Source: Eledone cirrhosa
Lineage: Eukaryota
Assembly: GCA_964016885.1 (NCBI GenBank)
Contig: OZ024748.1
Location: 15,872,001 to 15,936,000, forward strand
DNA: 64,000 nt
Direction of reading: 5' to 3'
Below, in pieces: positions 1 to 64,000 of the stretch (its first letter is position 1; every line of letters starts with the position of its first letter). The position numbers were made by a program, and so were the translations under genes. The notes beneath the pieces were generated by a model. It searched no databases, was not told the DNA's origin, and saw nothing but the letters and a program-made list of their open reading frames with translations.

Positions 1-170
1 TGGGTGTGTGAGTGTGTGGATGTGTGAGTGTGTGGGTGTGTGAGTGGGTGGGTGTGTGAGTACGTGGGTGTGTGAGTGTGTTTGTGAGTGTGTTTGTGAG
101 TGTGTTTGTGAGTGTGTTTGTGAGTGTGTTTGTGAGTGTGTTTGTGAGTGTGTTTGTGAGTGTGTTTGTG
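1..170. repeat. GT-rich simple repeat, (TGTGTTTGTGAG)n / (TGTGAGTG)n
   Basis: Directly visible 12-nt tandem units. Confidence 0.9.
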
Positions 171-225
171 CGTACATGCATGCATGGATGTGGATGTGCA
201 TGTGACTTGAAACACTGAAATATAA

Positions 226-640
226 ACTTTGCCTTTCATCCTTACGGGGTCGATAAAATAAAGTACCAGTAATGTACTGGAATAATTGCTGGCCTTGTGC
301 CAATAGTAGAAACAATTATTATTATCATCAGGTCGGTGGATTGGCAGTATCGGTAGAGGGTCGGATGCCCTGCTTTGCAGCATAGAGTTACGACCCTTTA
401 TGATCGGAGTTCAAATCCCGCCGAGGTTGACTTTGCCTTTCATCCTTACAGGGTCGATAAAATAAAGTACCAGTCAAACACTGGGATCAATTTAATCAAC
501 TTTCCCCTCCCTCCAAATTACTTGCCTTGTACTTATATAAGAAACCATTATTCTTTCATCCTTACGGGGTCGATAAAATAAAGTACCAGTAATGCACTGG
601 ATAATTGCTGGCCTTGTGCCTAAAGTAGAAACAATTATTA
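226..640 (+). mobile_element. Cluster of tRNA-derived SINEs (family A): 3' fragment, near-full copy ~330-545, 3' fragment
   Basis: A-box-like TGGCAGTATCGG, B-box GAGTTCAAATCC, central GCCTTTCATCCTTACGGGGTCGATAAAATAAAGTACCAG (resembles the Nin/Deu-type SINE core), (ATT)n tail. Confidence 0.85.
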
Positions 641-863
641 TTACTACTACTATTACTAATAGTGTTATCTGCAAGCAAGATAAATATGAAATTCCCAGAT
701 GAAGTACTTTCAATTTCCTTACATCAAAAATAACCTTGGGAGAAAGTATAACAAATATTGAGAAATAAAATGTAACAATTTGCATTATTTCACTCTAAAA
801 TCTGATATATTTCAAAACCAATCAACCAATATACACACATTTGTGCATCTATATGCATATATA

Positions 864-883
864 GGTGTGTGTGTGTGTGAATG

Positions 884-931
<48 letters not shown>

Positions 932-1377
932 TATATATACATACACACATATATATATCTGTTCTGTGAGTGTATGTGTATATATATATATATACACATC
1001 TATCTGTACATGTATATATATATAAATATATATATACATACACATATATATATATATATCTGTTCTGTGAGTGTATGTGTATATATATATATATATATAC
1101 ACATCTATCTGTACATGTATATATATATAAATATATATATACATATACACATATATATATCTGTTCTGTGAGTGTATGTGTATATATATATATATATACA
1201 CATCTATCTGTACATATATATATATATAAATATATATATACATACACACACATATATATATCTGTTCTGTGAGTGTATGTGTATATATATATATATATAT
1301 ATACACATCTATCTGTACATGTATATATATATAAATACATATATACATACACACATATATATATCTGTTCTGTGAGT

Positions 1378-1425
<48 letters not shown>

Positions 1426-1450
1426 CTGTGCACACACGTGTGTGTGTGTG
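864..1450. repeat. Compound minisatellite, ~101-bp unit x5, built from (TA)n/(CA)n
   Basis: Anchor ATCTGTTCTGTGAGTGTATGTG recurs at ~957, 1058, 1159, 1260, 1363. Confidence 0.9.
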
Positions 1451-1556
1451 TGGATGTTTGTATGGATTGGGAGTTACCAGTTTAGACTAGTAAAACCATA
1501 TTCAGCTAAGTACTCAATACTTGAGAAAATAGAGTGTATGTATTGTCATAGTACCA

Positions 1557-1588
<32 letters not shown>

Positions 1589-1695
1589 CATACACACACG
1601 TTACACACACACATATATATATATATATACATACTCATAATACACACACACACACATATATATATACATACTCATAATACACATACATACATCTT

Positions 1696-1744
<49 letters not shown>

Positions 1745-2674
1745 CACATACACATGTTGCACACACACATATATACATACATGTAATATACATATATACA
1801 TGCTACACAGAGTACATCTAACTCAGCACTTATGGGAGTCAAATATTGTAATTTTTGTCATTTCCATAGAATTTCTATTTGTTTTCTACTAACATTACAT
1901 TTATATTATATGTTTTATATTTCCCACTGTTTCACTTGTCTTACTTCTTGTTCTCTCTTTTTTTCTATATAATTGTTAATATATTTTTATCAATCATTGT
2001 TAGTTCTTATTTACAACAACAACAACAACAACAACCACAAAAAAAATCATTGAATATTGTTTGATATTTTTTGGCTTCTATTTTAGACTAGAGTTGTCTC
2101 GCCACAAGAGAAATATGGTAATATAGCATTATTATTGTTTTTTTTAAATCATGTCTGATCCTGATAAGTCTAGAATATTCTCAAAGATGTCAGAATATTC
2201 ACTTTTGTTTAATTCCTTTCAGGTTGATTATTTTGGTAAGATATTTTTAAAATGTTCATCTTTCTCTATTTTGTCTTATTTAAACTATTTTATTTTATTA
2301 TCATCAGCAGTATCAACAACAATGTTTTATGCTCACTTTTTCACGCTTGCTTGGGTTAAACCTGATCATCATAGTTTTTAGCTGTTTTTTTTTACCTGGA
2401 TGGATGCTCTTCCTATCCCTAACCACTTTACATTGTGGACTGGGAGCATTCTTCAAATTACCAACACTAGATAGGCTGTCTAGCTCCACTTAATCACCCT
2501 CTCTTCCCTGTATCAGGTTGTAATCAAACTGCTCTCCTAGACAGGTTGCCTTCACTACAGCTTATGGAACCCCTGTTTGCCTCATACACTATTAATTTCT
2601 TTGAAGTAACTACCCTTCGAGATGAGCTCTCTTCGCCATGTCTTACAGAGCCTGCATCTTCCCCATTAATATCA

Positions 2675-3275
2675 CCATCATCGTTTAACGTCTATCTTCC
2701 ACACTAGCATAGGTTAGACGGCTTTGTTCTATTTGATGCGGGATCAGTCAGGAGACCATGTCTCACTCATACGGAAGTGTCTCTGGCAGCTTTTCTACGG
2801 CTGGATGCCCTTCCTAACACGAACCACATTTACAGTGTGGACAAGGAACCTTTTTACCGTGTCTCCTACATGACCACTTTACAGTGTGGACTGGGTACTT
2901 TTTCTTGTGTCACCGACAGTGGATGGGGTAAGGCGTGTGAGGTGGGGTGTACATTGGGTTAAGAGGGGCCTACTGACTGTAAGTTTATATGCAAGGGAAG
3001 GCAGGTCTTCTGTAGAACTGCATGGCACCAAAGATTTCGATTCAGTGACATTGTCCTTGAGGTCAGTTTTTATCACCTCATCCCAGGTTTTTCTTGGTCT
3101 ACCCACTCCGTAGCTTCCATCAATTTTCATTGCTCTGCACTTTTTTATACAGCTGTTGTCCTTCATATACATCATATGTCCATACCAACGCAATGACCTC
3201 TCCTGAACACAAAATTTGACACCTCTTATGCTTAGTCTTTCTTTCAATTTGTTTATGCTTTGCCCTCTGCACACA
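2675..3275 (-). mobile_element. RTE-clade LINE 3' end (ORF2 C-terminus + 3'UTR + (GAT)n tail), degenerate
   Basis: Translation ERSLRWYGHMM...KIDGSYGVGRPRKTWDEVIKTDLK matches the C-terminus of the 33-34 kb RTE ORF; 3'UTR also homologous. Confidence 0.85.
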
Positions 3276-4249
3276 TTAGTATTACACAGTAATATATATT
3301 TATAAAATCATATATAGTGTGCATAAAGATTTTGATGTATATAGATGGTGATAATAGAGGAAGAAGGGCCAAGAGATCTGAATCGAATGGCGCAGCAGAA
3401 AAAGAAAGATGTATGGAAATGATCAAGTTGTCACAGAACTGGTGTGGACCTCATCAAATTTGACCAAGGAAACGTTTCTTGTGGTCTTTTCCTTGCTGAT
3501 ACTATCTACCAGTTGCAACTTCTGGCAGAAAGAAGACTAAACAAAACCTATGTCTGCACCTATAACTGAACCTTAGAGATGATTAATGAATGAATGCAAT
3601 AAGTGTTGGTAAGCTGCGTGTGAGAAGACCTGACTTATGCAATCATGGAAACAGATGTAAAACACTGATTCTCTCTCTCTCTCTCTCTCTCCATATTTCT
3701 CTCTACTCCTTTGTCTCTCCCTCACATTCTTCCCCTCTCTCCCTCCTCCTCTCTACGCCTCTCTGTCCCTCACATTCTTCCCTCTCTCTCCTTCTCCCTC
3801 CCTCTATATATATGTATATATATATATGTATAATCATTTTGACATCCATTTTTAAAATGATATGTGTGTGTGTGTGTGCGTGTGTCACACACATACATAC
3901 CTTTAATAATAAAGACAACTTAAACCTTAACTAGGCTTCAGTAAGTTGAAGCACATCATATCAAACTCATTCAATTCACACAGCGGTTCTATTCCTAGGA
4001 AGCAAGTCTTTTCTTAGTTTCATAATGGCCTATATTGTTAATAATTCTTCAGGCTTCAAATACTACTTCTGCCCTTGTATTGCAAGAAAATGAGAAAATT
4101 GAAATCTTTGGATAATCTCTAAGGATTCTTTCTATTTGAACAATATTACTGCATGCCAGCAATTATAATATCTGACAGCAGGTAATACACAGTTGTTGAA
4201 ATACTGACATTTCAATAACCACGTATGTAATAAGATTTGAATATACAAT

Positions 4250-4455
4250 TTTTTTTTTTTTTTTCCTACATCAAACACTTCTGACCCTAACCATGTGAAT
4301 AGATACAAAACTGTTTTATAAAAAAATTGTTTACACGAAACATACTCCTGACCCTAAACTCCTGTATGAATTCAAAACTGTTTTATAAATTTTTTTTTTT
4401 ACATCAAATATGCTCCCCTACTTTACCCACCTGAAACGATATAAAACTTTTTAAA
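4250..4455. repeat. Degenerate ~65-bp tandem repeat, ~3 units
   Basis: ACATCAAA..CTGACCCTAA...AAAACTGTTTTATA recurs. Confidence 0.65.
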
Positions 4456-4705
4456 GTGTTTATAGCTATCGAAACACCTAACCTACATGAACAAACAATT
4501 GAAAGAACACATTCGGAAAGCTCATCTCTCTTACCTTTCATGGACAGAATTATTAACCCTTTTGGTACCAACTAAACAGCTGGAAATTTCTCTTGGTTCT
4601 ATGACACATAGCTATTTAAGTTACTAGCATGCCATCATAATTTTAAGTAGGAACCTTCCTTAAGTTACGCTCCAAACACCAGCTTGATAATGAGAAAGTT
4701 ATTTT

Positions 4706-5040
4706 TTTCATCCTTACAGGATTGATAAAATAAAGTACCAGTCATACACTGGGGTAGATTTAATCGATTTTCCCTTCCCAAAACATTGCTGGCCTTGTGC
4801 CTATACTAGAAATTATTATTATTATTACTATTATTAGGCAGTATCGGTAGAGGGTCGGACGCCATGCTTTGACGCATAGAGTTACGGCTCTTGCCATTCT
4901 GAGTTCAAATCCCGCCGAGGTTAACTTTGCCTTTCATCCTTACGGGGTCGATAAAATAAAGTACCAGTAATACACTGGGTAATTGCTGGCCTTGTGCCAA
5001 AAGTAGAAACAATTATTACTATTATTTTTACTATTATTAT
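4706..5040 (+). mobile_element. Two head-to-tail family A SINE copies
   Basis: Same core, B box in the second copy, and ATT tails as other copies. Confidence 0.85.
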
Positions 5041-5789
5041 TATAATGTTATGTGATGTTTCTGGAATTTTACATTTTTACATTTTACATTGTTCTTTCAA
5101 ACTTTTGTGCTTGGAAAGAAAATATGAGAAAATTATCTATAATTGTGTTTGTTCTTATTGTTGCAACTTATGTTGGGATTTTTATATTGTTTTCTTCTTT
5201 TGTTTGTTTTTGTTTTGTTTATTTTGTTTCGTTTTTTTTATTTGTTGTTGTTCTTTTGTGTTCTTCACATGAATAATATTCTTTGAAATAAAATGCAGCA
5301 ATACATAACAGAAAAAAACCCTAAAAAAACAATAGCCAAAGAACGAACTTGGCCCTCCCCCTTTCCTCAAAAAATACAACAACAACAGTGGCAACAAGTA
5401 CAACAACAAAAATAGATAAAATAAAATAAAATAAGACAGCCAAAAAAATCATAATCTAGCATGCAGAGATCACAAACTATAATTTAATCATCTGAAAAAT
5501 AGCAAAATATATAAATAAAATAAAATGGAGCAAAAATTTTTTGGTTTTTGTTGAAATTCTTTACAATTTTTACTTGCCTAATTCTTTGATATGTTAAGCA
5601 AAATCAATCAGAAAAATATCGAAATATTGAAATTGGTACTAATTACTCTAATAATTGGCAGTTGGTAAAATTTTTTACATCGATTTGGATATGTATTGAT
5701 ATTTTTATCTGAGATTTCACTGAAAAATCTGGGATACCGAAATATGAAAAAACCAGAGAAAATAGATATATAAATAAAATTTAAATAAA

Positions 5790-6850
5790 TGCACACCAAC
5801 ACTTCTATACACACAAACCTCTATACACAGATCAACATATATATACACATACATGTACATACCCACAAACTTCTTTACATATAGACCAACATACATATAT
5901 ACATGCACATTATACACAGAACAAACATATACATCTACAAACACACAAAGTTCTTTACATATACACAAACACATATACACAAACACTTCTATACACAGAT
6001 CAACATACATATACATGTCCATGTCCACAATCTTTACATATAGACCAACATACATATATACACACATGCTTTCTTACACATCGATCAATGTTCATATACA
6101 TATATGTACATACACACATTCTTATACATACATCAACATACATATACACATACATACTTTCTCATATATATACACACATACACTTACAAATACACTTATA
6201 TGTCCATGCACATATATAGACACACAAGCACTTATATGTGCATACACATATATGCATACACTTAGTTAAACTCAAATGCAATCACTTCCATACACACTGA
6301 GATACACATACACACGTAAACACCGACATTCTCACACTAAAAGACATACAAACACCTACATATTCCACTAACAGACACATGCATACACATACATACACAT
6401 ACATACACATACAAAAACATTCTCCCAGTAACACTGAGACATGGGCACACACAAATATGCGGACACACAGCCACACAAACATATACACACACACACATAC
6501 AGACACACAGACACACATACATACACACACATAGACACACACAATTACCATTATATTCACACACAGACACACACACAATTACTAATATATTCACACACAC
6601 ATATACAGACACACACACACTCACAGCCCCACAAATATATACAGACACACACAGAACCCTACACACATACAAACACATACACAGACACATACAAGCATTT
6701 ACACACTCGCAGAAAAATACCAACAGCTACACACTCAAACCTACAGATACCCAAACATATACCCCCACCTACCCACCCCCACAGACCCCCACACATACAC
6801 ATCACCCCACAGCCACACACACACAGATCCCCTCCCACACACACCCACTT
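5790..6850. repeat. Degenerate CA/TACA-rich low-complexity tract
   Basis: Base composition; overlapping ORFs are H/T/Y/I or C/V/M repeats. Confidence 0.85.
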
Positions 6851-7697
6851 TAAACACCAGACATTAAATAAAACAAATAAAAACAAGAGTATTCAGTACA
6901 TGATATAGAGAAGAGAGAAGAGACCAGTGGGGAGAGAAGAGAGACCATAGAACAGAGAACACGGAGAATTAATTTTAATTTATTTGTTATATTCTTAATA
7001 ATTTATTTTTTTTAATCTTAAAAGCATTTTGTAAATAAATTGAAAAACAATAAACTATTTATATGTCTGTAAAAGAGATTAAGTGATCTGATTGGTTAGT
7101 TTTGCTATCAAAAAATAACAGCTTACCAATAATCAATCAACTTAGTAGCGTTCCTCATTCCCCACACCCCCAGATCGATATATTGAATACCATATTAACC
7201 CTATTCCAATTGTGGTGGTAGGGGTGGGGTAGAACTCCGGAAATGAAATAAGGGGTATGGTAATGTTGACCATAAAAATATTTATTTCTTCAGATGGACT
7301 AATTCCAATGATTTTAGCCCTTTAAATTATTTCTGGTCTCCTAGCACATGCAGTTGTGCATGCATGCATACATACACATGTGCAAATATGTTCATACATG
7401 CATACTTACACCTGTTTAAATACATACACCCACATATGTACACATACACAAATACATATGTGCACACATGCAAAACATGCCAACTAAAGCACACATGCGA
7501 AACATGCCAACTAAAGCACACATGCATAAATACATATTCAAATACATGTACATACACAATTTCACACCTAATCTCGTATATACATAAATATATACATACA
7601 CATGTAAATACATACACAGCTCATTTAACATCCATTCTTCCATGCAGGCATACACACATCATCTTCGTCTAACGTCCATCTTCGACGCTAGCATGGG

Positions 7698-7748
<51 letters not shown>

Positions 7749-7908
7749 AGAAGTTATGTAATTGTTTAACTTTCTCACAAAGGTATCAAGATTAAACCAA
7801 AGCTATGAGAACAACACAACAGAAATAATAGCTTAATTGAATTGTTCTATCCTAAATAAATTTACATTGGCTTTTTAATAGATTTGGCATCTGCAAATTT
7901 ATTTAAAC

Positions 7909-7981
<73 letters not shown>

Positions 7982-8074
7982 TATAAGTGTATTTATATTT
8001 AAGGTAGTTATCGAAGGTAAATCGACTGGTTGGAGTAGTAACTGTTGTTTACATATATATTATCATCCTGACCA

Positions 8075-8449
8075 TTTATGCCTGTTGGGCGGAGGTGGTG
8101 AGAGCAGACCTCAGATCGCTGAAGCTCATGGAAGAGATGATGAAGGACCATGAAAAGTGAAGAGATGCTGTGTTGAACAGGACCCATCCCACCCTTGCTA
8201 GCAGGGAAAAGCGGATGTATGATGATGATGATATATCTGTAGAAAAGTGTTGAGACATCACTGGTGCCAAGCTGTATCGGCCATTGCCTTTCCCTTGGAC
8301 ATCATCGGTGGCGTGGAGAGGGGAGGCAAGTATGCATGGGCAACTGTTGGTCTTCCACATACAACCTTGCTCGGACTTGTGCTTCAGAGGGAAACATTCT
8401 AGGTGGACATCCCATGGTCATTCGGGACCAAAGTGGGTTTTTACCCCAC

Positions 8450-8450
<1 letters not shown>
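8075..8450 (+). mobile_element. RTE 3' fragment with (GAT)n tail (to ~8230), followed by a probable SINE/non-LTR 3' fragment ending at (TA)n
   Basis: 8085-8230 is the reverse-complement homologue of 51725-51880; the second part is GC-richer and of unassigned family. Confidence 0.6.
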
Positions 8451-8502
<52 letters not shown>

Positions 8503-8659
8503 TAGTGTGCATTTGGAAGGGCATCCAGCTGTACACATTTCAAATGTTTCCATAGAGTAAATAAACAACACTATCAGATAGAGTTTCTCTGATCTGTAAT
8601 AGAGTAAGCGTTGAAACCTTAAGTAGTATACAACTGTTGAGAAAGTATTTTAATAAGTG

Positions 8660-8840
8660 TCTCTACTTTAAGCACAAGGCCAGCAATTACCCAGTGCATT
8701 ACTTGTACTTTATTTTATCGACCCCGTAAGGATGAAAGGCAAAGTCAACCTCGGCGGGATTTGAACTCAGATCGTAAAGAGACGTAACTATGCTGGAAAG
8801 CATGGTGTCCAACCCTCTACTGATACTGCCAATCCACCCC
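8660..8840 (-). mobile_element. Family A SINE
   Basis: Reverse complement of the family A consensus including A/B boxes. Confidence 0.85.
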
Positions 8841-8865
8841 CAGAAATTATTTTAATAATAGTTAT

Positions 8866-9075
8866 ATATCATCATCATCGTTTAATGTTCACTTTCCATG
8901 CTAGTATGGGTTAGACATGTGCCATTTGAGGCATGTTGGGTCTGGTGACCATGTCTTGCTCATATAGAACTGTTTCTGGCTAGATTTCTACAGCCGGAGG
9001 CCCTTCCTAATGACAACCACATTTACAGTGTGTGCTGGGTGCTTTTTGTCATGACACCTACATGACCACTTTACA
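8866..9075 (-). mobile_element. RTE 3'UTR-derived fragment
   Basis: (CAT)n + TTCCATGCTAGTATGGGTTAGAC...GCCCTTCCTAA..CAACCACATTTACAGTG, homologous to 34330-34585. Confidence 0.75.
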
Positions 9076-9854
9076 GATAGATAAAATATATTAAAACTTA
9101 AGCCAAAATCTCTTTTTGGGGGATATAAGCTAAGCCAACTAAAATAAGTTGGTTTTATTCATAGAGTTCCCCACCCATGATTTCTGGAATTCAAAAAATA
9201 ACATTAACTATTCCAATACATTGGAATAACCAATACATTGGAATAACCAATATTGGAAGAATTACAATTCCATCATTGGGAGGAGAAATATTTTCAATAT
9301 ATCATCTTATGTCCAAATGTTTAAGAATACCCGTTTATAATTCCTGGCAGAGATTGAAACCTCCACATATAAAATATGTCATTGTTTCTCATACATTCAC
9401 ATGTATTCAAAAATGTGAGAGCCCAAATGCAGAAAATAACTAATATCAATTGATTACTGTCAATAATAGCTGAGAGACTCGGGTAAAATAACCCTCAAGA
9501 TAGAAAAATGTGGGTAGAGGAACCTACAGAGAATTTGACTCCGTACCTCACGGAAACTGTAAGTGTGTTACTTTTATGCTAAAAGGCCAACAGATACATC
9601 TGTCTATTTTAAGATGCGACACCAAACCGCTCTAGGGCTAGAACTTAGACAGAAATAAACACCATATGCATAATCTATGAATGAGGAGATTTGACATTTG
9701 TAAGCGTGATGATACTAAATACAGTAAATAATTAATAACAGTCAATCACTATAAAATAATAGCTGAAAAAATTGGGTTATACATACTTACAGAAGACCCA
9801 ACTTCCCAGAGGAACAAGCCAAAGGTGAAGCATATAGACAATATGTCCTCCATC

Positions 9855-10131
9855 CCCTTCCACTGCAAAGTGGCTGTGGAGGTGCCACGACAAAAAAGCA
9901 CTCAGCCCACACTGAAAAGTGATCATGTAGGTGCCATGAAAAGAAAAAAAGCACCCAGCACTCACTGTAAATGAGATTGGTGTTAGGATAGGCATCCAGC
10001 TGTAGAAACCAAGCCAAAATCAGTTCCCATATGAGCAAGACATGGTCACCCAACCTAACATCGCCCTCAACAGGACAACCTGTCTAACCCATGCTAGCGT
10101 GGAAGAATGGACATAAAATGGTGATGATGAT
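9855..10131 (+). mobile_element. RTE 3'UTR-derived fragment
   Basis: CACTGTAAATGAG.TTGGTGTTAGGA..GGCATCCAGCTGTAGAAA...(GAT)n tail. Confidence 0.75.
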
Positions 10132-10997
10132 GTGTGTATGTGCATTTGTGTTCATGGGCGGTGCTGTAGCATGGCTGAGAGAGAGAGAGTGTGTGTGTGG
10201 TCTGTGTGTGTGTGTGTGTGTGTGTGTGGTGTATGTGTGTGTGTGGGGGGGGGGGGGGGTATGTGTGTATATATATATAATTCAGGAATGAGCAAGACAA
10301 ACACAGAGATACAAAAACATGGTCTTATTAGTTTCATGCTTGGAGAAAAGTAAATAAGGGTTTCAACATATCGGACACAAGTCCTTCAAGAAATAGCAAG
10401 ATCAGAGAGAGAGGGAGAGAGAGATGGAACAATGGAGCTTGAAAAAAAAAAAAAAATAAATAAAAGGAGAGGAGATTAAAAAAAAAACATTTTCCATTAG
10501 ACATGTCTTCCCCAATACAGTACCTTGCCTTTTTGGTTTGGTCCTTTATGATCTCCTCCATAAACTTTGACCTCATTAAAGTAAACACAAATCTAGAAAT
10601 TAAAATCTATGGTGCTCAAATAATCCTTGAAGTTCATATTAAGTCTAATTAGTCTGAAATAATGAGATTGAGTGATGATATTATTAATGAGAGTATATAT
10701 TGCCTTTCAAGGAGTTATTTAATCATGGAGAAAATTATTCCAGTTCAGAAGCCAAGATCTCTATTCTTTTGCTGGTATAGGTCAGTAGATTCATAGAAAT
10801 GTTAGCACATCAGGCAAAATGTTTTGTTGTATTGTTTCAGCTGTTTATGTTCTGAGATCAAATCCCACCAAAGTTAACTTAGGCTTTCGTCCTTATGGTA
10901 TTGATAAAATAAAGTACCAGTAATGCACTGAAGTCGATTTAATTGATTTTTCTCTCCCCCAAATTGTTGGCGTTGTACCTAAATCAGAAACTATTAT

Positions 10998-11200
10998 TTT
11001 ACTGGTTTCAATCATTAGATTTTTACCATGCTGGGGCCAAGCCTTGAAGAGATTTAGTCTTGTATACATCTTTTACTGGTTGCAGTCATTAGACTGTAGC
11101 CATGCTGGGGCACTGTTTTGAGGGGATTTCATTGATCATCAACTGCAGTACTCCTTTTTGAGTGTGGCCATGCTGGGGCACTGACTTGAAGGTATTTAGT
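10998..11200. repeat. Three tandem partial copies of a dispersed repeat (TTACTGGTT.CAGTCATTAGACTG..GCCATGCTGGGGCAC)
   Basis: Same motif at ~19945, 25548 and, inverted, ~46400. Confidence 0.7.
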
Positions 11201-11764
11201 TTATCATATTGGCTGCAATACTCTTTTGCAATTCATACATATTTCATATGACTACAATAGTAGACATGACTACAATATTTGAGCAGTTTAAAACATGGCC
11301 TGCACTTTACATCTGGCATGTGAACCTATTACTAGCTTTAATAGAAAGTCATATATTTCACATCTGGATATTACCAGATGTTGAGGTATCTATATTTCAG
11401 TGTTGGTTTTCCCTATTACTAGATGGGGGCAGTAGGGTGCTATATTTCATACATAACCTCTATATCCGGCTGTTAGGTTACCTATATTTCAAATCTGCTT
11501 TGGTCTGATTTCCAGCTGGGGATTGGGGTGTAGGTTACATCTTGCATCTTGCCCGGGCCTGTTACCAGCTTTGCATGGGTCCATATCTTAAGTGTTTTTC
11601 TTAAGTAAACAATATGCCATTCCATCCAGTAATAGAACGCATGATTTTACCAACCCAAGGCCCTAACTGCTAATCCTTCACATGTAGTATAGATTTTACC
11701 AACCCAAGTCCAACACCCTAACCACTAATCCCTGTATTTTCAAATCTAGTAATATAGATAGAAA

Positions 11765-11900
11765 TAATTGTTTCTACTTTAGGCACAAGGCCAGCAATTA
11801 CCCAGTGCATTACTGGTACTTTATTTTATCGACCCCGTAATGATGAAAGGCAAAGTCAACCTCGGCGGGATTTGAACTCAGATCGTAAAGGGACGTAATT
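11765..11900 (-). mobile_element. Family A SINE, 5'-truncated
   Basis: High identity to the 40724-40908 copy. Confidence 0.85.
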
Positions 11901-12689
11901 ATAGAATAATCAATTAAATGCTACAGAATTAGGCTAAAGTACTATAAAGTACTAATGATATGAGTAACCTTTTATCAGCTATAATGTATATATATATATA
12001 TATATATATACATACACATTCATATACATGGACATATACAGACATATACACACATATACACACATACATGGGTATATACATATTCACAATCATACACACA
12101 CACATAACACCTCTTGATAATTGCTATTATTTTCACTAACGATACATAGACAATGTAGAATGAGATAACAACATGGCTGTAGAGAATTCAGACATTTTAA
12201 GCTTACATCCTTTAATTAAATTATTGCCACTAATATTACAGAGACACACAGACAGAGAAAAGGCGAGGGGGGGGGCGTGACACTGGACTATTGATAGGAT
12301 GATTGATGTTGAAATTAAACTTTCATCCTTATGATTGATTACTCTTGTAATGAAAGCTTGTTTAATGGCAATATTAGGTCAATACCATGTTGTATATTAC
12401 TACAAGAATTATGGTGTGGGGTATGGGAGAAATTGGGCGATGCTACTTGTAGGAAAATAATATAAATAATTAAAATAAAAGTAACTAGAAAAAATAAAAT
12501 TATATTTTGCATTAAATTTTTTTTTTTTTTCCCAGTCTCTGAAATATTTTTTTTTATTGATATCTTATTGATGCCTGTAAAGATGAAAAGTAAAGCTAAC
12601 CTCAGTGGCATTTCAATTAAGAATGTAAAGGGCCATAACTATATGCTGTGAAGCATGCCATCTAATGCCAATCAACCTCCCTAAAAAAG

Positions 12690-12900
12690 ATTTCTATTAT
12701 AGACACAAGGCCAACAATTTTGGGGAAGGGGAAGTCAATTAAATTATCCCCAGTGCATTACTGGTACTTTATTTTATTGACCACCGTAAAGATGAAAGGC
12801 AAATATAACGATGGGCGAGATTTGAATTCAGAATGTCAAGGGCCATAACTATATGCCATGAAAGATGTTTGACGCTCTACTGATACTTCTAATCCACCAT
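12690..12900 (-). mobile_element. Family A SINE (long variant)
   Basis: Reverse-complement core and boxes. Confidence 0.8.
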
Positions 12901-12923
12901 TTATTGATATTATATTAATGAAT

Positions 12924-13110
12924 AGGCGGTGGATTGGCAGAAACAGTAGAGGGCCGGACGCCAAGCTTTGCAGCATAGAGTTACGGCCCTTTAGGGTTTG
13001 AGTTCAAATCCCGCCAAGTTTAATTTGCCTTTCATCCTTACGGGGCCGATAAAATAAAGTACCAGTAATGAACTAGTATAATTGCTGGCCTTGCGCCAAA
13101 AGTAGAAACA
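12924..13110 (+). mobile_element. Full-length family A SINE with 14-bp TSD
   Basis: ATTATATTAATGAA at 12909-12922 and 13111-13124. Confidence 0.9.
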
Positions 13111-13321
13111 ATTATATTAATGAAAGAATTATTACATTAGTAAATTTATGCAAATATTTCACTGATAAAACATTGATTCAATGAATAGACATAAACTACG
13201 CTTGGACAGGAGAAAAACTGGAATGGGTATAACCTTCTTCAGGCTGTTTAATTTGTCTAATGGTGGAACTAGTCCTGATCATACACTTCTCTAGGTTTGT
13301 ACTAAAACTGTTTAATTCACT

Positions 13322-13532
13322 TTAACATTTTACCATTTAAATCGGCCAGAATTCTTTCATTTTTTCTGTTCAAACCAGCCATTACCAGCTGCTTATATTT
13401 ATGTTAAGGTATTATTGGCAAAATAAATATCAAAATCTTCGAGCTTCGATATTATGATATAATTATGAGGTAAAGCCTTTTCCATGAAAATATAATAGTA
13501 AATCTAGAGTAATGCAAATGCTAAAGGGTTAA
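13322..13532 (+). mobile_element. TTAA-flanked piggyBac-like MITE (family M)
   Basis: Ends in GCTAAAGGGTTAA; internal homology to 21515-21731 and 37139-37360. Confidence 0.65.
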
Positions 13533-14444
13533 TGGTATGCAAACTGATAATAACCACTTGCAGGGTTGCACCCTAACTAACTGTTTAGTTCACCTTAATG
13601 GTATACCAACTCTGATCATATACCTTTAACCTTTCTACACTAAGCAGCTCCGTAGTTAAGCCAATTCTATACCCAGCGCTGCCTAAGGTACCACATAACG
13701 AGATTGAACTCAAAACTATAAAACAGCAAATCTAACAAACACTCAACCATGCCTCTAATTGAGAGAGACAGAGAGAGAAAAAGAGAGAAAGGGAGAGAGA
13801 AAGGGAGAGAGAAAGGGAGAGAGAAAGAGGGAAAGAAAGAGAGAGAAAAAAACAAAAAACACCCTTGTTTTTAAGTAAGGTTCATTTTTAATTTATATGT
13901 GCTGAAAAATGTTTCTTTTATATTTTGCTTAAAGAAGAAAAACCTGATTTTGTTTCCTCATTTATTTTATCTTGCAAATTTTTTTCCTTTAATTATTACA
14001 ATTGAGAATAGCTGACAATCTGAATAAAAAGCTAGGATGGTCTTTAGAAGACAATTGATTTGGTTTACTTTAATATTTTCTTGAAAATTTAAGCATAATA
14101 AAAGAAGTGATTGAGATAATGTGAGGAAGTTAATTCATAAGCTGTCACTATAAATTTGAAAAGAAAATCTGTTTAAACAATTGCAGTTTTCATTGGAATA
14201 TAGATTAAAACCTCAGAGAAACCTGTTATAAAGCACTGCATCAAGTGAAATGAAACACACAATAATTATTCATGACCTCAAAACAAGGCTACATTTTTCA
14301 TTTCCTGTTTACACATGGCTTCCGTTGATAAAAACATGACAAATTAACCTTCCACTGAGCTTAAAAAGAAGAGAAAAAAAATTAAATGGCCTAAAAGATT
14401 TGAACATTTTGAATAGCTACAAGATACTACAAATGATGATGATA

Positions 14445-15115
14445 ATGGTTTCTGATTTAGGCACAAGACCAGCAATTTGGGGGGAGGGGAAAGTCGATTA
14501 AATTGACACCAGTGCATTACTAGTACTTTATTTTATTGACCACCATAAGGCTGAAAGGCAAAGTTAACCTCAGCGGGATTTTATCTCAGAACATAAAGGG
14601 CCGTAACTATGCTGCAAAGCATGGTGTTCAATGCTCTATCAATTCTGCCAACCCACTGCCCTCTGTAACTATAATTGTTTCTACTTTAGGCACAAGGCCA
14701 GCAAATACCCAGTACATTACTGGTACTTTATTTTAGTAATCCCGCCCTCTGTAACAATAATGATAATATAATGATGAAATAGTATTACATAAATCTCTCA
14801 AATAATAATGTTTCTACTTTTGGCACAAGGCCAGCAATTACCCAGTACATTACTGGTACTTTATTTTAGTAATCCCGCCCTCTGTAACAATAATGACAAT
14901 ATAATGATGAAATAGTATTACATAAATCTCTCAAATAATTATGTTTCTACTTTTGGCACAAGGCCAGTACATTACTGGTACTTCATTTTATCGACCCCAT
15001 AAGGATAAAAGGCAAAGTTAACCTCAATGAGATTTGAACTCAGGCCGTTAAGGGACGTAACTATGCTAGAAAGCATGGAATCCAACCCTCTACTGATACT
15101 GCCAATTCACTGCCC
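14445..15115 (-). mobile_element. Cluster of family A SINEs containing a ~132-bp tandem duplication
   Basis: ~14675-14806 is repeated at ~14807-14938; SINE motifs on the minus strand. Confidence 0.8.
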
Positions 15116-15676
15116 TCAAATAATTAAGTAAAATTGCCCACAAAAATATCTTTCAACTTTTATTTTTATGAGATAGATAATTGTTAAAGTTGACACCAAT
15201 ACTTGATTGATTTTCATTGCTGTTGCAGTTGAGTAGCCAAGTTTACCGATACAGTTTATCCCTTTCATGACAACATTTCTAATGAAATACAATCTATTTT
15301 AATTAATTAATGAAGAATTTTGAGGTATTTACTAAGATTATTAATTATTTCATTACTAACATAGTAAGTTAATGTAAGGCTCTTATGTAAAATTATACTG
15401 GGAGATAATTTAAGTAGGAAACCAATAAAATGGGTTTCATTTTATAGAACCAGAGCCAGGTTTGGTCGGGTTGCTGACTAAAGGATTATAGACATGTGAT
15501 ATGATGGTAACTAATCAATGCAATAAAGAAAAAAAATGTATTTTAATTTTAAACTATCTTGTTATTGTTGGTGTTTTTGTGTGGCTGGATCATAATAGGG
15601 CAGATAAGATGAAATATAAAGATAACATCGATGGGATATGAAGGTAGAGAGCCAGAACAAATTACAAAGGCATTTA

Positions 15677-15850
15677 ATAATTGTTTCTAGTTTTGGCACA
15701 AGGCCAGCAATTATCCAGTGCATTACTGGTACTTTATTTTATTGACCCCATAAGGATGAAAGGCAGGATTTGAACTCAGAATGTAAAGGGCCATAACCAT
15801 GCTACAAAGTATGTTGTCCGACGTTCTACCGATTTTGCCAATCCACCACA
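15677..15850 (-). mobile_element. Family A SINE with small internal deletion
   Basis: Core and boxes present. Confidence 0.8.
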
Positions 15851-15999
15851 TTTAATAATATGCATTAATAACTAAGCCAACCCATCTAAAACTGCCCCCT
15901 GGTTTTGTGGTACTAAGCTTTTATTTTTACTTGTTTATGTTTATCTAAAAAACATTCCTTCATAATTTATGTTAGAACCTTTTTTAAGTTATGAACCTT

Positions 16000-16245
16000 T
16001 GTTAAGTCTGTGTCAAGCCCAGGTTCATCAAGCTGGTGCTTATCCCGGTTTCCATGGCATGAAGTGACTTAGAGTACAAGAGTATACCCTGGACAGGACA
16101 CCAGTCGATCAAAGTGTTAAAACTCCAGCTAATACTGGTACTCATTTTCAGTGAAGTATACTGAAGCAACATGATATGAAGTCCTGGAATTGAATCCATG
16201 GCATTATGATCACAAGTCCAACACCCTTACCACTAGGCCACAAGC
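16000..16245 (-). mobile_element. Second tRNA-derived SINE family (family B, Meta-domain-like)
   Basis: Minus strand: A box GTGGCCTAGTGG, degenerate B box GATTCAATTCC, GACTGGTGTCCTGTCCAGGG, GGAAACCGGGATAAGC; homologue at 53510-53755. Confidence 0.65.
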
Positions 16246-16549
16246 CTCCAGACTAATCTTCCTCAATCTTGATTATTTTAAATATTTCAAAATTATAGGA
16301 AATGACTCATGAGAAATAAAGTAATAAAAGGGTTAATGACATGCTTCACTGTAAGGCAGCAAACAGGCAAAATCATGATTTAAGGATTCTCATTGAAAAA
16401 CAGTTTATGTTCTGGTTCACCATCTTGGATAATCTTTTAGAGAAATCTCCTAGTGGAAGAAAGACAGTAACTTATAGGCTTATCAAAACCCATACTTTTC
16501 ACTGGAAATAAATGATGTAACTACAATATTGGTAATAATTTCACAGAAG

Positions 16550-16589
<40 letters not shown>

Positions 16590-16898
16590 TATATTGATAT
16601 CTCTCTTTAGTAATAAAATATCCTCAAGTCAGTGTTATTTGTGAGTTAAGATCTTTTGTCTCAGAACAACAACAAAAAGAAAAGTTATGAAAATTATAGA
16701 ACTCTATAAATACCCACAAACAACAACATTATTCCTTTGAAAAATAAAGTTTATGTTTACTTAGCATTTCTGACAAAACGTGGCGAAAATCAAAGAAACA
16801 TTGGTGATTTGCTGAGAAAGAGGAAGAAAGTATTTGACCAAAATTCAAAGAAAACATCAGTTATCTGACTCTCCACACTATTGTAGAGAAAAAAAAGA

Positions 16899-16940
<42 letters not shown>

Positions 16941-17539
16941 ATATATATATAAAACAAACCATATAAAGTAAAGATAAAAAGATGTGCTGCAAAGACAATT
17001 TAGTGAAAATCTAATAACAAAAGATAGTAATTTTATTCTTGGCAAAAACATATTTCCTAATTTTGTCTGTCTTTTCAATGGCTGTTCATATTTCACCACA
17101 TTTGTGAAGAACATTTAATATATTTGACCAAGGCAAAAGGCAATATATAAATATAATAAACATATGTGTCTATTTGTGTACATATATGTATATATGTGTG
17201 TATATGTGTGTGTGTGTATGTGTGTATATATATAAATGTGTGTGTGTGTGTATGTATGTATATATATGTATGTGTATATATATATATATGTATGTATGTA
17301 TGTATGTATAAACACCTTCACAGAGAGAGTGAACAATAAAGAATTGTTGTGTCTAGTGATTCCATTCCAAAATCTATACATTACAGTTCACATAACACAG
17401 TACCATTGACAAGAATCTTACAAATATAATTAAGGCATTTCTTCAACATAAACCTCACATAAAAAAAAAAGAATCAACAATAACTTGATAGTTTTTTTTT
17501 TTCTTTATTCAAGCAATGAATACATTATTATTAGTCTTT

Positions 17540-18710
17540 TCAGCATAAAGTTATGGCCCTTTACGCTCTAAGTTCAAATCCCACTGAGGTTAGCTTTGCT
17601 TTCATCCTTTCAGGGTCGATAAAATAAAGTACCAGTCATGCATTGGGGTCGATTTAATCGACGTTCCCCTCCCCCAAAATTGGTGGCCTTGTGCCTATAT
17701 AAGAAACTATTATTATTAATCTTTTAACTGCCGAGGTTAGCTTTGCCTCTTATCCTTACTGTGTTGATAAAATAAAGTATCAGTAATGCACTGGGGTCTA
17801 CTCAATCGAGTTTCCTCTCTCCCAAAAATGTTTGAGCTTGTGCCTAAATTAGAAATCATTATCAAGGTGGTTTGCCAGTATTGGTAGTGTCGGACAATAT
17901 GTTTTGCAGCATAGAGTTACACCCGTTTACAGTCTGAGTTCAAATCCTACTGAAGTTAGCTTTGCCTTTCGTCCTTACTGAGTCAATAATATAAAGTACC
18001 AGTAACGCACTAGGGTAGATTTATTTGGCTTTCCTCTCTCCAAACAATTGTTGGCCTTATGCCTAAATCAAACCATTATTAATAGTCTTAATTTTATTGT
18101 GCGTTGTTACTGCATAACCGAGCACAGCTGTGTGTGCCTTGGGTATGTGCAGGGTTCTTTATGTGTTATTTCTATTTTATTGTGAGTACTCTTTGTAATG
18201 AGTGTGCAGCACCTAGTACCACTATGATTATTACTATTATTATTACTATTATTATAGTATAAGGGCAGTGGATTGGCAGTATCGGCAGAGGGTCGGACGC
18301 CATGCTTTGAAGCATAGAGTTACGGCCCTTGCCATTCTGAGTTCAATTCGCGCTGAGGTTAAATTTGCCTTTCATCCTTATGGGGTCGATAAAATAAAGT
18401 ACCAGTAATACACTGGGTGATTGCTGGCCTGGTGCCAAAAGTAGAAATTACTATTATTACTATTATTATTAATCATTACCATTTAGTTGCAACTCTTAAC
18501 ATTCTGAATTCAAATCAATCCATGGTCAATTTTGTCTTTCATTCTTCTCGATACATTCTGAATTATTATCCTGCCAAGGTTAGCTTTGCCTTTAATCCTT
18601 ATGGGTTTTATAAAATAAAGTACCAGTAATGAACTGGTGTCAATCTAATCGATTTTCCTCTCTCAAAAAATTGTTGGCCTTATGCCAAAATCAAAAACTA
18701 TTATTGTTAT
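17540..18710 (+). mobile_element. Cluster of about five family A SINE copies of different ages (best copy 18262-18460)
   Basis: Repeated core GCCTTTCATCC...GATAAAATAAAGTACCAG and ATT tails. Confidence 0.8.
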
Positions 18711-18972
18711 TAGAATTATTATTAGTGATGGTATTAGTAGTATTAGTAGTAGCAGCAGCAGCAGCAGCAGCATTAGCAATAGTAACAGTAGTTCTATTTA
18801 TTTGTCTTTGATGGTGAATCAAGTTGCCACCCAGCTCCAGCAAGATATTTGCCAAATATTCAAAACAGATATTTTCCAAAATAGATAAAGGATTATAGGC
18901 AAATTTGTTGTTTGTAATTTAGTGACCACAATGGCTGTAATATATTGCATGGTTGAATAATTTAATACATTT

Positions 18973-19003
<31 letters not shown>

Positions 19004-19237
19004 GAGAGAGAGAGAGAAAAATTTACAGAGGTGCACCCACATAGACACATATATACAGACACACACACACACACACACAAATATAAAAGATCGCTGTGCA
19101 TATTGAATACATGTATGTATGTATGGAAATACACACACATTGATATATATATGCATACAAATATATCTGCGATCTAACTTACTCGGTCCTCAATGTTGCC
19201 ATTGACTGACCGGCGGTCAAAAATAATTCATCGCCGC

Positions 19238-19590
<353 letters not shown>

Positions 19591-20439
19591 AGTATGTAGT
19601 AAGTTTATAATGGCTTGAAATTCAACAATTAACGATGGTTTTAACTGATGGTTTTTACACAAGTTACGATAAATAATCTAACCATTTCTTTGTTCTCAGC
19701 TCTTTATACTGCTTCAAAAAGATTACAAATATCGTGATGGTTGAATGGTTAAGAGGTTTCCTATGCAAATATGAGGACCCAGGTTCTGTCCCACTGCATA
19801 GTATCCTAGGCAAGGGTTGTATTTTCATTTACTGAGGCCGTAAGCTATATGAAATTCAAGGCCCTTCCCTAAAACAATTTGGGTAAAAAAAATTTTTTAT
19901 AATTATTTTTTACTCTTACTCTATAATGTGTTCCAACAGACAGGCTGAGGCCATGCCGGGGCACCGCCATTATACATAATTTGTTTTCTTTAATATTAAT
20001 GTTAAAAAGAAAATTATATATATGTATATTTATGTATATATACAATTTTTGATTTAGTGTTAAAGAATATGAAGTAATGATAAAATAAAAATATATCTTG
20101 TTTTAAATATGGCCCCTGAGGGTGTGTGGTGATAAGATGTAGCTTCTAAGTCCAGTACTGATTGTAGGAAAGGATCATTTACAATAGCTCAGAGTTACCC
20201 AAACCTTTGTGAGTGAAACTGGATAGAAGAAATTTTTGTGAAAATCCATTGGGAGGATTGTACCTATAATTCAAGAATACAGCATTGTCATAATGTATCA
20301 CAGATTCCATTTGGGAAGTATGTTAAATATATACCTGTCTGTGGAATACTCAGCCACATTGCATGCTAATTCAATGAATATGTCGGTCAATCAATTGAAC
20401 AACTGGACACTCATACATCGTTTTCGACAGGAGAAGCCT

Positions 20440-20755
20440 TCATCATCATCACCGTTTTACATCCATTCTTCCACGCTAGCATGGGTTAGATGGGTTGTAC
20501 TGTTGTGGGCAGTCTCCGGTCAGCTGACCCTGTCTTGCTCATATGAGAACTGATTTTGGCTTGATTTATACAGCTGGATGCCCTTCCTAACACCAACCTC
20601 ATTTACAGTGAGTGCTGGGTGCTTTTTTTGCTGTGGCACCGCCACGACCACTTTGTAGTGGAATGATAGCGACCCCAGTCCTATCATCTCATTTCTACAG
20701 CTGAGTAAACTGGAGTAATGTTAAATAAAGTTTCTTGCTCAAGGAAACAACACAC
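20440..20755 (-). mobile_element. RTE 3'UTR fragment joined to a SINE-like fragment
   Basis: The same composite junction recurs at 49920-50155. Confidence 0.7.
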
Positions 20756-21514
20756 AGAATTATATTTGGCCTTAACATATAAATAACAAAAAATGATTTA
20801 CTGCTTAGGAAGTTAACAAGGATACTAAATTGGTGCTTAGGTCAATAGAGGCAGATATTTTTTTTTTTGGTAAACAAACATCTAAAGTTTTTGAATTTTT
20901 CACAATATTATAAAAATAACAGAAATTGTTTAGATAAATTGCTTAGACAAAAGTATTTGTTTTCCCAATGGGAATATATCTATCAACACATGAATCTCTT
21001 ATCTTCTACTCCACACTGACCAAAGTCTAGAGATCAATGCTTTACGATCACAATATAAAATTATGTATCCAAATTCATCAATGTTATTCTGTCTTCTAAC
21101 AAACTGTTTTTTCCTTCCTTTGTTTTACATTCTATTAACTATGTTTATAACATTAGTCGAAAAAGTTACAAAGATCCCAAGATTTCAAACTCTTTTAGTA
21201 GAATGTATTAATTTTTCTGAAAAACAGATAGATCTTCCACTAACTAATCCAAACACAACATCAAAAGCAATTTATCTTCTCAGTGTACATTTTGTGTATT
21301 CTCTGAGTAATAGTTTATGTCATTATGTATCAAAAATATACTTACACACGTTTGTTTAACTTCATTACCATATTTCCCATGAAAAACAACTGTCTCTGAT
21401 TTTCAAATAGTTTTGAAAATATGCAGGAATTGTGAAGGATTTTTTTCATTTTAACCCTCTGATACCAAACCATTTGAGACTGCCACTGCTTTGACGATAC
21501 AAAGCAGTTTATCT

Positions 21515-21731
21515 TTAACCCTTTAATGTTCAAACCGGCCAAAACCGGCCAGAATTCTCTACCTCTTTCTGTTGAAACAGGCTGCTCATACTGATGTTAA
21601 GGTATTGTTCTCAAAATAAATACTTTCAAAATCTCATAGATTCGATATTATACAAGATATTATGTGAGGTAAAGCCTTTACCATGAAAATATAATTGTAT
21701 ATATAGAATAATGTGAATGCTAAAGGGTTAA
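21515..21731 (+). mobile_element. TTAA-flanked piggyBac-like MITE (family M)
   Basis: TTAA-CCCTTTA...TAAAGGG-TTAA termini. Confidence 0.75.
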
Positions 21732-21924
21732 ATGTTCATATTTATCTAAAAAAAACTTCCATCAAAATTTCATGTATGAACCTTAATATTCCAAACAAGA
21801 TTTTTTTGGTGAAAGCTGTAGTACTAATTCCTTGTCAATTCTGGATTATTTTCAAAGTTGTTTGAAAATTGTAAATACTATATTTATTTCGAAGAGGACA
21901 AAAATACTTTAAAGATAACAACGA

Positions 21925-22215
21925 AACTTGCCTTTCATCCTTACGGGGGTCGATAAAATAAAACTACCAGTAATGCACTGGGTAATTGCTGGCCTTGTGC
22001 CAAAAGTAGAAACAATTATATAATGACAAAGGTGGATTGGCAGTATTGGTAGAGGGTTGGACACCATGCTTTGCTGCAGTTACGTCCCTTTACGGACTGA
22101 GTTCAAATCCCGCCGAGGTTAACTTTGCCTTTCATCATTAGGGGGTCAATAAAATAAAGTACCAGCAATGTACTGCGTAATTGCTGGCCTTGTGCCAAAA
22201 GTAGAAACAATTATA
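21925..22215 (+). mobile_element. Two family A SINEs; the second inserted at the tail of the first
   Basis: TSD AATTATATAATGACAA at 22014-22029 and 22209-22224. Confidence 0.85.
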
Positions 22216-22299
22216 TAATGACAACAGCACAGTAGAATATGATGTGATTATTTCATTCTACAATGAATTAGAATGTCAATATAAAGGAAGAGTCAAACT

Positions 22300-23070
22300 T
22301 TAATGGATGGGTGTAGTTAAGGTGCATGAACAAAGCATGGACGAACTGAGAAAAAGAAAACTGGGTATGAGAGGAATAAAATTAAGTGAGCATGTTTGAT
22401 GGATGTGCAATGTTAATGTACATGGACAATGAAGCATGGATGAACTGAAAGAAAAACTGAGTAGAAGAAGAATCAGATGTAGTATGCAAGAGAGAAGACA
22501 GTGCTGGTATTGATGTGATGTATTTGGATGATGGTTATTGGGTAAAAATATGGGGTCTAGGAAGAATTATGTAGTCTGCAAGAGTGAAGACTGTGCTGGT
22601 TTCGACATGTGATTTATTTGATTGATGATCATTGGGTAAAGACATCAAATGAGTTCTGAGTGAAAGAAAGCTACTGTAGAGGAAGACCAAGGAAAACCTT
22701 GGTAGAACCTGACAATGATGAGGAAACATTGGGTGGCGGGCGACTGCATTAAAGGAAGACCTTGACAGAAGTGATGAGAGAGGACCTCAAATCACTGAAC
22801 CTGATAATAATGATGGAACACATTGGGTGGAGGCAGACTATAGTAGAGGAAGACCTTGGCAGAAGTGATGAGAGAGAGGATCTCAAATCACTGAAATTGA
22901 CAATGATGATGAAACACACTGAGTGGAGGGAGACTGCAGTAGGGGAAGACCAAGGAAGACCTGGGCAGAAGTGGTGAGAGAGGACCTCAAATCACTGAAA
23001 TTGACAATGATGATAATGGAACACAAATGAAAGGAAGCTGTGATTGAGAAAACTGAGAAAACCTGGCAAA
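22300..23070 (+). mobile_element. Degenerate RTE 3' region with internal ~90-100-bp tandem amplification
   Basis: GGAAGACC..GGCAGAAGTGATGAGAGAGGACCTCAAATCACTGAA repeated 3 times; derived from the GRPRKTW.EV..EDL segment. Confidence 0.65.
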
Positions 23071-23764
23071 CATTTGTAAACATGGAAAATATGGACATAC
23101 AATATAATGAATTGTGATATACATACATACACATATATATATACAAACACACACAAACACATACATATATACATATATATACATATGTGTGTGTGTGTTT
23201 GTGTACATATAAGAGAGAGATAAAGAGAGAGAGAGAAGGATAGAGAAAGAGAGAGAAAGATAAAGAGAGATAAAGAGAGACAAATTTTGTCTGGTCCTGG
23301 TATTATATAAACCAAAAGGTTAAAATGAATGGTTTAAATAATACTGTAGATGTAGAAATAATTAGATTAGTAAATTGTCCATTATTCTATGGCAAATAAT
23401 GGTAGAACTATGTAATTTACAGAACTACTAGAGGGATGGACCATTTCCTGTCTGAAAGATAATTTTAGACTTGATTTTATTGAAAACTTGCAGAGAAAAT
23501 TCCAATGTGAAACCAATTTATTTAGATTGCAGTGAACCAATAAACAAAATTCAAAGATCTGTATATTCTTTTATCTTTTTCCAAATTTATGAGGGAAAAT
23601 TTCCGCCATCTAAAGAATTCGAAATTTGATTTAAAACTTATCCTTGCAAATATCAATATTAGTTAACTAAAATAAAAGCTACATTTTACATATATATACA
23701 TACATATACATACATATATACACACACACACACACACATTCACACACATTCATATACATACATG

Positions 23765-23808
<44 letters not shown>

Positions 23809-23821
23809 TATACATACACAC

Positions 23822-23894
<73 letters not shown>

Positions 23895-24137
23895 TATAGA
23901 ATGAGAGGGGGAGAGAGAAAAGGGGATAGATAGATTTATAGATATACAGCTTGAAAAAGTACTCAAATATATGTTTGGCTGAGTTTGCCAACTTAGTATT
24001 GTATAGAAATGGTATAGGGATATTTTTTTGGAAGATTGCCACTGCCAAAGAAAAGGAATATAATTCTAAGAAATCATGACTTAGTTGGAAATAAAAGCAG
24101 AATCAACACACTAAGATAATGCAGAAACAATATATAT

Positions 24138-24139
<2 letters not shown>

Positions 24140-24200
<61 letters not shown>

Positions 24201-24672
24201 CTATACACACCCATATATATAGATATACACACACACACCTATATACATATATATATACATACACACACACACCCATATATATATATCCACACACCCATAT
24301 ACATATATATATAGATACACACACACACCCATATATATATCCACACAACCCATATACATATATATATATAGATACACACACACACCCATATATATGTCCA
24401 CACAACCCATATACATATATATACACATACACACACACACATATATACATATGCATACAGCCATATATATATATATGTATTCACACACATACACACACAT
24501 ATATACATATGTATACACCCATATATATATATGTATACACACACACACACACACACATATATACATATGCATACACCCATATATATATATGTATACACAC
24601 ATATATACATATGTATACACCCATATATATATATATATGTATACACACAGATACACTCACATATATATATAT
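24140..24672. repeat. Compound TA/CA satellite with CACCCAT anchors
   Basis: Directly visible. Confidence 0.85.
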
Positions 24673-24949
24673 AACAGGGAAAAAAAGAAAAAGGGAAGAG
24701 CTGTACCACTTGAAAACTATTGATCTACTACATAGAACAATTAGCTCCTAAGCTGGCATGACTATAAAGCATTTTTCTTTTTCAAACAGCTTCTGAAGGT
24801 TTTCAGGGGAAATATGCAGTATATGATCATGGAAGCCAACATAAACATAGATACAATTATTACAGAAGGAACACTAAGGCAACAGCTTGTTGCTACTCTC
24901 TCTCCCTTCTTATATATCTTGCTTGCCATATATCTATATATCTTGCTTC

Positions 24950-25036
<87 letters not shown>

Positions 25037-25899
25037 GCAAACATCACGGACGCTCTATCTCAGAATTATTTTTGAAAAGCATTAGAAATGCGCAACCGGT
25101 AAAACTTAAAACCAAAACTGCATACTAACCAATACTATTACTAATTCTCACTTATTCCTAATTAAACTATTTTTCACTGTGAACAATTTGTCAGCATTTT
25201 CTTTTCCATTTACCAATATATATATATATTTTGTTATGTATCTCTCTATATATATATATCTTGCTATGTTTATCTCTCTCTCTATGCATCCATCTATCTA
25301 TCTAGCTATGTATTTATCTATCTATCTTGCTATGTATTTATCTAACTATCTATCACTGTGTCTTTCTATCTATCTATCTATCTAGCCATGTATCTATCTC
25401 TATATCACTTTTTTGTTTTGTATGTGTGTGTGTGTGTTTATTTCGTTTTTCTCCAGCATCGTCTTTCAATAAGAATAAATAAACGCTTTCCCTTTCCAAA
25501 TTATCTCCAATATATAGAGACATAATTTATACTTACTTTTTTATTCTTTACTGGTTCCAGTCATTAGCCTGTAGCCATTCTGGGGCACCACCTTTGTGGG
25601 ATTCAGTGAACCATATCGAGCTCAGTTTATTTTTTATTTAGTTACCATTTTATTCTATTAACCCTTTTATTACTATATTTCTAATGAACTACACTGTTTA
25701 TCATTTTCAATCTATCATTTTGAAAATAATCAAAAATTTGGAGGGATTACTAATGTAATTAACTTTCTCATTATAAAGCTTCAATTTTTAATAGGATGTA
25801 GTCATAGTGTTTCTTTGTACTTTTCAGAAATATTTTGCTGATGCAGTTTCATGATTGGTTAATTCAAGTGTTTATCCATTGCCCATAGTTGAGACAGCA

Positions 25900-26250
25900 A
25901 GTATAACTTCACACCAACTGCCTTTGTTTCTCATCAAGGTTTGTAAGTCTTCCTTGTCAATTCCAGGCTCTCTTGCTATGATAACCTGATATCTGAGCTT
26001 TCTGGTGGAATAGACCTCAACAACAGGAGATCAAGTCTAAAAGCATCTCATCTTTTGCATGGAAGCAGTGACCAGGAAACCTTGTACAATGTCCAATCAA
26101 TCGTGCACTCACTTTGGGTACTTTTCTATATATCAGATTAAGCATGGGATAGATCTGCCAAAGAATATTTTGAAATTTCTCAGAAAGGTAATGTAACAGC
26201 CATCTAAAAGGCTCTGTAGACAAGAGTGTAACCATAGCGAAGGATAAGCT
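25900..26250 (-). pseudogene. Degenerate RTE-type LINE ORF2 C-terminus (different family from the 33-kb copy)
   Basis: Frame pieces TRFPGHCFHAKDEMLLDL and IIAREPGIDKEDLQTLMRNK resemble RTE C-terminal motifs (RFAGHC...D.G...DL...M.NR). Confidence 0.6.
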
Positions 26251-27268
26251 CCAGTGTCCTTGTAAACAAAATTGTTTGCTGTATCTTTACTAGTGGACAG
26301 ATTGTTGTGAAAAAGTGCAGTATTAGAGTACAAACTTCCATTATTCTATGTGATACAGTCATGGAGCTCCTTTGTACTTTTCAAGAACATATTGCTAATG
26401 CAGTTTCATGTGATTTCAAACTCCTAAGAATTAAAAGCCAAAATAAGAATACTGAATGAATGTATTCTGCAGAACAATAGAAGTACAGCAATGATGATGT
26501 TGATGATGATAATGGTCAAAATAATGGTTTAAAAATTTAAATAATCTAACAAATGTCCATAAAAAATCAGTAACAATGACAAATTGACAAATTTGAACCT
26601 ATCCTTACTCTTTCTATGGTATACTTAGGCAAGGCACATTATTCTGCTGGCTGCAATTTGCCTAGCTAAATATATAAGTGCTACTAATGCTTCACAGTTG
26701 AATTATTAAGAATATTAAGAAAGTCATTCAACTGTAAAAAAAATCGTGTGTTCCAATCAAAATTTTTATCAAAAAATTTTTCTGAATCTCTTATTTTTTC
26801 ATAGAAAATTTTTAGTAAGCAAAAATAATATCTTGAAAATTGTAATTAGCATTTATGGAAATAAGACTTTCCTCGTTTAGTAATATATAAAATTTGAAAT
26901 AACTACAAAACCAGAAATGAGAAAGATGATGATAAAGATAAGTTTTTTTCTTTTAAGAATTTGAATGAAAAACATGAACAAAACCTAAATATACATAGGA
27001 AAGTGGAAGAAGAGAGGGAAGAAAACAGAAGGAAAATCATATATAAATATATAAAAGAATGAAAGACAAAGGGTGAACAGATAAAGGAATAAACAGAAAA
27101 TAAAAAGGGATATAAACTTAAAGAGAGGATGGATTACTGGAAAATTGTTTTAAAAGGTGAGTGAACTTTATAGACTGTTAAATCAGTACGTTTTAATAAT
27201 GTCTATAAAAGGAATTTAGTGAGAAAGTGTGCTAGAGGAAAGTAAGCCATCATGAAGTTAGAATAACT

Positions 27269-27400
27269 GTTTCTACTTTAGGCACAAGGCCAGCACATAC
27301 CCAGTGCATTACTGGTACTTTATTTTATCGACCCCGTAAGGATGAAAGGCAAAGTCAACCTCGGCGGGATTTGAACTCAGATCGTAAAGGGACGTAACTA
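27269..27400 (-). mobile_element. 5'-truncated family A SINE with 18-bp TSD
   Basis: CATGAAGTTA(G/A)AATAACT at 27251-27268 and 27402-27419. Confidence 0.9.
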
Positions 27401-27462
27401 TCATGAAGTTAAAATAACTCAAACAATTAATAAAAGATAGGAAACCTTATTATTACTATTAT

Positions 27463-28515
27463 GGTCTGAGTTCAAATCCCGCCGAGGTTAACTTTGCCTT
27501 TCATCCTTACGGGGTCGAAAAAAATAAAGTACCAGTAATACACTGGGATAATTGCTGGCCTTGTGCCAAAAGTAGAAACAATTATTACTATTAGTATTTT
27601 GTTATATATTTTTTATAATTTTTCATTGTTAATTGTTTTTGTTATTGTGTATTTTTTACTTAATTTTATTGTACCCCCCCCCCCCACACCGCTGTCCCTG
27701 TCTTTGTATTGTCTCCAATACGTCAGCCCTTGTGGCCAATAAATGAAACCATTATTATTATTATTATATAGGGCAGTGGATTGGCAGTATCGGTAGGGGT
27801 TTGGACACCATGCTTTGCAGCATAGAGTTACGGGCCTTTATGATCTGAGTTCAAATCTTACTGAGGTTAACTTTGCCTTTCATCCTTATGGGGTCGATAA
27901 AATAAACTACCAGTCATGCACTGGGGTCGATTTAATAAACTTTCCCCTCCCCCAAAATTGCTGGCTTTGGGCCTATTTAAGAACCAATTATTATTATGAG
28001 GTTGACTTTGCCTTTCATCCTTACGGGGTCGATAAAATAAAGTACCAGTAATGCACTGGGAAATTGCTGGCCTTGTTCCTAAAGTAGAAACAATTATTAT
28101 TATAGAGGGCGGTGAATTGGCAGTATCGGTAGAGGGTCGAACGCCATGCTTTGACGCATAGAGTTACGGCCCTTGCCATTCTGAGTTCAAATCCCGCTGA
28201 GGTTAACTTTGCCTTTCATCCTTACAGGGTTGATAAAATAAAGTACCAGTAATGTACTGGATGATTGCTGGCCTTGTGCCTAAAGTAGAAACCATTATTA
28301 TTATAGAGGGCGGTGGATTGGCAGTATCGGTAGAGCATCAGACATCATGCTTTGCAGCATAGAGTTATGGACCTTTACGTTCTGGGTTCAAATCCTGAGG
28401 TTAGCTCTGCTTTTCATCCTAACAGGGGTTCGATAAAATAAAGAACGGGGGTCGATTTAATTCACTTTCCTCTTTTCCCCCAAGTTGCTGGCCTTGTGAC
28501 AATGTTTGAACAGAT
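27463..28515 (+). mobile_element. Head-to-tail array of five family A SINEs plus an L1/Tx1-like 3' tail fragment (~27690-27750)
   Basis: Copies start at ~27463, 27771, 27998, 28107, 28308; CAGCCCTTGTGGCCAATAAA matches the reverse complement of ~62589-62610. Confidence 0.85.
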
Positions 28516-28909
28516 TATTGTTATTGTTGTTATTGTTATTATTGTTATTGTTGTTACTATTATTGTTATTATTATTATCAACCCTTGTGGTTAATAAAGC
28601 ATTATTATTATTATTTCATTGTTCTATTATTACAACCTCTGATTTTTTTTGTTTTTTACACGCAGAAATGCCCATTTGTACTGTCCTGTACTGTCCTTAA
28701 TGTCTACTTTGTGTAAACCCTTGTGGTTAATAAAGAAAGCATTATTATTATCATTATTATTACAAATTATAATTATATATTACCACCCAGATCATGTTAG
28801 TGTGATGGGAATGAGTGGGAGAGAGCAAGGGAGACAGAAAGAGTAAGAGAGAGGAATGATGAAAGAGGGGCAAGAACAAGAGAGGTAGAAAGAGAGAGAA
28901 AGGCAGAAA

Positions 28910-28913
28910 GATG

Positions 28914-28950
<37 letters not shown>

Positions 28951-29039
28951 TGAATGAGAGAGAGAGAGAGATGAATGAGAGAGAGAGAGAGAGAGAGAGA
29001 GATGAATGAGAGAGCGAGAGAGAGAGAGAGAGAGAGATG

Positions 29040-29087
<48 letters not shown>

Positions 29088-29355
29088 ATGATGGAGAGAG
29101 AGAGAGAGAGATGAATGATGGAGAGAGAGAGAGAGAGAGATGAATGATGGAGAGAGAGAGAGATGAATGAGAGAGAGAGAAAGAGAGAGATATATGATAG
29201 AGGAAGAGAGAGAGGGGGAGAGATGATAGAGGAAGAGAGAGATGGGGAGAGATGATAGAGGAAGAGAAAGAGAGAGATGATAGAGAGAGAGAGATGATAT
29301 ATAGAGAGAGAGAGATGAGAGAGAGATATATATATATGATATAGAGAGAGAGCGG
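28910..29355. repeat. (GA)n microsatellite with GATGAAT interruptions
   Basis: Directly visible. Confidence 0.95.
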
Positions 29356-30415
29356 GGAGATGATCGAGGAAGAAAGAGGTAGAGAGAAAGCTATAATTTT
29401 CTAGACACATCAAGTGGAGTTCTTTGTTCCTCTCAATTCCATTATTATTGAAAACTAATTTACTAGAAACTAGAGCAGGTTATAAAATTGGTGTGTAGAA
29501 CATGTTTCCATTTTGTTTGTCTCCTTTAGCTAAATGAGAGCAGTTTAAGCTCTAAAACCTACTGGAACAGATGAGAGAAAGCTATGAAACTAGTATTGTC
29601 AAATCTACTGCATCAATTCCATTAACCTAAGCATACTAAAATAGGATATAACTATGATATAAACTATATATTGTAATACTACGCCATGTATATATCTTCG
29701 TTGTACCACTCTACTAAATAAATTTTTACTATTCCTCAGTTTCAGAACTTCTAATCTGTAAGAAGAAGAACATCATTGCTGATTCCTATTCCTTTTATAG
29801 TAATCTGTATCATAAACATAAATTCTAAAAGTCTGCAGAATATCAGGCAGAGAAAGAAGCTTTCTTACATCTATAATCCAAATATCTTCCTTTCATATAT
29901 CATCATTTTTATATATCACCGTCATCGCTTTTATATCATCAACCTCACTTGTATAACATTGATGGTTTATCATCACCATCCTCCCTTGCATATCATCATC
30001 ACCATCATTGCTGGTATATCATCTCTTGTATATCATCATCATCGCTTGTATATCATCATCATCATCATGACTTGCATATCATCATCATCCCCCCTCCATC
30101 CCCACCTCTACAGTCACCATCATCGTGACCACCTCCATCATTGTCATCATCATCATCATCTTCACGCCCCACTGACACCATCATCGCCACCACCTCCATA
30201 ATCATCCTTATTACTGTATTTCTGATTTTCCATGTTGGTATGGATTGGACAACAGCATTTGTGGTGGGACAGTCATCATAAAAGCACCCTAATTTTGACA
30301 ACAAAAATTTGAAAAAAATAAATCTTCAGCCTTCAGGACGCATGGTAGATTTTTGAGACTTATTTTAGGAAAAAAGTAGCATCTTTGATACCAGGAAATA
30401 CGGAGTATATATATA

Positions 30416-30803
30416 TAATTGTTTCTACTTTAGGCACAAGGCCAGCAATTACCCAGTGAATTACTGGTACTTTATTTTATCAACCCCGTAAGGATGAAAG
30501 GCAAAGTCAACCTCGGCGGGATTTGAAATCAGATCATAAAGGGACATAACTATGCTGGAAAGCATGGCATCCGACCCTCTACCAATACTGCCAATCCACC
30601 GGCATTGTATATATAATTGTTTCTACTTTAGGCACAAGGCCAGCAATTACCCAGTGCATTACTGGTACTTTATTTTATCGACCCCGTAAGGATGAAAGGC
30701 AAAGTCAACCTCGGCGGGATTTGAACTAAGATCGTAAAGGGACGTAACTATGCTGGAAAGCATGGCGTCCGACCCGCTACCGATACTGCCAATCCACCGC
30801 CCT
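30416..30803 (-). mobile_element. Two tandem full-length family A SINEs
   Basis: Near-identical copies at 30416-30600 and 30617-30803. Confidence 0.9.
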
Positions 30804-31206
30804 TCCCATCATTAGATACACACAAACATACCATTGTATATATAATGTATGTTTGTGTGTATCTAATGATGGGCTTCAGCATAATTTCTGTCTACCAAAT
30901 TGTATAATCTTATAAAAGGGGTGAGTGTCCGAAGGCTAGAAATATGGTCGTCTAACGCAGATGATTTAGGGTTTAGGAGGACTCTTCAGTCTGGATGAGA
31001 TGTGACAACCTATCTAGTGCTGGTGCCAAGATAAAATACACTCAATAGCAGCATTGCCCTGAAGATAAACACAACTGACACATTGTTAGGAAAACTGGCA
31101 TTAGCAAGAGCACTAGCAGCCTTAAAAACCATGCTAAATATAGAACACAGGAACAAAATAGGGTTGCCCTGTCCCCTGTGATATCAGTCAGTCTGCGACA
31201 ACACAC

Positions 31207-31606
31207 TTAAATCTTTAGCATTTTAACCGGCTGTATCCGGCCAGAATTCTCTCACCTCTTTCTGTACAAACTGACTGTAACTCACCACTCATACTGATGT
31301 TAAGGTATATACATATACATACATATACATATGTATATACATATACGTACATATACATATACATATGTATATACATACATATACATATGTATATACATAT
31401 ACATACATATACATACATATACATACATACATATGTATATACATACATACATATGTATATACATATACATACATATACATATGTATATACATATACATAC
31501 ATATACATACATACATATGTATATACATACATACATATGTATATACATATACATATGTATATACATATACATACATATGTATATACATATACATATGTAT
31601 ATACAT

Positions 31607-31639
<33 letters not shown>

Positions 31640-31640
31640 C

Positions 31641-31675
<35 letters not shown>

Positions 31676-31736
31676 CATATATATATACATATGTATATAC
31701 ATATACATACATATGTATATACATATACATACATAC

Positions 31737-31771
<35 letters not shown>

Positions 31772-31954
31772 CATACATATACATATATATATACATATAT
31801 ATATACATACATATACATATGTATATATATTTTGATATTTATTTTGAGAACAATAACTTAATATCAGTATGAACGGCCGGTTACAGCCAGTTTGAGCAGA
31901 TAGAGGTGGGAAAATTATGGCTGGATACAGCTGGTTTAAATGCTAAAGATTTAA
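31207..31954. mobile_element. Foldback derivative of MITE family M: two inverted left halves around a ~520-bp (TA/TACA)n tract
   Basis: TTAAATCTTTAGCA...TGCTAAAGATTTAA; ~100-bp arms, both homologous to the 5' half of 37139-37360. Confidence 0.75.
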
Positions 31955-33003
31955 GCATTATTTCAAGCACCAGCTTAATAATGAAAAGATTAAGCTATAT
32001 TACTAAATCTCTCTGAACATTTATTTTAAATATTTGAAAACTAAAGTCATTTTTTATTATTGTAATTATGGTAATGAAATGAAAAATAAAAAAAAATGGT
32101 TCTCAAATGCATTTATTTTTTTGGTAGAAATAACTTGTAAACAAGTTTTGAAAATTGAAAAAAAAATTCTTTAATAAAACTATTGTATTGGTTTGGCTTT
32201 GTACAGAACATTTTTGAGAAAGAAATGAAAACAATTTATCAGATGACAGCTAATAGACAATGTTAGAATTAGTCAATTATCATAGAATAAAACAGAATTA
32301 GAAAAGAAAATGAAGTTGTTATAGAAAATAAACTAATATTTTTATTCTGACAATTCATTTTAGAAAACGGCAATGGTTGCTAAAAACTTATCTTGAATAG
32401 CAATGAATTTTTCTCATTCATTTACATATCTTGGAAAACCATTGTTTAATATTCATTAAGTTTTTTGTTTTTTTATTCTATTTGTTTTCTTTTGGAACTA
32501 TCAGCATTTTTTTTCTTTTTCTAATAAAATCAGCTTAATGACAATTCTATATCCTACTTAATATGACTTTAATATCAGTTATATATTGCTTTCATTTGTT
32601 TTGTTCTATTTTTGTAATTAGTTTTCCGGAATTTCTTATTTCTGAATATCAAAGTAATACTATTAATTATGAAATATTACTAATTAATATTTAATTTGAT
32701 AATGGAAAAATTATTATTATTACCACAAATGGAAAGAGTATGTTTAACTGACAGTTGGAACTGAACTATAAAATATATCTATAGATTAATAAATCACCAT
32801 TTAACATTTATTCTGATGGTGATGACGTGCGTGCATACATATATAACCAAAATTAAATTAAGGATCTCATGTCTGAGAAACATGCACCATACCACCTGTA
32901 GAATAGGCTCAGAGATTCTAACAGATAAATCTGAGCATTTATTAGCATTAAATTAAAAATCTGTTGACACACACACACACAATTATATATATATATATAT
33001 ATA

Positions 33004-34230
33004 AAGGCCTTCGACAGAGTCCCCCGCTCCATTATCTGGTGGGCTCTTAGAAAACTAGGCGTTGACGAATGGCTTGTGAGGGCTATACAAGCCATGTATA
33101 AAGAAACAGTCAGCAAGGTTAGAATTAACAACGAATATAGTGAAGAGTTTAGCGTAAAAGTTGGCGTCCATCAGGGCTCTGTTCTCAGCCCCCTACTATT
33201 TATTATTGCCCTTCAGGCTATAACAGAGGAGTTCAAGACAGGCTGCCCATGGGAACTCCTATACGCAGACGACCTGACACTCATAGCGGAATCAATGGCC
33301 GAGCTAGAGAAGAAATTCCAAACATGGAAGCACGGCCTAGAGTCAAAAGGACTTAAAATTAACCTGGCTAAGACCAAAGTTCTAGTTTGTAGGAAAGAAA
33401 ACAAGGCGGCGGTCTCTTCTGGGAAATGGTCGTGCTCGGTGTGTAGGAAAGGCGTAGGTAGAAACTCCATTTTATGTCCTAAATGCAAAGTATGGGTGCA
33501 TAAAAGATGTAGTGGGATCACAGGTAAGCTAACTAAGAACATAGATTTTACATGTGGCCGGTGTTCTGGTGCAATAAGTAGCAGCAAGTGCCCACAAAAT
33601 ACTAGCTCTTTCAATTGCGCAGAGGGTTCTATAGAAATAGTGGACAGCTTCCGTTACCTGGGCGATAAAATCAGCAGTGGGGGAGGGTGCTCTGAAAGTA
33701 CTGTAGCTAGAGTCAGAACTGGTTGGAAAAAGTTCAGAGAGCTTATACCACTATTAGCTGCTAAAGGGTTCTCCCTAAAAATGAAAGGCAGGTTGTACGA
33801 TGCCTGCATACGAACAGCAATGTTGCATGGTAGTGAGACCTGGGCATTGTGTGCAGAGGATATACGCAGACTAGAGAGGAACGAAGCTTGCATGCTCCGC
33901 TGGATGTGTAACAGTAATATACGTGAACGGCAAAGCATAAACGAACTAAGGAAAAAATTAGAGATAAGAGGGATCAGATGTTGTTTACTCGAGAGAAGGC
34001 TACGTTGGTATGGACACGTGATGCGCATGAAAGTCGATAGCTGTATAACAAAGTGCAGGGCAATAAAGATAGACGGTAGCCACGGAATAGGCAGACCTAG
34101 AAAAACCTGGGATGAGCTGATAAACTCCGACCTCACACACTTACACCTCTCCAAGACAATGTCACTGGACCGAGACCTTTGGCGGTACTCAGTAACAGAG
34201 AAGACCCGCCTTGCCAGTAGGCATCTCTAA
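33004..34230 (+). CDS. RTE-clade LINE ORF2 C-terminal part: reverse transcriptase with embedded PHD-type finger; 5'-truncated but uninterrupted
   Basis: KAFDRVP, GVHQGSVLSPLLF, LLYADD, FRYLG, ERRLRWYGHV, GRPRKTW motifs; 408 sense codons without a stop. Confidence 0.93.
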   Translation, partial: KAFDRVPRSIIWWALRKLGVDEWLVRAIQAMYKETVSKVRINNEYSEEFSVKVGVHQGSVLSPLLFIIALQAITEEFKTGCPWELLYADDLTLIAESMAELEKKFQTWKHGLESKGLKINLAKTKVLVCRKENKAAVSSGKWSCSVCRKGVGRNSILCPKCKVWVHKRCSGITGKLTKNIDFTCGRCSGAISSSKCPQNTSSFNCAEGSIEIVDSFRYLGDKISSGGGCSESTVARVRTGWKKFRELIPLLAAKGFSLKMKGRLYDACIRTAMLHGSETWALCAEDIRRLERNEACMLRWMCNSNIRERQSINELRKKLEIRGIRCCLLERRLRWYGHVMRMKVDSCITKCRAIKIDGSHGIGRPRKTWDELINSDLTHLHLSKTMSLDRDLWRYSVTEKTRLASRHL

Positions 34231-34585
34231 CAAAATACACCCCGTCCCGCCACCACCACCACCCCATCCACACCACCCTGTTCTATGTAAAGTTATGTTG
34301 GTGCCGCGCCATCCAGGCCGAAACAAATGAGATCGTGTAGGTGTCACGACAAAAAAACACACAGTCCATGCTGTAATGTGGCCGTGTAGGCAACACGGTA
34401 AAAACCTCCCAGACCCACACTGTAAATGTGGTTGGTGTTAGGAAGGGCATCCAACTGTAGAAAACCTGCCAGACAGTCCTATGCGAGCAAGACAACCACT
34501 CTTGCCTCAAGTGGGAAAACTCCCGTCCAAACCCATGTAAGCGTGGAACATGGACGTTAAACGTTGATGATGATGATGATGATGA
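33004..34585 (+). mobile_element. 5'-truncated RTE LINE inserted in (TA)n, with 3'UTR and (GAT)n tail
   Basis: Begins directly after (TA)n at 33003 and ends in (GAT)n followed by TA repeats. Confidence 0.9.
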
Positions 34586-34699
34586 TATATATAAAGGGCG
34601 GCTGACCGGGCTAGAAGCTGCTAATTGATCGGCCGCCCTCTTGTCTCTGCTTTTCAGCCCCATGGATTTTGTCTATTATATTCCTTTGTTAAATTTCGA

Positions 34700-34757
34700 A
34701 TACCTGATGATGTCACTGGATTCATACTGAACCCGGTTACTGAAATGATCATAGTAT
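34700..34757 (+). ncRNA. Type I hammerhead ribozyme motif in a solo pLTR/retrozyme-like element (~34590-34805)
   Basis: Stem I ATAC/GTAT; CTGATGA 34704-34710; stem II GTCACTGG/CCGGTTAC; GAAA 34742-34745; palindromic stem III ATGATCAT; AUA cleavage triplet; AATAAA immediately after. Confidence 0.75.
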
Positions 34758-34816
34758 AATAAACCTTTTAAGGAATTACACCAGTCCAGCCTCCTATTCT
34801 TTTATAATATATATAA

Positions 34817-34995
34817 TAATTGTTTCTACTTTAGGCACAAGGCCAGCAATTACTCAGTACATTACTGGTACTTTATTTTATTGACCCCGTAAGGATGAAA
34901 GGCAAAGTTAACCTCGGCGGGATTTGAACTCAGACTGTAAAGGGATGTAACTATGCTAGAAAGCATGGCATCCAACCCTCTACCGATACTGCCAA
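34817..34995 (-). mobile_element. Family A SINE
   Basis: Reverse-complement consensus match. Confidence 0.88.
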
Positions 34996-35034
34996 TATAT
35001 AATAATAATAATAATATATATATATATATAATAC

Positions 35035-35272
35035 AAAATAAACATCAAACAATTACAGGGATAATTTGTAAAGAGTGTAAACACAGTTACATAGGTAACA
35101 TTAAAATTAAACGAGAACCTCAAATATAGATACCTTACAATAATCATTATTGTATTAAACATTATTGTAAGGGATCTATATTTGTGGTTCCGTTAAATTT
35201 TAATATGTTACCTACGTAACTATGTGTGTTTGCACTCTTTACAAATTATCCCCTGTGATTGTTTGATGTGTT

Positions 35273-35278
<6 letters not shown>
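35035..35278. repeat. Long imperfect palindrome (hairpin MITE-like) flanked by (TA)n
   Basis: Arms 35035-35143 and 35161-35278 are reverse complements with small indels. Confidence 0.85.
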
Positions 35279-35340
<62 letters not shown>

Positions 35341-35384
35341 CAATCGATTTTTAATTTAATGCTATATATATATATATGTCATGG

Positions 35385-35645
35385 GGGCAGAGTCCTCAAA
35401 CACTCCTTCCAGCAGGTCCTGTAAGAATCAATTGTCTATAACTGATCTGGCTGGATCCCCAAGCAAGACCAGCCAAGCTCATGGATGTTATCCAACCATC
35501 TTGCTCAGGGTCTACTCCTAGGTCACCTGCCAGTTGGTTTTGCCTGTAAAATCTGTCCTGCAATTCTTTCCTGAGACATTCTACACATGCCCATAGTATC
35601 AGAGCTGTGATCTCTCAATTCAGAGAAGTAGTTGCTCTACCTGGA
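35385..35645 (-). pseudogene. RTE (Expander/Rex3-like) ORF2 C-terminal remnant
   Basis: Pieces IERSQL.YYGH, MSQERIAGQILQAKPTGR, ARWLDNIHELGWSCLGIQP; second copy at 50465-50720. Confidence 0.65.
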
Positions 35646-37138
35646 ATATATATATTGAGCCAAATTGTTAGAGTTGTTGGAATGTTTTACGGTGTTCATT
35701 TCTGTTCTCCGAGTTCAAATCCTGCCAAGATCAGCTTTGCTTTTCATCCATTCTCAGTCAATAAAAGAAATACCAGTCAAGTACTGAGATCGATTCTTCC
35801 TCTGTCTCTTTCTTACTTCCTCTCTCTCACTTTCTATCATTCTCTGGAAGAAATCTGCTGTATTCTGACCTGGAGAAGAGATGGGTTCCGTCAGGTTTTA
35901 AAATACCCTAGCATATGTCAATTTGGCACCCTGATAAATCCCTCAGGAGTTACAGGACCACGCATGCATGCATGCATGCGTGTGTGTATATATATATATA
36001 TACTTACTTACAGTACAATGGTTTTCAAGCAATTTTCCTACTAAAGAAAGGGATAGCTTTGCAAGACCCGTGACAGGTTACATATTCATCATGGAGTCCA
36101 TTTTGGGAGCAATTTTTCATTACCCCGAAGCAAGGCCGAATTAATCAAGGTGCAGAGGGGGCAAATATGCAGGACACCCCTGGTCAAAGAGGGTTCCCCT
36201 AGGAACAGTCCCCCTTATCTCCAAACAGGGCCCCACTCTCTTTAAACAAGGCAGGCCCCTGCTAACTTTTAATAGCAGAGCTAGAAAGAGGCTCTTATTT
36301 TTGTTTGTTATATGAGGGTGCCTCCTACTTTCGAACAAGGTCCTGGCTAACTTTCAATAAAAAGAGACCCTTAAAGTGTTATGTGTGGAGCCCACCAAAC
36401 CTGAATTGCTCCAAGTTACCAAGGACTATATATGGTCCTGGTCCTGCCCAGAAAGACCTCTAATTAATTATAAAGTAAATATATTTTCGATATTTGTGAA
36501 ACCTCTGAACTTTCTTGTGCTTTAAAATTGTATAATGTAAGCATTACCTATTATCAGCAACAGACTAAAAGTTAAAATTGGCAGAAGATAGATAAAATAT
36601 CACTTTATTATCATTCAAAATTTGCATCGATTTTTTTTTTTCTCTCCTGGCATAAACTAATTCACCAAATATTAGAAAGAAATTTTTATATCTTTCTCTT
36701 GGTTTCAACTCAAGAATCAAGACTTAATCTTTAATATATCTCCAATAATTTAATGAGAAACTATACTTTTAGATATCTCTACATCAATCTATTATTTATT
36801 AGGTATTTCGTCATTGTGAAAGAGTTTATACAGTGTATGTCTCAAAAAGGAAAAACCAACTGTTATATTCTAACACACAAATCTCTCAAGGTCAGTTTAA
36901 GGTCATTTTCCTGCTAAAGAAAGGGCTAACTTTGCAAGTCCTATAACAATTGTTATACTCATCATCTGGTCCTTTTTTTTTATGATCTGGTCTTTCCGTA
37001 TAGCATAAGAGGCAACCAAGAAGGTTGTCTCTTATGCTACACAGAAATATGCTGTATCTATTCTAAACAGGAAGAATACAAACACATTTCTTGTGTTGGT
37101 GCCAATATAAAATGCACTCAATACACTTTGTGAAGTGT

Positions 37139-37360
37139 TTAACCCTTTAGCATTTAAACCAGTCATATCCGGTCAGAATTCTCTCACCTCTTTCTGCTCA
37201 AACTAGCTGCAACTGGCAGTTCATACTAATATTAAGGTATTGTTCTCAAAATATATAATCAAATCTCAGATTCAATGTTATTTAAGATAATTATGTGAGG
37301 TAAAGCCTTTACTGTGAAAATATAACACTAAACAGAGTAATGTAATTGCTAAAGAGTAAA
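37139..37360 (+). mobile_element. TTAA-type MITE (family M); its 3' end is tandemly duplicated (39 bp)
   Basis: TTAACCCTTTAGCATTTAAACC start; homology to 21515-21731. Confidence 0.75.
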
Positions 37361-38099
37361 TATAACACTAAACAGAGTAATGTAATTGCTATTCCTGTAG
37401 AAACCATGTGAAAAAGCATTGAGATAACACTTTAGTCATGTCAAGAACATGACAACCATCATTATAAAATATAAAATGTGCTCAGTATCTCAAATACTAA
37501 TGTTTATAAAGAGATTGGCATTAAGAAGAGTATCCAGGCTTAGAAATTCTGAAAACTATGCCAAAATACAAAACACTTTGAAATGTAAATTTGACCTCTG
37601 TGAGATTTGAACTCAGAACAAAGGTTCATCACTAGATAGTATCTTAATATATGCAGTAGTTAAAATTCCAACTAACGGCACAGCTGAGTGATTTTTGAAA
37701 ATAATGAACTCAAATAAACACACACACATGTATGTGTGTGTTTAATTTATCAAATTTCTTCTAACAAGGTTCATCACTAGATACTCTAAGCCCTTTATCA
37801 GCCACTCTGATAATTCTACCAATCAATTCCCCTAAACGTTACTGTTTATGTCTTGTTTTATTTCTATCTAATGTAACAAAGTGACAGAAATATGTTCACA
37901 TCTCCAAACATAGATTCAGATTCTTTGCATTGACAATTAAAGAGAAGAAAATTATGTAATTTCCTTTATGACGGATTCAGTGCTTTAATCAAAGAATGGT
38001 TCTATGGTCGTAGTTAGTAATGATGACATTAGCTCCAAAATGATACCTAATTTCAGATGTGTTCTCTCTCTCTAATCTCTTACATGTATAGACATACAC

Positions 38100-38137
<38 letters not shown>

Positions 38138-38450
38138 CATATATATATATATACATACAGTATATATATATATATATATATACACATACATATATATATA
38201 TACATACAGTATATATATATATATATATATATACACATACATATATATATACATACAGTATATATATATATATATACACACATATATATATACATACACA
38301 CATATATATATACATACACACATACATATATATATACATACAGTATATATATATATATACACACATACATATATACAGTGTATATATAAATATATTTGTA
38401 TATACATATATATTGATATTGATGTGTATGTATATATATATATATATACA
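38100..38450. repeat. Compound (TA)n satellite with CATACAGTA anchors
   Basis: Directly visible. Confidence 0.9.
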
Positions 38451-39210
38451 CTTCTACTATATCTTTTTTGTCATGAATATGTCACTAATTATTCCTGTAA
38501 TTAATTACTTTTTAAGAGAGCCAATAATAGAAATATGTTCAATTGAATACAATATTAATTATGTATGGTTAGTGATTGTCCTCTTGAAAGAAGGAGTGTG
38601 TGCGTGTGTGTGTATGTGTGTGTGTGTATGTGTGCGTGAGTGAGTGAGTGAGTGAGGGTGTGTGTGAGTGAGTGAGTGAGTGAGTGAGTGCGTGTGTGTG
38701 TGGGGGGGGGGGCATAAACGGTAAATGACTTGTCTACGAGAAAATATCTTTGATCAACAACAGGAATGTTAATGAATTTCTAAGAATTCTATTAATGGCA
38801 ACAGGTGTGATGAAACAAAACAAATAAATCGAACAACAAACACACAGCTCTGTTAGAGACATAATAGAACTTCTGTGAAATACACTGAGTGTCTGTATAT
38901 ATATATATATATATATATATTCATCTTTAGAAAAAGTTACTAAGTCAAGGCTTCCTCAATGATTTACCTTCCCATATTGAATGAAAGACGACAAATACAT
39001 ACATATGTGTGGTGTGGTGTGGTGTGGTGTGGTGTGGTGTTGTTTGGTGTGGTGTGGTGTGGTGTGGTGTGGTGTGGTGTGGGGTGTGTGTGTGTGTGTG
39101 TGTATATACATAGACTTGCTGTCGAAATAATGTGAGCTCAGCCGGCAAGCACTAACTTTTCACTATACATACACTACTAAGTATCCAGTACTTAGCGGAA
39201 CATGGTTTTA

Positions 39211-39262
<52 letters not shown>

Positions 39263-39969
39263 CCAGTCTGTGCATTGAGCACTCATATCGATAGCACCAC
39301 CAGTAATTCACCGAATCATATATATAAGATAATGAGAAAGCGAGGGAGATAATTAAGAGATTTTTTTTTAAAAGCCAGTGTTAGATAAATACTTCACAAG
39401 AAGCGAGTAACAAGTATATTTAATAGTAATTCAAGAGTTCTGGTTACTTTGTTCCATTCTAAAAATAAGAAGGTATAGCCTATAGTAAAGTTAGTCTACC
39501 TTTGTAAAGTTAACACAATTACTAATTAGGTGACAGACACTGCAACTTGCTGAAAAAGATGAATAACATTGATTTAATCTATAAGTAACTTGCTATAGTT
39601 AATAGCTATTGATATATTACAGTAATTATCTTCTAATTAACTTATAATTAAAAACACTTTTCCATGGATCAACAGTGATCTATCACCATCACACTATAGC
39701 TGTGCGGTTTAGAAATTTGTTTAGCAACATTGTTATTTCAAGTTGGATCCCACTGCATAGCATAGCAATACCTTGGACTTCTATCATGATATCTTTGTGA
39801 GGGCAAAAAGCCTTATGAGTGAAATGTGGTAGACAGAATCTGATCACCTAGGCTGGATATTATCATCATCATCATCAGTTTTAACATCCACTTTCCCTGC
39901 TAGTAATGGTTGGATGAGTCTATATTGACCAAGTCAGTACTGAAGCAGGGCTACTGATCCCCCATACAG

Positions 39970-40089
39970 TCCAGGGATCTGCATGTCATTTACATATGGG
40001 CCAGGGAATTGTATGTCGTTTACATATGGGCCAGGGATTTGCATCTTGTTTACATATGGGCCAGGGATTTGCACCTCATTTACATATGG
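39970..40089. repeat. 30-bp minisatellite x4
   Basis: CCAGGGA(T/A)TTG(C/T)AT....TTTACATATGGG units. Confidence 0.9.
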
Positions 40090-40409
40090 TCTCATGCTCT
40101 GCCAAGTTCACTGGAGAGGTAGTTATATCTTTGACAACTTGTCTTCTAATATAATAGCTTTGTGTTGACCAAAGTCTTATGATTGTAATGTGATGAACAG
40201 AATCTGATCAGATAGGTTGTCATGGATATGTGTCAATATAATTTCATGTTGACTGAAGCTTTATAAATAAAATGTGGAGGACAGAATCTCGTCAGATAGG
40301 TTTTTCTGGTTCTTGGGAGATAGAATTACTCAATTCCTGTATTCATCTCTTGATTCCAATCCACCCAAACTTACTTGTGATTAAATGGTTTCTACTTATA
40401 TTAAATAAC

Positions 40410-40578
40410 TGTTTCTACTTTTGGCACAAGGCATTACTGGTACTTTATTTTATCGACCCCGTAAGGATGAAAGCAAAGTTAACCTCGGCGGGATTTGAAC
40501 TCAAACCTTAAAGGGCTGTAACTCTTTGCTGCAAAGCAATGCGCCCAACCCTCTACCGATACTGCCAATCCACCGCCC
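40410..40578 (-). mobile_element. Family A SINE with 14-bp TSD
   Basis: TTATATTAAATAAC at 40396-40409 and 40579-40592. Confidence 0.9.
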
Positions 40579-40723
40579 TTATATTAAATAACGTTGGAAG
40601 ATTTTGATTTAAGAACCTTTTAAGTTATCTTACAAATACTATCTTAATAATGAAATAATAGTAACCATAAATCTCTCTAATTCTTTTATTAATCTAAATA
40701 CGGAGTATTTCATTTAAAATAAT

Positions 40724-40908
40724 TGTTTCTACTTTAGGCACAAGGCCAGCAATTACCCAGTGCATTACTGGTACTTTATTTTATCGACCCCGTAAGGATG
40801 AAAGGCAAAGTCAACCTCGGCGGGATTTGAACTCAGATCGTAAAGGGATGTAACTATGCTGGAAAGCATGGCATCCGACCCTCTACCGATACTGCCAATC
40901 CACCGCCC
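40724..40908 (-). mobile_element. Young full-length family A SINE with perfect 18-bp TSD
   Basis: TATTTCATTTAAAATAAT at 40706-40723 and 40909-40926; intact A and B boxes. Confidence 0.93.
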
Positions 40909-43121
40909 TATTTCATTTAAAATAATGTCATGAAATGGTTAAAACCACGACTTGTTTCTTGGAGGCTTCTTTCCTGCTAGCTGCAATTGCTTGGTTTTAG
41001 ATTTGATCCTCCTGCATGGTGGCACCTTTGATAAGTATCTTGTTCTATGAAGCCATGCACTTGTAACAATATATACAATGTTTTCTTATTCAAGCACAAG
41101 TTCAGCATTGTTGGATGGCAGGCAATTACGATATTTGCTGGCCACTTCAACGCACTTGAGTAAAATAACAAAAAATCTTCCCTGTAATTGATACACCTAT
41201 ATCACCAATGTGAAGTTCAACAGAGGAGGAGGAAGAGGACAATGCTGGTTTATAAAATTTATCAGATTTATTGTAGTGATATTTTGCCACTTGTTTTGTC
41301 TGTATTTATGCTGATAAATTGGAATGTGCTTTGTCTGCACGTATTAACATATTTCATTTTAGCTATGTGGACTTTGTAAATGTGCAGATGTTGTACAATG
41401 AAAAGACAATGAAATAATTTTAAAGATATTTATGAAATGTACTAAAATTTTTTATCCTCAAAATATCCTTGTCAAACTAAGGGGCATCCAATAGGCCAGC
41501 AAATATGGTAAATTGACCTCAATACTTGACTGGTACTTTATTTTATTGACTCAAGAAGGATGCAAAGCAAAGCTAGTTTCAGCAGAATTTAACATCAAAA
41601 TATAAAGGCTCATAGCAAATGCCACAAAGATTTTTGTCCAATGCTCTCATGACTGTATTGCTAATGAAATACACCATTTCAATTAATGAAGAATTTTGAG
41701 AGAATTACTAAAATTATTAATTATTTCATTATTAAGATAGTAACTAATGTAACATCCTTATATAAAATTATGTTGGAAGGTTTTAATTTAAATTGTAAAC
41801 CTTTAAACAATTAATAATAAATATATATGAATATAAATATATATGTAGCAATTACATTTAAGTAGAAATATGTATGTAATAAAGATATCTAAATAAAAAT
41901 GTGAGATAATATATGTAAAAGACATCAGTAAATATAAAGACATATGCAACAATAAATATAAATATGTAATAAAATATATAAATATAATATATACACTTTA
42001 TAGATATATGTACCTACCTATATATATATATAATGTGTAATAATATACATTTAATTATATATTATATACATTACTATATACACATGTGTAATAATTAGAT
42101 TTTTAGTCAACAAATGACAAGTTTATTATGTTTCTGGTAACAGTATAATGTAATGTGATTGTAGTGTTAAAGAAAAAGAAATAAATTATCCAAGCCAAAT
42201 ATAATTTGATAGTTTTCAGTTTTGTTTTAAATTTATATTTAAATATTTAACGCACCTTCAACTGGAAGACAGCTGTGTTTGGTGGGGAAAAAATAAAGGC
42301 AAACATGACAAAACAATGATGTTATATATAAGTTTAACCCTGGATATAATGCGAAAAGATTCTTAATATTTCAGACGTTTGTACTTTATCAGAAGAGGTA
42401 GGAAGACAGAAGAGATTAAAAGAAATAGTAAAGAAAATATAACGTTGAAAGAGATAGAAGGATAAACAATGCAAAATGGACTGTAAGATGAGGTAACGAA
42501 AAGTAAAAGCTACCTGGTAATCTGTTTTGTTTTGTTTGTCCAATATTCCGGGGCCTAAAAGTCCCTTCATCAAGATTTAAGGAACGTTCAGTGGATAACG
42601 TTCCAATTTCCTCTCTTTAGGATAAAATTTTGATTTTGATTAAACATTTTTCTAAGTCATTTTCAAGCGTTTTTCGATGGTTAATTCGTTTTAAACATGA
42701 ATGACGTAAATTGCCAGAAGCATGTGTGTATTTTGTAAACCAATTTAGAGAAGTGAAGGTTTGAATATAATTCAGATATTAGAAAGGTGAAGTGGGGAGA
42801 TAATCATCCTATATTTTGATGTGTGTGTGTGTCTATGTCCAGACACAATTGTAAGGGTATGAAAGCAGTGATGTGCTGGCTGAGTGAGAGTATGTGCATG
42901 TGTGGATGTGTATATCTGCATGTGCATGTGAGCAGGAGTAAAGCAAGGAGTGACTGTGGGAGGTTGCATAGGTATGTAAATATGTATATGCGTATTTTCA
43001 CACACAGACATACACAGTCAACTTTACGTGCATACACAAAATTACAGACAAAAGTAGAGGCAACTGTCAAGTGATAGATAGGTAAGAAGGCAATGGCATA
43101 TGCCTGCAATTCCCCATGATG

Positions 43122-43228
43122 TCCCCAAATTGCGAGCCGCCCCCCCAAGTCGCAAGCCACCTCCAAGTCGCAATCCTGCCCCAAGTCGCCGCCAAGTTGC
43201 AATCCGGCCCCAAGTCGCCCCCAAGTCA
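43122..43228. repeat. GC-rich irregular repeat of CCAAGTCGC (~7 copies)
   Basis: Directly visible. Confidence 0.85.
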
Positions 43229-43512
43229 TAAATCATGTGCCAGGAGGCTGTAAGAGACACCATGAGGTATCACAGATAATGTTAAAACAGTACAACAAAC
43301 CACAAAACAACAAGGGGTGAGGTGGGGACACATGATGAGGATCAAGTCAGGAAATGAAGCAGAACTGGAATATATTGTGGGATGTATTTTCATTGACAGA
43401 GACACTGTCCAAGCAATAGGCCCTATGTGAACACACTACCACATACCAACACAAGCAAACACACTCAAGTGACGTGTAAATACATGGGATCCCTATGAAA
43501 TTATGTGCGTGA

Positions 43513-43544
<32 letters not shown>

Positions 43545-43724
43545 GCATATATATATATACACACACGTCTATATTATATATATATATATACACACATACA
43601 TGCGCATGCCTATGTATATTATACACACACACACACATGTATGTATGTTACATGTGTGTGTGTTTATAGATATGTCTAACCCATGCTAGTATGGAAGAAT
43701 GGATGTAAAACGGTGATGATGATG

Positions 43725-43764
<40 letters not shown>

Positions 43765-44031
43765 TATATATAGAGAGAGAGAAAAGGAGATGAAAGGAGA
43801 TTAAAATGTAAATTCACATTTTAATCTTCTTTCAAATATATATTTGATATTTCTAGTTGCACGCATCACTTTGAATAAACTTGAATAAAAACAAAAGACC
43901 ACAAAAAAACAAAAAAACAAGTAAAATCTTTTTAGAGACAATTGAAATACCTTGCTTGCTGGTCAGTTAGATTTGTCACTGACATTCAATCAGACAAGTG
44001 GACAACATTGGTCAGTGCTGATGATCAATCT

Positions 44032-44160
44032 TTAACCCTTTAGCCTTTACATTACTCTATATATACTATTGTATTTTTGTGTTAAAGGCTTTATCTTACA
44101 TAATTTTCTCATATCGAATCTATGAGATTTTGATATTTATTTTGAGAATACCTTAACATC
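44032..44160 (-). mobile_element. Partial MITE family M
   Basis: Reverse complement of the 3' half of 21515-21731. Confidence 0.7.
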
Positions 44161-44164
44161 ACAA

Positions 44165-44470
44165 GAATGGGAGGGCAAAACGGGAATGTGATGGGCTCTG
44201 GGCCTAGGGTGTGGTAGTGTTGGGGCTGCGCTCCGCAGACAAGACTGCAAAAGCATTTCTGTGGACAATGGCCAGCGATAAACGGGCTACTGACATTCCA
44301 ATCTTGCAGAGGAGCTCAGCAGTAAAGGGCTAGAGTATGCCTGAGGTCTTGTATACAATTTATGCAAGGCAGAATGACTGTTCCAGCATGTCTCCCTCGT
44401 TTGCGATCCTCTGAGGACAATGTCTTCCTTCACAATCCTGTCTGCCACCAGGACCCCAAGTCTGACTGAC
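44165..44470 (-). pseudogene. CRE-clade-like non-LTR retrotransposon C-terminal (restriction-like endonuclease region) remnant
   Basis: Minus-strand pieces EDRKRGR and RLSLAIVHRNAFAVLSA resemble the AE.RK..KY ... QRLS.A..RGNA motif; GC-rich relative to the flanks. Confidence 0.5.
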
Positions 44471-45620
44471 CCTTAAGTTATATTTATGGTGGTGGCATGT
44501 TAAATAAACCTACTTAAGCATTAGATATTGTATAACTAAATTTTATCTGTTTATATGTGTGATTTAAACCTAGATAGAACATGTTGAGTTCTAACTTAAT
44601 ATAGAAATACTAAGACAGTTAATCTAACCCTCTAAACACAATTCCAATTCACAGACTTGTCTACACCACAAGCAAAGGTAATGTATGCTGGACATGAAAC
44701 ACACAAACACACAAACCATTACATATAAATTTATGTTGAACAAGAATTTTACAAAATTTCTTTCCAAAGATATTTCTATGAATTTCTCTTCTTTTTATTA
44801 TTCTGTCTCACGCCTCATCTTATTTCTTTTTATTTCTTTTCTGTAAACATTGAAATTTTTGTTTGTTTGTAATTTTTTCTATTTTTTATTATATTGATTG
44901 GCTCTCATAAAACTGTCCTTTGCTGTTACTATGTGGAAGCTATTTATTATATTATATGACTTGTCAAATAAATAAATCTAAATTAATTTTTCAAAAAATA
45001 AAAGTTCTACATCTTTATGTCGTCGTTCTCTATTTTCTCTTTTTTATTCTGTCATTTTGATGAGACCAAATACAACAGGGTTTCTGCGGTAGACAACAGG
45101 AAGGAAAATTTCGAATAAAAATATATTTTGATGCATATGCACAGCTGCATGGCTACATGGTTGCTTGGTTAAGGTGTTCACTCCACAATCACATGGTTAT
45201 AGGTTCAGTAATGAATCATAGCACCTTGGGCAAGTGTCATAGCCTCAGGTGAACCAATGCTCTGTGAGTGAAAATTGTAGAGGCCCATCATATATCGACA
45301 TATGCTAGTTTGAAAAAATGTAAATGAGACTAATTATATATATATATATATATATACATAAATCGTTTATGTATATATATATATATACATAAATCGTTTA
45401 TGTAAAATCAGCATCTTTATTAATGTTATTATACTGAACCTCCATCATAACTACAAATTACGAATGTTGAGAGCTTTCTCCCACTTGCTCCTGTTTTTAC
45501 CAAAACAATCTCTGCAGAACATGGATACATACATATACACACACACACACATCTATATATATATGCGCATAGACATCTATATATATATACACACACACAT
45601 CTATATATATATACACACAC

Positions 45621-45659
<39 letters not shown>

Positions 45660-45816
45660 CACACACACACAGAGGGAGAAAGAGTCTGCCATGCTGAGAG
45701 CATGGAGACCACTAACCATGGGAGTACTCAATGCATGGGAAGATGCAAAGTGGATATAGAGATATATAAAATTCAAATGGGATTTTTCATATATATCTCT
45801 CTCTATATATATATAT

Positions 45817-45866
<50 letters not shown>

Positions 45867-48054
45867 AATGTATGTGTGTGTGAGTGTGTATATATGTACA
45901 CATACACACACACCTACCAGTTCATGGTAAGGCCAATAACATTGTTAGAACTTCATGTAGTCTTGAAGAAATAATTCTAATGTGATCAGGTGGTAAGCTC
46001 TATTTTTGTAGTAGGATATCATTATACCAGATTCTATTGTGCATTCTAAACGAGCTACAGAGTCATGTGTGTTAAACAATGAAAACAAAAGGTGAAGATT
46101 GGTACTTAATCAGTTCAGTAAAACAATGAACTTATTAAGTACCAACCTTCGTCTTTTGTATTTATTGTTCAATATATGGATAACTATTAATTTACTCATT
46201 TTAATGATAACCCCTATTGTTTTGTTTGTGTATTGTTGACTTCTTGGTTTATCTAAGGAGTCACCGAGACAGGAAAATATTCCTGATTTCACTGAATAAG
46301 TGGATAGGCACCCACAATATTCTGCTTTGTAATTGCCTCAGGGCAGTGTGATATAATTTCATTAAATAAACACAGTGTATAACTTGTATGTGTATAGCGG
46401 TGCCCCAGCATGGCCTCAGCTGGATGACTGAAACAGGTAAAAGAGTAAAAGAGTAATATATATATATATATATAATTGAAGGTATTCATTTACATGCGTT
46501 GTATTGAAGTGAATAACTATGTGTATACTCTGGGGGTTTAGTTAACATTACCTATTGAGTATGCTGAATTGCAACCAGTCCTAGCAGTAATACCCATGCT
46601 AGTTCCGTAAAATTTATATATACACACACACACACACATGTTCAATTATAGGGGATAAAATACCACCAGAGTGAAAAATCAAAATATCTACAAACAGAAT
46701 GTTTCACCACAAATAAAGTGTACAAACCGCTGAGGTGTTATCAACAGGAGGAAAAACAGTATGCTCCACACTTCTAAAAAAATATCAACTAGCAAGAGCA
46801 CATTAAATTATAGGGGATTGATGTGAGTCTTTAACTCTTTTTTAATTTGAGGTGTGTGTGTGTGTGCGTGTGTGTGTACACACGCACAAGTTGTCGTTTG
46901 TGTATATATAAATACATATGCTCACTTATAGCTGGATAACCAACATTGAGTTCCATGCTATGGCGAGCATATCAAAAACAAAATTACATTACAATGTCTT
47001 AAAAATGTGCATAACAGGATGATGAAATAAACTGAAGTTGTATATGTGGTTCTGTAGCTTTTCACACACACACAAACACACACACACAAACACACACACA
47101 CGCTTGCGTGTATAAACCAAGAGAGAGAAAGGACAAAGAAACAAAAATTAGAAAATAGTGATAAACAAGAACAGCTGTAGAGAAGGTTAATGATTGTTGA
47201 ATTTTTTCATATCCTCCATATTGGAAAGCTTTATTTTAGGTTCGTATAAATATGGTAATGAAAGATTAACCATAGAAGCCAGCCAGAAGTCACAGAACTG
47301 AATCAATTTATATATAATACTTTTAAAAAGAGCTGTTGTATGGATGATAAAAAAAAAACATTTTTAAAGTTTCTTTTAAGTGATTTCAATATAGCCTAAG
47401 AATTAAACCATATAAAGTCAATATCTATCACCTGAATATGAAGTCATAGAATTGTAAAGATTAAGTTAATCTTAAGTATTTAATGTCAACATGTGCAATA
47501 ATATATAAACCTTTAAGGAACGTAATTGAATCAAGAGTTTGAAGGGCAATTCAAAATTATATAGATGAATTTATCTCTGGTGAGATAAAAATTTAGTAAA
47601 GATGGAAATAACTTTCTCCTTAATAATTGAAAATATTGCAAATGGAAACCATTTTAAATAGAATATGATGAAAATTTGTTAAAATAATTCAATAATTTTC
47701 ACAGAAATTTAATATATATTCATGTGATATGAAAAAAATAATTTTAGAGATTTTATTTGTAAGATGATCAAGCACATAAATCTATTAGCATTCAACATCA
47801 CAGGCAGTGATATTTGTTATGTTTCACATAAACAGAGATATCGTATATAGCCTAGCAGTTAGACGTTCAAACATTACAACAAAAGGTGAGTGTGGGCATG
47901 AGAAAAGTCATAGAATTATGGCTTTTCTTGAAAAGAGATTAATAACCCGGAAATATGTTGAAATATACTGCGTAAAATATTTTGTTATATTTGTCTTCCA
48001 TTACCCTTTATAGATTTCTATAGAATTATGCCTCGGAGTACTTACGATTTTATT

Positions 48055-48290
48055 TGGCAGGTTTTCTATGGCTGGATGCCCTTTCTATTATAACATACTT
48101 TACAGAGTGTCCACTCATTTTACAGTCATTTAGTAATCATTATCATCATCATTTTACGTCCGCCTTTCCCTGCTTGCAAGGGTGGGACTGGAACTGATTC
48201 TGGCTTGATTTCTACAGCTAGATGCCCTTCCTAACACCAACCTCATTTACAGTGAGTGCTGGGTACTTTTTTCTGTGACGCCTACACGTC
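48055..48290 (-). mobile_element. Two RTE 3'UTR fragments
   Basis: GCTGGATGCCCTT..TAACA..A motif twice, with a (CAT)n tail. Confidence 0.7.
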
Positions 48291-48509
48291 CACACACACA
48301 CACACGTGTGTATTAAACACACACACAGAGTGTTTATGGACCAGTAACTTCAAAAGGCGACATGGGCATTGTTGTGCCTTTTTTTTTTTGTCTTAGGCTC
48401 TTTGAACCTGAAGGAGCCAAACTCCTCTCCAGTTCTGAACACAATTTCTCCCAGAGAAAGAGAGAGAAGTGAGAAAGAGATATTCAGAAAGAACTGCCTC
48501 CATACTTAA

Positions 48510-48828
48510 CTTGTACTTAATGTTAACGGTCTTGAAAAGGTGAAAAGCAAAGTTAACCCTGGTAGGATATGAACTCAGAGCCAGAACTAATACCACAAAA
48601 CATTCCATCCGGCATTGAAATAATGATTTCTACTAAAGGTCAGCAATTTAAGGAGCGGAGAAAGTCAACTAAATCGACCCCAATGCATTACTGGTACTTT
48701 ATTTTATCGATCCCTGTAAGGATGAAAGGCAAAGCTAAACTTGGCAGGATTTGAACTCAGAACATAAAGGGTTATAATCCAATACTGCTAAGCATGTTAT
48801 CCGCGCTCTACCGATTCTGCCAATCCAC
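48510..48828 (-). mobile_element. Older family A-related SINE copies
   Basis: GGATGAAAGGCAAAG, GGATTTGAACTCAG and CTGCCAATCCAC motifs. Confidence 0.75.
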
Positions 48829-49919
48829 TAGTGCCAATTCATTGCCTTGTTGTGTACATGATGTATGTACAAATAACTGAAGATGAAATTAAAATTTACT
48901 ATTTTTCATATGGATCTGTAACTCCTCAGAGTTGTAGGAGCACCACATTGACATATAGTGTTTCTTGGTCTTTTTTTAAACCTGACAAAGCCCATACCTT
49001 CTCTGTCTTAATACAGCTGATTTCTTCAAGAGAAGGATATAGCATGAGAGAGAAGAAGTAAGAAAAGAAAAATATATAGATTAAGAATCGACCCCAGTAC
49101 TTGACTGGTACGTTTTTATCAACCTCGAATGGATGAAACGCAAAGTTGACCTAAACAGGATTTGAACACAGATCAGAGAGCTGGAATGACTACTGCAAAG
49201 CATTCTATCTTACATTCTAACAACTCTGCAAGGCTTCCCAAAATAGGAAGGCCTATGTCTAGAGATCTATCTGACCTAGCCTCTGTATGAACCCACACGG
49301 GGTTGCCTAAGTATTCAGTAGTTACCCCAGACTCAGATCCTCCATGCTATCAATGAGAAATAAATAGTTAACAAACAAGGAGAAAATTAAAACCAACATG
49401 ATTTAACATTAATAATGTATGAAAAGGCCTGTCAAATTATAGCAGATAGAAATTACATCTAATAATAGAAGAAAGATAACTTATTGTTATACATGTCATT
49501 GACACTAGAGAGTCTTTACTATTAAATAATTGTGATATATATGTATGTCTGGTACTAAAACAAGACAGACAGACAAAATATGTATGTGTGTATAGCTGTA
49601 TGCGTATAACGTGTGTGTGGCTATATGTGCATGTGTATGTGGCTATATATATGTATGTGCAGCTACAGATGAGTGTATGAGTAGGTGCTTGTGTGTGTCC
49701 ACGTGTGTGTGGTAATATATCTGAATTTATGAGAATCATAAGTTGTTAACATAATTTAACATGTTTGTACTATTAACACCATTTCTCCAGCTTTGTTCTA
49801 CTCTTCTATTTCAGATGTTTAATTCTCCGGTCATCTTCTGGTGTAGGCAGCAAATAATCAGAACAATAGAGCATCCTTTTTCATACCTTGTGGTATTTCT
49901 TCTGACTGTGATCATTTCA

Positions 49920-50155
49920 TTTCATTTTATGTCCGCTTTTCCCTGCTTGCAAGGGTGGGACGGGAACTGATTCTGGCTTGATTTCTACAGCTGGATGCCC
50001 TTCCTAACACCAACCTCATTTACAGTGAGTGCTGGGTGCTTTTTTGCCGTGGCACCTCCACGACCACTTTGCAGTGGAATGATAGGGACTCATTTCTACA
50101 GCTGAGTAAACTGGAGCAATGTGAAATAAAGTGTCTTGCTCAAGGAAACAACACA
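49920..50155 (-). mobile_element. RTE 3'UTR + SINE-like composite fragment
   Basis: Homologous to 20550-20755 and 48155-48285. Confidence 0.7.
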
Positions 50156-50464
50156 TCTCAGTTCAAATCCCTCTAATGTTAACTTTGCCTTTCATTCTTT
50201 CAAGTCTTTTTGTTCCGCACACTTATTCCTATAATCTTTTCAAGATTGATAAAAAAAAAAATACCAGACAAGTACTGGGGTCAATTATTCCTCTATATCT
50301 TTCACTTCATCTCTCACTTTCTATCCTTCTCTGGAAGAAATATGCTGTTCAGACCTGGAAAGTGATAGCCTTTTCCAGGTTTAAAATGCCCAAGAAATGC
50401 TGTATGCCATTATGGTGCCTCATATGATTCCATATGGGACAATACCATAACATTCCTGGGTGGT

Positions 50465-50720
50465 GGGTGCAGAGTCCTCAATCAAGTGGATTTTGTCAGA
50501 AGCAACCATCTCCAATTGATCCGACTGGATCCCCTAGTGAATCCAGCAAAGCTCATGGATATTATCCAACCATCTTGCTCGTGGTCTATTCCTGGGCTTC
50601 CTGCCAGTTTTTCCTGTAAAATTTGTCCAGCGATTCTTTGCTGAGACATTCTAACCACATCCATAGTACTGGAGCTTTGATCTCTCAATTCAAAAAAGTA
50701 GCTACTTTACCTGGAGTGAC
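50465..50720 (-). pseudogene. RTE (Expander/Rex3-like) ORF2 remnant
   Basis: VVRMSQQRIAGQILQEK; homologue of 35385-35645. Confidence 0.65.
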
Positions 50721-51724
50721 TGCCTGATCAACAAGCTATGCACACCATCAAGTAACATTACTCAAAAAACCCTTCAGAGGGACTCCATTTTGGTTGCTTG
50801 TACTTGTAATCTCCAACATGTACTTTAGGGTGTCATATAAAAGTAATAATCCAGAGCAGTGGCGAATTGGTATAAATATTACAGCATCAAATGGAATGTC
50901 TTACAGTGTCTATTCCAACTGTGTGTTCTAAGTTCAAATCTCACCTTTTGAAAAGTGGTGCCATCATATAACTCACAACCGTATCATTAATACATTTACC
51001 AACACAGCTAAAACTGGCTGATTCTGTGAAGCAAAACCCCTCATTTAAAGGGTCCCTTTTTAAATTAAAATCTTCCAACAACTTTTTATAAGAACCCTGT
51101 TAAGCTACTATCTTAGTCACCATCCTCATGACCACAGACCATTCCTGACAAAGTCTCTCCACAATTCCCACGTTTCCATTACTCTTGGCAACTGTTCCCT
51201 ACTGAAGTTGTATCATTTGAGAATTGATTGATGAATATTCAAGCCAGTCTCCTGTACTGCATCTCCCATGAGTTGGTTCCCACAACAGTAACATGTGTAT
51301 AACATACTACTTACTTCTCCAGCAATGTCCTACAAATTGTAATCATCTTTGAGCAATTGTAGTTGTTACCTTAAACAAGTTTCCTTATAAACTTTCATTT
51401 GTAATATGATGCTAATTTATGTTCTTTACAACACTAAGCATTTTAGTGTATGCAGCATCTAGTTTCTTCTCAAGTTCTTGTGTCAAGGTCCATGTATCTT
51501 AGTAATGAAATAATATGAAATCCTTCAAGATTCTTCATTAATTAAATGAAATAGAGTGAATTTCATTAGAAATACATTCATGAAAGGATCTCCACTATAG
51601 TTCTAGCTCATGAGAAGCTGGCTAAATCTATGCTGGCATAAGTAGTCATAGCAATATCAGCACCATTTTCTGCTCTCCTATTCTTACATATAAATAAATT
51701 GTAGTTTACTTGAAGCATTGTCGA

Positions 51725-52005
51725 ATCATCATCATCATCATTTTACGTCCGCTTTTTCCCTGCTTGCAATGGTGAGACGGGTCCTATTCAGCACAGCATC
51801 TCTCCACTTGTTACAGTCCTTCGTCATCTCCTCCATGAGCTTTAGCCATCTGAGGTCTGCTCTCACCACCTCTGCCCATGTTTTTCATGGTCTTCCTCTA
51901 CTGCATCTTCCTACTGGGATTTGTTGGCACTTCTTTACCCAGAGGTCATCCTCCATGCGCATCACATGTCCATACCATCGCAGTCTTCTCTCCCACACAC
52001 TACAA
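51725..52005 (-). mobile_element. RTE 3' end remnant
   Basis: ERRLRWYGHVMRMEDD...RGRP.KTWAEVVRADL on the minus strand, with a (GAT)n tail. Confidence 0.85.
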
Positions 52006-53509
52006 TTTGAGATACAAATATGACTAGGAAATATATTTGGTTTGATTTATCGAACTGTCACCCAAGACATTTCTCAGGTTTTTCTCTCTGAGGTTCACTC
52101 TCCTACTGACTCCCCTTGATAATGGATGTAAAATCTGAAAATATTTTGGATCATCAAAAATTGCTATGGTAACTTTCTATCGCCCTCATTCTTATTTCAG
52201 TTTATAGTCTCCTTATTCCTCTACTTATTACCTAACATGCATTGTCAAGCTTCCAAGTAACCAAACTTATTTCCTAGTCGTATTTCTATATCATATAAAT
52301 ATCTCTCACTTGATTCAAACTCTTAAGTTTTATTTCAAATGTCGAGCAGTTGCTACTATTGCCATTTCATATTATATTCCCAAGAGGATGGATCAACTAA
52401 AGTTCTATAGTTTGGGGAATTTAGAACAGCGTAATAAGTGGGAACACATGGTTGGTAAAAGGATTTGAAAGATAGGTTGGTGTAATGTGTAATGTGTAAA
52501 TTGATTTGTGTTTACTATTTAATGTGAGGTCTAGAAAGGGAGGGAGATGCAGGCTGTAAAAATATAATAGAACATAAACACATGTAAAATATTTAGATTT
52601 TAGTAGAGATAAACGATTCAAAAGTCCAGAGGTTTTTGTTCCAGCAATAAAAGAGAAATGAAAAGACTGAATACAGCATTGGATTAAGATATATTTGAGG
52701 GTAAGGATGACAGCATTATAAATAGTACTTTGTTGAGAATGCTATTTTGATCTCTTTCGCCATTTTAACTATTTATTTGGGGGCATTAAGATAACCTTTG
52801 TGTGCAATTTCTTTAAGGTAACCTTTTTCAGACCTCTGCCAAAATCTATGCTTAAGAATCCGTGGCAACAAATATATTTCACTCTTGATCCTTCTGACAT
52901 AGCCAAACATATAATAAACTATATTCACTTTCTTACGTACATCTATCTATATATTCCCACATTTTAACCGTATTTGTAAGCTAGCTTTTCACAATTAGTT
53001 TACTGAAAATACACACAGCTGTTGTTTAAACAAATCACAATGTATTTAAATAGTGAACAAGATTCACAAAATGGATCTCTCAGAAACCTTTTGTATCCAA
53101 TTACTGTCCATGCAAGAAATACATTAAAATAAAATAAAAAAGTAAGAAGGACAAAGCACCAGTTCTGTGCATAACTAACGAATACAATGTCTACTTGAAA
53201 ACCACACATACTTATCTTTTGCTTAGTAAACAGTAAATTTCATGGCTTCAACTTCTCTAGTAATGAAACAACACTTTGTTGAAGTACGATGATACAAATT
53301 CTATTTGAGGAAGAAAGATATGAAGCAATGTTTGGTTTTGATCACAGTAAATATTCCAAGTGTTGGAAAATTCCTTACAAAATTTGTGTGTCAGATAATC
53401 AGGTTCTGGTAAAATTGTTCTTGACTGTGCAAAAGAGAAGAATAAATGATATCCAAAGGTCAGCAATTTGGTGAGCTTTTTATTTTGTATTCCACTGGCA
53501 ATAGTGAAG

Positions 53510-53755
53510 GCTACTGGTCAGGGTGTTGGACTAACAACCATAATGTCGTAGGTTTTATTCCAGGACTGGATGGAGTGGCATATTGTATTGTGTTCTTGAG
53601 CAAAACACTTGATTTAACATTGCTCCAGTAAACCCAACTGAAAATGAGTTTCAGCAGTAGCTGGGAGTTAACTCTATCCTGTCCAAGGCGATGTCTTGAA
53701 CTTTCGGTCACTCAATGCTGATGAAACCTGGATAAGCACTGGCCTAATGATCCTC
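53510..53755 (+). mobile_element. SINE family B (Meta-domain-like), degenerate
   Basis: Homologous to the reverse complement of 16000-16245. Confidence 0.6.
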
Positions 53756-54383
53756 TAACCTTAGAAATAGGCACCAGTCGGATATGAAATCTAGTACCAA
53801 TTCCAAACTTCTCATTAAGTGTCGACCATAATAATACGCCATGCGTGTTTATATATCTATTTATGCCGCATAAGTTTCTAAAAGGTGACAATGTGATAGA
53901 AATGATAGAAGCGCAATGGATTACAAATATAAAATGTTTTACGCAGTATATTTCAACATGATATTTCAGGGTTTTCAATCTCTTTTCAAATGTAAAACAT
54001 TTTCGTAATTTATTACATATTTCACAATGCTTTGTATTAGCTATATATATATTTATATATATGTATTCAGGTAAAATATTTTAAATAATTATACATGATT
54101 ATTTTTATGTGAATGTTAATGAAAAAGATTTACATGTATAATTTTTTTCAGGATATAATTTTAAATAAAAACAAATGACAAAATAAAATTATTTAGCTTA
54201 TAGTTAAGTCCAACACTGAGTAAACTTAGTATATGTGGCATAATTTTAAACTCCAAAAATTAAATACGTTCAACGCTATTGCTATCATTATTGATAGATG
54301 CTGGGCAACTAGCCTAAAATAGTCTATACTAAATACTGATTATTTCGTATATCAATTATGGGCAGGACAACCCATGTAAACTC

Positions 54384-54471
54384 TCATATCTGAAGAAGTG
54401 TCCATTAAGAGTCAGGATCTGATTGCATGAGCAAACCCAAGCTAATTGATATAGAAACAATTGTAATATGA
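54384..54471 (+). ncRNA. Type I hammerhead ribozyme motif with branched helix II
   Basis: Stem I TCATAT/ATATGA (6 bp, perfect); CTGAAGA 54390-54396; GTGTC/GATAT helix enclosing TCAG-GAT-CTGA and TTGC-ATGA-GCAA hairpins; GAAA 54454-54457; stem III ACAATTGT; GUA site; AATAAA 54472-54477. Confidence 0.78.
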
Positions 54472-54627
54472 AATAAAGCTGCAATTCTTATTGTCACTAT
54501 ATATAGACTCCGCAAACTACAGCTGCCTTAAACTTGGAGCACAACCAAACGAGAGACGGACCCAGTAACATCATTGAGTGCTTTGACCAGCGTCACCGCT
54601 AGTAACTACAAGTTACCCACCTAATAA

Positions 54628-54674
<47 letters not shown>

Positions 54675-54754
54675 GTAGGATGCTCAAGTGCAGAAAATAA
54701 CTGCAATTACAGTCAGTTGCTTTGAAATAGCTTATAAAAATCAGGCAAAGGTAG

Positions 54755-55816
54755 TACATACCTAAATGCCATAACACAGCAATTCACCATAATAAACTTA
54801 ACACTAGAACTAGAAATACCTTAGCATATAGCCAGATTCGCCGGAATTTTGGCAGTAACAGCACCTATACAGAGAAATGTAATGGTGGCAGCGGCCTGCT
54901 CCCCACTCCTAGTAGCAAACTAAAAATCAACCCTAGAATAGGAATGAGAAATGGGATGACAAATAACAAATCCCCAGGTAATAATAACCCTAGGAAGGCC
55001 CCTACCAACTCCACTAGAACCCCTAGAAGGAATAGACCTAGAACTATCACCTGGCTCAATCCCCCATTCTCTTCTCATGTAGCCACTAATATCCCTAAAC
55101 ACTTCTTCTCTATCCTATCTAAACATTCCCCCCCCCCCCAACCATAGATATTACAAACTCTTTAATAAAAATAACATTAAAATCTCATTCTCCACAACAC
55201 ATTCAGTAACCATCGTAAACAAAGACAGTATAACTCCCACACCGCGGTACCACCACCCCTATCAAATACACCACGCCACTACACCAATAATTACTCTAGT
55301 AGCACACGTCCCCCATCTAATCCTTCTAGCACTGACCTACCGCTTAGGTTAAACTACCCTACTCTCACTAACTGCAGAAGCAACTACAACTGCCGTTACC
55401 CTAATGCATGCCCATTAAATGGACACTGCCTGACACCCAACATTATCTATAGGTGCACGGTTAAAACTGCTTCGAATACCAGCTCTTATATCGGGTCTAC
55501 CTCTAACCTTTTTAAGGTCCGCTATAACGCGCACTCTTTTTCCTTCCGAGACCCTAGCAACAGATGTTCGCCATCTCTAGCTAGGCTCAATAAAAACCTT
55601 AAATTAAGCAACGTTCAACACTCACTAAAATGGGATATCGTGGCTAGGGCCCAACCGTTCAATGGACGAAGAAAATCTTGTGATCTCTGTATTACAGAAG
55701 CATATTACATAACTCTATCACAACCTCTACCGATTAACGATAGAACGGAGGTAACTATTAGCTGTCAACATCGAAGGGCTAATTCCTTCGCCAATAGAAT
55801 ATTTGACCCAACTTAG
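54755..55816 (+). pseudogene. Penelope-like element (Naiad-type): RT-thumb linker + GIY-YIG endonuclease, 5'-truncated, two frameshifts
   Basis: RTITWLNPPFSSHVATNI; HRYYKLFNKNNIKISFS; frame 55199-55816 gives NCRYPNACPLNGHCLTPNIIYRC...SYIGSTSNLFKVRYNAH..SF...KWDIV...CDLCITE...INDRTEVTISCQH. Confidence 0.88.
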
Positions 55817-56194
55817 TCATCTAGCCCCATTTTTACTTGTAGCTAATAAGTTAAATAGCTATGACTAACTTAGATAATTATAAGTTACCTCCCCTACATT
55901 GTCCCTCAATTAAAAAATTTAAAAATTAGCACTTAACTATAAACTACCCACAATTTCTAATCTTTCGAGGAGTTACTTCCCCTGAAACCACCCTCTAATT
56001 AGTAAGGTAAATATGTCCTTTGGCAGCCATCTTGTTACCCATAGGCAGATCTCACACAATGCAGCCTCGACAGATGAATACTGCTTGATTGTGGCTGACA
56101 ACTGATACAACCAGGACACCATAGTGAAATACCAATATATGGAACATTATATTATGTAACATTCTCTCCTTATTTTAATTTATATTCCTTTGAA

Positions 56195-56313
56195 GTTCCG
56201 ATGAGCCGCTCTGTTTTTAAATATGTTAATTATTTTCAACTGAACCAGATCAATTATCATATATCGTCATCTGATCCAGAAATATTATATGGAGTAGCGA
56301 AACAATTGTAAAC
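56195..56313 (+). ncRNA. Hammerhead ribozyme motif in the PLE 3' pLTR (core variant CCGAUGA) with ~95-nt helix II domain
   Basis: GTT/AAC stem I; CCGATGA 56198-56204; GCCGCTCTGT/ATGGAGTAGC; GAAA 56299-56302; ACAATTGT stem III; GUA 56308-56310. Confidence 0.7.
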
Positions 56314-56600
56314 GGACATTACTATTATTAATATTATTCTCTACATTCCTTACATCAAACTAAAATATGTTGACAATCTTTTAATAATGCCTTCCTTGTG
56401 AAATTTGTGGTCTTGTTTTGCTTAACTAATGAATATTACCAGCTCAGCGCATCTAACTTCTGCATGAACCCAGCCACCTAGCTGCTTTCTACTGCATATT
56501 GCACATTGAGCACATGCCTTTACGCTTTGGCTTCTAACTAATTCACCAATCTCTCCTCTCATATCTCCATCTCTCTCTTTAAGATTGGTTACTCTTGAAC

Positions 56601-56663
<63 letters not shown>

Positions 56664-57133
56664 GCAGACTGGGTAAAAAAATAATGGTTGCCAGGAGATG
56701 AAGGGAGCCCACCTATATATAGAATGCTATCATTTAATGTTTATAATGAATAAATTATTGTTGCCTGTGTATATATTTTGGTGAGTTTATTGATTGAATA
56801 TCCGTTTTTATGTTCGGTTTCACTAGCTATTTGCTTCTCATATTTGAATCTTGAATTCTGCTCAGAGCCGTCTTAACAGAAATGAGACCAGTATATAAAC
56901 CAGTGCCCCTTCACTCTCCTAGCTGTTTATTCGGCACTACAACGTTATTAGCTGTCAGTCGAAGCAGTCGATGAAAGCAGGCGAAGGTGACATCATTCGT
57001 CAAACATCGTTTATTTCCGTATTACTACCACGCGTAAGTGGAGTTACTTAAATGAATTTTTTTTTTTCACGCGTTTTTTATTTTTTTTATTAAAGCATAT
57101 CGATGTAAGTGGAGTTGCTTAAATGAAAATATA

Positions 57134-57152
57134 GGTGGCCCTTAAAAGGGCC
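57134..57152 (-). other. Histone-3'-type stem-loop motif GGCCCT-TTTA-AGGGCC-ACC
   Basis: 6-bp stem, 4-nt loop and ACC flank on the minus strand; identical copy at 57281-57299. Confidence 0.6.
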
Positions 57153-57761
57153 AAATTAGAAAACAAATCATGGTTATCAAATAAATTGGATTTAATCATT
57201 TATATTTTCATAGTCATGGTTATCAATGTAGAAAACAAGTCATTTTCACCAACAGTGGAGTTAACTTAAATGAAAATATAGGTGGCCCTTAAAAGGGCCA
57301 AATTGTTAATGGAATTAACCATCGCGATCTTTCCATCGCTACCGTTACTACAGCAGATACCATCAATCTCCATGGGGACTGTCTCATGTCTCCATGCTAT
57401 TGAATAAGGTTGGCGAAAAAAATTTGTTTTCTAAACATTTCTTCATAAAGGGTTGGTGAAAAAAATTTGATAACCATAAATTTGTTTTCTAATTTGGCCC
57501 TTTTAAGTTAACTCCACTGTTGGTGAAAATGACTTGTTTTCTACATTAATAACCATGACTATGAAAATATAGTTTATGGTATTAGCTGTCAGAAGTAACT
57601 CCACTATTGGTGAAAATTCATTTAAGTTCATGGTATTAGCTGTCAGATGTAACTCCACTGTTGGTGAAAATGACTTGTTTTCTACATTGATAACCATGAC
57701 TAAATCCAATTTATTTGATAACCATGATTGTTTTCTAATTAACTGAAATGTTTTCTAATTT

Positions 57762-57780
57762 GGCCCTTTCAAGGGCCACC
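57762..57780 (+). other. Histone-3'-type stem-loop motif GGCCCT-TTCA-AGGGCC-ACC
   Basis: Mirror copy in the right arm of the foldback, with a loop variant. Confidence 0.55.
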
Positions 57781-59519
57781 TATATTTTCATTTAAGTAAC
57801 TCCACTTACATCGATATGCTTTAATAAAAAAAAAAAAAAACGCGTGATATTTTCATTTAAGTAACTCCACTTACATCTATATGCTTTAATAAAAAAAATT
57901 AAAAAACGCGTAAAAAAAAAATTTCATTTAAGTAACTCCACTTACGCGTGGTAGTAATACGGAAATAAACGATGTTTTGCTTTCATCGGCTGCTTCGACT
58001 GACAGCTAATAGCGTTGTAGTGCCAATATATCTAGGAGATGAATAAAATAAAAACAACTAGGACTGATATTGTCAATACTAATACGTTTTATCTTTTAAG
58101 ATAGTTTATAAAGCAGTTATAATTCTATTAGACAAAGCAAGCTGACAATACGAATAAAAATAAGTGAGAAAGTAAGAAAACGGATAATTTATTTTATGAC
58201 ATCCATATCCGAGACGAGTGGACTTGTAAAAACATTTACTTTTAAGTGTTAGGGTTAGTTAGAATTTTGAAAGCGACATTTGTTTTTCCTACGAATTGTT
58301 TTTGAACGACTGTCTTCAAAACCGTCGTAAATTACGCCTTTTCTATGGTTCCACACTCTTGAACGTTATTACACCTGTCTAGGAAACAGGTATAATAAAT
58401 AAATTAAAATGAAAAATTTGTTAAAATAAAGTATGATAAAGTGTTGTATTTTAATGAAGGACATTCACAGTTTTTTTTACTCGCTGTAGTTGTCAAATAT
58501 AATTAGAAGTTTGCTAAATAATAATCCCTTTTGACCACAAGTATCCAAAACAGTGATGATCAATAGAACAAAACAAATTGGTGGGTTGTGCGGCCGTTTG
58601 TCGCACTTGTTGGTGAATTGTCCCTCCCACTTTTTCTTCATGTTTAAGGTTTTCATCTCTCTTATGCCTTTAAGTGTATATATTTATATTATGTTTGTTT
58701 TCGGTCTCATATACAACCGTAAATAAAACTGAACATTACTTTTTTTCTCTGTTGTATATCTTAAATAAATTAATAAAACGCAGTTGGAAAATAAACTATA
58801 GTTATCCAATATACACGAGTTTCTGTATAGTGAGATTGAATTCTCTCTTAAAGCCACTGGTACTGTAATAAAACACTCTTTGGAATATATTTTACTGTTT
58901 TGCTTTATAACGTACATGTTGCCTTGTAATAGCTTTGTAAATATTAAAACAATTCGGTTTCAAAACCCATACACAGAGTACGTTTGTAAATAATATTTAA
59001 AAGGAAACAAAACAGAGGAATTAAATTACGTGGTTCCCTTATCGAATATAAACATTTCTCAGTGAAAAAAGTATTTGTATTGATGAAACTTTAACTGTCA
59101 TGCATAAATTCAGTCAACAAGACACTGGCACACATATATATATATACTACGAAAACTGTCTTCCTACCTTAAAGATGACGTACTCCTATATCCTTCACAT
59201 ATGGTAAAATAAAATCCACTTTGATGTCTTTGTTGTTTTATTGTCGTGTAAATGACGTTTAATGTATATATGTATGTTTGTATAGAGTGCAAAACACCAG
59301 GGGTGTTGCCTCGTACTACCAAAGGTTAAAATTGAAAACGTCTTATAGTGTCTTGTGCATGTATGTATAATTGTATATAGTAAACCAACGAACCAGTTGA
59401 GGAAAGAATCGGTTGTCTCGCCACCCGACATTTGTCCACGTATAGTGTTTTGTATGTATGTATAATTGTATATAGTGGCCAACAGCCTGAACCGGTTAAG
59501 GTTGGTTATGTATGTGTAG

Positions 59520-59537
59520 ATCACGTCGGGGTCACCA
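59520..59537 (-). other. LTR-retrotransposon primer-binding site complementary to the tRNA-Trp 3' end
   Basis: Minus strand TGGTGACCCCGACGTGAT; the plus strand equals the tRNA-Trp 3' terminus ...TCACGTCGGGGTCACCA. Confidence 0.75.
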
Positions 59538-59589
59538 CTTAAGGCGGACGATGGTCGTCAGTCATCCCGTCTAATTGGATATTGTTTAC

Positions 59590-60018
59590 TGGCACACCTC
59601 TCTCGCCTGCCAAAACAACGTCCAAATTATTTTGGCAAATATAGTGGACACCGGCTCTTTGGAGCAAATTGCTGCTTCCGCGGATCGAATCGTAGAATTT
59701 TCTAAAAAGGCTACCGCCTCGGACTCGCGTGTCGCTTCCTCTCATTTGAATCAGCCCGTCTCGACACGCGAGGAAGCCATGTTGAAGGCTATTGACGCTT
59801 TGACGCAGCAAGTCGCTCGATTGTGCAGGGAGAATAGGCCCTATCCCCGGCGGCCTAAGAGTCGTTCGCGTTCTTTCGCGACTCCACGTCGGCGTACAAC
59901 TTCGCCCTCCAGCAATCCATTATTTTGCTGGTATCATACCACCTTCGCGGATAAGGCAAAACATTGCCGGCTTCCATGTAAATATTCAGCTTCGGGAAAT
60001 GTAGATCAGAGTCACTAA
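59590..60018 (+). pseudogene. Ty3/gypsy gag C-terminal half
   Basis: NNVQIILA..LEQIAASADRI, RS-rich tract, CWYHTTFADKAKHCRLPC knuckle-like motif, ends SGN at the gag/pol -1 frameshift region. Confidence 0.85.
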
Positions 60019-60020
60019 AG

Positions 60021-60760
60021 GCGGCAAGTGAACTCTGCGAGACACAACAGAACCGCCATTTCTTCATAGAGGACCTCCTGCCTGGAAGAGCCTTCCTCGT
60101 AGACACAGGAGCTTCGTGCAGTATTTGGCCTGTCAATTGTATGACAGTAACTCCTCCTGAGTCATCAATGAATCTATAAGCTGTCAGTCATTCGCCGATA
60201 CAAACTTTTGGACAAATCTCGCTTCCTCTGCAATTCAGAAATCTTCGACGAGAATTCAAATGGATTTTTACGGTCGCTGACTTGGGAGCGGATTTTCTAC
60301 ACCACTTTACATTGACGGTGGACGTCCGTGGCAGATGCCTAGTAGACGAGATTACTGGTTTTTCTCTTCGTGGCCAGAAAGCTAATTTTCCAACAGTTAG
60401 CCCGACCTTTTTCATCGCTAATGCTGGGAATCCCTATCATGCATTGTTGAATTATTTCCCACAGCTTACTCGGGGAAATTTTCGAGTTGTCGAACCGACT
60501 CACACAACGGAGCATTTTATCTCTACAACTGGCGCCCCAGTGTCCTCACGTCCTCGTCGCTTGCCTGCGGACAAATTGAAGGCAGCACGGCCCGAGTTCG
60601 ACCACATGCTGCAGCTAGGCATAATTCGCCCCTCTACGAGCCATTGGGCTTCTCCGTTGCACATGGTACCCAAGACTTCTGGCGACTGGAGACCCACTGG
60701 GGATTATAGGAAGTTAAATGCTATAACTGTCCCGGATAGATATCCTATTCCACACCTAAT
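60021..60760 (+). pseudogene. Ty3/gypsy pol: aspartic protease and start of RT; one internal stop, 3'-truncated
   Basis: [68 protein letters not shown]; TAA at ~60177. Confidence 0.92.
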
Positions 60761-61291
60761 TGCAGAATTAGTTCCATAAGATAACAGGATTACGACGAAC
60801 ACAAACAGAGAATAGAAAAGAGAGGACCAATTTGATTCAGGAATGGCCTGCCAATTCAGTGTTATTGTAACGGCAAACCATCCTCGAATATGTATATGAA
60901 ACTATTTATATTCATACATATATATATATACATATACGTACACAATCACATATTATACATATATGTATGTTATTATATTTGGGGATGGTTATGTTGCAGT
61001 ATTGACAATAAAAATCACACACACCATATGATTTTCATTTTATGTTTATTATTAGTTCGACAAATTTCTTTCGTCACACATTCTGTGACCCTTTAATTGA
61101 TTCTTTGTTTTCTTTTGTGGCTCCTTTTCTTTTTGGTCTTAATTTGTTATTCCATCTTGTCTTTTTTATTTGATCATATACATACATATATACAAAATGA
61201 ATACGTACGTGTGTTTTTTCTCAGGGTATTTTTCCATTCCTTCCTCAACTCATTCGTTATCTTTCTATTTCGTCTTATATTCGTCATTCTA

Positions 61292-61328
61292 TCTTCTGAT
61301 GAAGAATTAGTGTCCGAAAAATTAAAAC
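61292..61328 (+). ncRNA. Degenerate minimal hammerhead-like motif in a probable PLE pLTR remnant
   Basis: CTGATGA 61296-61302 ... GAAA 61316-61319; stems I and III poorly paired; downstream 61335-61361 has an inverted copy at ~61483-61507. Confidence 0.3.
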
Positions 61329-62019
61329 ACATTTCCCTCTATTTCAAGCGTTAAACTAATATATTGTTTTAATTGTACCATTTGTTTTACTTTGTTTGGT
61401 ATTTGTTTAATTTAAAAAAAAAAATATATATATATAAGTAAAAAGAAATAACAAATAATGACATAGAACAACGAAAAAAAAGTTTATTAGTTTAACGCAT
61501 GAAATAGTACGAAAAGGGTTATATATATATATACATGAAGTTAACAATTGAATTTCATGGAAATTTAGAATTTATCATATGAAAATATATATAATTTTGA
61601 AAATCTGAAAATCCAAACGTTATATCAACATTAAATCTAACTGCTTCCATTTTCTGCTATTTTCAAATGTTGCTTTTGTGGAGGTGATTAAATCAAAATG
61701 AAAATACCCAACAGATACACAACGTAACTGTTTTCGTTGTGTAGACAGAAAGATCAACATACACTTATCAACGAGGTGTTGTAGAGATAGATGCGTATGG
61801 TCTGTTTTCCTACCATTTCGTGAAATATAATGTATCAGGTAGAAAATAAATTAAATATTGGTAATGCAATTTAATTTTTCTGTTTTACATCTAAAATAGA
61901 AAATAATATATTTTTGGATATAAATATTTGATACTTTAGATAGAATTTTTGAATTTTTGAAAAATTTCACTTTCTTCTCTTCCGTTCCTTTTCCCTGTCT
62001 ATCTCTCTCTCTCTTTCTT

Positions 62020-62052
<33 letters not shown>

Positions 62053-62094
62053 ATTTATATTCATACATACACACACACACACATATATATATAT

Positions 62095-62126
<32 letters not shown>

Positions 62127-62579
62127 GGGGGATAGATAAATAGATAGATAGTAAGAGAGATAGATAGATATCGTTAAAATTCAGCCTTACTCATTCTCAT
62201 TTGATGGGATGTGTGTCTGATTAAGATAATAAACACATATCTACTTTATATAATATTTTCGAGATCCTTCAATTCTCTACCATTTTCATTGTTGCAATAG
62301 TTTTAATTACTTTATTTTTATTATTTTTTATTAATTTATAATAGACATGTGAGTATAACATATAACCAATGGCTGACTTAAGAAGCATTCGGAAATTTTG
62401 AAATCTGAAATATGTGCATCCCAACACAAATGACCATAATAATTGTTTCTACTTTTGGCACAATTATCCCAGTGCATTACTGGTACTTTATTTTATCGAC
62501 CCTGGAAGGATGAAAGGCAAAGTTAACCCTTGCCAATCCACTACTCTGCAAATAATAACAACAACAATAATGATAATTT

Positions 62580-63515
62580 TTATTATTTCTTTATTGGCCC
62601 CAAGGGCTGAGATATAGGGGATAATACAAAAACAACAACAGAGGGAGTTTACAGAGAAAATTGAGTAAAAATGTTTTTAACAAATAATACATTACAAACT
62701 ACAACAAAGAAAAATTCTCCAATAGTGGGAACCCCACAAATCCTAAAGCAGCTGACGCTCCCAGAGCACTCTAAGAAGGCTCCCTCTCTCCTCTCCAGAT
62801 TAGCTAGTCTAGAGGCGCATGTTCAGAGTAGGCCTTTTCAAATGGGTCATTCTCGCTACATTCTCCCATCTTATAACAAATATACTGGGGGACAACACTC
62901 CTCTCTCCACTCTCACCTTTCTTTCCATGTGGAATTTGAAAAAATTGATGAGGGATTGGCCAAAGAGAAAACTGTTTGTCTTCAGTCCTTTTAGTATCAG
63001 CCAACACACAACTTCTTTTGCTACTGCCATTAAGCAAAAGGAAACTGCCTGCCTTTCCCGTACAAAAGAAGACGGTGGAGCGATCTTCACAATAGACTCG
63101 GTCAATAGCCAAATTCGTCCTACACACAATAACAGCTGTTTGACTTCACAAGTCAGTAATGCACTCGACAATGGGACTGGACCAGTGCATGGAGAACAGT
63201 TTCCTCGCTCTGTGCATCTCTCAGGCAGGTCCGTCTGACTGCACTCCCGTGTCTGTAAAGTTTAGCTCGAACTGGCAGTGCACCCCAGTAGCACTGCTTA
63301 GTGAGGAATTTCTGGAAGTTATCCATAGTCCTCAGCTCAAACGTTCTCTGGAACAGACTAGTCAGTTTGATTTCGTTGATGTCCAGAGCCTTGCCAAGAG
63401 AATTATCGCACATGCCCATCGGAAAACCTATAAAGAACTCTGGGGTGGAATTTCCACTGACTACATTGCCCGACTCATAAGAGGGCAGAGAGCACACAGG
63501 AACATTCCAGATGCC
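62580..63515 (-). mobile_element. L1/Tx1-like LINE 3' end (zf-RVT region of ORF2 + 3'UTR + AATAAA/A-rich tail), degenerate
   Basis: CYWGALPVRAKLYRHG...TCLR...EETVLHALVQ (decayed CxxC..ET..H..C); AVAKEVVCW; ERKVRVER...RW; minus-strand AATAAA at ~62589-62594. Confidence 0.8.
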
Positions 63516-63519
63516 AATA

Positions 63520-63945
63520 ATAGTTTCTGATTTTAGCACAAGGCCAACACTTTCAGAGAAGGGGAAAGTTGATTAAATCGAGCCCGGTGCATTACTGGTG
63601 CTTTATTTTATCGACCCCCCCCCCCCACACATCCCTGCAAGAATGAAAGACAAAGCTAACCTTGTCGTAACTCTGTGCTGCAGAGTATGATGTCTGACGC
63701 TCTACCAATACTGCCAATCCACTACACTTAAATAATTGTTTCTACTTTAGGCACAAGGCCAGCAATTTGAAGGGGAGGGGAAAGTCGATTAAATCGTGCA
63801 TTACTGGTACTTTATTTTATCGATTTTAAGGATGAAAGGCAAAGCTAAACTCGGCGGGATATGAACTCAGAATGTAAAGAGTCGTAACCCTATGCCACAA
63901 AGCATATTGTCCAACACTCTACCAATACTACCAATCACCTACCCT
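63520..63945 (-). mobile_element. Two family A SINE copies (long variant); a further deleted copy lies at ~62438-62540
   Basis: Reverse-complement core and boxes. Confidence 0.8.
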
Positions 63946-63950
63946 AAATA

Positions 63951-63985
<35 letters not shown>

Positions 63986-64000
63986 CACAATAGGCCTGAC

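Follow-up and report, generated by a model that had tools for sequence, protein, structure and literature searches.

The 64,000-nt stretch of Eledone cirrhosa DNA analysed here (the window) contains a foldback element that is almost certainly a gene-less derivative of an octopus lineage of Merlin (IS1016-type) transposons that captured the 3′ end of a histone H4 gene. The hairpin that it carries is likely a passenger in the window copy. Histone-type hairpins also follow the transposase genes of Merlins from other organisms, and comparison of these sequences suggests that in some Merlins the transposase mRNA probably uses the hairpin as a histone-type 3′ end.

The window contains a foldback element with outward-facing histone-type hairpins

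An original prediction, made from the letters of the window, described an inverted-repeat structure at 56910..58043 bearing outward-facing histone-type stem-loops. A 19-nt histone-type pattern was matched exactly three times in the window, at 57134-57152 (-), 57281-57299 (-) and 57762-57780 (+). All three matches lie at the predicted sites and face outward, and the pattern had no match in 100 shuffled versions of the window. The inverted-repeat structure is also real, with arms of 47 nt at 96%, 131 nt at 92% and 104 nt at 95% identity, and its true ends lie slightly inside the predicted limits (Table 1). The predicted half-copy of the hairpin is present in the sequence and appears to have lost its 3′ arm by deletion between two short TTAAG repeats. 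The supposed ~100-bp unique centre proved to be 19 codons of the parent transposase together with an inverted piece of the parent 5′ leader. As predicted, the window holds no histone ORF, and none was found within 10 kb to its left or 40 kb to its right.

Comparison with the Rfam Histone3 model, a check proposed with the prediction, held for one hairpin (37.0 bits against a gathering score of 34) and failed for the other two (32.8 and 25.2 bits). The minus-strand copies and the parent have a 6-bp stem, a 4-nt loop, G-C at the second pair, U-A at the top pair and U at the first and third loop positions. The loop of the plus-strand hairpin is TTCA, in which the conserved third U is gone.

Table 1. 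Features of the foldback element, in window coordinates
Feature	Position	Strand	Evidence
Whole element, 1092 bp, foldback (MITE-like) non-autonomous Merlin derivative (assignment almost certain)	56933..58024	.	Inverted arms and ends
Left end: TIR starting GG and subterminal region	56933..57045	+	94% identical to end of autonomous element L070
H4-derived block copy 1 (stem-loop 57137-57152 and downstream flank)	57091..57152	-	95% over 63 nt to H4 gene; 32.8 bits
H4-derived block copy 2 (stem-loop 57284-57299)	57254..57299	-	98% over 46 nt to H4; 37.0 bits
Transposase ORF remnant, 19 codons	57306..57364	+	Approximately residues 10-28 of parent transposase P0001
Inverted piece of parent 5′ leader	57369..57484	-	80% identical to L070 positions 253-384
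Half hairpin, 3′ arm missing	57496..57507	+	Sequence
H4-derived block copy 3, loop TTCA	57762..57823	+	95% over 63 nt to H4; 25.2 bits
Duplicated H4 downstream flank without stem	57847..57888	+	95% over 43 nt
Right end: subterminal region and TIR finishing CC	57934..58024	-	Inverted-arm comparison

The element derives from an octopus Merlin family

Comparison of the arms with the whole genome, which had been suggested as a way to find an autonomous partner, did identify one. The partner is a Merlin in which the same ends enclose an intronless 302-aa transposase ORF (PF12762 DDE_Tnp_IS1595, E 6.7e-19), whose motifs put the catalytic triad at D151, D212 and E249. None of the partners guessed beforehand (Helitron, MULE, foldback or Polinton) was right. 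A Helitron, MULE, Polinton or Galileo-type parent is ruled out by the same ends flanking a Merlin transposase and by the 8-bp target-site duplications. The closest named proteins to the transposase belong to Octopus bimaculoides and O. sinensis (66-85% identity for the top five), and O. bimaculoides is among the species richest in Merlin proteins, with 191 (PMC8101967).

Merlins are defined by terminal inverted repeats (TIRs) of 24-462 bp that start with 5′-GG and by an 8- or 9-bp target-site duplication (PMC8101967). The window element begins with GG and finishes with CC, and its outer arms match over 47 nt at 96% and continue inward. The octopus family thus shares with the Merlin superfamily, as described in PMC8101967, the GG termini, 8-bp duplications, a single DDE_Tnp_IS1595 transposase and the presence of non-autonomous derivatives.

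A genome-wide DNA search (3.0 Gb) returned at least 398 matches to the window element, with 40 of 1838 candidates scored. The 28-nt hairpin string occurs exactly 489 times and the terminal repeat pattern 539 times, which indicates that the genome contains a few hundred elements. Of 38 two-ended copies, 14 had an exact 8-bp duplication and 18 had one with at most one mismatch. The duplication was also exact in four of five giant derivatives of 24-28 kb, in one case within a TA run. The window copy has no intact duplication, five of the eight flank bases being different, and no partner end for it was located within 10 kb to the left or 40 kb to the right of the window. Loss of the duplication is common among the copies of this rearrangement-prone family.

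The hairpin was captured from a histone H4 gene

The hairpin and the next 47 nt are identical at 62 of 64 positions to the 3′ end of a single H4 gene (G000:C7:67.458 Mb), in which the stem lies 34 nt behind the stop. The same block matches three H4 paralogues at 83-87%. In L322, a sister foldback between Merlin ends, the last eight H4 codons and the stop are still present, together with the 3′ UTR and a hairpin that has its native 5′ flank. Pieces of H4 are also carried by the sister elements L210, L217 and L304-L308, and as much as 570 nt from downstream of the same H4 gene is found in sister MITEs whose terminal repeat is of a variant form (94 exact matches). The full-length sisters L179 and L195, 87% and 83% identical in their transposase DNA, have no H4 block. 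In these sisters the subterminal motif that the block interrupts is unbroken, and comparison with them reveals one or two shared bases at each block junction. The hairpin was likewise absent from all 34 loci of other octopus Merlins. Together, the H4-bearing sisters and the block-less L179 and L195 show that the direction of capture was from H4 to the transposon, in agreement with the predicted capture of a histone 3′ signal by a mobile element.

L322 and the 62/64 match with a single H4 gene rule out chance likeness of a DNA palindrome. The idea that exactly the signal was inserted in one clean step was given up, as the sisters carry a far longer H4 piece. No less than 663 nt of a single H4 locus was captured, and different descendants of the capture hold different pieces of it. 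The abundant lineage kept only a 63-nt block, from the first stem base onward, in both arms. The 5′ adenines of the histone hairpin are retained in L210 and L322.

Most likely, an ancestral Merlin inserted beside or behind the H4 gene and picked up its 3′ flank, a step for which gap repair and template switching are candidate mechanisms. The H4 block would later have been trimmed and copied to the other arm, possibly by template switching at the hairpin, and descendants would have fixed the hairpin block in their arms, giving rise to gene-less derivatives such as the window copy. The length of the capture and the differing pieces kept by its descendants are also what would be expected if Merlins insert by histone genes and repeatedly take the nearest flank, the hairpin being idle in all of them. 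We consider an idle hairpin in every lineage rather unlikely, on the evidence from other organisms presented below.

The family is enriched beside histone genes

To place the capture in its genomic setting, 40 windows of 10 kb (400 kb) around histone matches were examined for the octopus Merlin family. These contained six exact hairpin 28-mers and five exact terminal repeats, against 0.065 and 0.072 expected from the genome-wide counts, an enrichment of ~70-90-fold beside histone genes. Eight insertions were recognised, one of them a lone 42-nt end known by pattern and short alignment only. They fall into five clusters on two chromosomes, and none is farther than 1.8 kb from a histone gene; one is 61 nt behind an H3 stem and another is between an H2A stop and its stem. 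No family insertion was found in ten windows around hairpin-less histone variants and pseudogenes, and there were no family matches in 200 kb around actin/U2 genes or in 200 kb of arbitrary windows (contigs C1-C4). The family was present in 5/40 histone windows and 0/45 control windows (P = 0.02), the controls holding fewer promoters. For the three exact-match clusters, a generous expectation of 0.14 gave P ~4e-4.

Such an excess, in clusters on two chromosomes, would follow if the H4 piece steered insertion to histone loci via proteins or RNA gathered there. A precedent is the steering of P elements by engrailed DNA, in which mobile DNA likewise comes to lie near the gene it carries, but there the elements are engineered vectors and the DNA is upstream regulatory sequence (PMC3261919). 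Homing of this kind is improbable for the octopus family. The great majority of the few hundred copies are elsewhere in the genome, the control windows are poorer in promoters than the histone windows, and an insertion bias may predate the capture and explain it. Furthermore, two Merlin-type MITE families without H4 sequence also adjoin histone genes, with six copies in the 400 kb of histone windows and two in the 200 kb of actin/U2 flanks, a weak comparison since both families were first noticed inside histone windows. No whole copy of either was found in the 200 kb of arbitrary windows. The presence of these MITEs near histone genes suggests that a general bias preceding the capture is the simpler cause.

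A general bias would also suit a hairpin that is carried passively: the eight insertions and, more weakly, the H4-less MITEs place Merlins where histone flanks can be picked up, and insertion by histone genes alone could yield repeated capture. Densovirus integrations near tapeworm histone clusters resemble the octopus Merlins in their position, and the available text of PMC6880638 reports proximity alone.

The octopus hairpin is degraded

In the octopus parent the hairpin is in the sense orientation 137 nt behind the transposase stop, with AATAAA ahead of it at +72, and a second copy upstream of the ORF faces away. Among the 30 best transposase loci, 24 have a sense hairpin behind the ORF, at 108-146 nt in 17 (two locus pairs overlap). 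The stem of histone genes is 25-60 nt from the stop, with a median of 30 (bioRxiv 10.64898/2026.10.14.759114). Host histone hairpins (n=57) have A at -3 in 56/57 and A at -2 in 51/57, and the octopus element has T at both. This bears out the non-A-rich 5′ flank noted in the original prediction, the element having TTT where the host hairpins have A. Two 5′ adenines are cited as required for wild-type SLBP affinity (PMC10388802). In addition, the stem of the octopus element folds to 7 bp rather than 6, through an extra U-A pair.

The lack of a purine-rich downstream element, which had been listed as a weakness, turned out to be no defect. In 54/57 host histone genes a W-W-G-T core replaces the vertebrate-type element, and the 47 nt downstream of the octopus hairpin are those of a real host H4 gene, including the W-W-G-T core at host spacing. 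The host genome encodes an SLBP gene. No RF00066 match for U7 snRNA was obtained in the genome, in a search that was equally silent on its controls.

We compared 85 copies found by flanking anchors. Substitutions were present at 39/850 stem G/C sites and 16/425 flank G/C sites, and no compensatory stem pair was observed. The suggested test, that the stem-loop should be more conserved than its flanks, therefore failed among these copies, though inserted copies are expected to drift. The proposal that the window element uses the signal was not borne out: it has no ORF to regulate, its 5′ adenines are lost and its stem is no better conserved. Collectively, the lost adenines, the 7-bp stem and the AATAAA ahead of the hairpin are in keeping with an idle passenger, and from its sequence we consider it doubtful that even the octopus parent makes functional use of the hairpin.

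Most copies have the hairpin in each arm, and the hairpin-bearing type of terminal repeat is commoner than the sister type (539 vs 94), as might be expected if the palindrome were a cis-acting transposase binding site or if the copies were SLBP decoys, although such counts are confounded by age. Both roles are very improbable. Full-length sisters that have no hairpin nevertheless have 8-bp duplications (exact in L179, at most one mismatch in L195), as do two giant derivatives in which the far end is short and has no hairpin; the duplications of these giants are exact and non-repetitive. Half-deleted hairpin copies are common. The decoy role, which had been put forward in the original prediction, found no support, and a good decoy would hardly have lost its 5′ adenines.

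Histone-type hairpins follow transposase genes in Merlins of other organisms

Metagenome contigs were scanned at the best 80 of 265 Merlin loci, which form 44 clusters at 75% identity and of which 50 extend 200 nt or more beyond the stop. Four matches were obtained with a permissive hairpin score. Three of these were sense hairpins behind the stop, at 48 nt in L406, 76 nt in L402 and 84 nt in L353 (3/80 loci and 3/44 clusters), each with an AAAAC 5′ flank. The fourth, in L425, was antisense and upstream of the ORF. No hairpin was found behind the stop in the remaining 77 of the best 80 loci. Hairpins of equal strength were absent from simulated sets in 40 rounds and from 400 kb of octopus control DNA. 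The metagenome hairpins had Rfam scores of 24-31 bits (E 4e-3 to 9e-6). Of the 80 loci, 20 were compared with Rfam at the gathering score and none of these matched, the non-octopus hairpins as a whole scoring 22-32 bits, below 34. L406 has an intact 296-aa ORF and a hairpin enclosed by perfect 32-nt terminal repeats, with neither AATAAA nor ATTAAA between the stop and the end of the element; its closest named relatives are animal proteins at 44-45%. Two queries of viral contigs returned no relative.

A scan of a genome collection, intended as a negative control, produced hairpin matches in 3/80 loci. These loci, L436, L437 and L439, are Merlins of eukaryote type with introns; the records that contain them are filed under bacteria, and one is titled as a sponge symbiont. 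L436, with terminal repeats of 121 nt and an exact 8-bp duplication, carries one hairpin at 43 nt and another at 96 nt. The hairpin is 45 nt behind the stop in L437 and 147 nt behind it in L439, which has 64-nt terminal repeats. The right terminal repeat of L437 was not located, nor were those of L353 and L402, so the hairpin could be host flank in these three. A search of eight such records added L521, with a hairpin 71 nt behind the stop within a partial inverted repeat, and L518, with no hairpin. L459 also has no hairpin and contains AATAAA.

In this sponge-type clade, whose proteins are 63-77% identical, the hairpin is thus found 43-147 nt behind the stop in four of six members. The hairpin block is the sole alignable part of the 3′ UTRs, at 74% over 66 nt, and includes a compensatory change. 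A host H3 gene in one such record carries a hairpin of matching form. Introns are present in the sponge-type Merlins, whereas replication-dependent histone genes typically have none, and in these records hairpins of similar form also follow other non-histone sequences.

Overall, a histone-type hairpin follows the transposase stop by 43-147 nt in seven non-octopus Merlins, and in no fewer than four of these it is enclosed by the terminal repeats. The stem is within the histone range of 25-60 nt in L406 (48), L437 (45) and the first hairpin of L436 (43), and at 71-147 nt in the others. No histone coding sequence was found on the contigs of the hairpin-bearing non-octopus Merlins. In an alignment of ten hairpins, 60/60 cells were paired, three of six pairs had changed on both sides, and the second G-C and top U-A pairs were invariant; the hairpins were chosen by a pattern demanding pairing, which inflates the pairing figures and makes them a supporting description rather than an independent test. 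Three Ptychodera flava rows in the supplement of PMC8101967 start with a canonical hairpin within the first 400 letters given per row.

When the non-octopus loci with a strong match were pooled, the hairpin was sense and within 250 nt behind the stop in 6/7, a target that makes up at most 5.4% of the sequence. With the sponge-type clade counted once the figure was 4/5 (P ~4e-5). This placement, and the survival of the sponge-type hairpin block with a compensatory change where the rest of the 3′ UTR is no longer alignable, argue against a hairpin that is idle in all Merlins. Host-type hairpins that recur in the sense orientation behind stops while their neighbours diverged are most readily accounted for by selection for a histone-type mRNA end in at least some lineages. 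From these sequence patterns we judge it probable that the hairpin is functional in at least one Merlin lineage.

Discussion

Repeated acquisition of the histone 3′ signal by Merlins is the best reading of these results. Quick trees scatter the hairpin-bearing Merlins, requiring four changes for four rows and six changes for seven rows, at least three of them forced by strong branches. On these quick trees a single origin for all hairpin-bearing Merlins is not favoured.

Whether this recurrence amounts to repeated hijacking of the SLBP/U7 pathway, with transposase mRNAs that would be stem-loop-ended, non-polyadenylated and either S-phase-peaked or stored in oocytes, we consider evenly balanced. 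If hijacking has occurred, the octopus family could, with about equal odds for and against, represent a recent capture with its intermediates preserved. SLBP would bind the hairpin and the U7 snRNP would cut behind it. Non-polyadenylated transposase mRNA would then build up in S phase, and perhaps in oocytes, and cut-and-paste transposition in that phase could raise copy number, to the benefit of the element. DNA transposons are known to gain copies when they move during replication (PMC5371812). For Ac/Ds and the clamp-binding transposases, the S-phase gain in copies involves DNA methylation or the sliding clamp (PMC5371812), whereas a histone-type end of the mRNA would influence how much transposase is supplied.

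The Merlin hairpins share with the replication-dependent histone 3′ end (RF00032, SLBP, U7 snRNP) a 6-bp stem, a 4-nt U-rich loop and an ACC flank. They differ from it in following a transposase rather than a histone, and the octopus hairpin also differs in having no 5′ adenines and in being far from the stop. Histone mRNAs are described as the sole known non-polyadenylated cellular mRNAs, and a search for further SLBP targets in HeLa cells yielded none (PMC4604434). As to Merlins, the word 'histone' does not occur in the main text of PMC8101967, and the available text of that paper describes neither capture of host genes, nor a histone 3′ signal following the ORF, nor giants of 24-28 kb. At the level of titles and abstracts, we found no report of a histone stem-loop in a transposon or transposase mRNA, of Merlins associated with histone genes or of DNA transposons that prefer histone genes as targets in the literature covered, most subscription journals and Repbase reports being outside this coverage. 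Similarly, no report of histone-gene stem-loops in octopus or other cephalopods was found, with thin coverage of subscription journals.

Pack-MULEs and other Pack-type transposons carry host gene fragments between their terminal repeats, and these fragments are reshuffled among non-autonomous copies. The octopus family resembles them in having an H4 fragment between terminal repeats that is missing from the related L179 and L195. In contrast to Pack-MULEs, the captured octopus piece is an RNA-processing signal and is found in the 3′ UTR of the autonomous element as well as in both arms.

The Rfam Histone3 matches in the octopus host genome are mostly transposon copies, which calls for caution in annotation. 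If some Merlins do use the hairpin, their transposase mRNAs would be non-histone protein-coding clients of SLBP/U7 and would be largely missed by poly(A) RNA-seq. A transposase message with a histone-type end would break the exclusive hold of histones on non-polyadenylated mRNA and on SLBP, and such an end would be a simple route to time cut-and-paste activity to DNA replication. Should the hairpin be idle, the octopus family still records the stepwise capture, trimming and spread of a host RNA-processing signal to hundreds of sites.

Histone gene 3' signals and Merlin insertions in the octopus genome

In 54 of 57 histone genes of the octopus genome searched (G000; flanking loci L111-L140), we found a W-W-G-T core 16-19 nt 3' of the stem. 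This core replaces the purine-rich element of the vertebrate type. In many of these genes a second, GAT-containing motif lies approximately 35-45 nt 3' of the stem. This arrangement of motifs predicts that the U7 snRNA of this octopus would be divergent. An Rfam search of G000 for U7 snRNA returned no match, as did the controls of that search. Inverted duplications were observed at two of the histone loci, as two H3 genes facing each other (L112) and as a mirrored H3-H4 pair (L132).

Insertions of the octopus Merlin family and of related elements were located at histone genes and at hairpins (see table). At an H2A gene, the inserted copy places its own hairpin, in the sense orientation, ahead of that of H2A, which is displaced to ~690 nt from the stop codon. 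The insertion of a sister Merlin (a related octopus Merlin) into another copy, a single case, lies near the position at which a histone pre-mRNA would undergo cleavage. Among the copies of the two additional MITE families with GG ends, an 8-bp duplication flanks one and a 9-bp duplication another, and one contains part of a Merlin transposase.

Features located in the octopus genome and in the window
Feature	Location	Strand	Source
Giant Merlin-family derivatives (L151-L162, L167-L169)	G000:C1:155.77 Mb, C2:36.34 Mb, C1:304.0 Mb, C2:105.8 Mb, C1:392.47 Mb		
Octopus Merlin-family copy between H2A stop codon and H2A stem-loop	L137:5956-6501		
Sister Merlin inserted directly 3' of the stem of another copy's hairpin	L202:290-1521		
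Two further GG-ended MITE families adjoining histone genes	L120:7539-7921, L121:6183-6631, L116:3873-3982, L122:2290-2763, L129:8528-9217, L137:7170-7664		
420-codon frame with RVT_1 and PHD domains	window:32968-34227	+	Pfam

Giant derivatives, arrays and sequence depth

The giant derivatives measure 23.6-28.4 kb, carry the ends of the Merlin family and are flanked by 8-bp duplications, exact in four of the five. Host repeats, LINE pieces and a tandem unit of 875 bp make up their common cargo, which is for the most part collinear, such that 52-80% of one derivative is covered by others at an identity of at least 82%. Among the terminal-repeat matches listed for G000 there are many more family end pairs separated by 22-48 kb. 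The variant terminal repeat of the sister MITEs has 15 exact matches on one strand of a single contig at 11-18 kb spacing (G000:C1421:13733-200345); this pattern points to an extended tandem array whose unit includes an end of a Merlin.

Depth over the hairpin block of L172 (2477-2623), a locus that also holds a transposase ORF, was ~100 times that over the ORF in one contig run, although depth is not copy number. This ratio is far above the corresponding assembly ratio, and collapsed arrays of histone genes or of the element may explain it.

In the window, the frame with RVT_1 and PHD domains has a combination typical of a LINE. The plus-strand frames at 55181-55813 and 59575-63527 had no match in a Pfam search; they look like fragments of a Penelope-type element and of an LTR retrotransposon.

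Histone-type hairpins in other genome records

In three Ptychodera flava rows (LD354680, LD356481 and LD373974), the extracted Merlin regions start with the same canonical hairpin, accompanied by a purine-rich downstream element; within the first 400 letters of each row, the hairpins stand behind the end of an unassigned ORF (PMC8101967 supplementary file 3).

Animal DNA was found within five records filed as bacterial genomes, comprising tandemly repeated histone genes in G002 (L531, L538, L543, L548) and intron-bearing Merlins in G004, G005, G006 and G008. In records filed this way, hairpins of the sponge type, often paired, also occur 3' of sequences that match neither histones nor Merlins (L533, L534, L535, L539 and L546). 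Those preceding stretches may belong to further kinds of mobile element, or to genes that encode no histone yet have a histone-type end.
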